Shown here: one piece after another, positions 1 through 64,000 of the stretch
How positions within the stretch are numbered: the stretch's first letter is position 1
Layout: each line of letters begins with the position of its first letter
Assembly (NCBI RefSeq): GCF_041146345.1
Contig: NW_027191404.1
Location: 2,232,001 to 2,296,000 of the forward strand
Source: Neodothiora populina
Taxonomy: Eukaryota
Direction of reading: 5' to 3'
DNA: 64,000 bases
Notes under the pieces: model-generated
Seen by the model: only the letters and a program-made list of their open reading frames with translations
What the model was told of the DNA's origin: nothing
Database searches by the model: none
Made by a program: the position numbers and the translations under genes

Positions 1-399
1 CACGTGCTCGTTGACGATCCCGCTGAGCAGCTCTGGAGCCGTGGCTCCTCCACCGCGGTTATTGCTTGCTGTGGAACCGAGGCGGAGTTGTGATGGGGCG
101 TTGCCCACATGCTGTGGGGGCAGGAGGTGGGGGTTCGCTGCTTCTGTGTGGACGGTGCTTGATGCTGCTTCAGCGGGCGGGAGTACATGTGCGACTGACG
201 ACGAAGAGATAGAATGACGGGGTGGGAGTGGCGGTAGCACGATTCTTTGTACTGGTCGTCGTGGTGATCTGCTCGTTGACGCTCTGTGCGGTGCTGGAGT
301 CGTATGTTGAAATGTCGGCGTAAAGGCGTGGAGGCTCGTGGCGGTTGTGTGAGATGGCTTGATAATCCTGATACCTGGAATGTTTGGAGTTTTTGCCAT
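1..399 (-). CDS. 5' part of a hypothetical Pro/Ser/Thr-rich protein running off the window edge
   Basis: ATG at 399; 133 codons with no stop to position 1 (MAKTPNIPGIRIIKPSH...ELLSGIVNEHV); no recognisable domain. Confidence 0.5.
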   Translation of the reverse strand, partial: MAKTPNIPGIRIIKPSHTTATSLHAFTPTFQHTTPAPHRASTSRSPRRPVQRIVLPPLPPRHSISSSSVAHVLPPAEAASSTVHTEAANPHLLPPQHVGNAPSQLRLGSTASNNRGGGATAPELLSGIVNEHV

Positions 400-851
400 T
401 TCTAGCTATGGTGAGGTAGTAATGTATGGAATGATACTGGCGACACTGAGCTTGAGTGTATGATTGATGATTCTTGAGAGATGGTATGAATATGATACAG
501 CAAGTTTGACCATTCACAAAGCGCTGCTATTCAACAGATACGGAAGGCACGATGCCAATGCTGGGTTGACGTTATGAAAGGGTAACATAGTGCTTGAATC
601 TTAGGTCCGTATCCAAGAGAAAGAGAAATATGATCCAGCTTCATTGGAGATATCTCTGTGGTATTGATATGTGCGTGATACTTTTGTCTATCAACAATAG
701 AAGGATTCTGCCCTGCGCATCAACCAGGCAACTCAACATATGTAAGTCCATCCAAGTAACGTTACAATGCAGAGTTATTTGCCCATCATAGCATATTGGG
801 CTGTCCCTTATTGCCAGGTACCAGCGGATTTCATTGCCATTATCAGACAGC

Positions 852-2002
852 CTACGCCTTCAGACGGTGCGTCTGGAGATCTTCCTGAGCGTCCGCAACA
901 AGGAAACTAGACTCGGTGTCAGAGATGTAAACACTACTTGTCACTTGATGCAAAAAACCTACTTGTACCAAAGAATCGTGGGTAGAACCGTCGCCAAATG
1001 CCACAGACTGTGCGCGTCGAGCATGCCATGCCACGGCGGAAAGTCGAACAGCTCCAAGCTCATGGCAAGAATAATCCACGCAACACAAATACCCGGCAAA
1101 GCCGCATAGACCTTTCTCGACTTCTGGTATTTGGTGATACTGAACCAGCTCCACAGAACGTTCTGAACAATGCCGACGACCACGTTCGCCGCCATGTTGT
1201 AGGTGTAGTCGAAGCTCCAGAAGCTGAGATAGCTTATGTGGGCCAGATACAAGGAAATACAGATCCATGTCCAGGCGCGCACAAGACTGTCGTTCATAGG
1301 CGTGTCCTTGTCCAGTCTAAAGATCCGGATAGGAGTGTAGTAAAGTCCGTACATGACGCTCGCGCCTGCGCCAAAGTAATCGAGCTTCTCCGTGATGTTG
1401 AAGTCGCGCGTGTGAAAAATCATGCTGAAGATCCAGCTCGCCAGCCCAAAGTATCCGAAGAGAAGATAGTATTTCCGCAGCAGGTAGCTGGCCGGTATGG
1501 ACTCGCGCAACTGGGACATGCCATAGTCGTGCGCGAGGAAGTTGAGCAGGGAGAAAACAACCGCAAAGGGCTCTTGCATACCCAGGAAACGGTAGAAAGG
1601 CCATTTGCCGTGGAACTGGAGCACTGGCTCTCGGTAGGGCGGTTCTCGTGCTAAGCGCGTGTCGGTCACCACATGTTGACAGGTGTAGTCGCACTCTGAG
1701 GGACAGTCCCAGAGAAGTAGCCGGTGCTGAAGCGCTGTACACTATCGTCAACACCAATAATCTGATTTTCCTGCTCGGATTTCGAATCACATACAAATGG
1801 GAGGGCCATCAGGTCCACAGTTGCTGGCGATACATTCCTATTCAAATAACATCTCAGTATTTATTCCACAGCAAAAGGAGGAGTCGATTCTACGTACCTT
1901 CACGCAGTCCTTGAAGTCCGGAAGTCTATCACCAAGAGAGGCATTGCTCGCAACAAAAAGAGAAGACAAAGCCAAGGCTATCAACTGTCCTTTCAAACGC
2001 AT
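852..2002 (-). CDS. PER1: Per1/PGAP3 GPI lipid-remodelling protein (multi-exon)
   Basis: Signal peptide then ASLGDRLPDFKDCVK, LLWDCPSECDYTCQH, QFHGKWPF, QEPFAVVFS, FHTRD, LELFDFPP, DAHSLWH; GT-AG introns join the frames. Confidence 0.93.
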
Positions 2003-2168
2003 CGTTGCTACCTACTCATTGGAGTTTGTCGTAAAGTCGCATCAGCTTAATTCGCTGTTATTGTTGTTCCTGGACGAGGAGACCAGGTCCGAGCTGGCGT
2101 CATGATTGAGCCCTGATAAGATTGTAGAAATTTATATACAGCTAGGAAAGGCACTCACTTTATCGATT

Positions 2169-2262
2169 GGGCTTGTAGCGCAGTGGTAGCGCGTCTGCTT
2201 TGCATGAGTCGCTCAGATATCTTGTATGCTGAAGGTCTTGGGTTCGATCCCCAACAAGTCCA
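2169..2262 (+). tRNA. tRNA-Ala(UGC) with a 22-nt intron (2205-2226)
   Basis: Acceptor stem GGGCTTG/CAAGTCC with the G3:U70 Ala determinant, D arm GCGC-AGTGGTA-GCGC, anticodon TGC at 2201-2203, T arm TTGGG-TTCGATC-CCCAA, followed by an oligo-T Pol III terminator. Confidence 0.93.
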
Positions 2263-2617
2263 TCCTTTTTGAACGTTCTCTCATGCTGGATACACACTTA
2301 TCTTTGCGTCGCGGATTGCTGCTTTCCTGTGTAACAACTTGTTAATTATGTGGGTGTTTGTTGGCCAGCTCAACAGGGAGGTTTCCCAAGCAGATGGCTG
2401 ATGAGCAGTGGTGGGCGATTTCACAAATACTTGGACTACCTTAAAAATGTATAGGACACTTGCAGTAGTTCCCCGAACAATGCTTGCATTGAACGTTGGC
2501 ATAGCACTTGGGATATAATCTTACACAGAGACTTTGAAATGTTACATTGATACTAGGTATACATACGAGTGTGTAGGGACATAGACTTGCTGCAGCACAT
2601 GGTAGCTATCATTCCCC

Positions 2618-4197
2618 TCAGCCCGCCTTTGGCGCTCTGCCATCAGCCTCATTCGCGGATCCAGACTTGGCCATAAGCAGCTGTCCAAGCATATCAATGG
2701 CTCCATCAGGATCATCTTTATTGTACAAAAAGAGACCTTGCAGAGCAGCAGTGCTGACGGCATCGACAAGATCATATTGCTTCGCCCGCTCGATGAACAG
2801 CGCCTTCTTGCTGCCGTCTTGATCAGAGTGCGCGTAGAATCGCTCCCACATCTGTTCCATCTGCCACTGCGTGGCTTCGCCTAGTCTCACCGTCATGTCG
2901 ACTCTTCCGGGCCTGATGAGCGCTTCGTCAAGCCGGTCGATGTGGTTCGTCGTCATGAATATCACTCTCTCCTCTGCGCTCGCTACGCCATCGAGAGCAT
3001 TCAAGAGACCAGAGAATGTCACAGTGGCTCCGCTGTAGCCGTCTTCCTGGCGCTGCATGCGGTTGTTGAAGGCTGCGTCGGCATCTTCTAACAAAACGAA
3101 TGTCCGCGGTGGTAGATTCAGCAGCATCTTGTTCAGGAGATCGTCCGTGAGTCCTCGCTCGCTGAGACTCAACATGGCGATTCCAAAGTCGAGACTTCCG
3201 GCCAAAGCTTGCACAAAAGATGTCTTGCCGGTTCCGGGAGGACCGTGGAGCAAATAGCCTCTTCGATACGGGATGCCACGGTCGAGATACCAGGTGCGGG
3301 CGTCGAGAAACTCTTTGACGTCGCCTCGAATGTGATCAGCAAGACCTTCCTCCAGAACCACTGATTCGAATGGCCGTTTCCGTTTCGCATCACCTAGCGG
3401 AATCCATGATTGCTGGCCTCTGGTGTAGATGACTGTCTTGCCTTCAATGTTCTGCTGAGAGAAAGCATGTGCCTGCTGGAAGATTTCCTCGAATATGTGA
3501 CGGTACGCATAAAGAGTAGTGAGCGTGATTGTCTCAAAGGGCTGGCCACTGGAATCGAAGGACTTTCCAATACGCTCTCGATTCACCGCAAGGAACGTGT
3601 TCTGGAAGCGCAGTATGTGTTTACCATTACCAGGAACCAGAGAGAAATGTGTTTGCGAGCCGCCACCTGGCAGATTCACGTTGTCGGTCCGGATCTGTAA
3701 ATGATGTAGTCCAGGAGTGAAACGACGAATCAACGACTCCATCATCCCTACTTTGCTGTGAGGTATGTTCAGTCTCTGATGAAAGTCGGATATAACTATT
3801 ACAAATATACATACCCTCCCTGCGCAGTAGCAGTCAGTTGCTCCTGGTACTGCCTCGTCATCCAATCCAATACCCAAGGGTACGATTTATCATGGCGCGT
3901 GATCTCGATATCTACAAGCAAACGATGGCGCAACAATTCGGAGCCGCGTCTCAGTCCTTGCTGCCCGAATCGCATTGCTGCACCTAGACCGGCCAGTCCG
4001 AATCCCTATCTTGCAATTAGCGACTATTCAATGCGTTCTTTACTTGTACATACGGCGGTGAAAAAAGGGTTAGCAGCAAGCTGCTGAAATATTGAGCCCC
4101 CTCCATCAACATTCTCAGTCAAAGCCTTCAATGCCTGTCCCTTGGTGGCAGCAGGGCCGTCAGGCGGCGGCGACTTGATTGCCACATTTTGATCCAT
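2618..4197 (-). CDS. BCS1: Mitochondrial AAA chaperone Bcs1 (3 exons)
   Basis: NPFFTA|GFGLAGLG transmembrane region, KRKRPFESVVL, WYLDRGIPYRRGYLLHGPPGTGKT (Walker A), LLEDAD, VTFSGLLNALDGV, ALIRPGRVD. Confidence 0.95.
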
Positions 4198-4509
4198 CAA
4201 CTCGACTGTAGTTCGGCTGCCATTCGCTAGTGGTGAATTCGGAAGTCAGAAAATATATGCCAAGACAGATTCAACTCCCCACGAATCAAGATTAGCGCGC
4301 ATTCCGTAACGCGTTTCAGGCCCTTATCGTCCTTATCGGAGCGCGTTTGTGGAGATCCTGCTGTCTAAAGTACTTGTGTATATTATTTCTCCACAACATC
4401 AATCCATCTGCCTACAGTACCTTGCTTCCTGCACTTTTGTTGTCTATAACTTCTTTGTTGAAATCATCATCTAGTGCTCGAGCTAGGTCTTGCACATGAC
4501 CCTTCCATA

Positions 4510-6008
4510 ATGGCAGATTCAGTCATACTTAACAGAGCTTCTTTCGAAGCTTTGCTGCAGAGGTATTTCCACTTTATTTGCTGTTATTACCGTTATGATA
4601 CTAACCCTTGCTAGGGCGGAAATTGTAAGCGTCCAAGGACGACATCTTGTCTGTGTCTTATCAAATTAATATATCGACATTTTAGAACCCGTCACATTCT
4701 TCGTCCGAAGCTACCTCTGATGCAGAATGTATCAACATCTCTCGTACTGAATACGACTTCTTGGTTTGTGATGACGTTCTGATGCTCATTCATTTGACTA
4801 ACTCCCTTCAGCACAAGACACTGCTTGAACATGGCACTCTGAGATATGCTCTGCTCGAAGGCGGAATTCCTCTAGACGCACTCGATCTGCTCTGTAAAGG
4901 AGTGCCCTCCCCAGATCAGAATCCTTCGGGCTCCACTCCAGTGCCCTGGGGCAGTCACTGCGAGAACAACGTCCCAGCAAACCAGTGTTACGACAACCCT
5001 AGCCAGCCAAGGCGCCAGCCATCTGGAAGAGACTACTCTAGCCCAAAACACACTCCTGGTGCGAACACTGCCGACGCCCCCTATGAATGGCATATGAGGT
5101 CCAACAACATGCAGAGACAAGATCAGGAACTGACTTGGCAGCAACAAAGCAGCTTCGGTGGACGCCCGCACACGCCCATGAGCTACTATGATCCCAGCGA
5201 AGTCTGTGAGAGTGACAGACAATCACAAAATATGAAATTCTCCCGTCGCGGCCAACGAACATTGCGTATTACTGGGCTTTCCGAATTTGTCACTTACAAG
5301 GACCTCACTGATTTGATTCGCGGCGGCCAGATCTTATATATCACAAGACGTGATGTCCAAAGCGCTGCTGTGTTCATGCTGGAGGGAGCCGCAGAGTTCT
5401 TGGCTCATGTCAAACGCAACGATCTCTACGTAAAGTCAAAACGGGTATGTCGTGCACAAGGTGTCGGTCAGGCAGTAACTAATGATTTGCAGCTGAGTGT
5501 CGAGTGGAGCGATTATCAATACTCGCTCTCCCCTTTTGTTGGGCGCAAGATTGCCGCTGGTGCGACTCGCAACCTCGTCCTCCGCAAGGCGTCAAGCATC
5601 GTTGACGTGACCGAAATCCGTGAGCATTTGCAACACATCCACCAGTTTGACATCATACACGTCGAGATCCGAGGCAAGGATGTTATCATCTACACCAACT
5701 CGGTACACAATGCCCTCTTCGCTCGTACGTGTATGATGTCCCGTAAAGCATATAAAGGTTTCAAGATTGAGTTCTTTCCTGACGAATGTGCCGGTCCCTT
5801 GCCGATAATACACCAAACAGCGCCTGCTCCCAAGGACACAGAAAAGAAACAGAGTATGACCAATTTGTTCCAAGTCCTCAACCTGGACAGCTCGGTCGAA
5901 GATGAAAACCGTCCACCTGGACGTAGAGATGACGATGACGATATCGATGACAGTGACGGCAACACCACTCTCAACACAGACTGGCACGACCAGGGCGTTG
6001 GCCTGTGA
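4510..6008 (+). CDS. RRM-domain RNA-binding protein (Nrd1/Mrn1-like fungal family), 5 exons including a 10-nt microexon
   Basis: Spliced N-terminus MADSVILNRASFEALLQR-AEI-NPSH; two RRM-like units (RTLRITGL..DLIRGG; GATRNLVL..NSVHNALFARTCMMSR..IEFFPDEC). Confidence 0.75.
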
Positions 6009-6228
6009 TTGAGGAGGAACCCACAATTCGCTACACAATGTCCGTCTGAGCCCTGAACTCTTACTCAACTTAGGGGTTCATGTACAGACTCCCCTCAAGG
6101 TGTTCAGACGTATGCTCCTTGTTGAGCCCGGTCGACGCACCGCGATAGACACACGCAACATATTAGTGCTGAGACGTCACTGCAGAAAAGAAGGGCGTGT
6201 GAAGAGATAGGTTGCGACAAAAGGTGAG

Positions 6229-6251
6229 AGCAGCAGCAGCAGCAGTAGCAG
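6229..6251. repeat. Short (CAG)n microsatellite
   Basis: agcagcagcagcagcagtagcag. Confidence 0.7.
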
Positions 6252-6952
6252 ATAAGACGGAGGCTATGAGATGAGGAGTCTGCTTTGATTTTTCCCGGAC
6301 ATGGAGTTATTTTCTTTCAGCGGCATTATATACCCCACCCCATCGTTTACTCGTCTTCTAGCCTTTTCTTTTTTTCATGTTTTTCCAATGAATGATCATC
6401 AGACATTATTATGTTCAGCGGCATCGAGTACACCACCTTGTCGGATTACCAGTTTCGTCATGAGAGCGTTCTACAAATTCAATGCATCTATTTCCTAGTA
6501 ATCGAGCCGGTTTCCCAAAGTGATCTAGCTACCTACCTTGGCGGGAAGAATCTACCAAGATGATCGAGTCACTTCCTGCAGCATGAGACCCACAAGGCAC
6601 GTGGATGGATTGAAAGGCTATAGTAAGGTATGTAAGGTAGGTAAGAGAGCATGCCTACACGGACGAAGAACTATATAAAACCGCTGGACTATCTACCTAC
6701 AAGAACAAATCGACCTTTCCCTGACCCAAATCCAATGTGATTCTGACTCCGATGTAGTATATCCCAATCACGAGGTAGACAGGAGTCCCATCTCTCCGCT
6801 TCCATCATTAATCCAACCCATTCCGTCCTGCTCTCCCCTTTCCTAATCGTGAAACCCCGGTGCAAAGTGAACACCCCACATATCTACAACACCACCACTC
6901 TTACTCCACCAACCCCCACGGAACAAGGACAATACCGAGAAGAAGAACAAGA

Positions 6953-9900
6953 TCAAGCAATAGCCTTAAGCGCGAACCCAAACAGCGAATCCATACTAAC
7001 CCAGCCCCAGCCGCTCTTATCCAGATACGAATCCACGACGCGCCTACACGTGTCCCATCTGGTCCTATTGACCTCGAGCGCGACCTTATTCTTCTCCCTC
7101 TCCTCTCCTTGCACTGAAGCAGAACCCTTGACCAAACCCTCTACGGCTTTGTCCGTGTCGAACATCCTCTGCAGGAATAGGAGCTGGTTGTACAGCATTT
7201 TCTCCGAGTACTCGAACGTCATGCGGCCGGAGCAGCCGTGCGCGAGACCGCGTGGGCCGAGGCAGCGGTGCCCGTAGACGCTCATTTGCCGCGTGCGGTT
7301 GTTGCAGGTTGCTTCGTCGCAGATCAGCCAGCCGCTGTAGTATTGGGCTGTGTGGGCGCGGATCTGAGACTCGAGTTGTGCGACGAGGGTTAGGTTTGGC
7401 ATTGTGCGGTTGCAGGAGGGGTGGGGGCAGGTGATGCCTTCGTGGGTGAGGAGAGCCGAGGGGTACATTTCTTCCTCGTCGGAGGGGGAGGCGGACAGGC
7501 CGCGGTATTGGAAGCGCTGGCGGCATCCTAGGCATAAGAGACCGAGGGGGTCGCAACCTTTGAAGCGGATATTGTCTGGGATTTGCGATTCCAGAGGGTG
7601 GATCTCGTTGTCGGTGTTGCCGATTGCGTTGCTTGCTGTGCTGACGCGGTATTTGCTCGTGTCTAGACCCAGACATTCCGCTAACAAGGTCACGTTCGTG
7701 CCGTCGATTGGCGCGCAGAGACGCTCCACCGGAGGCAGGATTTGCTTGTGGAGGTAGTAGTCCACGTCCGGCGTGAGTCCGTTCTCTGCGCGCAGCACCT
7801 CGTCGACAGGGTATGCATTGCTGGCGGCCTTTTGGGCGGATCCAGAGGCTTCGCCGCAGATGATGTACGACATAACGTCCTTCGCTTTGACTTGCTTGCC
7901 CTTGGCCATGAGCTTGAGCGCTACTTGTACAGAAGGCATACTGTCGGCGTTGGGGTAGTCCTGTGGAGCCTTGCCGAGCTGAGTGTAGATGGTGTACTTG
8001 CGGAGCGGGATGCTGTTGGCCTTCATGTTTGCGGCGACCTCCCGCAGGTAATCATGGATCTGCTGTACCACTGTCTCTGGCTCTTCTCCGGAAAGGAGAT
8101 AGTTCAGCAGTTCCGTAGAAGTCTCCTTGCTCAAGGCACAATACTCCCTTCTCCTCATATCCAGACCCTTGACTTCCAGTTGGTCTATCCACTTGCCGTT
8201 CTTCTCAATCATGTTGACAGCTGCGTACTTCTTCTTTGCGTGAAGCAAAAGTCGACGAAAGATGTTATCAATGTCGATTTCGAGAAGTTCGTAGCGTTCG
8301 TTGACACTCTTCTTGAACTCGTTGCCAATCTTCATGGCGTCGGCAATGTTGTCAACGTTTGTGTTGACCATGACTGAATCAGTGTCACCATAGATGACCT
8401 TGAGCCTATGCTCCCCCTCGGCAAGGTCCTTTGTCGATTGGAGAATCTCACGACCTTTCGAGGTTGTGAGCATAGCAAGTGGTCTCGCATAGAAACGTGA
8501 CTTGGTGTATCCCAGACAACCGTACATGGAGTTCGCGGTGAGCTTTAGAGCGGTCTGCTTGATATCGTACGTAGCAATCTGTTCGGAGGTAGCAGTCTTG
8601 TCCTTCATGAGTTTCTTGACTTCACGACGTCGCTGAACCAGAGTTCGAATGAGACGAGGCAAAATGCCCTTGTTCGCCGTATCGGTCGGTACTTCTGGAC
8701 ACTTCTCATCGTCCTCTCCAAGATCTCCTCGCTCGACGGTAGTAAAGCAAATGTTGTACTCCTGGATGATACTGGGGTAAAGAGAGTTGAAGTCCATGAC
8801 GAGGATGAACTTGTCGTAGAGTCCTTTTTCAGGCTCGAAGACGAGACCTCCCTTGTACTTGTCCTTCTTCTTGGCCGTGGTATCTTCTCCTTCGGGGTTG
8901 TCATCCTCCGACTTCTGCTGTTTGCCCTTGTTGTATAGCTTGTCTGGGCAGATGTATTTGTTGCGGTGAAATTCATGCAACAGAATGTATTCGTTGCGCT
9001 CTGCTCTTGTGCCACTCAAAGTACGAGCCCAAGAGTTTCCAGCGAGGTTAGTCAGAATCTTGGTGAGAGGCAGCATCTGCACCTTGATCGCAACAGCGGA
9101 GATAAAGTACGTGTCGGCTTCGACCAGCTTGACGTAGTTCATGAGTCCTGCTCGTGAACCAGCCATACGCAGTGCGGCCTCGGCGTCCATCTCACGTCGT
9201 TTGTTGTCACCAGCGAGAATCAAGTCGACCATCTCGTCCAGACTCCAAGACTGACACTTTGTCATCAAGGACTTGCCCATGTCGTTGGCCAGATCGCAGA
9301 GCAATCTTCCTGCAGCGAGTTGGCGCTCAACGTAGAAGCTGCCACCGCCCTTGCCGATGTTCTTGGGCCAGTCCACGCGCTTCAGACGGCCTATGCGATG
9401 CCAGCCCGGCGTCTTCCTGTCACGCATTCTGCTCAACAGGAGACTGTAGTCTACATCGTCAAGGCGGTGTCCCATGAGCACGTCTGGATCAGCTTTGGCC
9501 AGCAAAGCGAGGAACATGCTGAGCAGAGCACCCTCGGTCTTTTCCATCTTGATCACAGCAGATTGTCCCCTGTGTTTCTCCACGTCCATGCTGAAACCGA
9601 CGGGATACTGGCCATTTGGACGCATCACTGTGAAGGTCCTGCTGGGCAGCTTTTCGGCAGGCGTGGTATCGGTCAAGGATACATTCTCGTAGATGCGGGC
9701 GCTTGCCACGAGGATCTCTTGCTTATTGTCCTTGACATTCATCGTGGTGCGGAGAGCAATAGACATGAGCGTCAGGGGAGGTGCCTCGAGATTGTCAGAG
9801 TCGCCGAGTGTGGTGATCATGCCTGGTTTGTTTACACCCAACTCGAGCTTGCACCAGGATGCGTTGTTGACGGCGTTGAAGTTGGCAGCTTCGGCGTCGA

Positions 9901-11440
9901 CTTTGAGCCAACATGGGCCCATGATGTTCTTCCAGAGCACAAACTGCTCGAAAAGGGCGGTGTTGGTTCCGAAGACATGTGAAAAGGTTTCGCCTTGCAG
10001 ATCTACTGGAAGAGGAGCTTTGTCGTATGAGTACAGCAACTTGAGATAATCTGCCTCCTTCGGGATGTCTGGCAATTCGAAAGCGTATTTCCTCGAGCAA
10101 GGCTTGGTCTTGTGCTCATGCACACCCATTTTCCCCATGATCTTGCCCACTTCATCGTAGACATCTCCCATGTCGACCTCCTCGCCGGTCTCACGACCGT
10201 GCTTCTGACGATACTCTCTCGGCAGAAAGTAGAGTTTGCGAAGGATATTGTCGACTTTGATGAAGCAACTCACAAACTGGCCTGACTTCTTGTCCTTGAC
10301 CTTGCCGAACAAGCACAGACTGCCGTTGATCTCGGTGTAATCAGTCCAGAACATGCGCAGGCTGCCATCCTCCTCGACTGCGTCCTGAGCAGCCAGCTTT
10401 CCAGCGGTCACGGCCTCAGAAGGCGCGGGGCTGCTCAGGAGGTTGAGCTTGTCGGTGACATTGGCCCAGGCGGGCAGCTCAACGACATCTGGGGCTGGGC
10501 GAGTAGGGGATGAACTCTCCGGGGTCGGGTAGTCTTGCTTCTTGATGGGCTTGAGTACAGGCCTGCTGCCTCGGAGATTCACGCTCGCTCCACCGGCGGC
10601 AGCATGGGTTGTGACTTGTGCGACCTCTAGCATGTCGTCGTCTTCCTCGTCTTCTTCTACTTTGATAGGCTTCTCTTTTCTCTGCACGGCCTTGACCACT
10701 GGCGAAGAAGGGATCACGTCGCTCATGTGAACATCGTCGTCTGGAGGGGCATAAGAGGGTTCGTCGTCGGCGATGGCAGGCGCCGGCGACTGATCTCGCT
10801 GTGGTAGAGACTCGGTTTGGCGACTCGACACCTTGCGAGGTCTCTCGACAGGCGGAGACAGGACTCTTGTTTTTCGTCGGTTCTCGCTCTTGACGGGCTT
10901 CATCTGCCCCATGGGACGGCGACTCGGTAGGTTTGTGTTGACTTCGCCCAACAGATCTGCCATGAATGCCGCATCCGCCGCCGAGGTTGCTTGTTTGGGC
11001 TTTGTTGCTGTCACTGTGCTCTGGGCATTGTTGAAGTATTTGCTGATGCCGTTGTTGATCTTGGCCTTTTGTGCTGCGTCCTCGTCACGCTTTCGTTTCG
11101 CTGGATTGGTGTGAGTCTTTTTGTCAAGTTCCTGTCAACGCCATGAATATAGCTTACCTGCTTTCCCCCTGCCAGGAAGATCATTCTCGCTCTCCGAATC
11201 GTAATCGTTCCGTCTCTCATCCTGCCAGTCTTCACGCCCATCGTCGGCGTAACCCTCGCCATTGTCGTCGACGACAAAGTCGTCCTCATCTAGTCGTTTC
11301 CTGACAATCTTCTTGTAGTGGTCTTCGTCGACGGTCTCGTAGAGCTGAGCCTCTTCCTTGACTTGATATGAGTCGAAATTGGTCTTGCCCGACTGGCGTG
11401 CTGCACGCAGGGCTGAGAGTTGCTCTGCCCGTGAAGGCAT
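6953..11440 (-). CDS. POL1: DNA polymerase alpha catalytic subunit (intron 11101-11157)
   Basis: N-terminal DDFVVDDNGEGY; family-B motifs DFNSLYPSII, KLTANSMYGCLG, YGDTDS; C-terminal Cys zinc-binding domain. Confidence 0.97.
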
Positions 11441-11607
11441 CTTCGGTGACGGCGGGAGTCAGAATATTGTGGGACAATCGTCTGATCCAGATTTGAAAAG
11501 AGGTGTAATAGATATGCAAGTGGGTATAATGTGTGTATGAAATCAATCTGAGGATGGGGAGAGTCGGTGTAAGAGGGAGGAGAATACAGAGAGAGTTGCC
11601 AAAGAGA

Positions 11608-11658
11608 GACGCGCCACGGAAACGCGACTTACGCATCGGGAATCTCGCGTCGCGCGAC
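11608..11658. promoter_or_regulatory. Cluster of MCB-like (CGCG-core) cell-cycle elements upstream of POL1
   Basis: ACGCG (11609), AAACGCG (11620), TCGCGT (11645) and CGCGCG (11651) within 50 bp, about 170-220 bp upstream of the POL1 ATG. Confidence 0.6.
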
Positions 11659-11965
11659 AATTGATCTTTAAGGGAAGGTACTGTGACTTAACCATTCGTC
11701 GCTGAGCAACGGCCAATCACAGTCTTCGCTATTCCACTCGCTGCGCTACATGATTCATGCAGACCTTGTGATATGCACTGTACGCCACAGAACATCGGCT
11801 TTTACCTGCCCATATTGCACTTTACTATCGCTGTATATTGAACATTAGAAGATCAAAAGAAACCATTATTCTTAAAGCATACTTGAATAGTATTTGCAAG
11901 ACCCACAACCGACCCTCACATGATAGCTCGTGTATGTTTTGCAACCACACCTCATATCCTCGATC

Positions 11966-11995
11966 CATCTCATCTCATCTCATCTCATCTCATCT
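11966..11995. repeat. (CATCT)6 pentanucleotide microsatellite
   Basis: Six perfect CATCT units. Confidence 0.9.
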
Positions 11996-12145
11996 CAACA
12001 CCCCCGTCTCCCCCAACATGCATAATTACATGTAGTAGAATAAAAGCATATCACTTCACGATGCCAACTGATAAACCTCCACGTACCCCATCTCATACCA
12101 TAAACCCACAATAGAAAAGCAGGAGAAAGCAAAACCAAAACCAAA

Positions 12146-12721
12146 ATGCCCGAATCCCGCTCCAAGGAACCCCTGGTCTGGATCGACTGTGAAATGACCG
12201 GCCTGGACCTATCCAAAGACACCGTGATGTCCCTAGCCTGCTTCGTGACCGACGCAGACCTAAGCTTCCTCGACGAAGCCGGCTACGAGGCCTTCATCTC
12301 GCACACCCAGGAGCAAATGGACGCCATGGGCGACTGGTGCAAAGCCCACCATGGCAAAAGTGGTCTGACGGCGACCTGTCTGGACCCCACCAAGACAAAG
12401 TCCGCCGAGCAGGTCGCTGATGAGCTTCTCGAGTATATCCAGAGGTTCTGCCCGGAGCGGAAGAAGGCGCTGCTTGCTGGCAATACGGTTCATGCTGACA
12501 AGGCGTTTCTCGTTCAGGAGCCTTACAGGAAGGTCATGAGGCATTTGCATCACCGCATCCTTGATGTCAGCGCTATAAAGGAGGCTGCGCGCCGATGGGC
12601 CCCCGTCGATGCTCTGAAAGCTGTACCGCGGAAGACCGGCAAGCATGAGGCCAAGTCTGACATTCTGGAGAGCATTGAGGAGGCCAGATATTACCGTGAT
12701 GTCTTCTTCAAGAAGGACTGA
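12146..12721 (+). CDS. REX2: Oligoribonuclease (DEDDh 3'-5' exonuclease)
   Basis: PLVWIDCEMTGLD, LAGNTVHADKAFL, RILDVSAIKE, HEAKSDILESIEE. Confidence 0.93.
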   Translation: MPESRSKEPLVWIDCEMTGLDLSKDTVMSLACFVTDADLSFLDEAGYEAFISHTQEQMDAMGDWCKAHHGKSGLTATCLDPTKTKSAEQVADELLEYIQRFCPERKKALLAGNTVHADKAFLVQEPYRKVMRHLHHRILDVSAIKEAARRWAPVDALKAVPRKTGKHEAKSDILESIEEARYYRDVFFKKD

Positions 12722-13238
12722 ACCCGCGAGTGAATGTCGCGTAGCCACAGCCGAGCACGACGCACTCGGCCTTGACAGTACGGCACTGGTACGGACCGGT
12801 CCTTGTCGAGCTCTACCGTCTCAGTCAAGAGGCTGTTCCTAGAGTGCCACAAGCGCAATCGCCCTCGGTTGGCTGGCCCCCTCTTTTCAATACGGTCATG
12901 CGGAACCCACGTGGTGTTCTTTGTCTTGCTTGCAAGCATGGTCTGTCGTCAATAGAGGCAGAGATCGCGTCGAACAACACGCCTTGCGGAACCGACGATA
13001 CAACATTGGCATCGGGCATCGAACATCTATCCTCAGATATGATGGATGGACCACGACAGAATTCACAAGCAATCAGCCAGAAACAAGGAAAGTGTGTGCA
13101 TAGTTTGAGAGATCGGATCTTTTTGGAGGTTATATATATGTATGGGATCTTATGTGGTATGAAAATGCTCCGACTCTTCTCATCATCGTCATCATCATTA
13201 TCAGCCCTTCTTGTTAGATTTTGACATGACAAAATCGC

Positions 13239-15059
<1,821 letters not shown>

Positions 15060-15856
15060 GATTGCGCTGTTATTGTCCGAAGAGAAGGAGAAATAACAGG
15101 AAGGAAATGTCTGTTGTTGGAGAAGTAAAGTTGTCAATGATCAGGAAGCTGCACCTGTGCACTTGCCCAAAGATCAGGCACTTATCCTGGTCCGTTTCTG
15201 TTGACCTCCACTTGGCGACGGCGGGGTTCAGCTACACCTCACTACCTAACCTTGGAAGTCTCGAATGAGCTCAGCCAACGTCAGAGCGTTTCCCGCTTTT
15301 TGGTGGTCAGTGCGTGAACTGACCGCCCCTCCAACAACCCTAAGGTAGACCTTATCTGCTTGACCATGCCTTGCACACTCTAATGACCCGAAGCTAGTGT
15401 CACATCTTAAATGCTAAATGAGGTGTCTGTTCTTCTCAGCTCGATGGATGTTCTTTGAACAGTGTCGCTGTCTAGAGCCTCGACGATTTTAGTGATGATC
15501 ATGTCTGTGGTCTTTCTTTCTAGACACTCAATGGCCCGGCTGCTGGTCGCTATTGTAATGCTTTGGATAATTAAGGTATACAGGGTATCTTGGCTAATGT
15601 TTCTCTTTCCACACTCCACCGATGCATGGCATGATGTTTCGAAAGTCCAGATCGACATGGCTGTCTTTCTCTCATCCATAACTTGTCCCATCCGACATGC
15701 CTTGATGCACGGTGCGTCTTTCGCCTGCTTGACCTTGTACTGTCGTGTCTGTCTTGCCACGGCCCTGTGCAAGAGACGGCTCTTCTTCTTAGAGGAGGCA
15801 GCGTGTAACTGTTCATCGATCGTGTTGCTTGTGTCTTTCGTAATGCTGCTTACTCC

Positions 15857-16530
15857 TCAAGCTGCCACGTCGAAGCTGGATCCGCATCCACAACTACTCG
15901 TCGCTCCGGGAATACCAGTGACCTTGAATTGACTGCCAATCAACTCCATGGTATAGTCGATCTTGCTTCCTTTGAGCAACTCGAGGCTGGGTTCGTCCAT
16001 GATAACCTTGGCACTTTTGCCATCCTCAGATTCGAACACGGTGTCCTCGTCTTTGTCTATTGATTCCGTGTCTGTCAGAGACATGAGGTATTGGAAACCG
16101 TGGCAGCCGCCGGATTCCACCGAGACTCGTAATGCTAGGTTTGGGTTGTTGTCTGTTTCTGATATTGCACTCAACCGCTAGTATTGTTAGTAAGGAGTAT
16201 ATATCCGGAGTTCGTAGCAGAGCTCACATGTGAGGCCCGCGGCATAATCTCTATGAGCATATCGTTCCCATTCTCATCCTTGCGAGGATTTACCACTGCC
16301 TTAGTCGGCCGGATCGTTGAGGACGAGAACGGCCGCCTTTCTGCAGGTGTCAAGCCCTGGCCCTGAGTTCGGGATCGTAAGGTTTGTCCTGTTGATATCT
16401 GGCGTAGTGGCGTGAGCGTCAGACCTGGTGTTTGTGGCGGATACATCGATGTCTGTCGCAGTGTGCCCGTCGCATGCTTATACCGGCAACAGCCGTACAA
16501 TAGCCGCGGCATCCTGTTGGGTGTAGACAT
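15857..16530 (-). CDS. ISA2: Mitochondrial Fe-S cluster assembly protein Isa2 (intron about 16178-16226)
   Basis: Basic presequence; LRVSVESGGCHGFQY; IDYTMELIGSQF; SSCGCGSSF. Confidence 0.92.
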
Positions 16531-16798
16531 TGTGTTGTTATTGGGGATATTTGTTATATTCGTAGGGACAGAACAAAAAGTACTGTCTGCACTAAAAAGT
16601 GTGGTATATCAAATGATGCAGCGATATGTCAGCGACCGCCCGGCCATCGGCTCCGGAACCGCCGACTCGCCCCTCGGTACAACAATGGACCCTTATTATC
16701 TACAGTATTACTATGTTGTGCTCAACCACTCATCGTCTCCAGAATTACCTTCTTTAAATACAGCAAGAACATAATATATTGAGATCAGACTAGACGTA

Positions 16799-18500
16799 AT
16801 GGGTACTGGAAATGCTGGACAGACTGTCCAGTCATCTACCACTGTCCCAAGGATCCTGATTATTGGTGCGGGCTCTCGTGGCAATGCCTATGCCCGAGCC
16901 GTGCACCAGTCTGGACAAGGTATTGTCGCTGCCGTAGCGGAACCCATCGACTACAAGCGACAGCTATTGGGATCCAAGTATATCTGGCCTGGATCCGAAC
17001 CCCAGCCAGAACATGAATTCTCTGACTGGCGAGACTTTGTGAAGTGGGAGACGCAACGGAGAGAACATGCATCCGCCGGCCTCGAAGTCCCTGAGGCGAT
17101 CCATGGTGTCTTTATCTGCGTGCTTGATGAGCAACACGTCGAGGTTGTCACTGGTCTTGCACCTTTCAAGCTGCACATACTCTGCGAAAAGCCCCTTGCG
17201 ACAACATTGCGTGACTGCCTGGATATCTATAGATCTATGCTCCCAACATCCTCCCAAGACATGCAAAAGGCAGTCTTTGGCATCGGACATGTCCTGCGTT
17301 ACAGGTTGGATTGCCTCTACTCATTGAGCTGAACCCGAGCGCTGATGTCGTAGTCCACATAATATGCTGTTACGAAAGTTGGTCCTTGAAGATAGAGTGA
17401 TTGGGGATGTGATGTCAATCGAGCACACAGAGCCTGTAGGCAATTGGCATTTTTCTCACTCATACGTCAGGTAAGTACCTTACCATACTACAATCGCACG
17501 TCTCCCGTATAAGCCTCATGCCTCGCACAGAGGCAACTGGAGAAAAGAATCGACTACCGCTCCCTCCTTGCTATGTAAAAGTTGCCACGATATCGACTTT
17601 CTCTTATGGATGCTTTGCTCCCCGCCGAAAGACTCGACAGCGCCAGCCCACATACCTTCATCACTGAGCTCCACAGGATCTCTCAAACAATTCCGAAGAC
17701 TCAGGAAGCCCGCCGCAGCCGGCGACGCAACAAATTGTCTGAAATGCAACACCAGAGACACCTGCGTCTACAGTGCTCCACGTATATACTACGACAAGCA
17801 ACTAGCAAAAGGCAACACAGACTGGCCCGTCAACATCGTCGAGCCAGAGATCGAGTCCTGCTACATCACCCAGGGAGCAGAAGCCGCTAAAGAAATGCTA
17901 TTCAACAGCCTCGGCGCAGATTACGACGCGCAGAAGACTCCAAGACGACACATCGAAGCGCGACCATGGTACGGCCGCTGCGTATGGGAATCAGATAACG
18001 ACGTATGCGACGACCAATTCGTGACCATAACCTGGGACGACGAACCTGCGACCTGCCCCTCAACGGGCCAAGAAACATCACCACTACACTTTGCCAAAAC
18101 CGCCTCCTTCCACATGATTGCCCAGACCGAAAAGCAATGCGAGCGCCGCGGCTGGATCTACGGCTCAGAAGGCGAAATCTCGTACGACGGAACCACAATC
18201 ACAGTCTACGACTTCGCGACGCAGGGGTTCACGCGCCACGACCCGCCTCGTCGCGGAGGCGGACACGGAGGAGGCGACGATGGGCTGGCGACGCAGTTTT
18301 TGAAAGCTATCGATGCGGTGCTGAATCATGGCGTCGGCGTCGAAGAGGCGCAGGCTGAACATCTGGGGTGTTCCCTCGAAGAGGTCGTTAGGAGTCATGC
18401 TTTAGTCTTTGCTGCCGAGGAAGCTCGTAGGGACAGGAAGGTTGTTGATTGGAAGGATTGGTGGGCGCAGAGTATGAAGACGGTCACTGCAGATGCTTGA
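16799..18500 (+). CDS. Gfo/Idh/MocA-family NAD(P)-dependent oxidoreductase (3 exons)
   Basis: IIGAGSRG Rossmann motif, HILCEKPLA, GHVLRYSPHN, HSYVRGNW, KSCHDID, GHGGGD. Confidence 0.9.
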
Positions 18501-19027
18501 GAGATGATCTTCCGACGGACCCCCAGTTGCTACCCAGTCTACTCTACTGCGCGACTACTCGAGGATTGCTATGGCAAACCCTTCTCAGTAGCTTCGGCAC
18601 TCTGATGATTACTTTCTGTGGAGTCGATTGCTCAAATGCCGCAACATACCTTAGTTTGATAATGATGACTTACGACCCTAACATACCACTTTTGACGTGG
18701 CATTGTTCTGATGACTGATCTTGATTATTGCGGTACACAACCATCACCTACAGCGCGACAAAACAAGGATGAGTTCAAGCCGATGTAGAGTGCTTATATG
18801 AGCGAAACGCATGTAGCCATTGAATTAATAAGAACGAACCTGAATTGTTTCTTTCAATTACATAAAGTATATATAGCAACGAGCTGTCCCAACGATCAGA
18901 GGGTTCGTGAGTGATCAAACTACACCCATCACTTCACCGTTATTCACAAAATAGTAGCCTGGTTATAACCGTCAGTCGTTGCTCAAGAATACATGAGCGC
19001 GAGAGAAAGAGGTGATATATAAGGAGG

Positions 19028-19125
19028 TGATTCAGAGATAGGGACTGAGTCCCGTGCAAGCTATTCCGCAGCAAAAGAGTACAAGTCTTCTCGGCCTGGT
19101 GCCAGCTGGTGTATCATCATATAAA
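19028..19125 (-). ncRNA. Box C/D snoRNA in a non-coding intron (18959-19170); D' guide predicted to methylate the 18S G562-equivalent
   Basis: Minus strand: donor GTACGT (19170), box C ATGATGA (19120-19114), guide GCTGGCACCAG-G then D' CCGA (19094-19091), box D CTGA (19035-19032), branch ACTGAC and acceptor CAG (18961-18959). The guide is an 11-nt perfect complement of conserved 18S CUGGUGCCAGC. Confidence 0.8.
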
Positions 19126-19212
19126 GAGAGGAAACGAGGGAAAAAGACAAAAAAATTGGTTAAAACGTACCTGTCAGTGATGGATCCAGACGAAACATGA
19201 CAAAAAGCGTGG

Positions 19213-19390
19213 TGATGTCCGCACCCCTGCTCAAGGCCAATCTTGACGACGGGTCGGCAAGACGATATGAGCAGTCTTTGGGCCCGAAAGCTCGCCAAAG
19301 CCGATGCGAAAGATATCAATATCAGCACTTCTCGGCGCAGTCTCAGCTATGGGTATGAGCTTGGACTGCAATTTGACATCCGTGCTAGGG
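19213..19390 (-). ncRNA. Box H/ACA snoRNA, snR85/ACA5-like (18S Psi1181-equivalent)
   Basis: Hairpin 1 has stems AGCAC/GTGCT and GCAGTC/GACTGC. Its pocket strands GTCAAATT and GCCG pair with 18S CGGC-UU-AAUUUGAC. H-like box ATATTG lies 14 nt from the pocket top; the second, branched hairpin closes with TCGCATC/GGTGCGG followed by ACA (19218-19216). Confidence 0.75.
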
Positions 19391-19493
19391 TATGTAAGGC
19401 GAGACGAAGGAATGGCAAGAGGACTGGGGGTCAGTAAAAGTCGAAAGGATGCATGTCGTGTACCGGTATTGTATTATACTAGGGATAAGTTTA

Positions 19494-21635
19494 CTACATG
19501 TCGTCTTCCGCATCATCCTCGGCAGCAGCTTCGCGGTCTTCGAACTTCATAAACTCGTCGCCATTGCCGCCAACGATACGCAGCCATGTCTGTTTGACAT
19601 TGTCGAGGACACTGTCGTTAAAAGCCAGATCCAAGGGAGCGTTCGGGAAACGAAGAATGTTGCCATTAGCTTCGTCAGCGACATTTGGTGAATGGAAGTT
19701 CGAGCTCTGTTGGTATTGCAACGTCCAGAGCACTTTGACATCTGATCCTTGTGTAGCGATCAATTTCTTGATGGCCTTTTGGAGTAACTCGAAGGCTTTG
19801 TCGCCAGTAAGAGCTATACTAGCGTAAAGAATACCTGTGACATCGACGTTAGCTTCTAGCTTTGAGAAGACTGAGTAGTAGTCGAGTTGAAGTGTGCAAA
19901 GTGGTTGCAGATCAGGTTGTCAGAGATGTTTGATAATCAAGGTTATTCAGGCAATGTAGATAAGTATTCGTATTCTTTGGTTCATCCTTGCATTGCCACT
20001 TTGCGGAAGATTGGAGGATATGGAATCGGCGTTTGAACTTACATTGACCCTTTGGACACTCGCCAGTGTCACTAGTGTGTGCTACAACATGCACAGGCGG
20101 AGTGGTTATTGAATCTGCATCCAAAGAGCTGGATGGAAAGACAACAACTGCGCCAGCTGGAGTGACACCACCCTCAGCTGTGACCGGGAAAAGTGAGGGA
20201 AGATCTGCAGACACAATCGAAATGCAGCGCGATATGACAGATGACTCAGTCAAAGTAGCGGCTTCGCCAGGATGCTCGCTACTGGCAATAGGCAAGTCAT
20301 CATCGGTCCCAACAACGAAGTCTGCTTTGACAGTATCTCCGCCATCTAGACGGATGTAAAATTGTCTCTGCGGCTCAGCAGGTTTTGATGTCTCTTGAGG
20401 TGCCGCTGCAGTCTCAGTGGGCTGGCCTGCATCTTCGGAGTCGATGCTGTATCCAGCTTCAGCCAAGAGCTGCTCCAGGGATTGCTCTTTGATCTCTGTC
20501 TCAAGAGTCTCGAGGCTTTCCTCGTTGGTGGGGACGAACTCATTGGCGCCAATAGCATCAGAGACTTCTTGAGAGATATCTTCCTGATCCATTTGAGGAC
20601 GTGGGACTTCTTCGACATCGCGGTCTTCAATCGATTCAATGCCTTTGCCAAGCACATAGACAGCACCCCCGACAGCGCAAGCTCGACATGCGACTTGAGC
20701 GAGCTCGGACAACCCGCCCCACTTAGGGATGACAGCGCCAAACCCTGGACCGAACATTCCGATGGACCGTAAATGTCTCGCGATCTTAGGCACAGCAAAG
20801 CCAGTAGTGGTGTTCTGGGGCATGTTGGGGCTCAAAGTCAATGCCAGCAAGGGACCATGTGACGCGACTGGGAGATTGAACTGCTGAACCAAGAAGTCGG
20901 GGAACGGGGTGTCTTGGTTCGTCTCCCAGATCTCGGGTCTCTCTTCATATGCAGCAACGAAGCGAATGAATTTCATCAAGGAGCCTTTCGACTTCAATGA
21001 CAGTGATTCATCGGCGAATATATCTTCCCGACCGTTAGGCACTCTGAGAAGTCTTTGCTGCTCTTCATCTACCGCTGCATCTGCACCACGCTCTCTTGAC
21101 CCACCACGGTCATAGACGAACCAGCTACCAACAGCTTGAAACTCAAGCTGCTGATGAGCTCTGGACGACACCAAGACGGGTAGCAGAGCTGACCGGGTGT
21201 AGAGCAGAGTTGGAGCTAGGGAGAGGTTGTACGAGCGGGATGATCCCACCGAGGCCTTGCCTACAACATCTGGACGATGGTATGAGGCATTGCTGAAAGG
21301 TGAACGGGAGTTTGCTATCGCTTGGTCAGCAACAGGTCTAGGCCGCGATGAACGAAGCTCCTCTTCTTACCTGAGTTGACAATCTCTGCAAATTGCTCGG
21401 CTTCATCGAGACTTAGTGCGGCCTCGGAGCCGCCGTAGACATCATTCTTGTCTATATGGAGGACTTTCTTCCCAGAACGGGACAGAGCACTTCAAATCAC
21501 ATGCTGCGTCAGTCAGAACCAATCACACATGGATGTTATGGTTCTTTAACAAGAGACATACAGTGCAAGCAGAGACTGCTGGATTCCTGTGCCAGAAATG
21601 AGAATATCCCAGTCTGTGCCTTCGAGTGTGTCCAT
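19494..21635 (-). CDS. MRS6: Rab escort protein / Rab geranylgeranyltransferase component A (GDI family), 4 exons
   Basis: WDILISGTGIQQSLLALALSRSGKKVLHIDKNDVYGG; SRSYNLSLAPTLLY; PKWGGLSELAQVACRACAVGG; ECPKGQC-ILYAS; acidic tail. Confidence 0.9.
19908..19992 (-). ncRNA. Intronic dual-guide box C/D snoRNA (snR62/U34-like) in the last MRS6 intron (19835-20042)
   Basis: C box AGGATGA (19988-19982), D' CTGA (19950-19947) preceded by CTTATCTACATTG (antisense to 25S CAAUGUAGAUAAG), C' TTGATTA, D CTGA (19915-19912) preceded by CATCTCTGACAA; flanked by the 9-bp inverted repeat GCAAAGTGG/CCACTTTGC. Confidence 0.87.
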
Positions 21636-22216
21636 GGCTGCGTATGATTTGGGCGAATTTGTAGGTGCAAAGAAATGAGAGAAGTCAAGCCAAGCTTTGC
21701 CTTAGTCAGCCAGCCGAGGACCCACCAAGCGGCCTACCGCATTTCTCTTGCTGCTGCAGCTGATTTTCTTTTTCTGATCAATCGCGTCCGCCAGCAGCTT
21801 CTGATCATCGTGAAGAAGTTGCGCGGCAGGGTCCTCTTCATTGTTGGACCTTTGGGCGCGTGAGAAGGAAAGTCTCGGCCTGTATCTCCTCCTCTAGAAA
21901 TTACATGAAAGAGGAGGTCGTTTGTGTCGCAACATGCATTAATTACATTTTTGTCCTATAATTCTACGAATGAAATTTGGCCACAACAATGGACAGAGAG
22001 CCCCAAGTGCGAGTGTCTTTATATAAAGGCATCCTGATCGCGTCAGACCTTGCGTAGAAATATCATGAAAGAAGTCATTTCGCATTTCGTAGGATATCTA
22101 TCTTGGGTAAACGACCTGCTAGTTTCTAAGCGCTACGGCCGGTCTCCACGAGAGACTGTGCCATTCGACCTGGCCCTTCTATAGTCTATCCTCTAGGATT
22201 TCATCAGGTATACCAT

Positions 22217-23056
22217 CTACAACTTTGCAAGAACAGTATCGGCGGCGGAAGCCTGAGTGATTCACGTTAGCAAGATCCCTTCAAGGTTCTGAACAAAGTG
22301 TTCGGCCTTACAGCGACTTCGCCAGGGTTCTTCTCGTTCTCGGCGTAGCTGATAGTGCCATCCTTCTCGACGATCATGGCCCAGCGACCGTTGCGGTCGC
22401 CCATGCCGGCGGGCCAGCCATAGTGCTGCGAGAAAAGGCTTTTGGTGTCACTGAGCATGAGCTGCATTATGTGTTAGCTAGATGCGCCTGTTCGTCTCCT
22501 CGAGGGGTCACTTACGAAGTCCTCTCCAGTGGGAGCCTTGTTGACCTTGCCCCATCCTGCTGCAGTTAGCTACCTGCTGTAGGCGAGACCTATGACCAGC
22601 GCAGCGTACCATTCATGACAAAGGCGTCGTTGGAGGCAATGACTGCGACCTTGTCGACACCCTTGGACTTGAGCTCGTTGAACTTGTGAACGTAAGGAGG
22701 AAGGTGGTAGGCCGAGCAGCTAGGGGTGAAAGCGCCTATGTACAATTGCAGTGTCAGTCGAGTGCACAAGTAGACCACTTTGAAATCAGTCAAACTTACC
22801 AGGAAGAGAGACGATGACGACCTTCTTGCCCTGCCATTCCTTGGAAGCGTCGTACTCCTGGGGACGACCGCAAACGGTGGGGTCCTCGTCAAGGATCGGA
22901 GCCCAGCTGTGGCAGTAAAGTCAGCATATTGTGCAGCTAAGAGACAGGAAACCGACAGCTGTCATGTAGGATTGATAATCAGAAAACACAAGGATCGAAA
23001 ACATACTCGAACTTGACGCCCTCGGGGAACTTGTCGCCAGCCTTGAGTGGTGCCAT
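22217..23056 (-). CDS. AHP1: Peroxiredoxin Prx5/Ahp1/Pmp20 (Asp f3-like), 6 exons, C-terminal PTS1 -AKL
   Basis: [63 protein letters not shown], ends DTVLAKL. Confidence 0.92.
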
Positions 23057-24052
23057 TGTGAATGTGAGAAATTGAATGGAGTGTGTTGATTCGAATCGAC
23101 TTGTATTGAGATTGGTGTATGTATCAAAGACTTGTTCAAAGAGAACGAGAGAGGTTGAATACTTTATGGGAGAGCTTGAAGGTGGTATTTGTCACGGAGT
23201 TAACCTTCTGAGCCCCTCCAAGCCCCACCTTGAGGCACTCGCAATGTGTTGCTTCATAATGGATGATGGTCGCAATCGTACCATAATGCTGCCAGCAAAG
23301 ACTAGCCACACCATTTAATTCCATCTGTTTTCATTTCCGCATTACGACGTTCTTCCGAATATCATCTATGTGACCGTCCATCAAGGTTGCCAACCCACTT
23401 TTCCGGTCTCGGTCCTGTCGAATATTGTGGATAGAAATCTCCCAAAATTTCTGGAGCGTTCGCAATCCGCAATTGCATCATATCTGACGGTTTGCATTCA
23501 AGCTCCGATAGTCGGAGACCAAGTGTTCAGCGCGATAGGTTAGTTAGGTCTTCTCCTTAAGGTACCTTGACTTATCTTACGATCGATGCCGAGGCACCTT
23601 TGACAGGTACGAGCAGCTCAAGCTAAGGTAGGATGAGAGCCCCGTATCCCTTGCCTCCGCGGTGTTTTAGAAGCTTGAGGTACTTCCTAGGATGCTCCGC
23701 GATACAGACAGGTACAGACCCACGTAGGAACACGCACTCTCTACGAGCTCCAATGCAAACATAGTAGACAAGTCTCGGCCATTCAATGACACGACATGCA
23801 AAGGATTATTTGATCTCTCGGGATTTTACAGTGACTTGAGCTGTCTTAAGAACCGGATAAGTTACCTTCCTAGTTTACGCAACAAGATAGTGCATGCAAG
23901 CCGTCATAAGCATTCAAGGATTACATTTGGACATCTCGATTCAGATAACCAGATCTAAATATCCTTTTCGAACGCCCTCATTCACCCCCTCGATTCTCTA
24001 CCTATAGAGAAACAAAGAGTATCCTCAATCAGTGCGCTCTGGAACGAAAAAG

Positions 24053-24558
24053 ATGGCGGCACCACCTTTCACTCAAGATTCGGCCCGCGCGAAGGTGAAG
24101 AGGGCGCAAGATCTGTGGAACACCAAGTAGGTCCTTCTGGGCAACCAAGTCACTGCGGAGTGAGCCTGACACCGCCCAGGGATCCCAAAAGTGTCGCAAA
24201 GGCGTACACACCAGACTGCATATGGAGGAACAGAGACGTGTTCTTTTCTGGCACCCAGGCCATCGAGGAGTTCCTGACCAAGAAATGGGAAAAGGAAAAG
24301 AACTACATATTGAGGAAGGAGCTCTTTGCGTTCGATAGCGATAAGATTGCTGTGCAGTTCTGGTACGAGTTCCAGGATACACACGATGGCATGAAATGGA
24401 AGCGTCTCTACGGGCTCGAAGACTGGACGTTCGCCGCAGACGGACGGATGCGCAAACGTCAGATGAGCGGCAACGTGGTTGAAATCTCGGAGGAGGAGAG
24501 GTGGTTCAAGGAAGGTGTCGATGTCAATGCCGTCGAGATCTCAGAGGAGCATTGGTAG
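24053..24558 (+). CDS. DUF1348 / SnoaL-NTF2-like protein (1 intron)
   Basis: PPFTQDSARAKVKRAQDLWNT, AYTPDCIWRNRD, YILRKELFAF, IAVQFWYE, GLEDWTF, MRKRQMS. Confidence 0.9.
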
Positions 24559-24752
24559 CGTTGCAGACGGTTCTGGGCAGCTTCACTCTACCCATGAGCG
24601 GTCTGGCCGGGAATGCTTCCCAACTGTGTCTTCGCATGCAGGTTTGCAGGAAGGTAGGATGACTCTGACAGGCGCAAGACTCGAGACTTGTAGCGTGACA
24701 ACGACAAGGTTTAATCGACGGGAAGATCAATACATAGCCATGTCTGCAGAGC

Positions 24753-25204
24753 TCACGCGGGTGGGGTATCGTGAATGACAACGGCAATGAATTTAGGATC
24801 TGATTCACAATCATATTAGCAACGGCATGTCTTTCAGGGCACATTCCACATGACATACCTGGCACAATCACAAGCTCCATTTTCTTTGACCTGATTCTGA
24901 GCAGCTTCACCTCATCGTCGGCGGGTCCGTTGAGTTCCTGCAACATGCTGCCTGCTGCCTTGGCGAAGTTCCATACAATGCGGGCAATGTCCTCAGTACT
25001 CTGTGTGCCATCTTCCTTTTCGCCTTCACCACCATTTGTGGTGGCTGACAGGGCACTCTCTGGATCGACGGAGTCGTCACGAAAGGCGAGACCTGAGGCT
25101 TTGACTATTGCACCAGTATCGCGAGACAGGATGAGGGTGCCACGGACACCTGGTTTCTGAGCAAGACGGGTGAGATGGGAGAATGAGTCCTCGGTCGCCA
25201 TCAT
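24753..25204 (-). CDS. Roadblock/LC7 dynein light chain-related protein (1 intron)
   Basis: LTRLAQKPGVRGTLILSRDTGAIV..DDEVKLLRIRSKKMELVIVP|DPKFIAVVIHDTPPA. Confidence 0.85.
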
Positions 25205-25589
25205 GTTTTTATCTTGAGGGTGCAGTAGGACAGAAGGGGACTTTTGATAGAGCTGTTATCTCAGTGACTTAAATAATTAAATGCACAGTAATTGCAAGGC
25301 AACTTATCGCGCATCAGTATCGCATTATTATTGAGGTGTCATTGTTTGCATAAAGCAACATTGAGCTTGGCGCAAGGGTCCGTGCACCAAGCACCAGGGC
25401 CGATGGTTGTCCGTCATAGGTCAACCGCTTGTTGACGACGATTGGGAAGGCTCGAAGACGCTCTTTCTCTGTGATTCCACACATCCATTCGCCTCCTTCC
25501 CCTAGCATCAACATTACATCTCATATAGCACTTTGAGAGTCCTGTGCCTCTTTCCCGCATCTCATCTAATATCCCGTCAATCTTGCACC

Positions 25590-27528
25590 ATGGCACCCAT
25601 ACAAGGTAAGAAGACTCATCTAGGCCGTGACATGTGAGATTCCACTTACTGATTTGCCCCGCAACAGTGGTGGTGAAACACCAGGGTAAAAAGTACGATG
25701 TCGAGCTTGACCCAGAGGCCACCGGAGAGACTTTCAAATATCAGCTGTACTCTCTCACCAACGTCGAGCCGGAAAGACAGAAGATCCTTGTCAAAGGTGG
25801 CCAACTGAAGGATGAGACGCCACTCTCTTCGCTCAAAGCGAAGCCTGGTCAGCAGTTCATGATGATGGGCACGCCGTCCGGAGATGCAGCAGGAATCATC
25901 GAGCGACCAAAAGAGCAGATCAAATTCTTGGAAGACATGACAGAGGCAGAGAAGGCGCAAGCATCGTGGGCCACTCCGGCTGGTCTGCAGAACCTCGGAA
26001 ACACCTGTTATCTCAACTCCTCTCTCCAAGTGATGAGGAGCATTCCTGAGTTGAACCAGGCATTACAGTCCTACTCCGAGAGCGGAAGCTCTGGCTCCAG
26101 TAACCTCAGTCAGTTCGGCCTTGGCGGGCTCGGTGCCTCCAACGACCTTGTTGGTTCGCTCCGTGATCTCTACAAGCAAATGTCCGAGACCGAGGAGGGC
26201 TTCCCGCCCCTTGTTTTCCTCAACGCGCTTCGACAAAACTACCCGCAATTCGCTCAAAAGTCCAAGGATGGCCATGGCTACGCCCAGCAAGACGCCGAAG
26301 AAGCATGGTCTTCTATCTTGCAGACTGTGCGTCAGAAGCTAAAGGGCTCGACTTCATCTTCATCTTCCGGCTCGACTCCAGCCAACCAGCGTGGCGATAG
26401 CTGGATCGACAGCTACATGGCTGGAACTTTCGATCAGACCATGACTTGCGACGACCCTGCAGCGAGCGAGGAGCCTGTCAACAGTAGCGACATTTTCTTC
26501 AAACTCGACTGTAACATCCGGGGAGACACCAATCACTTGCGCGACGGTATCAACATTGCTCTCAACGAGACTATCGAGAAGACGTCGCCATCGCTTGGTC
26601 GCGAAGCAACATACACCAAGCGATCTCGCATTTCACGTCTGCCCAAGTACCTGCCTGTGCACTTTGTTCGCTTTTTCTGGAGAAAGGACACCCAGAAGAA
26701 GGCCAAAATCATGCGCAAGGTCACTTTCCCTGCAGAGCTCGACGCGATAGAGTTCTGCACCGACGAACTCAAGGCGCAGCTCATTCCTGTGCGCGACCGG
26801 GTCCGCGAGGTGAGGAAAGAAGAGGAAGATGTCGAGCGTGCCAGGAAGAGACAAAAGCGTATGCGCAAAGAGGAGGACGACATGAAAGCAACCGAGAGCA
26901 CCAGTGAGCCTTTGAAGAAGCGCAAGGAAAAAGAGGAGGAGCGAGAAAAGGAAAAGGAACGTGCGACCAAGGCTACAGGCCCTGCAACCACAAGCGAGCT
27001 CGCGAAAGAGAAGAAGTCGAGTGGCCAAGACGTCGAGATGGGCGGCACCGAGTCCTACAAAACTGACGAGCAGATCGAGCATGAGCGTGCTTCCTCGATT
27101 CTTGCTGCAAAGAAAGAGCTTCTCGCTGCTGTCGATCCCAAGCTTGCTGCCGACTCGACCGCAAACCAAACCGGTCTGTACGAATTGAGGGGTGTCATCA
27201 CCCATCAAGGCTCCAGTGCTGATAGCGGTCACTACACTGCGTATGTCAAGAAGAGTGGCAAGAAAGGCGCTGATGGCAAGATTGAGGAGGAGGATGGCAA
27301 ATGGTGGTGGTTCAACGATGACAAGGTCTCCGAAGTCGACGCAGAGAAGATCGAGACTCTCGTTGGGGGTGGTAAGTTTCTGTGCTACGACTGATCTCCT
27401 GCTCTTCAAATGCTAATTATGCTGCAGGTGAGAGCCATTCCGCCTTGATCTGCCTTTACCGCGCAGTCGAGCTGCCTTCCAAGGAGGACATCGAGAAGGA
27501 GGAAAAGTCGCTCGCTTCCGCTGCTTAG
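25590..27528 (+). CDS. UBP6: Proteasome-associated deubiquitinase Ubp6/USP14 (3 exons)
   Basis: N-terminal UBL domain; Cys box GLQNLGNTCYLNS; QQDAEE; His box HQGSSADSGHY, WWWFNDDKV, GGGESHSALI. Confidence 0.96.
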
Positions 27529-27877
27529 ACCGCCTCATTTGTGATCGACCCATGACTAGATGATGTAGAATGAGCAAAGTCGCTATGACACCTTCACAGG
27601 ATGAAACCTGGGCTTTGTCCGCCATTCTCGCATTGCTTGTCCTGCATTTCCGCGTGAATCATGTAGTTGTGCGACAAGCGACATGTGCTTGTCTACGTCT
27701 TCTTAGATCGCAATCGCGAACCTCGTCCGAGGCTCATCTCGGCAGGAGGGCCGTCGGTGTCGGGTGCCACTGGATCGTATTCGCGAATCCGACCTGATAG
27801 TTGCCTCTGCTCCCTTGTAGGTCCATCATCAGGATAGATGTTTCTTTCAAAGGCATAATTGTATTTCCTTCGCTTGT

Positions 27878-28288
27878 TCAAGTATCGGTCTTCCCACCCT
27901 TGCCAGATTGCGCCTCGGCTTCCGAGGCGGCTTCCTCGCCCAATATCTTACTAGCAGCCATGAACCTAGGAGCAAAGTCAGCAGTTCTTCCACGCATGCA
28001 TCCAATCAATCGCGCGAAGCACAACGCATCCTCGCCTCCCTCCAGATTTAATTATAAAACTCACATTCCACCAGCATACCCGCCCAACCCCCTCAGACTC
28101 TCGGCCTGCACGGCAGTCATGCGCAACAGATTCTCCAGATCGCTCATGTGCGCCGTCAGTTGCGCCAGCTGCGAGTGCAGGTGGGAGAATTGACGCGCTT
28201 TGGACGCCGATGTCGAGGACGATGACGACGAGTAGGTTGACAGTCGGGCATTGTTTGCTTGGGACGAGGGGCGCGAGTGTGAGGACAT
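27878..28288 (-). CDS. HSK3: DASH/Dam1 kinetochore complex subunit Hsk3 (1 intron)
   Basis: KARQFSHLHSQLAQLTAHMSDLENLLRMTAVQAESLRGLGGYAGGM|FMAASKILGEE. Confidence 0.88.
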
Positions 28289-28696
28289 TATTGTTTTTCG
28301 GGTTCAGGGTTGAGATTGAGATTGCTTGGTTTGGTGGGATGCGTGGGTGTTGTTCTTTCCGCGCGAGATAGGGCTTTTGATAGTAGGGGTGGTAGATAGA
28401 TGCGAGATAATAAATGCGTTCGCGGGTAACAAATGGTGCAGCAGAGTGCAGTACCTCACAGTATCAACAATGCGAATGCGGAGAAAGGACCGTTGTGTTT
28501 AGTATTATAGCGAGTCACGTAGCCTCTTTAACAAGAAATATATCGAGCCGGGGATAACAGCTCCGGATTAACGACTGCCACAAATTAATCCCTGCGTCCA
28601 CCAGATCTCTCTGGACCCGATCTCTGATTACCGACATTTGCTACTCAACAGATCGAAGATATACATCTGAACTGTAGCTTCAAGCGTTCCCTCAGA

Positions 28697-29051
28697 ATGT
28701 CAGCAGCAACCACTACTCAAGCGGTCAGACGCTGGGTCATGACCGGCAGCGTGGCAGCCATAACCATGACCGGGGCATGGTATGGAGCAGGACTGAAGAC
28801 TCAGCACGAATTCAAGCAGGTAAATCCTTCCTGTCCCTGGTCCTCTCTCTAGTCCGTTGCTCGCAATCTGCATTCAGTAGACTGACTGTTGATGATCACA
28901 GGAAGTGCAAGCACGGAAAGAAGCCTCTGCCGCAGAAAGAATCGCACAATTGGAAGTCTCGAGGACCGAACTCGCCAGGAAGAGAATCGCCATCCAGAAG
29001 AAACTCGATGAACTCGCGACGAAGTCTGCTAAAGCACAGGATCAGAGCTGA
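28697..29051 (+). CDS. Small (90 aa) hypothetical protein with a TM segment and coiled coil (intron 28820-28901)
   Basis: MSAATTTQAVRRWVMTGSVAAITMTGAWYGAGLKTQHEFKQ|EVQARKEASAAERIAQLEVSRTELARKRIAIQKKLDEL...; in-frame GT..CTGAC..CAG intron. Confidence 0.75.
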
Positions 29052-30198
29052 AGATAATCTGGCTCAGATTTTGAATGAAACAGGACGATGAGTTGGTCCA
29101 CCACATGCTGGTATCACGGAAAGGACTGCAGGTCGGAGTAGGCGGAAGGGTTTCTGCCCCTGTGGCATAGATCTACGACAACCAGGGTCTACCCCGTTGT
29201 CGCCAGACTTGAGTAGACCATCATTGTCCGCTGCATGATCGGACCCTACGATTGTGTCATGTATAGCATGAGAAAAGCGCTGTGAAAGACCTACTGCCCG
29301 GGTCCACCTGCAATGCAAGCAGGATCTATGAAACCTGGCGGGGTCCAAATGTCACCAATGGCCACACTGTCTGAAGGGTGGCGAAAAGTCGACAAGGTGG
29401 CTATTGCACCATCTACGGTCTTTCCCAAAAGCATATCGGACAGTCGTCAGGAGCATAGGACAGACTCCAGCGAAGCGGTTACAGCTTTGCATCATTAAAA
29501 CCCTTTGGCCTCAGAGTGTGCTTATGCGACATGGAGATCGTACCAGCTTCTCGGCCCAATCCGCCGTAAGTTGCTGGACAGCTATCCTGTCTCTAAGATC
29601 TATTTATTTGGGGGAGGATCCACCCCAGAAGAATCCTTCGGAAGGGAAAAAGCCAAATCACTGTTGCGATGACATGAACCTGGCAGCTTGCATGTGTTCA
29701 CCTCTCTTCCCGGGCTCTGAGAGCATCTACATTCCTATCACTAGAAACTGCGCTGTAGTAGCGATCGACTCCTGCGACTGGCTTTCGTTGCGGATGTCAA
29801 GATCAAGGAAACCCCGATGTAGAGCCTCCTACGAAGGCCCATACCCGAGATCAAAAACATATGACATGGAGGCTAGTAGCGTAGGCAAAGCAATGTTCAA
29901 TCTCTTGAGTTTTATAACCATAGGAAAGTGGCGTCTTACGGTCTCTAGAGCTGCTCCGTCTTCCGTCCTGATGGCTGTTTGGGCTGACTCCAAGCTAGAG
30001 AATGGCGCGTCAGAGTCCAGTCCAAGGCAGCGCGCTCCTTCCTTGGACGTGATATAAGACTTTCCCACTCCAGCACCCCCTTTTTCCACAATCCAATTGT
30101 CCCCTCCTCGAGCGTGCATTCTTCTTCTGTGAAATGTCTCGTGCGCCTGTTTAGTAGCCTTCCTTTGTTCTCGCCTGCCTTTTTAGTCCTCCGAAATC

Positions 30199-32733
30199 AT
30201 GTTTTACAGTCACGAAGGTACGTCTAAACTTCCATTGCTGACTCCTCGCAAGCAACTGACGCGTCTTCAACAGTCCTTACCTCGCGACAGTATGGCGTCG
30301 CCACGGTATGGTAAGATATGCGCCAGACACCGTCATACGCATCATCGTGCCCGTGACTGACAATCACGGATGCCAGGCTCGTTGCAACTCTAGGTGCAAA
30401 GTCCACTTCCAAGAAGCTTAACCGCAAGGCGATCCTTGAAGTCAATGTGCCCAAGGCCTGCGAGACCATCATCGCGCCAGCTGCACCTATGGCGTTGCGG
30501 CTGCAGAGCAATCTTCTGTAAGCCTAGGAAATGTTCGCGGACCAGGCCACGTGCTGATCGATCATAGGTATGGCGTCGTTCGCGTCTACAGCGAGCAATG
30601 TGGCTATGTGCTTGTCGATGTGCAAAATGCTCAATATAACATGCGAACGCTTCTATTCAACGCCAGTTCAGGCAAGCTAGAAGGGAAGCACAAGGCCAGG
30701 TACGTTCACTCGCCATGTCTGGTACGGTTGCGTCTTTGATCGTCACTGATGATGAGGATGATCTAGACCCGATCAGGTGAACCTCAAAGAAGATGCCTTA
30801 TTCGACCTGAGCCATCTTTTCGACTTGGATTTGGATGACTCTCATGACATTGGCTTCACTAGTTCAGGCGCATCGGACCTGAATAGCCTTGACTCGTCTC
30901 ACCGTACAGGCTCAAGTGCGCCCAGCTCTATGCATGCAGATATCGAACCGATCAAGGACATCGAGATTCCACCCTCTGCTAGCTCGTCTACTCACGGCCT
31001 CGGAGGATTCAGTGCTCGTGCCATCGGGAGCGCCACTGGTAGCCGTTCCGAGAGCAGCATCTATAGACGCGAGGAGGACGAAAGGATGTTCGATCCTGGC
31101 TTTGCTTTCGACGATATGGGTAACATTATCGAAAATATCCCAGCAGGCAGCCAGGAGGTTGTTACCACTGAAGATAATCCAATCATGCTTAGAGATCCCG
31201 ACGCCCTGAATCGCGACGCCGATGAGGACGTAGAGATGGATCTGCCTCGAAAAGACTTGGTAAGTGAGCGGCGCTGTAGTGTATTCACAAAAGCTGAATA
31301 AGGCAGTATCGCATCGATGACGACGACAGCAATTTCCTGCCTCAAGATGGCCGCGAGGCATACGACGATGCGGAAGCCTTCCCTACTCGTACACATCAGC
31401 AGATCGGTGTTGCTGGGCCATCGATGCCGCCATCAAGCCAAGATGATGAATTTCTCGAGGATTCTCCAGAGCCCGTGGATGACATTGCCAATGCTCCTGC
31501 ACAACGTGTAAGAAGGAAAAAGGCCATTCCCCTTGACATGCAGCAGGAGTTGCACAACAGTGATCTCACAGAGTGGACCAACAACTATCTCCTTCATATG
31601 CGTGATGCGTCCCGTGGCAAGGTACAAGCGCGATCCACCGCATTAGCGAAAAGGAACGCCGAGTACTGGCTTTTCGACAGCGGACTGGGTGGACTTAGTG
31701 ATGTTGTCGGCAGAGAAGCAATACCGCAGCCGTTGCGCATGTTCACTGGCCGCGCTCTGCTGGAAGCTTTTACCGGCATGCATACGGGAGATACCGGAGA
31801 AAAACGACCCAGGAACCAAGAGGATGAAGAAGATCAAGCTGGGGTCGACGTGAACGGTCGTCGCGTGCGTGTTCGCAGCAGCGAAGGCGAGATGGCAAGA
31901 GCTAATGACGATCTGATAATGGCAGACGTCGGTAATGATGGTGGTGATTATGACTATACAAATAACGGCGCTGTCGATGAAGCCGGAGGGGAGGTGAGTG
32001 TGAGAATGGTGGTCCTTGTTGGACACTGCTCACTCAATGACAGACAACTGAAGTCGGCCGAGAAGCACATACCCCTCTCGCAGAGCATGCATCTTCTTTG
32101 ATGCCGTGGAACAATTCTGCTTCTCTTCGCGGTTCATCTGCTCGTGCCGTAGGCGGCATTCCTTTTTCCCTTGGAGGCGCTACCACTAGCTCGGCTGGCG
32201 GAGGCCGATTTTATGGCCTAGGGCCACCAAGCAGTCGTGCTAACAGCCGCTTGGTCTCACCCAGCCCGTTGTATCAGCATGGTGTTGGAGGAGCCAGTAT
32301 CGAACCGCCTCTCGACTTCGGACCAGGTTTAGATGAGCACATGCCAGGCGACGAGCTCCACACAGCAGGAACCGAAGCCAATGTCGAACAGTACGAGATC
32401 TTTGGTCCAGCCGCCGATGTGCCGACTCAGGTGGCGAACGAGATGACATGGCTGCGCCAAACATTGGACACAGAATCTGTCCACTTCCTCGCCTTTGTAC
32501 AAGCCGCTATAGTGGCAGCCAACGAGGGCCGCGATGCCAGGAATCTGACAGATGTCGATGATGCCGATGACAGCATCCCTTTCGAAACTCTGCTCCCTCC
32601 TACGCAGAACAGCCGTATCGTTGCCGCGCAAGGTCTTCTGCACGTCCTGACTCTCGCTACCAAGAACTTGCTCCACGCGGATCAGGATGCCTACCTCGGA
32701 CCCATCAACATACATCTCTTAGGCCGTGTCTAA
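30199..32733 (+). CDS. REC8: Meiotic kleisin cohesin Rec8 (Rad21/Rec8 family), 7 exons
   Basis: MFYSHEVLTSRQYGVATVWLVATLG..PMALRLQSNLLYGVVRVY N-terminal domain; C-terminal winged helix FETLLPP..IVAAQGLLHVLTLATK..QDAYLGPI. Confidence 0.88.
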
Positions 32734-33065
32734 ATGTGTACTGCACCAGTACATACAGGAGACACCAGCCGTTGTCACCATGCTTCCAATGGTATGCCTC
32801 TGGATGTACTCTCCGTTCATGGCTAGCCCTGCTTACATTTCCTTCTCGTTCGTCTCTTCTATGTCATTTGTTGTCTTTTATGCTGATCCCGCGTTTTTCT
32901 TTCATTATGCTCTATGTATGCTGGCGTCGAGCGTCAGCGTCACGATGTCGTGATTGATTTTCAGATGATAGAAGAGTAGTTCGCCTTATATTCGTATGAC
33001 TACAAAATGCTTTTTAGCTCAAAACGCAAGGAAATGCAAACTGTAAGATTTCGCCAAACGGGCCA

Positions 33066-33760
33066 CTATAAGCCGCTACGAGAGGCGAAGTGGCTATCGC
33101 CACTCTCCAGTGAGGCAGCCTCAGCTCTCAAAACCTCTGCTCTGAATTTCCTGAACTCCGTGTCAATCCTTTGTCTGGCCTCGGGGTCACGTGTGATGGT
33201 CCTGCCTGCCGCAGCGCTGCCAGTCAAGAGGCCCAATTCACCACCGAAGAAGAGACCGCCAGTAGCGAACAGAGTATAGGCTGCGAAGTCGCCGATTGTC
33301 GTGGGCTTCAGCATAGGCGTCAGATCTGGCAGAGGTTCTGTTTTGCGCGTATGCCATCAGTATGATTCTGACATTTCTAGACGGCCGTTCTCGGCTCGTG
33401 CAGTGAGAGCTTACCCGTTCTTCCACCTGCGAACTGAACATGCGTGGGTTTCTCTGCGGCGCGGAAGGCCTGGAACACAGCGTTTCTGTTCGCACGTACT
33501 CGGTAGGCAAGGAATAGTCCCAGGCCCACGCCGATCATCGAACCCACGGTGGTGTACGTGGAGACCTTCTTCGCGGCTGAACGGAGGGTGTCGCGGTCCT
33601 CTGGCTTAAGACTGCATGGGGTCAGTTGGTTGCGATGAGGACATTGGTACGAGTGAATGGTGGGAGAGATGCACACTCACTCTCTGAAATGGTGGTCGGC
33701 TAGCTTCCCTAGGTCGTCACCCATGGACTTTCGGAAGAGCGCAAGTGAATCAGAAGACAT
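33066..33760 (-). CDS. Conserved fungal hypothetical membrane protein (2 TM segments, 3 exons)
   Basis: Spliced MSSDSLALF..ADHHFRDLKPEDRD..GSMIGVGLGLFLAYRVR..EKPTHVQFAGGRTEPLPDLTPMLKPT..GGLFFGGELGLLTG. Confidence 0.8.
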
Positions 33761-34251
33761 GATTTCGGTTGATGGTTATTGATGTTTCTAGGAAAGCAGT
33801 ACTACTGATGGTATGGATTTTGGCGTGCGCGGTTGTTGGAGAAGAAGGAACAGTGTTTGCGATCAATGGGAAGATCACAACACGATGTACGAATCAAAGG
33901 TACTAAAATTACCACAATATTACCAGCATTCTACTATGCATAGGTCAGATACGCATCACCTCGGATATGGTGGTTGTTTTAGCCCGGCGTCTGATGTCAC
34001 GGGCGGGCATACGCGGGTGCATGCAGCTGAGAGCTATCCCCACAATTCAGCGGAAGTGGAGAGACCCTCGGTACTTGCTGTGGCTCGGTGACAACCCTCG
34101 GGATAAATGGAGTGCAGATCCGGTTCATCACCACGTTCACCAGCACGTTGTGTCCTAACACAAGTTTGAACTCACTTTCTCGTTCCTGTATCTTCTTCCG
34201 TGTTCAACAGCCAGATCAGAACCCTAGTAGACTACTCACATATATCGGAAG

Positions 34252-34983
34252 ATGACGGACTCAAAGGACAGCACGGCTCTAGCGGCACAGCAGGAGAACC
34301 CTCGTTGGGCTGCGGTAGACCATTTCGCTGTCGCAGAACTGCAGAAGGCAACGAAACCTCTCAATGCAGCTCTTGCATTTGCTGCCAAGAATAGCCAAGA
34401 GAACGGTCTTCCAGACATTGCAGTATCCCCCATGCAGGGTCACTTTCTACAGATGCAATGCCGCCTGTTGGGGGCCAAGAATATCCTCGAGGTAGGCACC
34501 TTGGGCGGCTACAGCACAATCTGTCTGGCTTCTTCGAATCCTGACGCAAGAGTTGTCACTGTTGAGTTGAGCGAGAAGCATGCCTCCGTTGCAAAGAAGG
34601 CCTTCGAGAACGCCGGTGTTGCGGACAGAATCGAGATCCTGCTCGGACCTGGTCAAGAAGTCCTCAAGAAGCTCGAGCAAGAAGTCGCTTCTGGAGCTCG
34701 ACCCAAGTTTGACTTCTCATTCATCGATGCCGACAAGGAAGGCAGTCCTGCATATCTCAAACAAAGCACAGCAATGTCGAGACAGGGCGCTTGTATCATC
34801 GTCGATAATGTGGTCAGGAAAGGCAGTGTCGCCTTCTTGGATGACGCCGAGAAGGACTCTCGAGTAATGGGCTCGAGAAAGGCCATCATCGCTGCCGGAG
34901 AAGATCAGAACTTGGATTCTACGGTCATCCAGACCGTCGGTGATAAAGGCTACGACGGCTTCCTCATGTGCGTTGTGCGTTAG
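34252..34983 (+). CDS. SAM-dependent O-methyltransferase (family 3, CCoAOMT/COMT-like)
   Basis: GLPDIAVSPMQG, ILEVGTLGGYSTI, FIDADK, IVDNVVR, KGYDGF. Confidence 0.93.
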   Translation: MTDSKDSTALAAQQENPRWAAVDHFAVAELQKATKPLNAALAFAAKNSQENGLPDIAVSPMQGHFLQMQCRLLGAKNILEVGTLGGYSTICLASSNPDARVVTVELSEKHASVAKKAFENAGVADRIEILLGPGQEVLKKLEQEVASGARPKFDFSFIDADKEGSPAYLKQSTAMSRQGACIIVDNVVRKGSVAFLDDAEKDSRVMGSRKAIIAAGEDQNLDSTVIQTVGDKGYDGFLMCVVR

Positions 34984-35583
34984 AAAGATGCTTGCTTGGC
35001 GGCTTTGCATGAACATATATGATCATGAATTTTGTTTACCTTATAGACGATAGACGACGTACAATCCGATACACGAAGCATGTTCGATATGCTGCAAGAA
35101 AAAAGAATCAGAGACTATCCACTCCTATTGCTCCTATCAACTCTAGCGATTTTCTAGGACCGCACATGTTAAACAGCACGTGTTGCCAAGGTGCCGCTCC
35201 GCATGCTCTGCGTCTGTTTGAGCACGTTTCCCATGCCTCCGTTGTTCAAGCATGGGGAAGTTGATCTGACCTTACTACTGAACACAGCCTTGCCAATGAA
35301 CGTTTTCAATGCCGACACACTAATTAGGTCCAGCCTGTTATCTTTCGCAGTACATGTTCAAGATGAATATGTGTTTTGCCTCTTTAGTCGGTGTAGTTGA
35401 GCACTTTCGATGCGCCACAGAACTCACAAGCCGCCTGTGCACTTGCCTTACTTGCTCCAATACGCGCAGCAACACAGCACAGATAGCTCCAGTAAGTACG
35501 AATTGATATATGTAAGTGATAAGTTCCGTCTTTTCTTGGGTCCCTTCCAATCTCATCCAATCCTTACTTTCCCTTTATGCAAC

Positions 35584-37528
35584 ATGGAGTCAGTCAACAC
35601 AACCTTCCTCCCTCTGAGTGACCCCTTGTGTGCCAATGAAACTTGTTTGGCATTTGCCGCTGCTGCGGACGCATCTCAGGCGCAAATATCATGGCTGTCG
35701 CAATTTGCGTATGGACGATGGGTGACATACTACTACTGCGGGATCATTGGCGTCTTCGCATTGGTCTATACCCGGCATGCCGTCTCGGATCGCTTCGTCT
35801 ATAAGCATGACAGAAACACTAGGACAAAGGCACCCACTCTAGGCGACAAGTTGCTTGCGGTGGGCAGGTATCTAAGTTATCGACGTCTAAGAGGGCACAT
35901 GGGCAATACTCTAGCTTTGCCATCTCTTGGTGTCGGTGCCTTGATCGTCCTGAGCATGCTGTATGCTCTGCTACTGGCATTCGTGCAGCGACCGTATTAC
36001 CGCGAACGCCGAGACTATGGTTCACCTCCTCTGGGAATCCGCGCTGGAATGGCAGCAACAGCACTTACTCCTCTGGTCTTCGCGCTGGCAGGGAAAAACA
36101 ACCTTATCACGTTGCTTATAGGTATCAGCCACGAGAAACTCAATGTATTTCATAGATGGGTGTCCTACATCTATCTTTTCTTCGGCGTTGTACATACTAT
36201 ACCATTCATAGTCGCCGCACTAAAGGATGGTGGAAGTGAGAGACTGCATTATCAATTCACTTATGATGGTATGTAAAGTGTTACATGATCTGACGATTTC
36301 TCCCGTGGTGTCTGACCATTACTCCCTCCGCCTAGGATCGATGGAATACACCGGCATAGCACCCTTCGCGGTTCTAGTCTTCCTCTGCGTCGCCTCCGCC
36401 TATCCTTTACGCCGCTACTTCTACTCTCTGTTTGCGAAAAGCCACATTCTTGGCTCCCTCGCATTTCTCGGCACCATGTTCTGGCACTGCGAAAACCTCA
36501 TAGACAGCTGGTACTATCTCTGGGCAACTCTAGCAGTTATGCTGCTGCAATGGACGATCCGGGCTTTCTCCAACACAACCTTCTTCGAAATGAGTGGAGA
36601 CGTCGGTGGATGGAAGAGGGCAGGAGAAGTATCTCTCGAGGTGCTGGAAGGTGATATGTGCAGAGTGAAAATGCATGTGACAATGAGCTGGCTACCCGGT
36701 CAGCATGTCTTCCTTCGCATCCCCGAACTAGGAATGTTCGCCAACCACCCCTTCACCATCGCCTCAGCTTGCCCTGCGCAGCTCGAGTCCGAGACTCGTT
36801 CAGAAAAGCATCAAAGCATCGACTCCAACGAATTGGTCTTGCTCATCCGTCCCTATCGCGGCCTGACGAAGAAACTCATCAACCACAACGGCGCCTCGTT
36901 ATACGGCATGATCGACGGACCATACGGCGGCATCTCAAGACAAGTGCACATGGCCTACGACAACGTCATCCTCGTCGGCGGCGGAGGCGGCGTCTCAGCT
37001 CTGCTACCTTGGCTCGACGACCTGAGCATGAAAATGCAGCAGTACAGCCGCGACGGCACCGTGCGCATCGCTCATCTGTCTCTGGTATGGTGTATCCGCG
37101 AGGCGAGTGCCCTGACATGGATACGCGACGTGCTCGACCGATACATGGAGAGACTGCCTGCGTCCGCCCTCTCGATTAACGTCTACATCACTGGTGGCGG
37201 GCTTGACGCTGAAAACGCCATCTCCGCCTCGCCCCCTCGGCAAGCTTCGTCTGTCGAGACAGCGACTGTACCAAGAGTGACTGACGGCACTGCAAAAGAA
37301 ACGACCGTGCAGATAACAGAAAGACCAGCACTCATCATCCACGCCCAGCGGCCATTCATGCCAGATATCCTGACCGACGGCATCCGAGCAGGCAGGTCAC
37401 TATACATTGGCTGTGGTCCAGAGAGCATGAAGACCGACCTGTCGAATTTTGTGGCGGATGCGCAGAAGAGAGTGCTCAAAGGGACTTGTGCGGAGGTTGC
37501 GCTGCATACTGAGACGTTTGATTGGTAG
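35584..37528 (+). CDS. Ferric/cupric reductase (FRE family), 1 intron
   Basis: TM domain with heme His residues (HRW, VHT, SHI, FWH); FAD motif HPFTI; DGPYGG; GGGGGV; C-terminal CGPESM..HTETFDW. Confidence 0.92.
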
Positions 37529-37975
37529 GTTGATGATTTTTGAATATACTATTTGGTTGCTGGTTTTAGGGCGACCCTGTCCAAATTATGCTCGCTCCTA
37601 CTCGTATTTCGCTTCTTGTTGATTTAGTGTTGCATAACATGGTAATACTGGCAGAGGCTACGTTGCTCAACTCTTTTTGTAGAGGCGAGAATGTCGGACA
37701 TTTGCGGTAATGATCAACTCTTTTCACCTACGGCCCTCTGCTATGACACATAATCGCAGAATATAACACTTGTGCTTCTGAACATCAGCAGCAACCACTT
37801 TGCTCTGGCCATGGTGCAAGATGTATGATTTGACGTCAATGTCAATTGAGTATAGATGGATGTATATATAAACAAATGCGATCTTACAAGCCACGCATGG
37901 CCATCATGTATTCATCATGTCGATGTCTTCATTATCTACGTGTTCAACATTCGTCGTGGAGTTTCGAGGGATAAT

Positions 37976-40900
37976 TTATACCTCGGATGCGTTGGTCGAG
38001 GGAGGCGTGAGGACGAACGACGGAGCAGGGTACTTAGCTGCTAATGTCTCCATCAAGGGCACGAGGTCGGGAATCCTGAATGGCTTGGTCACCAAATCGT
38101 CCATACCTGCCTCCAGCGCAAGTGATATCTGTTCGCCTCTGGCGTTTGCCGTGACCGCAATCGTAGGCACATGCGCGACAAGGTGGCCAGACGCCTGTAA
38201 TCTGCGCATCTCACGCACGCAAGTTAGGCCATCCATGGTAGGCATCTCCCAGTCCATGAGCACAACCGACAGAGGTATAGCTTCCGTCATAGCTCCGTCT
38301 GTAGAGAGTGACTGTAAAGAAGGAGGCTCGATGTCCTGGAAGGCTGAGGTAGGCGCGTCGCCGTCCCAGAATGGTGTCTTTTGCAGGAATGCCAGACATT
38401 CCAAGCCGTGATTGGCAATGTGCACAACACATCCTATACGTCGGAGCTGTTGAGCCATGACTTTCTGATTGATGAGGTTGTCTTCAACAATGAGGACGTG
38501 TAGTCGCTGACGTTCGGGATTGCCATCAACGCTTGGGGGTGTCCGTCGATTCGTAGGGACTCGGGACAAGCGCGGCTTTCCTGGTGCCAGACTTGAGGAT
38601 GATCTCCGACTAATCTCACTTTCCGGGGTGCCGATTGCTGACGATGGTGACAAGACGTTGGCGTCTTCCCCGGCGCTGTCGGTGCCTGTTGTAGTCCAAG
38701 CATCTTGCGACACTACCGGAGTATCGCATTCAGCACTATCCGACAGAGCAAGGCGTCGCGCGCGGACGTAAAAAGCAAATGTGCTGCCCATGCCGAGTCC
38801 CTCTGAGCTTACACCTATGCTCCCTCCTTGCAGATGACAAAGTTCTCTACTGATGAAAAGACCCAAACCACTGCCACCATACTGCTTGTATGTCTTCGGA
38901 GAGGCTTGCGAGAAACGTTGGAACAGCAGCTTGATCTCGTCTTCGTCGAGACCTCGACCAGTGTCCTTGACGGTTACTTCTAGGAAGATATCCTCTCCAG
39001 TACCCCACTCAGATGAGAGGGACATGTTGTGTTCTGGGCGAGTTGAAGGGTCAATGAAGGTCAAATTGTGTGTCTCTCCACCGGGTGTTTCGTAAGAAGC
39101 ACCTAGATAAATTGTGATTTTCCGCTCTTCTTGGTACTGGGTGAATTTGATTGCGTTAGTGAGAAGATTGATGATGACTTGGAGCAACCTCGAGGGATCG
39201 AGCATCACGTAGTCATGGTTGTGTAGAAGATTGGTGAAGCTCTTGTCGATCTCTAAACAAGCCTCTATCGCTTTGCTTTTCATGTCTGCCTCGTACATCT
39301 GCAGAACCTTCTGTATGAGGCTCGGTGGCTGTACCTTATCTGGGGTGATCATGAGTAAATTACTGTCCAATTTGGACAACGTCAGAATATCGGTGACTAT
39401 ATTGGACTGATGCTGGGCACATAGGACGATGGTCTGCGCTGCCTCAACAACGCTGTGCCTGAGCTCGTCGCGTGCATTGAGGTCTTGTTGGGGACCTTCC
39501 TCAAGCGTTGTAAGGATGCCATCGGCGGACTGCAAGATCGCAGAGAGTGGATTGCGTAACTCGTGCGAAACCATGTCGATGAAGTTCTCAGACTGCCGTT
39601 TGTTTTCTTGGGCCAGCTCGAGACGTTGCTTCATCAAGTCCTCGGAGTAGTGCTGATGAGATACATTGAGAAGCCATGAGTGGATGTACAAGACATTGTC
39701 GTCGTCCCCAATTTCTGCAGTGGCTTTATTACACAGCCACGTCTCTCCGATCATCTCTTCCCCTGTTGCTTTGTCCAACGAACGCCATGGTCTCTTCATC
39801 CGGTACTCGGTTGTGGTGGAATCAACCTTCCGTTCCACCAGATTCTGCCAGGTTTCTCTGACCACAGGCAAGTCTTCCTCCACAACCTGTTGTATCCAGA
39901 CATTATCGGTGTCCCACAGAGATATGTTGTCATGCTGCCGAGAGACACCAAGCATTTCGAGATACTCATCATTAACATACAGCGTTTTACCATCGCTTCC
40001 AAAAGTGCAAATACCAATGGGGGCCGATTCTGCCAGCCTAGTGAACTTTGACTCGCTACGAGCTGCCTCTAGAGCACTTCTCCTCAGCTGCTGAGCCAAT
40101 GAGTCGTTCATCTCCTCGTAGCGCTGCTGGCTCATCAACCAAGCAGGCTTCGCAAGAGCATCACGAAGATTGTGAGCGAATCGCATGGCGTCCTCGTTCA
40201 TCGGCCTTCGAGGGTTGAGGGCGAGGATTAGAAACCCTAGGGCGCCGTTTGCTGTCATAGCTACGGGCACGGCACAGACGGTGTTGACGATGTCGCCCCA
40301 GCCACGTCCAGGAATAGATATCGCAAAGCAAGCAGGGAGTGATGAGTCCTCTGATTGAAGAGTGACGGTTTGTCTGAGATCTCGTGCACGACGACATATA
40401 CTAGCAACATCCTTCAGTTCCGAACTGGCTTCATTGATATCGAAAAATTCCGGAAAGACTGTCTCGTCTGCTTGGAGGCCTAGAGTGCTTTCAAGGGTAT
40501 ATCGCGTAGCAATGGAGCTAGAGGTTGAAGTCGTGGATCCATCGCCAACATCTTGCATTGCGTATATCATAGCATATGGGATCTCTGTGCCATGCAATAT
40601 CAATGCATCCATGAACTTGACCCACAATGCCTTTAATGTAGTCACGTTACTAGTAGCACGTGCCACATCAGCAATTATATCGCGCCTTCGCTGGGATATG
40701 ACGACTGTAGTCTGTTCCGTGAAGGAGTCTAGAGCACCTTCGGCATAGCCATGGTCTCCAAGCAATGGGGCCATCGTGACGTTCCAGTAAGTCTCTTCGA
40801 GCCGAGCGCTGCGCTCCATGAAAAGAAGCTCTCTCTGTAACTTCAAAGATCTTCCCTCAAGGATTGAGGGTTTGATTATGGGTGCGAACTGGGGCCACAG

Positions 40901-41704
40901 CTCTGAGAAGGCCTCGGGAAGTGATCTCCCCATGGCGGACGGATGCTTGCGTCCTAGGCGGGGAATAGCGGCCTCATTGTACAATAACACCATATCTTGG
41001 CCCCAGATGATGACACGGGGATCAGGGACACTGAACATGCAGACGACGACGCGTCTCAGGCTATCCGGCCAGCCAGAAATAGGTCCTAGAGAAGTAGCAC
41101 TCCAATTGAACTCCCTGATAAATTTGATGAATGGCGGGAGATCGTCGATGTAGTGCCGCGTCCAGTCAATGACTTTGGCTTCGTTTGCGCCATCAGTGTC
41201 CGCAAACCTCGACCATATAGGCACAGCGTGGACAAGTGAGTCAGTATCACCGGCATCAGAGAACACTTGCGATGGTTTATAAACAAGAGAATTCGTCGTT
41301 GAAGAGACACTCGCATTGCGTGGACGCGGGGTAGCGGCGATCCTATTTCGTGTATGCGGCTGCACTTCTGAGCCATAATCGAATGCTTGATTGTTCCATG
41401 ACTGGCTGCAATATACTATGATATATTGATGCTGGACGTGCGTGCTCGTCCAAGCTCTTCCACCGAAGGTCCATCCCTTGTGGGCGGCATCCGCAGATAG
41501 CGTTCGGGCCCAGTCCTCGAAGTCCACTACTTTATCATCTCGTCGAAGATAATCGTTGAGCGCAGCATTGCGAAACACGATATTTGTGTTCAGAAACCCC
41601 GGGAAGTGTAGTCCATTCTCAAGCACGAAGGTTGGTCTATCGTCATATTTCAGTAGCTCAAGGACCCCAATCTCGTCGAGACGGCTTGCTGAAGGTATCG
41701 CCAT
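37976..41704 (-). CDS. Hybrid sensor histidine kinase/response regulator (PAS, GAF-like, PAS, HisKA, HATPase, REC); intronless
   Basis: H box VSHELRNPL, N box NLLTNAIKFT, G boxes DTGRG and GGSGLGL, receiver LIVEDN..LMDWEMP..TKP. Confidence 0.95.
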   Translation of the reverse strand: MAIPSASRLDEIGVLELLKYDDRPTFVLENGLHFPGFLNTNIVFRNAALNDYLRRDDKVVDFEDWARTLSADAAHKGWTFGGRAWTSTHVQHQYIIVYCSQSWNNQAFDYGSEVQPHTRNRIAATPRPRNASVSSTTNSLVYKPSQVFSDAGDTDSLVHAVPIWSRFADTDGANEAKVIDWTRHYIDDLPPFIKFIREFNWSATSLGPISGWPDSLRRVVVCMFSVPDPRVIIWGQDMVLLYNEAAIPRLGRKHPSAMGRSLPEAFSELWPQFAPIIKPSILEGRSLKLQRELLFMERSARLEETYWNVTMAPLLGDHGYAEGALDSFTEQTTVVISQRRRDIIADVARATSNVTTLKALWVKFMDALILHGTEIPYAMIYAMQDVGDGSTTSTSSSIATRYTLESTLGLQADETVFPEFFDINEASSELKDVASICRRARDLRQTVTLQSEDSSLPACFAISIPGRGWGDIVNTVCAVPVAMTANGALGFLILALNPRRPMNEDAMRFAHNLRDALAKPAWLMSQQRYEEMNDSLAQQLRRSALEAARSESKFTRLAESAPIGICTFGSDGKTLYVNDEYLEMLGVSRQHDNISLWDTDNVWIQQVVEEDLPVVRETWQNLVERKVDSTTTEYRMKRPWRSLDKATGEEMIGETWLCNKATAEIGDDDNVLYIHSWLLNVSHQHYSEDLMKQRLELAQENKRQSENFIDMVSHELRNPLSAILQSADGILTTLEEGPQQDLNARDELRHSVVEAAQTIVLCAQHQSNIVTDILTLSKLDSNLLMITPDKVQPPSLIQKVLQMYEADMKSKAIEACLEIDKSFTNLLHNHDYVMLDPSRLLQVIINLLTNAIKFTQYQEERKITIYLGASYETPGGETHNLTFIDPSTRPEHNMSLSSEWGTGEDIFLEVTVKDTGRGLDEDEIKLLFQRFSQASPKTYKQYGGSGLGLFISRELCHLQGGSIGVSSEGLGMGSTFAFYVRARRLALSDSAECDTPVVSQDAWTTTGTDSAGEDANVLSPSSAIGTPESEISRRSSSSLAPGKPRLSRVPTNRRTPPSVDGNPERQRLHVLIVEDNLINQKVMAQQLRRIGCVVHIANHGLECLAFLQKTPFWDGDAPTSAFQDIEPPSLQSLSTDGAMTEAIPLSVVLMDWEMPTMDGLTCVREMRRLQASGHLVAHVPTIAVTANARGEQISLALEAGMDDLVTKPFRIPDLVPLMETLAAKYPAPSFVLTPPSTNASEV

Positions 41705-42372
41705 GCTGTTGCTGTGCTATAGTTCTCCGATCGCTGCTCCTCAGCCAACTTTCTTCATGCTTGCACTCCAAGCATTCTCGCATATCTGCGAATGGAGTGG
41801 TACAAGTTGAAATATGTGTAACAAGGAGAGAATATCTTCGCCTGCTGTAAGCAGCCGAATGGCGCCGCGCCCACATGAAATGACAACCACGCTAATTTCT
41901 CGAACCGTTTAGAAGATGGTGAGATATCGGGCCCTTGACACAATATTGGTGCTCGGTAGCTGCCGTGCAAAGCCCGCTCAGACGCATACCAACAGCACTT
42001 GTACTGTACATTGTCTGTTTAGGGCTGACGAGGCTGAGTAAGGCACAAAACCTTAATTGGTTCTTGCATAATTAGCAGGTGGCTCAGTAGTGCAGTACCA
42101 CTGTCCCCGCCTTTCTCAAGATACTGTACAATGTCACAGGTGGGAAGGTCTGCAATTTGAAGCGACATGATGACGAATTTCGTTGTCGGACACGCGCTCG
42201 TAGCCTTCTTCCATGGCTTTTCTTGATCAGATCGGTCTACGAAGCGTGAAGATCTGGGGCAGGATTGCGAGCTCCGTTGATCTTCAGATGATATGAAACC
42301 TGCAAGGGTGTGCTCTCTCACGCATAGTCCAATCCTGCTTTTCTCTACCGGTTCCTGACGGCAAGAAAAGCT

Positions 42373-43475
42373 TCATGTAACTTTGTTACTGTTGTGTCGA
42401 TACAAATAATGCCAATCGTCTCTGGCCAGATCGGCACGAACTGCGTAATTAGCCTCAGCGTCTTCCACAATCTGCATGTCGAGGTCTACCACGCCCATGC
42501 CTTCAGCATGACTGCCTAGTCGAGTTATCGGCCCGCAATATGGTACAGTGACCTGTGAGAGCCCGGCATAGCCTTCACCGGGAGGGCCTCCGACATTTGC
42601 AAATATGATGGCTATATCCTTGTAAGAGATACTATGACAGTGGACGCCTAAGAATGTGAGGTAAACTTACCGCATGTATTCTCGAAACATCTTGCGGTTA
42701 GCATTGAATCGAGGAACAGGGCTTCAGATGCTGGGTTCCTCTTGAGTCCTTGTTCACTACAGTCTTTCAAGGTCCTGCACAATGTCAGTGGCTCGTCCAC
42801 ACACGATAGGTGATCACACAGGCAATTTAGTACCAGAAGGTGGGTATAATGAAGAGCTTGGCTCCTTTCGATATCATCTCCCGGAAAGCCTCGGGAAAAG
42901 CAAGATCCCAGCAGATCAGCATACCAACCTTACCAAAGGGCGTATCAAAGACTGGATGGGGATCATGAGTAGACGATGTCAGATGCAGGCGCTCTATGTC
43001 ACCCCATAGATTCTTCTTGACGTACTTTCCAAGGATCTCGCCCTTAGAATCGATGAAGTAGGCAACATTCAAGAGTCTCCCCTCGAGCCCCGGTTCGGTG
43101 GCATCACACCCGGTTGGGTCATGCTCATCGTTGACATGTAACTCGACGATCGTGCCGGGAACAATACAAATGTTGCACTCACGAGCCAAGGCACGATATT
43201 TGTCCAGATAAGTCTTCCACTGTCCACAAGCCTCCCGGAAGCTGAGAGTATCCGGAACCCAGCTGGTCAAGTGATATTCTGGTAGGACAGCAAGCTCTGC
43301 TTTTTGTAGAGCAGCAGAGCGGATGTATGCGGCAGCCTTTTGGTAGTTTCTCTCCACTTGCATAGGCTGGAAGTAATTGAGTATTAATGTCTGCTTTTGT
43401 GATTTGTATGCTCAATAGGATTGCTCTGACCTCTGGATACATCTGTATCACAGCTACCTTGTGTGTCAATGCCAT
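42373..43475 (-). CDS. Carbon-nitrogen hydrolase (nitrilase superfamily), 4 exons
   Basis: Catalytic triad contexts VLPEY, YVKKNLW, LICWDLAFPE; RCFENTCAIIFANVGG. Confidence 0.9.
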
Positions 43476-43955
43476 ATTGAGTGCTTCCTCTGGCGGGCTT
43501 GTCGTTGCCTTATCAATCAGCATACCATACTGTATTATTGTCGAATACAGTAAGACGGAAGGAGACGAATCTGGTGAATTTGACATGTTGCACCTACCTG
43601 TAAAATTGCTTGCTACGAGTAGGACTTTCCGTATAGCCAGTCTTACAGAGACCACTATGCCAGAATGCGCCGTGCAGTGGTAACAGGGTAGTACTGCAGA
43701 GTATCCATAACATCGAATAGTGGAAAAGACCCCTCGACGCTGCGGTTTACCCCTCTTTCCACTTACAGTATAAATTTCGCCGAACTTTACAGCACGAAGC
43801 CCGATCGGGCCAAACTCGCTTAGCCAAGCTCAGCGCGGAAAAGTTCGTGAGGTTCGCACCACAACTTCAGTGTTCTGGTATAGACAGCGTGTGTGACCTG
43901 CTTTAACCACCAAATACCCGCCCATATCTCACGTCAAACAGAAGAGATTGCAAAG

Positions 43956-45545
43956 ATGAGCGTGCGCAACATCGAGGCGACCTACCAGCAGGGGCAACCC
44001 GCGCGTGTCCCAGAGGACGATTCCGACGTCGAGGAGGAGAATCTCGCCAACGACTACAAGGAGCAGGTGCAATATGAGGAGGACGACCTGGACAGAGTCC
44101 CGTCAATGAGCGGCCCCCAAGACCTCCAGGCACAACTGGTCGCAGCAGCGCAACCTCTTGAATACCAAGCCACCCTCGAAACCAAGATTGCCAGCTACGA
44201 CAGCTACTGCAACCTTTTCCACTACATCCTCAACAGCGACGGCCCCGTCGACCTCGAGGTCCCTTCTGTATGTTCCCTACACGATCTGAGAATGCGGTGC
44301 AAGAGAAGGAGGCAAGATCAAGGAACAGGGGAGGACGGACTTTAGCGAACAAGACTGACTTGACAATAGTACTACTGGGCATGGGAGGTCATCGACGAGT
44401 TCATCTACCAATTCAACAGCTTCTGCGCCTACCGCCAAAAGGCCGCGCTCAAGGCCGACAACGAGGAGGATCTTGTCATTCTGCGCGAGAACCCAAACAC
44501 CTGGGGCTGCTACAGCGTGCTCAACGTGCTTTACTCCCTTATCCAGAGATCTCAGATCGCCGAGCAGTTGGCGGCGAAGAAGCGTGGCGAGGATTCAGCC
44601 CTGTATGCTGGTGAATATGGCAACCGACCATTGTACCAGATGTTGGGATACTTCTCTCTTGTCGGACTCCTCCGCGTTCACTGTCTCCTCGGCGACTTCA
44701 CCCTCGCTCTCAAGACTCTTGACGACATTGAGCTCAACAAGAAGTCCATGTTCGCTCGCGTCATGGCCGCTCACTTCTCCACCTACTACTACGCAGGTTT
44801 CTCATACATGATGATGCACCGCTACGCCGATGCCATCCGCATGTTCACCCACATCCTTGTCTACATCTCCCGCACCAAGAACTTCCAGAAGAACGCCCAG
44901 TACGACAGCATCGCCAAGAAGAGCGACCAGATGTACGCTCTCGTCGCAATCTGCGTTGCTTTCCACCCCACTCGTCTTGACGACACCATCCACACCGCCC
45001 TGAGGGAGAAGTACGGCGAGCAGTTCCTCCGCATGCAGCGTGGTGGCCCCGAGGCCCTCCCTATCTTCGAGGAGCTTTTCCGCGGCGCTTGCCCCAGATT
45101 CATCTCACCCACTCCTCCGGACTTTGAGAACCCTCAGATCAACGTTGACCCCGTTGAGCACCACCTTGCCATCTTCATGGAGGAGGTCAAGAACAACATG
45201 TGGAGCCCCATGGTCCGCAGCTACCTCAAGCTGTACACCACCATGGACCTTGGTAAGCTCGCCGGCTTCTTGGAGGTTTCTCCCGACACTTTGAGACAGT
45301 GGCTCCTCGTCAACAAGCAGAGGAGCAGACAGGTCAAGCACAGCGAGGGTGGTCTGCTCGATGGAGATGTCGTCAACTCCCAAGATCTAGACTACGCCAT
45401 GCAAGGAGTGAGTCTTTTCTTCCAAGCTACAAATTGCAGCGCACAAGTACTGACAGACTTACAGGATCTCATCCACGTTTCCGAGGCCAAGGTCGGGCGC
45501 AGACTCGTAGACTGGTACTTGAGAAACCTTTCAAGAACCTACTAA
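43956..45545 (+). CDS. Translation initiation factor eIF3 subunit L (3 exons)
   Basis: SYDSYCNLFHYILN, WAWEVIDEFIYQF, GYFSLVGLLRVHCLLGDF, CPRFISP, RSYLKLYTTM. Confidence 0.93.
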
Positions 45546-46536
45546 GCAGCACCGTCTGCTGAAGAGTCGAACTTGGATCTGCTGCAGCGGGCCAAGTAGC
45601 ATTGCACAAAGCACAACCTAAAGTCCTCAAGTGCAAGTCCTTGGAGAGCCAAGACAGCTTGCCAAAACACCAAACGATACACAAGGCACGGCCAAGATAG
45701 AAAGTATAGTGACGGAACCGCGCATTCCTCAACCCATTGCGCTTGATTACGGCAGCATATGGGAGTAACGGATTATGAAAGGTTGGCATCCACGGCATTG
45801 GAGCGGGTAGGATGAGCCTGCGACCAGTCACAACTAGCGCATGAGGCACGAGAGAGACGGACGAGGGAAGAGGTGTTTCAGGCAAGATGAACTAAAAGTT
45901 CTAAAAATGTTTCACGATGGAGATGTTGTATGGGCGCGTTCGGAGGTAGATTTCATAGCTCTGCTGTTCAAAGCGTACTGTTCCAAATCTATCCTATTTT
46001 GCAGTCATTTTCTCTGGAATATGCAGATAATAACTGCAGGTGGATATTGACATGTGAATCCTTGGCAGAGTTTCAGATTGTTGTTTATCTGCACCGCAGC
46101 ACTACAGTGAGAAGCACCGCCGTATCTTCCCCACATATGCGTGTCTCCTTTCTTAGATGTGGATGGTCATTCCAGGTCAATTATCTACTGTACAGTACGC
46201 GGCCCCTAGCATTCTCTGCTGATCCCTTTGATTTACCTTGATAAACGCTTTGAACGTTGGCAGTGGAGAAAGTCACAGGACTACAAGCACCACTCACATT
46301 AGGTGTCACGAAACGTGCCTTTGGTGTATTTGACTTGATAGTGGGAAGGCAACCACAGAAATATTTATACCCCTCATTGGTTGTTTTGTCTGCAACCTCA
46401 CCGACCTATCTTCATCTCCATAACATCCCAAACATCATCTCTACTGCCTTTGACATCATAAAGTTCATTTCGAACCCATTTCAGCTGCTGTTGACACTGC
46501 CTCCAACCATAAACTTTGCACGCGTTCACTCCAGAT

Positions 46537-47717
46537 ATGTCTACGGCATCTTCACGCCGGCCGTCGCATACGGCCAACATGCCACCTCCTTCTGGCACCA
46601 TGCATAGTGGTTCAGGCATGATGACTTCTGCCGACTCGCAAATTCCTATGCGACATCCTCGTCCTTTGACGGCAGCCGAGCTGCATCTCGAGCTCGAGCA
46701 AGAACAGGAGGCTGTGGTGAGTAATTGGTTCTTCTTTCATCTTGCCAATAATCCCCACCATCTACGTTAGTTTGGGCTGTGTAATATTCCCATGCTCATG
46801 CCGAACAGGTCAATCGCTTGACACGTGAACTATCTGCTCTACGTGCTCACCACAGTGCATCGGTTGCTTCGAATAGCAGTACTGGGTCGCATCAGACTCC
46901 ATCCCTGCTGCCTCTTGACCAACCTAGCCACCCGATCGCGTCTCGCCAGCGCCGCTCATCATCCACAGCTTCGTCAAGGAGCGCAGGTCTAGAGACGCCT
47001 AGTACAGGTGCGAGTAGCATTTTGGGCACCGCTTCGGCTCCTCTGGGCGGTGTTTCACAAGCCTCAGCCGATCGTGCAGCAGCGGCAGGCGGTAGCTTAA
47101 GCAGGAACCCTTCAGTCCGCTCTACTTCAGGTACCAGCACCCCAGCGCGGCCGAGCGTAGACTACTCCACCTCCTTTCATTCCCTCGTCCTTCCACATCG
47201 CCCGTCTATGTCTCACGCGCCGAGCTCTGTCTCGAACATGTCCAATGCGGGCAGCATCCAAGCTCAAGGACCGACGAGTCCACACGTTAACCCCACCCAA
47301 CACTACATAGATGCCGCTGCTGCCAAAGCCGAGCTGGAGCTTGTCAAAGAAGAGAACGAGGCTCTACGCCAACGCATCAGGAACCTCGAGCAAACTCTCC
47401 GGACACGCAGGAGGGAATCGCAAGCGAGTCCAAACAGTGAGTCAGGGGCGAGCCGGGAGAGAAGTCTGAGCCGGCCGAGCCCACAGCAGCAGACAGTGAG
47501 CTTGCACCATCCTGCCACATCTGGCGCAGGAGGATTGAACATCACCTCTTGGGCTGCAGGAACTACCGTTGCAGGTCCACGGGAGAGAAGCGAGAGTCAG
47601 AGCACGACTGCTTCAACCCGAAGAGCCTTGGCCACAGATGAGCGAGAGGACAGCATCAGGGTTGGCGAGAGCGCTGCTAGTGGTGTCAGCAACGGTCGTC
47701 CCCCGGCTGGCACGTGA
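46537..47717 (+). CDS. Ser-rich coiled-coil hypothetical protein (CCDC6-like EQEAVVNRL motif), 1 intron
   Basis: PLTAAELHLELEQEQEAV|VNRLTRELSALR; second coil ELELVKEENEALRQRIRNLE. Confidence 0.75.
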
Positions 47718-48214
47718 AGGAGCTTGATGCAGTCCACAGGACGCTGCAACTTGTTGTCTTACAGGCTATTCTCTATGTGTTATCCGGTGTGTTAGGTTTC
47801 GCAGCTGTGCCAGAGGTAAGCCGGGCGTCAACAGGCGTGAATAAACGAGTCGACACGAACAAGACTGCAATACACGTAGCCACATCTTCTGTTTCATTAG
47901 ATCGCTCCATAAAATACTTAAGAAAGCTTCGGAATGGAACTTGTCAAGGCGCACTGGGTTTACTTATATGGAACATTACATAATGTCCCCGTTCGTCCCT
48001 CAAGTGCCTCGGAAAGCCTGGAGCTGCTCTGATGGATGAATTGTTTCATGCAAGATATGTGGTATTGCCTCTATTACCTATGCAGCTCAAGAAATAACCA
48101 CAAATATAGTGTCTATTAGATTCCATCCTTGTACGATTACACGAACGAAGTCGTTCGAGAACATCTAGCTTATACGCCCGTCTCTTAGAGAAACAGTAAT
48201 GCCCTCGAACAGCA

Positions 48215-49659
48215 TCAGTAAGCAATCGCACTCAGCGCCTGCAGATGCGTGCCCTGAACCCTAGCTTTCCACTCAGGCCATTTGATCAGAGTGTCATACA
48301 TGACATCGGTGCCCCAGATAAACTGCTGAAACTCAGGATCAGCCCACAGGTCCGGGTTATTGCCCTTTCCGGCACTGGCGGCCTTGATCTTCGCGTCTCG
48401 CTCTCGCTGCTCCGGGCCATCGGGGAGATGTAGCGCCTTGCGCGTGATGGCGGCCGAGCCCTGCACGGCTTCTCCGCGCGCCTTGCGCACTTGCTCGTAC
48501 ACTTGGATGGCTAGCGGGACGTCGATGGATGACTTTGCCAGCGCGACTTGCAGCACGGCGCCGTCCTCGATGGCTTGCGCGGCGCCTTGAGCCACATAGG
48601 GAAGCATAGGGTGGCAGGCGTCGCCGATCAGGACGACTTTGTTCTCGTGCCAGGCGGGCAGGGGCTGGTGGCTGTTGAGGGTCCATTCTTTGACTTCGTC
48701 TTCGGGGACGTAGCTCAGCAGGTCCTTGACGAGCGGGTTCCAGTCCTTGTAGAAGTCGAGCATTTCCGCCTTGCTGCCGTTGCGCGTCCATGACTCGGCG
48801 GCTTCGTGGTCGAGATCGGCTTGTTGCGGGTGCAGAAGCACCATGTTGTAGACTGTGTTGTTCTTCACTGGGTATGCCATGATGTGGCCTCCGGGGCCCA
48901 TCCAGCGCATGCCGACGTTGTGGTTCAAAAGCTTCATGGCTTCTTCGTCGTGCTCCATTTTGGCTTTTGGGATTAGGATGCGGTATGCTGCGTCGCCTGT
49001 GGGTGTGGCTTTGTCGACGTGCTTGTGGTGTTGGGCAATCTGTCGACGGATGTCGGACTTGATGCCGTCTGCGGCGATGACAATGTCTCCTTCGATCCAT
49101 TCTCCGGATTTCAATTGCACTCTCGCTTCGAAACCATCGTCGCATTTCACCACTTTGTGATCCGTCCGCAGATCGCAACCTTCCTTCTTCGCAGCCTCGA
49201 GAAGGACGCGCTGCAAGTCGCCTCGATGGACGACCCCGAGTGGCGCCTTGTACTTTTCTGCGACCCGCGGCATCAGTGGAGCAGCACCTAGTTCTTCGTT
49301 GTCTTTCCATCTGCGCAACGAGTTTGCTTCGAGCAGGTTGACGTTCTTCATGAGTTCGGGAAGAACGCCGTACCGACCGAGGATGCGCATGTTGTTCGGA
49401 GCCATCTGGATGCCGGCTCCCACTTCTGCAATCTCCTTGACTTGCTCTAGTATCACGACATCATGGCCGGATCTTTTGAGACCTAGCGGATAGATGAGTA
49501 CGAGGAGCAAGGGATCATGAATTGGGGTATGCTCGAGAGAAGGAGATGCTCACCGATTCCTGCAGCTAGACCTGCAATGCCGGCTCCTACGATGATGACT
49601 TTCAATTGCTTCTCGGGAGTGTGGGCTGAATTGTCCCAGTCGTCCTGGCAGTACTCCAT
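48215..49659 (-). CDS. FAD-dependent monooxygenase (salicylate hydroxylase-like, group A), 1 intron
   Basis: VIIVGAGIAGL, EVGAGIQ, HRGDL, AADGIKS, IGDACHPMLPYVAQGAAQAIEDG. Confidence 0.93.
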
Positions 49660-50596
49660 CGTGAGTGTATATTCAGACAATCAAACCTAGCTACTTGAGT
49701 CGAAGACAGTGAATGCAAAAGGTGATCCAAGAACGATCTATGGAAGGGAATACAATGGCCGGACCTGATGTCTCCAACGCTTTACGTTATATATCTTCAA
49801 TTAGGACATCTAGGGCTTCGTGACATCAAGATCATCGAGTGTTCCATCTTTGCCTTCTGGCTAGTCAATGCTGTCGGACACACACATACCGTTACTACAG
49901 AAGGAAAGCTTCGGATGCCTTTCAAGGCATTTGGGAACGGGGCACCAATGAGCTGCAAATCACCGGTAAAGAGTCTACCTGATGCAGGAGCTCAACTACC
50001 GGCAAGACTCGGGCCCTGCCTTGCTGAACTGACTTTATGGTGCTCAGCAAAAGTTACGAACAATGGGAACGGTGTATCCGGATCTACCGGACCGTACGGT
50101 TAGGGATCTTAGGTACCTTACGCAGACGTTTGAGAGGGATAACGTCACTCTCATGGGGCTGATGCGTACCTTCCGGAGGTAAGCATACGGTACCTTGGTG
50201 GAAGTTAGATCTCTCTGCAGCTCAAGGTACTCGGTCGTCTCCTCGGTAAATCAGAGCTTCGTTAGACCTTTCACGACACGCCGCATCACTGTCGGTATCT
50301 TTGATAAGAGGTCACTAAGCCACAGACGTATCGGATGGTCCAGTGAAGCAGTACGGAATTTCCGCGCAGTCGATATTTGTGGAGTGTTCTTATCTCCGAG
50401 GAGTCGTTGATGATCGTCTTAGGACTCTGACCGGACACGACAGATCATCTCAACTGCCCCGGATTTACTTGACTCAGCCCTTGGCAGTGGACTTCTCAAT
50501 TGGGAAGCAGCTTCTCCAAAAAATTAGATCGAAAAGCAACAAAATAAATATCATAACTTCTGGTAGTATAATTGGCATGTTGCAAGGCGCAAGTTC

Positions 50597-52870
50597 ATGA
50601 GCCGGTTCTTTGCATCCAGGCTCTTCCACACATTCCATAGTAGGACCCATAACTTCTCATCATATCGCTGTCCGCACCTGTCCGCCATCAAAATGAGCAC
50701 CAACTCGTCGCCAGTGAGCATTCGCGAGTCACCAGCAGAGGGTCAATCGGTCGAACACGACGGCACAGTCTACACTACAATCAGAGAGGGAGGAGCCTTT
50801 ATCCTGGTGCCGCCGAATGCGCGAACTTCGCAAGACCCAAAGGGAACCAATACAGACCACAAAGGATCCGAAGAGGTTCAGAGCGTCTTCTACAACCCCA
50901 TCCAGCAGTTCAACCGAGATCTCAGTGTTCTGGCTATCAAGGCATTCGGCGATGATGTTGTGGCGAGGAGGCTGAGGAAACGAGACCAGAAAAGAGCAAA
51001 AAAGGACAAGAAGAGACCGGCCAGCACAAGTGGTGATGCAGAGCCGAAGAAGAGAAAAGGCAACGATGGTGAAGCTGTAGTGTCCAAGGACGATGCATCG
51101 ATGCTGCCTAGCGGGTCCAAGGAAGTTTCGAAGAAGGTGGGAGATGATGTTGAGGGACCGAGTACCAGCGAACCTACAACAACGACACACGACAAAATGG
51201 AAGTGGACGAGGCAGCTGCACCAGCGGCCAAATCAGCGAACGGAGTACCCACGACAGTGGAAGACTCTCCCCCCATCAAGTTTCGAATTCTCGACGCACT
51301 TTCGGCCACTGGCTTGCGCGCTTTGCGTTATGCCACTGAGATCCCATTCGCTACCTCGGTCGTTTCCAACGATATGTCGGAAGCAGCTGTCGCTTCGATC
51401 GCTTTGAATGTGAAACACAACAAGCTAGAGTCTAAGATCAAGCCCTCCACCGGAAACGCCATTGGCCATATGTATCAGGCAGCGTATGCCACTACTTCGT
51501 CGAAGGCAAACAACTCGGAAGCCTGGGCGGAGGGAAAGTACGATGTAGTCGACCTAGACCCATATGGAACGGCTGTGCCCTTCCTGGATGCTGCCATCCA
51601 GTCGCTGAACGACGGAGGTCTACTGTGTGTCACATGTACTGACGCAGGCGTCTTTGCATCTTGTGGCTATGTCGAGAAGACCTATTCTCTTTACGGCGGC
51701 CTTCCAGTCAAGGGTGCCCACTCACACGAAGCTGGACTTCGACTCATCCTCAATGCAGTCGCAACCGCAGCAGGCAAGTACGGCATCGCAATCGAGCCTC
51801 TCCTCTCGCTTTCCATCGATTACTACGCTCGAGTCTTCGTGAGAGTGCGGAAGAGTCCCGCAGACGTCAAATTCCTCGCCGGCAAGACGATGCTGGTCCA
51901 CTCATGCGATTCTGGCTGCGGCGCATGGCAGACACAATACCTGGCTCGACATACTGCGCAGAACGGCCGCACCAACTTCAAGCACACAGCAGGACAAAGC
52001 AGCGGAGAGAAGAACTGTCCCCACTGCGGATTCAAGACCCACGTCGCAGGCCCAATGTGGGGAGGTCCGATCCACAACCCATTCTTCATTCAGCGCATCC
52101 TAGACGCCCTACCCGACTTGGACAAGACAGTCTACCAGACCACTCAACGCATCGAGGGCATGCTCACATCTGCCCTCGACGAACTAGACGTGCTGCCAGC
52201 CCCGACGCCAGCGGAAGACGGCTCGACTGACGCGCCTCTGATACCAACAACACCACACCACATCGTCGATACGCATCCGTTCTTCTTCATTCCTAGCAAT
52301 CTCTCCAAGATCCTCCACTGCCGAGCCCCTTCGGAGGCGGCCGTCAAGGGCGCACTCCGCAAAGCCGGCTTCGTAGCCACGAGGAGCCACTGCAAGCCGG
52401 GCACGATCAAGACGCAGGCGAGCTGGGGTATGATCTGGGAGATCTTCAGGGAATGGGTACGACAGGAAGCACCCATCAGAGAAGGCGCCGTCGGCGAGAA
52501 GATGGCAGGTTACAAGATTCTGCAGCAGATGAGGAAAGGCGACGACGTCGACGGACCAGTCGCACAAGCAGCAGAGAGCGAACCAATCCCTCAGACTACA
52601 GCAACGGCTGTCATCGAGGGTGAGACCTCAACTCCCTCGAACCCTGCTCCTCCAGCTGTAGCAGTATCGACAGCAACGAAAACAACCAACTCCCGCACCA
52701 CAAGAAGACCCTCCATAACACCCGAAGACCCCAAGAAATACAAAATAGTCTTCGACGAGGCACTTGGCAAGGACCCACTGAAGAGGAAACTCACCCGCTA
52801 TCAGTCCAACCCGCGCGAGAACTGGGGGCCTATGAGTCGGGCCAAGATCACCACTTCTAAAGATCATTAG
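50597..52870 (+). CDS. TRM1: tRNA (guanine26-N2,N2)-dimethyltransferase
   Basis: VFYNPIQQFNRDLSV, ILDALSATGLRALRY, DLDPYG, LCVTCTD, HEAGLR, zinc-finger Cys residues, YQSNPRENWGP. Confidence 0.95.
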   Translation: MSRFFASRLFHTFHSRTHNFSSYRCPHLSAIKMSTNSSPVSIRESPAEGQSVEHDGTVYTTIREGGAFILVPPNARTSQDPKGTNTDHKGSEEVQSVFYNPIQQFNRDLSVLAIKAFGDDVVARRLRKRDQKRAKKDKKRPASTSGDAEPKKRKGNDGEAVVSKDDASMLPSGSKEVSKKVGDDVEGPSTSEPTTTTHDKMEVDEAAAPAAKSANGVPTTVEDSPPIKFRILDALSATGLRALRYATEIPFATSVVSNDMSEAAVASIALNVKHNKLESKIKPSTGNAIGHMYQAAYATTSSKANNSEAWAEGKYDVVDLDPYGTAVPFLDAAIQSLNDGGLLCVTCTDAGVFASCGYVEKTYSLYGGLPVKGAHSHEAGLRLILNAVATAAGKYGIAIEPLLSLSIDYYARVFVRVRKSPADVKFLAGKTMLVHSCDSGCGAWQTQYLARHTAQNGRTNFKHTAGQSSGEKNCPHCGFKTHVAGPMWGGPIHNPFFIQRILDALPDLDKTVYQTTQRIEGMLTSALDELDVLPAPTPAEDGSTDAPLIPTTPHHIVDTHPFFFIPSNLSKILHCRAPSEAAVKGALRKAGFVATRSHCKPGTIKTQASWGMIWEIFREWVRQEAPIREGAVGEKMAGYKILQQMRKGDDVDGPVAQAAESEPIPQTTATAVIEGETSTPSNPAPPAVAVSTATKTTNSRTTRRPSITPEDPKKYKIVFDEALGKDPLKRKLTRYQSNPRENWGPMSRAKITTSKDH

Positions 52871-53600
52871 CCGTGATGCTGGATTTTGGTTGAATTATTC
52901 AGTGTTGACGTACGTTAAAGAGGGGAGAGAGAGAGAGGAATACAAGGCACGTTCCTTAGGGTGTAAAAGTAAAGGAATAGATATGCAGCGATGTAATTGT
53001 ATAGATTTCTACGAGCAATCGACTCGATTTAAATTTGACATCACCGCAATTTGATTATTGTTTCATGTCGTGCTATGCGTCGTTCCTACCTGGGTAAGGC
53101 ATCACTCCACTCGATAGGGTTAGCTTTGAGGAGTTCCTTCCGTCTTTCGATCCCATTATATAAGGTACTGTGTTAAGCAAGTTTCACTCCTACATTAGAC
53201 TCCTACATTAGGAACACATGTACTTCACTACACTTGAATCTCCGTGGACCTTACCTCAATTGTACTGCGTCATGTTCTGTTACATACTATTATCTTCTAC
53301 CAGCGACGTGATGTCTGGATTTCACATCTCATGCAGCAAGAAAACAAACCATCAGAGCTGTGGCTGCTTCTAGCTTTGCTTGATTATACACAAGGAACTG
53401 AGACAATCCCTGGGGACACCAAATATTGAAATTTCGCCGAGGACGAGTTCGTACACATGAAAGTGAAAGAAGAAGACTCAGAATAGTATACTATGTTAAG
53501 AAATAGCCCTTCCCAGAGTCAGGCAGTCGACTAGACTTGCTCACACACTCAAGGCGGCAAACTCATGCTGTCGTTCCCAAAACGCAATCAATTGATTGAG

Positions 53601-54811
53601 CTATGATGAAGATGCGGCTGCGGCATCCACGCTGCCGCTACCACCATTTGCGCTTTCCACAGTCCCTGACTTCTCCTTTGCTTCTTGGTTCTTCTTCGCC
53701 GCGGCCATTTGCCAGGCCGGGATGGCCGCGCGACCGTTGAGTCTGCCGTAGGGACTGCTGGTGGCTGACCTGTCGGGCGCGACAGTGGGTTCGGTCGCTT
53801 GAGGCGCTGTGGTGGGGACGCCAGAGCTGACGGCCGGTGGCGTCACGCTGCCTACTCCGGGAGCTGGCGAGGGGATGGTAGGGGGTCTCGAAGAAGCAAT
53901 TGAAGATGCATGAGCTGGAGGAGCGGCGACTCGGTTGGAGATGAGAGTCTTGAGACTCTTCATCTCGGCGGCAAGATCCTTGAGGCGTTGGTCTTGCGAC
54001 TCCTTCTGGGCTTCTGTGGCCCGGGGTATCATGTCCTTGAGGACGCGGAGATCGTCGCCTATCCTCCTGCCCTCGTCGTCTCTACGTCTGCTGGCTTCCT
54101 TCATTTGGCCAATCACCGATTCGACTTCTGCTAAAGCAGCGTCCAGCCGCTCTGTGCGGTCTTGTTCGCTCTTCTTCAATTCTTCGGTGTCTGTAGCAAG
54201 TTGATCAAGAAGGGCAAAGGCTTTGTCGAACTGCGCGTCAACAGAGGCCTTGTCCTGTTCCAGTTGTGGAGGAGTCGGTGGAGCTATCAAGGGCACTATG
54301 TATCTTTTGGCCACAGTGTAGGCACCCAATGACAAACCACCCATGACCGTGGCCATGATGAACCAGTCCCTCCAATCTCGCCGTGGCAACTCAGGCGGCG
54401 GAGGCGGCCCTTGCTGCCAGTATGGTGGAGGGGGAGGGCCATTCGTGTACTGTGATTGCTGCGGTCGATATTGTTGAGGAGGTTGATAGTATTGTGGAGA
54501 CGAGGTGGGAGAAACGGCAGATGCTGGTTCTGATCCCGCGCGTTGCAGTGAGAGGTCTATCTCTTCCTGTGTGAGGTTCTTGGAACGCAAGAATGCCATA
54601 CGCTGTTCCAGGGGCGCATTTGCTACCGAAGGATCTTGGAGGACTAGAGTGATTGAGACGGTCAGATTTGGGGGGTTGTTCTACATGTCAAGTTGTTTGA
54701 CAGGATGCATAATTACACGAGACCTGAAACGCGTGTCAGTGATGCCATATATATAATTTGTTCAGATAAGTCTCGACATACAGCGCTGTTGATCAGCTCC
54801 TCGCGAGCCAT
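53601..54811 (-). CDS. PEX14: Peroxisomal docking protein Pex14 (3 exons including a 7-nt microexon)
   Basis: MAREELINSA-VS-FLQDPSVANAPLEQRMAFLRSKNLTQEEI; RDWRDWFIMATV; coiled coil; AIPAWQ. Confidence 0.95.
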
Positions 54812-55497
54812 GCTTGCGTCGTCGAAGTGCTGGCGGCTGATGGCCGGAGCAGCAATATGTTGATACTACACGATGAAGCGGCAGAAGTGTTGGTTATAGC
54901 ACTTCTGACTTCACTCAAATCGTCTTGTGACTCGAAGAAAGACGCAAGTTTATTTCGCATTGACATGAATGACACGCAGTGCTAGCAGATCTACAGTAGA
55001 TGAGCGCAAGTGGTTGTATAACATTCGTTCCTGCCACTTCTATCATGCGCAACTTCTAGATGAGGGCGCGGACGCCGGGTAGTCGCTGCGTCACTTCCTA
55101 CCTCGGCTTAGATCTGGCGGCCCGCCCTGCGAGTGCTGCCCACAGGGTGGAGATCTTGGCAATTTACAGTCACAATGTTCGGTGCTGGTGGTGCGGGCGT
55201 CGGAGGACCCTGAGATCAGTGCGTCTTGGCAAACCACCCACTGTGTTGACGTGCAGCTTCAGGCATTGTTTACTCTGTTTACTCGGTGTTTTCATCATCT
55301 CCAGAGTTTTGTATCCGCGTCCGAACGGTCGCGACTAGACACTTATACCGAGTCTCGCGCGCTTAAATACATCTTTAGAAGAGGCTACAAACATACATCG
55401 CCATAGCTAGGATTTTGGTTTATTCTGTCATCGATCGCGCTACATTGCGCATCCCACCTGCGCCCGTCATTTCTATACATACAATCACAACTTCGTC

Positions 55498-57966
55498 ATG
55501 TCGCAAGAGAATCCGCACATGTTCTCGGTGCGGCGGCCGCGCGAGGTATGCACACATGACAACCTGTCTGAGATCTGATTACTGAACATCAATGACACAG
55601 ACACTTGGAGGCATAAGTCATAATGCATCCGCGATACCGATGCCGGCCTCAGCCATGAAGCCTTCAATCAAGCGTTCGAGTTCCATCGGACAATTTAACC
55701 AGCCTCCACCAACTGGCCAACAAATGCGATCAACCTCCGGAAGTAGAATGTCCCTTGCGCCAGGTCGCCCAAGTCAGCCAATGTTTGGACGCGCATCCAT
55801 GGGTGGCAACGGAGCAGACCTTGCCTTTTCGACCGTCCAACGCCCGTCCACCCAGAACTTCTTTGCCAGTGGTGGAGGCAGAAAGAGCTATGCACCTGGT
55901 GCAACCACGCCAGCATCTGCCCCCGCCCTGAATCTTCAGGACAGTCAGCGTCGAAGCAGCGTGTATAGCGCGAGGCCTTCCGTCGGGTTGGGACCTATGG
56001 GCCATCAATCATTCTTCGCGACCGCGCCACCATCGAATACCATTCCACAGGACCCCAGACGCTTACGCGACTCCAACACGCGTACCCAGATGGGCCAGGA
56101 GCTGATGGAGTTCCTCACACAGCGCAACTTCGAGATGGAGATGAAACATACTCTCACGCACAAGACCATGTCTTCTCCGACGCAAAAGGACTTCAACCTC
56201 ATGTTCCAATTTCTCTACCATTGCATAGACCCTGCTTATCGCTTCCAAAAGAACATCGACCAGGAAGTTCCTCCGCTGCTCAAGCAGTTAAGATACCCCT
56301 TTGAGAAGAACATCACCAAATCACAACTTGCTGCTGTCGGCGGAAACAACTGGTTTACGTTCCTCGGCCTCCTACACTGGATGATGCAATTGGCCAAAAT
56401 GATGGAAAACTATAGCATAGGAAGCTACGACGATGCTTGCGTTGAGGCGGGCTTCGATGTCAACGCAGACCGTATCACCTTTGACTTCCTCTCCGACGCC
56501 TACCGCACTTGGCTGAGTGTCGAAGATGAAGAGGAAGATGAAGATGAGGCTCAGCGTCTGATTCAGCCTCATGTGGAGGCCATGGCTGCTAAATTCGAGG
56601 CTGCCAATGAGCAGAACCTGGAGCAAGTCAAGATCCTCGAAGAGGAAGGAAGGCTTCTGCAGGAGAAGATCGATGAGCTCAGCAAGGACGCGCCGAGACT
56701 CGCCAGGTTGGACGAGCAAATCAAAATCCTTGAGGAAGACCGCGCCAAGTTCGAGAACTACAACAACAGCATGGAAGCCAAGGTCGACAAGTACGAGCAT
56801 CGCGTCCGCATCTTGGACGAAGAAATCCAGCGGATTCAAGCGGAGTTGGGCGCTGCTGAGGAGGAGCGCAATGGACTACAGGACATGGTCGATAGTCAAG
56901 GCATCACCATCCAGGACATTGACAGGATGAATGCAGAGCGCAAGCGTCTACAAACAGGTGTCGAAAGCATCGCTCTCCGTCTTGAAGAATCGCGCGAGCA
57001 AGTGAGCAAGCGCGAGGCAGAGACAAGCTCCAAGCTCGAAGAATTGGAGAATGTTGTGTCCAGATACAACTCACTCGGTTACCAGATTGGCATCATCCCA
57101 CCAGAAGCTCAAAACGCGCAGGGTCAACTGTTCGAACTCATTCTGACTATAAATTCGGGACCTGATTTCAGCGCTTCTCAGCAAAACGGCTTCTCTGCTT
57201 CTCAGGGTCAAACCGATTCCGATCGATTACTCGCGGATGCGAATACAGGGACTGGCTACCAACCACATCATCTTCTTAATCTGGATGTGAGAGGCAGCGT
57301 CAAGACTAGCATTATGCAGCTAAGGAAGGAAGTCTCCGAGCGCAGGAACGAGGCGCTCGAGAGAGATATGAACAACCACGATCTCCTTGACAAGATTAGG
57401 GAAGCGATCGACGACAAGGTGGCTGAGGTCGAAGCTCTCGGTCACCGCGTCAGAGCCGCAGAAGAAGAATTCGAGAAGACCAAGGAAATAACCCATGCGC
57501 AGAAGATGGCCTCGGACGCCCAGATTGAGAAGATGGAGAAAGAGCTGGCCCGGATGCGTGCCAGCCTTACGGAATCCGTCCAACTCATGGAGCAGCGGGA
57601 GATGAACACGAACCTTGAGTATGTACATCCATATTTGATTGATGGCGTGGAGCTAATGAGTGATCTAGATATGAGCAACTTACGCTAGCTGTCGCTTCAT
57701 TGCGTGAGGAACTCCATACCGAGCTGGAAAGGATGCTCAATGATGTGATCAAATTCAAAGTCCACGTGCAGACATCACTCGAAGGCTACGAAGACTTCGT
57801 AGCTCAGGAGGTCGACAGAGCATGTGAGGAGCAGGAGATTGCTGAATCGGAGGAGAGACGCATTGCTGAGGAAGAGGCAGAAGAGCAACAGGGAGCTTAC
57901 CAACTTAGTGCCCGCAACGATGACTACGAGGAAGACGATGCCACTATGCAAGACTACGAACAATAG
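55498..57966 (+). CDS. NDC80: Kinetochore protein Ndc80/Hec1 (3 exons)
   Basis: Basic N-terminal tail; CH domain [45 protein letters not shown]; long coiled coil. Confidence 0.95.
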
Positions 57967-59418
57967 TCTGAATAATCGTATGGAGTGGTCACCCGATCCA
58001 TAGCGTCTCAGGTCCCCACTTTTGTGGTTTCAGGAAAGGCGTTCATAAAGGCGTTCAGCGTTTGGGATTTTCTTGTTTGGATGATACCTCTTCTGTTCCT
58101 GTTACTGTTTGCTTTCGCCACCTAAATTAAAGATTCACGTTAGCACGTAAACATCAATTCCGCTGCACTACACTGTCTATACCGCAACGACGATCATGAT
58201 GTGAAGATTGACCGCAGACCGCAGGCTCCAATACTTGAAAGCATCATAATTCCATACGCACCCCCACTTGGGTTTATACATAGCCCGAGGACGAGCGCAT
58301 ATCGCACATCTTTTCGGCTCTGCATATTCGGAAGTCTCGTGGGCTGGGATGACCATCATTCTGCTAGCTCGGTACTACATCATGCGAAGTAGCATTCGGC
58401 ATGAGCACGAGCAATAGCGACTTGTAGTCCGAGATTAATCCCGATGCCGAGACAACCTAACGTCTGCAAGCACGCGGGACAAGATACTTGTGGTCCTCGT
58501 ACCTGCCTTGTTGCCGAGGCGGGACGGTCTCCCTACAAAGAGCGCCTTGGGTTCCAATTAAAATGCCCAGAAATGCCGGTGGGGCCTCCCGTGTATGCTT
58601 GGGGGTTGGTTCCGCGGTGCTTGATCGAGGGGGGCTTGTGTCAAGCAACGCCTTTGAGCCGCTTCTCATACGAACCGTAAGGCTTATCAGGAGATACTTT
58701 CGAGTCAAGTACTGAGAAGCTTTCGTGTTTTATAACGTTCGGCCATTGATATGTTGGATGGTAAAGTCGGTTCGCAATCATCTCTTCGAGTTGATGGCGC
58801 ACGATCATTGCGATGGCACTTCAGGATTAGCCTATGCTCGCTTAGAAAGCCCCCCACCAGCCACCACCATGGGGATGACTTGGGGGAGATATGGGGCTTC
58901 GTTTCGGGCGACCTCTAGTTGCGCATCGATGGTCAGGGTGAGTGTCAACTCATTAAAGTTCGAAGAACAACCATAGAAGTGTAGATCTCGAGTCAAATGA
59001 CCCACTCGTTGCGCGCCATTACGGGTGCACGGCTTTGTGACCGAGGAAATTCTTACGCCTTCGCGCCAAACATACAACAAAAAACTCTGCGCATGCAGTA
59101 AGAGGCGGCGGGAAACGGCGGTCATTCGTGGCCAACGAGAACTACCTAGCGGCATGCGAGGCCGTATCGCGCATGCGACCCTCAAGCGGTATGGTGCATC
59201 GTCTATGCTGTCGACAATTTTCCGATCATCAGATGTCGCCGCATTAATAAGCCTTGGGGTTGTTCCTCACTCGAGATTCTGTCTCTGTGACATGCATACA
59301 CAGCATTGAGCCGCCCACGGACAGTGATCCAATCGAGAGACATCTCGCCTTGCATGTGAAATTTCTGGGCTTGGTCCAAAGTAGCAGATTCAGACACCTC
59401 AATGTTGACTACGAGGAA

Positions 59419-59690
59419 CCCCAGGTAGTATCCATGGTGGGGATACTAAATCAGGGCAAGTACCACCATTCACCTGCGCTGTATTCGGCCCTTCTGCCCA
59501 CATCTCCTCATTCACGGTGACTATCGTCGTTCACGGGCCTTTACCCATGGGTAAACATCCCCAGTTTCGCATCTTTCGTATGGAGTGCCCACGGGCAGCC
59601 GTGCCGATGCACATGGTCGATGAGTCGTGGTACAAAATCAACCCCATGGATTCCCCGCCTCCACGACTTTATAAATCGGATCCCCCCCAC
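59419..59690. promoter_or_regulatory. Cluster of CreA/Mig1-type SYGGRG sites plus a TATA box upstream of the sugar transporter
   Basis: Six matches at 59419, 59437, 59559, 59653, 59659 and 59685; TATAAA near 59670. Confidence 0.55.
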
Positions 59691-59783
59691 TTGGGAGTCG
59701 CATACTCGAAATCATATCTTGAACATTTGGTTTGAGCCCATATCTACTATCACTACTTATTGACCCTTGTATCTCTTTCCAAG

Positions 59784-61608
59784 ATGGGTAAAGAGGAAGG
59801 TGGAGCCACGGGGCAGGAGATGCACGAGCACATCGAACTGGACCCTAGAACATCTACAACTGATCGTCGAAACATGACCAAATCCGAGATTGACGATGCC
59901 ATTCGTACCGGCAGTATTTCGAGTGTCAAAAACACTGCTGAGGCTGTCGAAACCGCCAAAAATGGCGGCTGGGAGGTTGATGCTTTGATCGCCGACATGC
60001 AAAGACAAGTTGATGAGCAAGGCGAGAAGAAATCCATCTTCGACCTTGAATTCAAGAACCCCAAGCACTTCACCTTCCTATTGGTGTTGTTCGCTTCTAT
60101 GGGTGGACTTCTCAGTGGTCTCGATCAGTCCTTAATTTCCGGCGCCAACTTGTTCCTTCCCAAGGATCTTGGCCTGAACTCGCAACAAAACTCTCTGGTG
60201 AACTCTGGTATGCCGCTGGGTGCAGTCGGTGGTGCCCTGCTCTTGTCCCCCTGTAACGAGTACCTCGGACGTCGTTGGTCCATCATCATCAGTTGTATTT
60301 TGTACACAATTGGTGGTGCTTTGGAAGCTGGCTCAATGAACTACGGTATGATCGTCGCTGCACGAGTTATCCTCGGTCTTGGTGTCGGTCTCGAGGGTGG
60401 TACCGTTCCAGTAAGTAGTTCGAAGCGATCCAACCAAGTCCCAAAACAGCACAACTAACGGGTTTCTACAGGTGTATGTGGCCGAGACAGTGGAGCGAAG
60501 ACTTCGTGGTAACATGGTCTCTCTGTATCAATTTAACATTGCCCTCGGTGAGGTTCTTGGATATGCCGTCGCCGCCATGTTCGTCAGTGTCCCAGGAAAC
60601 TGGAGATACATCCTTGGATCCTCTTTGCTTTTCTCGACAATCATGTTGATCGGCATGCTTTTCATGCCCGAATCTCCTCGATTCCTCATGCACCAGGGCA
60701 AGCCAGTCGAGGCTTACAAGGTGTGGAAGCGTATTCGTGGTGTCGAATCCCTGGACTCCAGAGAGGAGTTTTACGTTATGAAGGTTTCCACTGAAGAAGA
60801 AGAGGCCGAGGTCGCCGCTGGTCGTACTAACAGATTCCCCTGGATGGATTTCTTCACTGTTCCTCGATGCCGTCGTGCCATCATTTATGCCAACATTATG
60901 ATTTTCCTCGGACAGTTCACCGGTATCAACGCCATCATGTACTACATGAGTGTTCTGATGCAGCAGCTCAAATTCGACGAGTACGAGGCCAACTACATGT
61001 CCCTTGTGGGTGGAGGCTCTCTCCTCATCGGTACCATTCCCGCAATCTTCCTTATGGAAACCTGTGGCCGTCGTTTCTGGGCTATTGCCATGTTGCCCGG
61101 TTTCTTCATCGGTCTCGTTCTGGTCGGTATCAGTACTCAATTCTCAAGCTTCAAGGCTACGGAAGGAGTCTATCTCACTGGATTGATCATCTATGAGATG
61201 TTCTTCGGTTCGTATGCTTGTTTGACCTGGGTCATCCCCGCCGAGGTCTACCCAACATATCTCCGTTCATACGGCATGACCACCTCGGACGGTTGGTTGT
61301 TCCTTTCTTCATTCATCGTCACCTACAATTTCTCCGCCATGCAAACCGCAATGACCGGAACTGGTCTGACTCTGGGTTTCTACGGAGGCATCGCGGTCCT
61401 CGGTTGGTTCTACCAGATGTTCTTCATGCCTGAAACGAAGGACAAGACTCTCGAGGAGATTGATCTTCTCTTCCAGAAGCCCACCATGGAGCTCGTGCGT
61501 GAGAACGCTGCGAACGTCTGGGAAACTACCAATGACCTCATGCACTTCAGGCTCAAGAAGGTCTTTTACGACAACAACCGTGCTCCGAGAAAGGAGCTCG
61601 CGGAATAG
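59784..61608 (+). CDS. MFS sugar porter, FSY1/Frt1-like fructose:H+ symporter (intron 60411-60471)
   Basis: FKNPKHFTFLLVLFASMGGLLSGLDQSLISGA, GRR, VPVYVAE, PESPR, GQFTGINAIMYY, EVYPTYLRS, PETK. Confidence 0.88.
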
Positions 61609-63748
61609 ATGGATGATGCTGGTAGCTGTTTATATGGACACATGTTGGGCAGGATGCGTATCGTCGACATTTAATAATGGGGGGAAAAGGAAAACCAATT
61701 GGATGAGATACGACTTTGTTTTTTGAGTCATGTAGATAACGGAGATGAGGTCTATGGTACGGTATCACGAAAGACAGATATATAGCTCATCAGGAGTTGA
61801 CGCATCCTACAACGAACCCAGAAATTGCAATTTTTCACATTCGATTTCACCCACCTGTGCTTCTTTGAAATGGGCAGCCCGCCACCTCGCATCACGATGT
61901 GAATACGCAGATCTCTTTATCATAAACAAATTTACATGCTACTGTAGGTGGAAATCTATCGATGACTCACCATGCATGTACGATACACGTTCAAGTACGT
62001 TCTTGCTACGTTCTCTTCGGACTAGAGAGGTTCCAAACACAATTCCAACTGCCTATTCTCGCTTCGCATAGGACGCCCATGCTGATCTGTCGCGTGTGAC
62101 ATGGACTTATCCACAAACGCCAGATATCAAATCGGCTGGTCATCGTTTGATGCTGGATGACTCACTTCACGGTCATCGTCATCGAATATGCATGAAATAC
62201 GCAGCTGCGGGAAGTTCGATCCCATGGGAATCTACGTGATATTGTATGAGGGGGGCAATGAAGATGTATGGGGGAAGGAACGAAGCCTGCACCCTAGTAC
62301 CTGCTCGTTTCGTCTTGCATTATGAAGGGTTGTCTCACTTCACTCGACTTGGAAGATCTACCGTCTCAGCAGCAGCAGCAGCAAAAGCATCAGCCGGTGC
62401 TTATGTGTACATAAGATCGGGCACAGTAACGTAGAAAATGTTACAGCAGTATTGTCTTGCAATCGACTCTTGAGTCAAAGCGATCGTGCTTTTGCATATC
62501 GCACATGTATGCAATCTAGCCTCATCTGGTTAGTCTTATTCTCGCCTGCGCTGTGGCCGTGCGCATCCTGAGCATCAGTCCTCGTCGCTCGTGATATCTT
62601 AGTTCCTTGGGGACTAGATGTCGACGAAATCGATGTCGAACTCTCGATGGAGCTAAACATTTTGTGATATGGTTTCAAGGTAGTATAAAGCCGTCAGTGT
62701 GGTCTAAACCTCTATAAGGATCTGCTCCAATCAGAACGTTGTGGGACTTGTGTGCAGGAGCACGTTCGATACTTTGTCTTGCCCCTTATATCACAGCCGG
62801 ATATACTGGTTGAAGAGGCAGTAGTATAATGAATATGGCGATAGATTGATTGCATTGCCCTTCATGTATTGTATCGAATGTCCTCGACTACATATACATC
62901 GAGTGAGCCCGAAATGTGTCTATGGCTGAGTGACCATGAATGGCAACCCAGCCTCATCATAAAATGTCTTGTGACCTACCGTAGCCAGGTAGACCACATC
63001 ATACACCATGAGTAAACAGTAGGCCAAGCAGATGAGCGTCGTCGTTATGCCCCTTCTGTTCCTCTTGAAGGAGCAACCTAGGTCAATTGGAACATCTTAA
63101 GGTATCGTACGAATACAGGTAGTGCATAACATACATAGAGTATGACAGACTTGCTGCAGCCGAACGTTGCACATCAAAAGGTAATAATTAGGTAGTTATC
63201 TAAACGTCTGCATCTTCATCAACAACGCAGTGATATGTGACCCACCAAGCCTGCCTTGGAGCGAAATGACGTTTTGCCTTACAATGATGCTTACAAGTGC
63301 CCACGGCTGCAGCCATAGAACCAGCTGCCAACTTTTTCCCCACCACCACAGCATTCTCCACTGTTTCCCTCAGCGAGCCGCACGCAATGAGGAGCGGCAT
63401 ATACAGCATCCTGGTAGAACTTTCGTTCACAGCGGGGACGTCGATGCTTACCTGTGGCGATCATCACGCAGAAGGGCAACCACCATGGCGTGGCTTCCGT
63501 CACAGAGATGTGTGATTCGCGAAGAATGAAAGGGTGGCTTGCAGGGGTTGTGTTGTTCTAGGTATCTGTAGTCTTTCGACGTCACACCCCGCATCTAGAG
63601 CTTCTCCCCTATGAGATAGAGGCTGATGTGTTTTGTATATATTAGAAGAGTGCACTGGTTCCTTGAGATAATACTTGCATCATTCACGCAATAAAGTCAT
63701 CTTCGATAATAAAAACCAAGTCTCATATACATTCATACTCATATAACC

Positions 63749-64000
63749 ATGTCTGGCGAGCAAAAGTCTGGAGGTTTGTTCATTTGCCGTTCATTTTTTC
63801 CATGGTAGCGAACAATGGTGACTAACCATGGCTTCAGGTATCCTCGGTGGAGTCGGCACCGCAGTCGGCGGAGTCACAGACACAGTCGGAAAGACTGCCA
63901 GCGGCGTCACTGAAACTGTCGGAAACACTGTTGGAGGAGTTGGCAAGGGCGTCGGCGACACAGTAGGAGGCGCAACTAAGGGCCTCGGCGATACCACAAA
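63749..64000 (+). CDS. 5' part of a Gly/Thr/Val-rich 11-mer repeat protein (LEA/hydrophilin-like); truncated by the window
   Basis: MSGEQKSG|GILGGVGTAVG-GVTDTVGKTAS-GVTETVGNTVG-GVGKGVGDTVG-GATKGLGDTT; intron with CTAAC branch point. Confidence 0.75.

Follow-up and report, generated by a model that had tools for sequence, protein, structure and literature searches.

The question raised by this locus is whether the gene for the Rab escort protein (MRS6, component A of Rab GGTase) acts as a host for snoRNAs of both classes and, if so, how unusual such a host would be. A preliminary description of the window (the whole stretch of 64,000 nucleotides that was analysed, from Neodothiora populina, Dothideales) had placed three snoRNAs within 1.1 kb on the minus strand: a C/D snoRNA in the last coding intron, an H/ACA fold behind the stop codon and a second C/D snoRNA in a non-coding intron. 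All three elements were recovered at those positions, in and behind the MRS6 gene, and the mixed-class trio is real. The explanation that best covers the evidence as a whole, and which we consider highly probable, is that the region contains three guide snoRNA genes, all of them functional, one inside MRS6 and two behind it; derivation of the two downstream snoRNAs from MRS6 transcripts is only slightly favoured.

Gene model and the snoRNA of the last coding intron

The MRS6 coding region (19494..21635, minus strand) was assigned by a match of its product to Pfam GDI (E 3.5e-11), by the protein model and by contig joints. Its exons (21635-21562, 21489-21371, 21314-20043 and 19834-19494) end with the stop codon TAG (19496-19494). 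The gene model is a 100% match to the NCBI protein model of N. populina (P0001, 601 aa), with which the introns agree as well, reading ...GECPKGQC|ILYAS... across the last coding joint. RNA evidence was obtained from a contig of 4150 nt from the source sample (contig X2 record 5); the run was labelled 'DNA?', yet its contigs are spliced. This contig joins 21371|21314, 20040|19831 and 19170|18957, and the parts that it skips all have CT..AC ends on the plus strand, equal to GT..AG on the minus strand. Both introns that contain snoRNAs are thereby removed (208 nt and 212 nt skipped). Runs X3 and X4 contained short identical pieces only, uninformative on the snoRNAs.

The last coding intron (19835..20042, minus strand; GTAAGT ... 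GCTAAC ... CAG) had been singled out for its unusual length of 208 nt, and its boundaries follow from the sequence and the contig joint. The box C/D snoRNA that it hosts is approximately 87 nt long (19906..19992) and was delimited by alignment, guides and target scan. The C box AGGAUGA (19988-19982), D' box CUGA (19950-19947), C' box UGAUUA (19939-19934) and D box CUGA (19915-19912) were all located, together with a terminal stem of 4 bp, and 77 nt lie between the end of the D box and the 3' splice site. The D' guide (19969-19952) is aimed at the equivalent of LSU Um1888 and the D guide (19928-19916) at 18S U893.

Judged by its sequence, this snoRNA is an orthologue of the N. crassa snoRNA Nc CD22, GenBank EU780946. 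The D' guide CUUAUCUACAUUG, aimed at a conserved LSU Um (Nc Um1866, yeast Um1888), is identical in both; the D guide of Nc CD22 is likewise aimed at 18S Um893, as its authors predicted, and Nc CD22 is also encoded in an intron. The likeness consists of guides and intronic placement; the host gene of Nc CD22 is not named in the N. crassa snoRNA paper. The authors of that paper assigned the D' guide to snR62/U34, and the guide to the conserved LSU Um (yeast U1888) that characterises the snR62/U34 clan (CL00055) was found in the window copy, with its target string present in LSU. In a scan of 18400-20400 the intronic snoRNA gave no Rfam match up to E 10, with yeast snR62 (RF01205) and human U34 (RF00147) included. 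To our knowledge, yeast snR62 is not intronic.

The guides of both C/D snoRNAs were scanned against fungal-type 18S and LSU (1-1889) rRNA from L093 and L097, which are Rfam-confirmed rRNA of contaminant fungi. The D' guide of the intronic snoRNA formed 13 bp at LSU U1872 (next best 9) and its D guide 12 bp at 18S U893 (next best 7), each guide having at least 10 nt beside its box and its 5th nucleotide opposite the predicted site of modification. For the second C/D snoRNA, the D' guide formed 12 bp at 18S G558 (next best 7), while its D guide had no good target in 18S and LSU 1-1889 (best 9 bp at LSU A1529 and 8 bp at 18S A862). Because 11 of 300 random 20-mers from the window scored at least 11 in the same scan, a single guide match alone corresponds to only p = 0.04 approximately. 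The corresponding yeast sites and guides (Gm562, Um1888 and Psi1181) are given in PMC8307265. The intronic snoRNA would be released from its intron by processing that depends on splicing, and would guide 2'-O-methylation of 18S U893 and of the LSU U that corresponds to yeast U1888.

Conservation was assessed in 63 related metagenomic MRS6 loci. An intron of 177-235 nt at the same codon, carrying the same snoRNA, was found in 49 of these; the others stopped short of the site (9), were intron-less and cDNA-like (4) or had a 68-nt intron without the snoRNA (1). In an alignment (A2) of 37 distinct sequences, the window and 36 relatives, the boxes and both guides were conserved and the flanks were not. 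The D box CUGA was invariant, and every aligned sequence had C[U/C]GA as D' box and a UGxxGA-like C' box. The distance from the D box to the next exon was 68-86 nt with a median of 72 (script measure, 36 distinct introns). Pairing of the flanks into a terminal stem averaged 3.81 bp, versus 2.88 +/- 0.18 with permuted partners; none of 500 permutations reached the observed mean, a count that is not a probability since the rows are related. The pairing of MRS6 with this snR62-type snoRNA is old and widespread in filamentous ascomycetes. The most divergent locus with the snoRNA was L050, whose best named relatives (Phyllosticta) were only about 50% identical.

A departure from this conservation is seen at the first U of the UGAUGA motif in the C box. 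Most of the 36 relatives have AUGAUGA, and T occupies this position in all 35 aligned sequences other than the nearest sampled relative, L001 (AAGAUGA), and the window, where it is G; the window also differs from Nc CD22 in having AGGAUGA. The snoRNA of N. populina could on this ground be impaired, a mere relic within its intron. We hold this to be very unlikely, as the GAUGA core, the D', C' and D boxes, both guides and the 4-bp stem are intact, the spacing from the 3' splice site lies within the usual range and no other copy of the snoRNA was seen in the window.

Two snoRNAs behind the stop codon

The H/ACA fold had been expected about 100 nt past the MRS6 stop codon. An element of approximately 175 nt (19213..19387, minus strand) was found there, starting 106 nt after the stop; it was assigned by its fold, the Nc ACA17 sequence, a weak snR85 match and the 18S target. 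It has the hairpin-hinge-hairpin-tail architecture (z -2.0 for the whole element), and the ACA triplet (19218-19216) comes immediately after the closing stem. The 5' hairpin folded on its own gave z -2.5. The 3' domain, closed by CGCAUC/GGUGCG, is branched and has no clear pocket, and with z -0.98 it is no better than shuffled sequences. The H box is imperfect: no 6-mer in the hinge AUAUUGAUAUCU fits ANANNA, the best being AUAUUG (19322-19317), which is at the expected spacing.

The pocket of the 5' hairpin was fitted to the 18S string CGGCTTAATTTGAC of L093, in which the site has the form CGGC-UU-AAUUUGAC: GUCAAAUU pairs with AAUUUGAC and GCCG with CGGC, around the UU. From the top of the pocket to the H-like box there are 14 nt; according to the N. 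crassa snoRNA paper, rRNA complementarity flanks an unpaired U at 14-16 nt upstream of the box. This pocket would fit the 18S site that is pseudouridylated by snR85 in yeast (Psi1181), and it matches the snR85 consensus (AUGUCAAAUU ... GCCG) as well as the Psi1181 site. The snR85 model (RF01240) reached 20.4 bits, below its gathering score of 37, with only the 5' hairpin aligned.

The similarity to Nc ACA17 was judged by eye, from the sequence printed in the supplement. The first 21 nt, which cover the lower stem and the 5' strand of the pocket, are identical. The stem and the 3' strand of the pocket are alike, with GCCGAGAAGUGCUG in the window and GCCGAAGAUGUGCUG in N. crassa, and the 3' domain has a similar three-way shape. 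On these sequence grounds we regard the element as the orthologue of Nc ACA17, which was reported as a cloned, northern-positive RNA from a different fungal class. The two differ in the H box, which is AAAUCA in Nc ACA17, and in the target: 18S Psi1733 was the published prediction for Nc ACA17, whereas the window pocket fits the Psi1181 site.

It is conceivable that the H/ACA element is a decaying copy, transcribed as part of the UTR with no snoRNP assembled on it. The missing final A of the H box, the pocketless 3' hairpin, the snR85 score under the gathering threshold and the failure to find the element at this place in any sampled relative would agree with such decay. We nevertheless consider it rather unlikely, given that the stem of the 5' hairpin and the two strands of its pocket have been retained in comparison with an RNA known to accumulate in N. 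crassa, that the 14-nt spacing and the ACA triplet are intact, and that, by eye, the 3' domain has a shape like the one in Nc ACA17.

The non-coding intron (18959..19170, minus strand; GUACGU ... ACUGAC ... CAG) begins 324 nt past the stop codon. Its length of 212 nt and its GT..AG ends agree between sequence and contig joint, so that this part of the preliminary description, a second C/D snoRNA inside a spliced intron, was borne out. The snoRNA is Afu_190 (19031..19122, minus strand, 92 nt; Nc CD43 / snR40 D'-guide type). The Rfam model RF01498 aligned over its full length (1-100) with 56.7 bits, versus a gathering score of 35 (E 2e-8), and the snR40 model reached only 26 bits on the same element. 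From the end of the D box to the 3' splice site there are 73 nt. Nc CD43, which is intronic in N. crassa too, has the same D' guide GCUGGCACCAG, directed there at 18S Gm559; in the window this guide is aimed at 18S G558, which corresponds to yeast Gm562. Afu_190 would guide methylation of this 18S G.

Of the three snoRNAs, Afu_190 was the only one to pass its Rfam gathering score; the other two were below threshold or unmatched. Elsewhere in the window, a snoZ267 match at 29239-29307 (plus strand) with 26.7 bits against 43 had no C or D boxes and was discarded as a chance match.

Since C/D and ACA boxes are short, the whole trio could in principle consist of chance motif matches with no snoRNA encoded. 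Such matches do occur here: C/D-like motifs on the plus strand at 18600-18715 proved to be without support, having no Rfam match and rRNA complementarity not above background. For the trio itself, chance is next to impossible and has already been refuted by the conservation data, because of the Rfam E-value of Afu_190, the invariance of the intronic guides across 37 sequences with variable flanks, and the 21-nt identity of the H/ACA element to Nc ACA17; the top target matches moreover land on known modification sites. None of the three represents a new kind of snoRNA: Afu_190 belongs to an Rfam family and the others are orthologues of Nc CD22 and Nc ACA17.

Transcription and origin of the downstream pair

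The preliminary description also raised the possibility that one RNA spans MRS6 and both downstream snoRNAs. The spliced contig does run across the whole of this region: it keeps 19831-19170, which places the H/ACA element in exon sequence, and it is continuous from the MRS6 coding sequence through that element. Behind the non-coding intron it continues as exon sequence (18300..18958, minus strand; contig piece 18957-18300), with approximately 1.4 kb more, and this exon probably overlaps the 3' end of a convergent plus-strand gene with its stop at 18500. Contigs merge overlapping transcripts and cannot show transcript ends, and because this contig runs into the convergent gene as well, its continuity is not proof of one transcript. 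With a slight preference, we suggest that long or read-through transcripts of MRS6 are the source of the H/ACA snoRNA and of Afu_190; the MRS6 pre-mRNA would then be a host of three snoRNAs, with an intron in its 3'UTR.

A possibility that we take seriously without favouring it is that a second, non-coding host gene, with a promoter of its own, lies directly behind MRS6 and comprises the H/ACA element and the intron with Afu_190; the snR62-type snoRNA of the coding intron would then be the only one hosted by MRS6. A TATAATA motif (19472..19478, minus strand), recognised from the letters only, lies 85-91 nt upstream of the 5' end of the H/ACA element and is a possible promoter element for such a unit. 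Placements in other fungi point the same way: 16 of the 20 N. crassa H/ACA snoRNAs are intergenic, Nc ACA17 among them, N. crassa snoRNA clusters are located in non-coding hosts, and in A. fumigatus Afu-190 is given as intergenic, flanked by Afu4g11320 and by the Aha1-domain gene Afu4g11330 (AFUA_4G11330), in contrast to the window copy in a non-coding intron behind MRS6. The merging of transcripts in contigs, and the relatives described below, whose MRS6 has neither downstream snoRNA, are in line with a separate host too. Against it, a 3'UTR, a poly(A) site and a promoter would hardly fit into the 106 nt between stop codon and H/ACA element, and a single spliced contig runs unbroken from the coding sequence over the stop into the supposed unit. 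Read-through from MRS6 is retained here as the preferred reading.

The two downstream snoRNAs were not found near MRS6 in the relatives. A motif search allowing at most 1 mismatch found neither in any of the 63 loci, and blastn gave 0 matches wholly downstream of the MRS6 stop. With Rfam at the gathering threshold, 28 of the 63 loci gave only one tRNA and one 5S rRNA, and no downstream snoRNAs. As the pair is absent near MRS6 in all sampled relatives, the trio is lineage-specific, and the H/ACA snoRNA and Afu_190 would have been added in the N. populina lineage only. Synteny and conservation of boxes and guides against their flanks, both of which had been proposed as checks of the trio, hold for the intronic snoRNA (49 loci, and 36 relatives in the alignment) and do not extend to the downstream pair; the complete trio was common to no sampled relative.

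Significance and comparison with known hosts

From the anatomy of the gene it follows that the intronic snoRNA would be co-expressed with the MRS6 pre-mRNA, and nothing beyond co-expression follows. The product of yeast MRS6 also controls Sfp1, a regulator of ribosome biogenesis. That Rab prenylation is functionally coupled to the modification of rRNA, as suggested earlier, is speculation. A more far-reaching scenario, which we consider unlikely, is that MRS6 has been a host of a snR62-type snoRNA since the early filamentous ascomycetes and was extended in the Neodothiora lineage to a polycistronic host of mixed class. In that scenario the 3'UTR would contain an exonic H/ACA snoRNA and an intron, and each primary transcript would give rise to snoRNAs or to a stable Rab-escort mRNA but not to both, since H/ACA processing or nonsense-mediated decay would destroy the mRNA. 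A trade-off between secretory capacity and ribosome modification would then be built into the gene.

For annotation, the locus contributes three snoRNA genes, previously unannotated and now with predicted targets, in a Dothideomycete whose genome is newly sequenced. The snR62-type snoRNA of filamentous ascomycetes is widespread, yet it is missed by the current Rfam models. Its residence in the last intron of MRS6 is a stable pairing of a snoRNA with a non-ribosomal host, in which intron length and distance to the 3' splice site are tightly held. Two further snoRNAs have arrived behind this gene in a single lineage, which makes the locus a possible case for the study of snoRNA mobility and of the assembly of host genes. 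One of the two may be a recent duplicate, and the assembly graph hints at a second copy of the Afu_190 core.

In a literature search on snoRNAs with Rab escort/MRS6 and snR62, no paper describing MRS6 as a host was found. None of the three snoRNA families is mentioned in PMC3596301, and MRS6 does not appear in the passages of PMC5824354 on the searched terms.

The trio is absent from the sampled relatives, while its components have precedents in N. crassa, where the snoRNA paper describes intronic C/D snoRNAs hosted by protein-coding or non-coding genes and H/ACA snoRNAs in the 3'UTRs of protein genes (Nc ACA10 and Nc ACA16). As in the UHG-like host clusters of that fungus, each intron of the window carries one C/D snoRNA, and the location of a snoRNA within host exon sequence is known from N. 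crassa hosts as well. The individual orthologues are arranged differently: Nc ACA17 is intergenic and on another chromosome than Nc CD22 and Nc CD43, whereas the window H/ACA snoRNA is exonic and behind a coding gene. The six N. crassa clusters contain C/D snoRNAs only, whereas the window trio mixes both classes and is attached to a protein-coding gene; mixed C/D and H/ACA clusters are cited for plants and trypanosomatids by the same paper. Compared with these systems, the MRS6 locus is a well-supported yet fairly ordinary snoRNA host arrangement, with all three snoRNAs in known fungal families.

Splicing of MRS6 and continuity of its spliced contig

MRS6 lies on the minus strand; its main exon, of 441 aa, matches PF00996 (GDI) and is 100% identical to a 601-aa Neodothiora populina protein (UniRef name 'Rab proteins geranylgeranyltransferase'). 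Since this protein reads ...GECPKGQC|ILYASIALTG... across the joint, 20042..19835 (minus strand, 208 nt; GTAAGT, GCTAAC and CAG) must be spliced out as the last coding intron, and the stop codon TAG follows at 19496-19494. The interval 18959-20042, for which the preliminary description had claimed three snoRNAs, is bounded exactly by the 5' splice site of this intron and the 3' splice site of a non-coding intron further downstream (19170..18959, minus strand, 212 nt).

Sequencing run X2 shares its sample with the genomic run X1 and is not recorded as RNA. An X2 contig of 4150 nt covers 21489-21371, 21314-20040, 19831-19170, 18957-18300 and about 1.4 kb more, with gaps of 56, 208 and 212 nt, each CT..AC on the plus strand (GT..AG on the minus strand); in X1 the same stretch is present in unspliced form. 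We infer that X2 is cDNA-derived. As the contig skips 208 and 212 nt, both introns proposed earlier are truly spliced. The stretch between them, including the H/ACA snoRNA, is exon sequence, part of a population of transcripts that extends without a break from the MRS6 coding sequence; contigs merge overlapping transcripts, so that this continuity proves no single molecule, start or end, and the contig necessarily also spans the convergent plus-strand gene (stop at 18500). With both introns spliced and all three elements found, the three-snoRNA observation was confirmed.

At the first MRS6 intron (21490-21561), short RNA-derived contigs contain two alternative joints, skipping 72 and 58 nt with a common acceptor side at 21562, which points to alternative splice sites being used close to the gene's 5' end. 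Two further candidates found no support. C/D-like motifs on the plus strand at 18600-18715 (CUGAUGA ... AUGAUGA ... CUGA), located behind the convergent gene (oxidoreductase-like), matched no Rfam family, showed rRNA complementarity not above background, and are probably fortuitous. A weak snoZ267 match at 29239-29307 (plus strand; 26.7 bits, gathering score 43) has neither C nor D boxes and was rejected as chance.

The two intronic C/D snoRNAs

The last coding intron of MRS6 contains a box C/D snoRNA at about 19992-19906 (minus strand). Metagenome contigs were scanned with the protein as guide and contained 63 loci encoding MRS6 relatives, 49 of which have an intron of 177-235 nt with the same snoRNA at the same codon, while nine stop short of it. 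Four loci (L002, L013, L015 and L022) lack an intron at this codon and look like transcript-derived (cDNA) contigs; in L002, about 1740 bases suffice for 588 residues. In the remaining locus, L061, the intron is 68 nt long and lacks the snoRNA.

Of the 39 distinct locus slices, 36 were aligned with the window (near-duplicates L007, L038 and L043 omitted). In these 37 sequences the invariant blocks were GATGA (C box), GAATAC-TTA-CTACATTG (D' guide), C-GA (D' box), TG..A (C' box), TCTGACA (D guide) and CTGA (D box), and the flanks were unconserved. The C box reads AGGAUGA in the window and AAGAUGA in L001, with T at that position in all 35 others (mostly AUGAUGA); judged by its letters, this non-consensus box would be the single blemish of the window's copy. 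GAAUAC at 19969-19964, the 5' end of the D' guide, is invariant in 37/37 sequences and does not pair with the LSU sequence beside the target; it may serve for an additional contact at another place. Beside the C and D boxes, the flanks can pair over a mean of 3.81 bp, versus 2.88 +/- 0.18 with permuted partners (reached in 0 of 500 permutations; the rows are related, hence this is not a probability), and the terminal stem is built from different sequences in different lineages.

Afu_190 (19122-19031, minus strand; Rfam 56.7 bits, gathering score 35) lies in the 212-nt non-coding intron, its D box ending 73 nt from the 3' splice site. For the MRS6 snoRNA the distance is 77 nt in the window and 68-86 nt (median 72, script measure) in 36 distinct introns; in vertebrates the optimum is 70-80 nt. 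Intronic C/D snoRNAs whose processing depends on splicing need a fixed distance of this kind to the 3' splice site, a point also made in the N. crassa survey (PMC2780460). The two C/D snoRNAs would, given their anatomy and family, be freed from the excised introns and shielded by snoRNP proteins.

The X1 assembly breaks at the Afu_190 core: a 69-nt contig comprises exactly 19050-19118 at a depth of 66, against about 33 in the flanking contigs, and a 44-nt contig branches off at 19118 and continues in other sequence. Such a pattern suggests that the genome has the core twice, in identical form, through a recent duplication; going by the loose letters, the C box of the other copy would be a variant.

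For complementarity, eukaryotic rDNA pieces were fetched by a conserved 18S motif; by Rfam, L093 holds a complete 18S and L097 LSU positions 1-1889, both of contaminant fungi. For the scan, the nucleotide five positions upstream of each box served as anchor. Best sites were LSU U1872 for the D' guide of the MRS6 snoRNA (13 bp, one G-U; next best 9 bp), 18S U893 for its D guide (12 bp, one G-U; next best 7 bp) and 18S G558 for the D' guide of Afu_190 (12 bp, one G-U; next best 7 bp); the Afu_190 D guide had no convincing target in the complete 18S and LSU 1-1889 (best 9 bp). Because 11 of 300 random window 20-mers also scored at least 11, the case rests on coincidence with known sites and on guide conservation, not on single matches. 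According to the survey (PMC2780460), the intron-encoded Nc CD22, a snR62/U34 homologue, aims at 26S Um1866 with D' guide CUUAUCUACAUUGU and 18S Um893 with its D guide, both guides being the same as in the MRS6 snoRNA, and the intron-encoded Nc CD43 aims at 18S Gm559 with D' guide GCUGGCACCAG, equal to that of Afu_190. Gm557 was the predicted Afu-190 target in A. fumigatus, and a yeast review table assigns Um 25S-1888 to snR62 and Gm 18S-562 to snR40 (PMC8307265). U34/snR62 has been counted with those snoRNAs whose origin goes back to the last eukaryotic common ancestor.

The H/ACA snoRNA

The H/ACA snoRNA (19387-19213, minus strand) has a 5' hairpin with closing stem UAGCAC ... GUGCUG and upper stem GCAGUC/GACUGC that folds alone (z -2.5). 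Its pocket fits 18S CGGC-UU-AAUUUGAC (L093 18S 1174-1187) with 4 + 8 bp around the unpaired UU, a predicted target corresponding to yeast Psi1181, the snR85 site (PMC8307265). In Rfam the hairpin aligns to snR85 at only 20.4 bits (gathering score 37), the letters of the pocket being identical. The H-like box lies 14 nt behind the pocket, in agreement with the rule of 14-16 nt given in the survey (PMC2780460). The hinge contains AUAUUG but no ANANNA; the 3' domain is branched, without a clear pocket, and its folding is not above shuffles (z -0.98). An ACA at 19218-19216 immediately follows the closing stem.

In the survey, Nc ACA17 has 189 nt and was identified through cloning and northern blotting (PMC2780460). 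By eye, it starts identically to the first 21 nt of the window's RNA, UAGCACGGAUGUCAAAUUGCA, and has a similar three-way 3' domain; in the 3' pocket strand and stem the two RNAs hardly differ (GCCGAGAAGUGCUG in the window versus GCCGAAGAUGUGCUG). The target predicted in the survey is instead 18S Psi1733, with a weaker 4 + 5 bp (PMC2780460).

Origin, expression and comparison with known clusters

A motif search of all 63 loci found no Afu_190 guide and no H/ACA pocket motif behind MRS6, blastn against the MRS6 loci gave no match wholly downstream of the stop codon, and in 28 of the loci Rfam at gathering threshold detected no family of snoRNAs. The three N. crassa orthologues are placed on chromosomes I, II and VI in the survey (PMC2780460), and the A. 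fumigatus listing puts Afu-190 between Afu4g11320 and a gene with an Aha1 domain. On this evidence the trio as such is not conserved, and the H/ACA snoRNA and Afu_190 joined MRS6 in the Neodothiora lineage. Separately, L056 has a 5S rRNA gene (1686-1805, minus strand; 83.6 bits) about 270 nt downstream of its MRS6 relative.

We regard the promoter of the downstream unit (H/ACA and Afu_190 intron) as the main point on which the readings divide. We lean towards the MRS6 promoter; a promoter of its own, in keeping with a TATAATA 85-91 nt upstream of the H/ACA snoRNA, is a more tentative alternative. If the MRS6 promoter is used, the spliced mRNA would have an exon junction 324 nt behind the stop codon. 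In fungi that have an exon-junction complex, a junction so placed targets a message for nonsense-mediated decay, as happens to many snoRNA host transcripts. The H/ACA snoRNA would have to be cut or trimmed from exon sequence, destroying that copy of the transcript.

The interpretation offered in the preliminary description was partly supported: mixed-class snoRNAs do occur at MRS6; each is a further member of a known family, and their arrangement is lineage-specific. Its coupling of Rab prenylation to rRNA modification is a speculative idea; in a preprint, yeast Mrs6 is implicated in control of the ribosome-biogenesis regulator Sfp1 (bioRxiv 10.1101/2022.12.02.518855). Mildly new is the very stable home of the snR62-type snoRNA in the last MRS6 intron, on which our literature search found no paper (the supplements of PMC5824354 may list it). 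Equally so are the attachment of a snoRNA unit to a protein-coding gene and the mixing of both snoRNA classes in one unit; the N. crassa clusters described in the survey are of C/D snoRNAs only (PMC2780460).

Follow-up and report, generated by a model that had tools for sequence, protein, structure and literature searches.

The last coding intron of a GDI/REP-family gene raises two questions at this locus: does it carry a functional box C/D snoRNA, and which rRNA nucleotides would such an RNA address? In the window (the whole 64-kb stretch of DNA that was analyzed), we located an ~80-nt box C/D snoRNA on the minus strand, at about 19992-19908, within a 208-nt intron of this gene. A sequence-only reading had proposed a dual-guide box C/D snoRNA here, and every element that it named, including the variant C box AGGATGA at 19988-19982, is present on the minus strand. 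The host gene and the snoRNA comprise the following features.

20043..21366, minus strand: upstream exon region of the host gene (GDI/REP family; Pfam PF00996 GDI, E = 3.5e-11)
21315-21491: further GDI N-terminal piece (E = 3.4e-06)
19835..20042, minus strand: host intron, 208 nt, phase 1, defined by splice signals and reading frame
20042-20037, minus strand: 5' splice site GTAAGT
19853-19848, minus strand: branch-like GCTAAC
19838-19835, minus strand: 3' splice site ACAG
19494..19834, minus strand: last coding exon of the host gene, stop codon included
19908..19992, minus strand: box C/D snoRNA, ortholog of N. crassa CD22 (snR62/U34 family), assigned with a family model; mature ends predicted
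19996..20004, minus strand: external 9-bp stem, 5' arm GCAAAGTGG
19989..19992, minus strand: inner terminal stem, 5' arm TGCA
19982..19988, minus strand: C box AGGATGA (RNA AGGAUGA), a variant with G for U at position 2
19952..19964, minus strand: D' guide CTTATCTACATTG (RNA CUUAUCUACAUUG)
19947..19950, minus strand: D' box CTGA (RNA CUGA), canonical, one C after the D' guide
19934..19939, minus strand: C' box TGATTA (RNA UGAUUA), degenerate
19917..19928, minus strand: D guide CATCTCTGACAA (RNA CAUCUCUGACAA)
19912..19915, minus strand: D box CTGA (RNA CUGA), one C after the D guide
19906..19909, minus strand: inner terminal stem, 3' arm TGCA
19896..19904, minus strand: external 9-bp stem, 3' arm CCACTTTGC (= CCACUUUGC)

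Once the 208-nt intron is removed, the open reading frames 21366-20043 and 19834-19494 fuse in frame with no internal stop codon. We assign the host to the GDI/Rab-escort family because its upstream part matches the Pfam GDI domain (PF00996); its product may be an 'escort protein', judging from a GDI match that is weak and interrupted. Within the intron, the C box agrees with RUGAUGA at 6/7 positions, the D box lies near the 3' end of the snoRNA, and the two boxes are flanked by a terminal stem made up of 4 inner and 9 external base pairs. The C' box UGAUUA departs from the ortholog-family consensus UGA(A/C)GA. Folding of 121 nt yields a minimum free energy (MFE) of -20.7 kcal/mol (z = -2.37), and the centroid structure retains the external stem.

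As rRNA targets we used the N. crassa segments given in Additional file 4 of Liu et al. 2009 (26S 5'-ACAAUGUAGAUAAG and 18S 5'-UGUCAGAGGUG); that this species has both targets is predicted from these segments and from the conservation of the guides. The D' guide forms 13 bp with LSU 5'-CAAUGUAGAUAAG (13 nt are paired in the N. crassa 26S segment), and its position 5 selects the U of CAAU, which is N. crassa 26S-Um1866, the snR62/U34 site. The sequence-only reading had arrived at the same 13-bp duplex, nucleotide and site, in agreement with the D' target of CD22. We take the yeast LSU number of this target to be 1888. The D guide pairs with 18S 5'-(U)UGUCAGAGGUG, including one G-U pair, and its position 5 selects the U of UUG-U-CAG, which is N. 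crassa 18S-Um893. All 11 nt of the 18S segment are paired; the 12-bp duplex claimed earlier stands for these 11 bp (one G-U), and its twelfth pair requires an additional 5' U that lies outside the segment. In both duplexes an A faces the U selected by the +5 rule, and on the N. crassa rRNA segments both antisense elements form at least 10 bp with the target at position 5 (13 bp for D' and 11-12 bp for D). The approximate yeast number U896 that had been given to the 18S site is right because N. crassa Am793 and yeast 18S-796 both represent the snR53 site, which sets the offset at +3.

By rough hand arithmetic, a fixed place beside the D box and ~5.4 kb of rRNA would yield ~0.002 chance duplexes of 12 bp containing no more than one G-U pair; the match between D guide and 18S rRNA is more than chance. 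A scan of the genome contigs with ITS1 primers returned 55 rDNA loci, mostly from plant or protist contaminants, and no fungal rDNA over the target sites. The fungal ITS1F site occurs in only two of these 55 loci (L127 and L157), neither of which extends to the target sites, and an ITS1F scan of viral contigs gave 0 loci.

Both targets are already assigned to N. crassa CD22 (GenBank EU780946), an intronic snoRNA of 79 nt that was cloned as cDNA (Liu et al. 2009, BMC Genomics 10:515, PMC2780460). In the accessible part of that report, the CD22 D' guide targets 26S-Um1866 (match 14/0), whose homologs are guided by snR62 in S. pombe and S. cerevisiae and by U34 in Arabidopsis and human. The D guide targets 18S-Um893 (match 11/0), for which the homolog columns of all four species (S. 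pombe, S. cerevisiae, A. thaliana and H. sapiens) carry a dash in the same part; this agrees with the sequence-only reading, in which the position is not a known methylation site of S. cerevisiae. The published duplexes are CUUAUCUACAUUGU-CCAA with 26S 5'-ACAAUGUAGAUAAG and UACCUCUGACA-UU-CUGA with 18S 5'-UGUCAGAGGUG (PMC2780460, Additional file 4). Primer-extension verification covers, in the accessible part of the paper, the CD11 and CD29 targets only, and 18S-Um893 is a published prediction, as it is in the window.

Comparison by eye of the window with the accessible CD22 sequence revealed that both snoRNAs are intronic and about 79 nt long. They share the D' guide CUUAUCUACAUUG, directed to the 26S-Um1866 equivalent, and the D-guide core CUCUGACA, directed to 18S-Um893, and the +5 nucleotide is identical in both duplexes. 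They differ in the C box (AGGAUGA in the window, AUGAUGA in CD22), in the D' box (canonical CUGA versus CCAA) and at the end of the D guide (CAUCUCUGACAA-C versus UACCUCUGACA-UU); the window in addition has a long external stem, unlike CD22.

We scanned a metagenome collection with a pattern made of the C-box tail and the D' guide only, leaving the D side unused, and recovered at least 115 loci. TCTGACA-NN-CTGA is found within 80 nt downstream of the D' guide in 97 of the 115 loci among the matches listed. These 97 loci represent 76 unique snoRNA sequences of 72-83 nt, and the D-guide core, which had no part in their retrieval, sits at a constant offset from the D box. Loss of the D guide from orthologous snoRNAs had been named beforehand as an outcome that would speak against the dual-guide proposal; the guide is conserved instead. 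The remaining loci among the matches listed are of three kinds. Eleven have no snoRNA architecture by eye and are apparent chance matches (L002, L007, L008, L018, L034, L080, L088, L092, L098, L103 and L109), one is cut by a contig end (L065), and six are snoRNA-like with a different D side (L001, L012, L038, L081, L089 and L096). The D guide is therefore absent or lost, and dispensable, in some lineages.

To place the window in this family, we used a sequence-only covariance model (R1) that was built from 77 orthologous stretches (alignment A1), with the window excluded. R1 has a sole match in the 64-kb window, at 19910-19990 on the minus strand (65.9 bits, E = 1.3e-19). The score derives mostly from the boxes and the two guides, and the homology of the snoRNA to the family extends beyond the guide.

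At the snoRNA locus, every Rfam family stays below its gathering score. SNORD34 (RF00147) aligns to the window with 13.6 bits, below its gathering score of 38, and a search of 4 kb returned no SNORD34 match at E up to 10. Three orthologs (L003, L014 and L015) score 26.9-29.3 bits with the same model, and the stretch common to the SNORD34 alignments is the antisense element with the D' box. Families of C/D snoRNAs commonly diverge outside their guides, and the low SNORD34 score therefore weakens formal Rfam membership and not the orthology to CD22. Two further Rfam matches were set aside: the one to snoU43 (21.7 bits) is carried by boxes and spacer and has no meaning, and Afu_328 matches the orthologs weakly, has a different antisense element and hence is another family.

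We also aligned the D guides of the 76 unique orthologs and of the window to a 20-nt string (L119) whose core is the N. crassa 18S segment. The uninterrupted 18S duplex that includes position 5 measures 9-14 bp in these 77 unique sequences (median 11), and the window forms 12 bp with one G-U pair on this string. Positions 3-9 of the D guide are fixed by the selection filter and hence uninformative. Outside the filter, position 2 is A45/G22/T10 opposite U, position 10 is C74/T3 opposite G, and position 11 is C52/T18/A7 opposite G. These changes are mostly transitions that preserve a Watson-Crick or G-U pair. Such variation is as would be expected under selection for pairing to a constant target, the sequences being related and not independent events.

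Pairing to 18S rRNA need not mean methylation. The snoRNA could be real and its D' guide could work, with the D element binding 18S rRNA without modifying it, for instance as an aid to pre-rRNA folding or recruitment. Methylation of 18S-U893 is indeed only predicted in print, the six snoRNA-like loci among the matches listed lack the D element, and C/D snoRNAs are known to make additional pairings with pre-rRNA (PMC3116282). In the accessible part of that work, however, the accessory pairing and the methylation target are neighbours on one rRNA, while the two targets considered here lie on different rRNAs. The D element moreover is canonically spaced from a canonical D box, which is the geometry of a methylation guide, and in 77/77 sequences, by construction for positions 3-9, position 5 of the 9-14-bp duplex faces the same U. 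We regard pairing without methylation as unlikely.

Considerably less probable still is that the D side is conserved for another target (an snRNA, tRNA or mRNA) or for intron or snoRNP structure, with an incidental match to 18S rRNA. The accessible part of Liu et al. 2009 does predict snRNA and tRNA targets for certain other N. crassa snoRNAs, but it assigns the CD22 D guide to 18S-Um893 (PMC2780460). Variation outside the fixed core follows pairing to the 18S nucleotides U, G and G (A/G, C/U and C/U, respectively), and the centroid structure leaves the D guide unpaired, although the MFE fold pairs part of this region locally.

A methylation guide thus remains our preferred reading of the D element, and we located its target in the 18S rRNA by aligning a plant 18S contaminant (L126) to the Rfam eukaryotic SSU model. 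In this region a lower stem of 8 bp (consensus uugcgucG) is followed by an internal loop of 3 nt (consensus cuA) and an upper stem of 3 bp (Gag / uuC), which is capped by the loop GUGAAA. The uridine targeted in fungi opens the 3-nt internal loop, at roughly model position 905. The D-guide duplex takes in the final three bases of the lower-stem strand, runs through the internal loop and the upper-stem strand, and reaches halfway into the GUGAAA loop. This hairpin, also called the '690 loop' hairpin, is helix 23. In the SSU consensus, lower-case letters, which mark variability among eukaryotes, are used for the lower-stem strand and for the first base of the loop; this explains why only a lineage shows complementarity to the D guide.

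The genomic position of the snoRNA is conserved as well. A tblastn comparison with the window exon places the last coding exon right downstream of the snoRNA in at least 63/115 loci among the matches listed, with a protein identity of only about 26-50% in this exon. The snoRNA has therefore been kept in a homologous intron of one gene. The loci that share the host exon include three without the D guide (L001, L038 and L096). Between the final D-box base and the G of the 3' splice-site AG, the distance is 71-97 nt in the 63 orthologous loci (median 77); in the window it amounts to 77 nt, with 63 nt to the branch A. In 2001, Hirose and Steitz reportedly found an optimum at about 70-80 nt from the 3' splice site. 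The near-constant spacing of ~77 nt fits splicing-coupled assembly.

The AGGAUGA C box is found in 5/76 unique orthologs (metagenome loci among the matches listed), and N. crassa CD50, compared by eye, carries it also. It evidently is an inherited, tolerated variant. The U at position 2 of the C box is the flipped-out nucleotide of the kink-turn loop contacted by Snu13/15.5K, and a G is unusual there. Together with the degenerate C' box UGAUUA, this G could lower the activity of the snoRNA.

The flanks of the snoRNA in the window form a duplex of -18.6 kcal/mol (z = -6.2 compared with shuffled flanks), the second strongest among 83 unique flank contexts. The strongest is that of L063, a close relative, which has the same outer arms and a different inner part that still pairs. 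Flanking intron stems are described as helping assembly where the terminal stem is weak, in the accessible part of a review (PMC10557570). The sequence-only reading had suggested that the external stem may compensate for the variant C box. The stem is real, but it is not tied to AGGAUGA: a flank duplex of -10 kcal/mol or stronger occurs in 2/6 AGGATGA members and in 11/71 ATGATGA members. We therefore reject specific compensation and consider the long stem a trait of some lineages.

That the locus is a chance arrangement of short intron motifs or a decayed snoRNA pseudogene, as the deviation of the C box from RUGAUGA, the degenerate C' box and the lack of an Rfam family at gathering score might suggest, is scarcely credible given the R1 match, two intact guides, and a host intron, position and AGGAUGA variant that are common to relatives.

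Taken together, the anatomy and orthology of the element, the conservation of both of its guides and its conserved host intron and position make it highly probable that we are dealing with a genuine intron-encoded box C/D snoRNA, a CD22 ortholog of the snR62/U34 family that guides the predicted methylation of the 26S-U1866 and 18S-U893 equivalents. We infer that it is expressed, assembles into a snoRNP and directs both methylations in this species. The snoRNA would be released from the last coding intron of the GDI/REP-family gene by splicing, debranching and exonucleolytic trimming. Its terminal stem (4 bp inner and 9 bp external) would juxtapose the C and D boxes, allowing the core snoRNP proteins (Snu13, Nop56, Nop58 and fibrillarin) to bind. 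With the D' guide, fibrillarin would 2'-O-methylate the LSU uridine that corresponds to N. crassa 26S-U1866, and the D guide would bring methylation to the 18S counterpart of N. crassa U893 in helix 23 (~U896 in yeast numbering).

Yeast snR62 and plant and human U34 (SNORD34, RF00147) have the D' LSU target in common with the window, and according to the accessible part of Liu et al. 2009 the snR62/U34 snoRNAs of yeasts, plants and human have no counterpart of the 18S guide (PMC2780460). The same arrangement, a conserved D' target with an added lineage-specific D target, is known from the Pezizomycotina snoRNAs snR87/CD_10 and snR53/CD_11 (PMC5824354). Canzler, Stadler and Schor 2018 ('The fungal snoRNAome') describe fungal lineages in which an otherwise 'non-functional' antisense element has gained a second target (PMC5824354); the main text of that paper does not mention snR62 or CD_22.

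The 18S rRNA of C. thermophilum contains 33 Nm sites, compared with 18 in yeast, according to the accessible part of Wild et al. 2025 (PMC12723226). As far as it is accessible, this report is compatible with both CD22 targets and not site-specific. Its accessible supplements hold no list of Nm sites, and neither does the accessible part of Kisonaite 2022. A literature search for RiboMeth-seq in filamentous fungi returned nothing relevant apart from Wild et al. 2025, a full-text search for 'Um893' returned no relevant paper besides Liu et al. 2009, and the main text of plant reviews names no 18S site in the range U88x-U90x.

The dual-guide design and both predicted targets were already published for N. 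crassa in 2009, and our analysis is a rediscovery that adds no new site. With the CD22 architecture and targets in print since then, its value as a discovery is small. What is added here is that 76 distinct environmental orthologs retain the 18S guide, with pairing-preserving substitutions, and that the snoRNA has stayed in one intron of a GDI/REP-family host at a nearly constant distance from the 3' splice site. Guide conservation and the fixed position in the host intron therefore render the predicted 18S methylation well-founded and easily testable.

We lean toward the view that this 18S Um is real and widespread in filamentous ascomycetes, situated in the helix 23 internal loop at the platform/E-site region, and absent from yeasts, plants and animals through a lineage-specific lower helix-23 strand. 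The snoRNA that installs this Um would be locked into a fixed position within the last intron of a Rab-escort/GDI-family gene, and the Um itself would be one of the 'extra' C. thermophilum 18S modifications around nucleotide 900. If true, the 18S methylation would represent a ribosome modification in helix 23 that is specific to filamentous ascomycetes.

The box C/D snoRNA related to N. crassa CD22 lies in an intron of a GDI/REP-family gene in Neodothiora populina. Among the 115 environmental loci listed, at least 63 carry this snoRNA in the same host gene and in the homologous intron, the last in the coding sequence. The distance from its D box to the 3' splice site in these CD22-type loci falls between 71 and 97 nt only, with a median of 77 nt among the matches listed. 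Six snoRNA-like loci among those listed, all retrieved from metagenomes with the C box and the D' guide (L001, L012, L038, L081, L089, and L096), share these two elements with their CD22-type relatives and differ in the sequence 5' of the D box, and therefore lack the 18S guide. In three of them (L001, L038, and L096), the same host exon is still found downstream of the snoRNA. Apart from its D side, L038 by eye resembles Sordariomycete-type members, and this resemblance suggests that its 18S guide was lost secondarily.

The N. populina window contains the following additional features:

2169-2262 (+), tRNA gene (Rfam tRNA, 56.1 bits)
about 19213-19390 (-), candidate H/ACA snoRNA (weak snR85 match, two hairpins, ACA)
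19031-19122 (-), second box C/D snoRNA, Afu_190 (Rfam match, 56.7 bits)
18959-19170 (-), apparent second intron holding the Afu_190 snoRNA (AG|GTACGT at about 19170, ACCAG ending at 18959)

An insertion of 24 nt, presumably an intron, interrupts the tRNA gene where the Rfam alignment places the anticodon-loop region. Introns are common in nuclear tRNA genes of fungi.

Between the host stop codon and the Afu_190 intron lies a possible H/ACA snoRNA. The region folds into two hairpins, with an ACA at 19218-19216 followed by 3 nt, and matches the 5' hairpin of snR85 weakly (20.4 bits, E 1.2), short of the Rfam gathering score of 37. No clear H box (ANANNA) was found in this region. Directly past the host stop codon, a branch-like TACTGAC followed by CCCCAG is visible by eye at about 19424-19497 (-), and could point to one more intron, a short one, in the 3' part of this transcript.

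The score of the second box C/D snoRNA exceeds the gathering score of the Rfam family Afu_190, and the runner-up family is snR40 with 26.4 bits. Its antisense element, GCUGGCACCAG, is the one given to N. crassa CD43, with the predicted target 18S-Gm559 (Liu 2009, PMC2780460). The D box is 73 nt away from the 3' splice-site G of the apparent intron. As this apparent intron is placed 3' of the stop codon of the host gene, the 3' UTR of the host transcript may itself contain a snoRNA-bearing intron.
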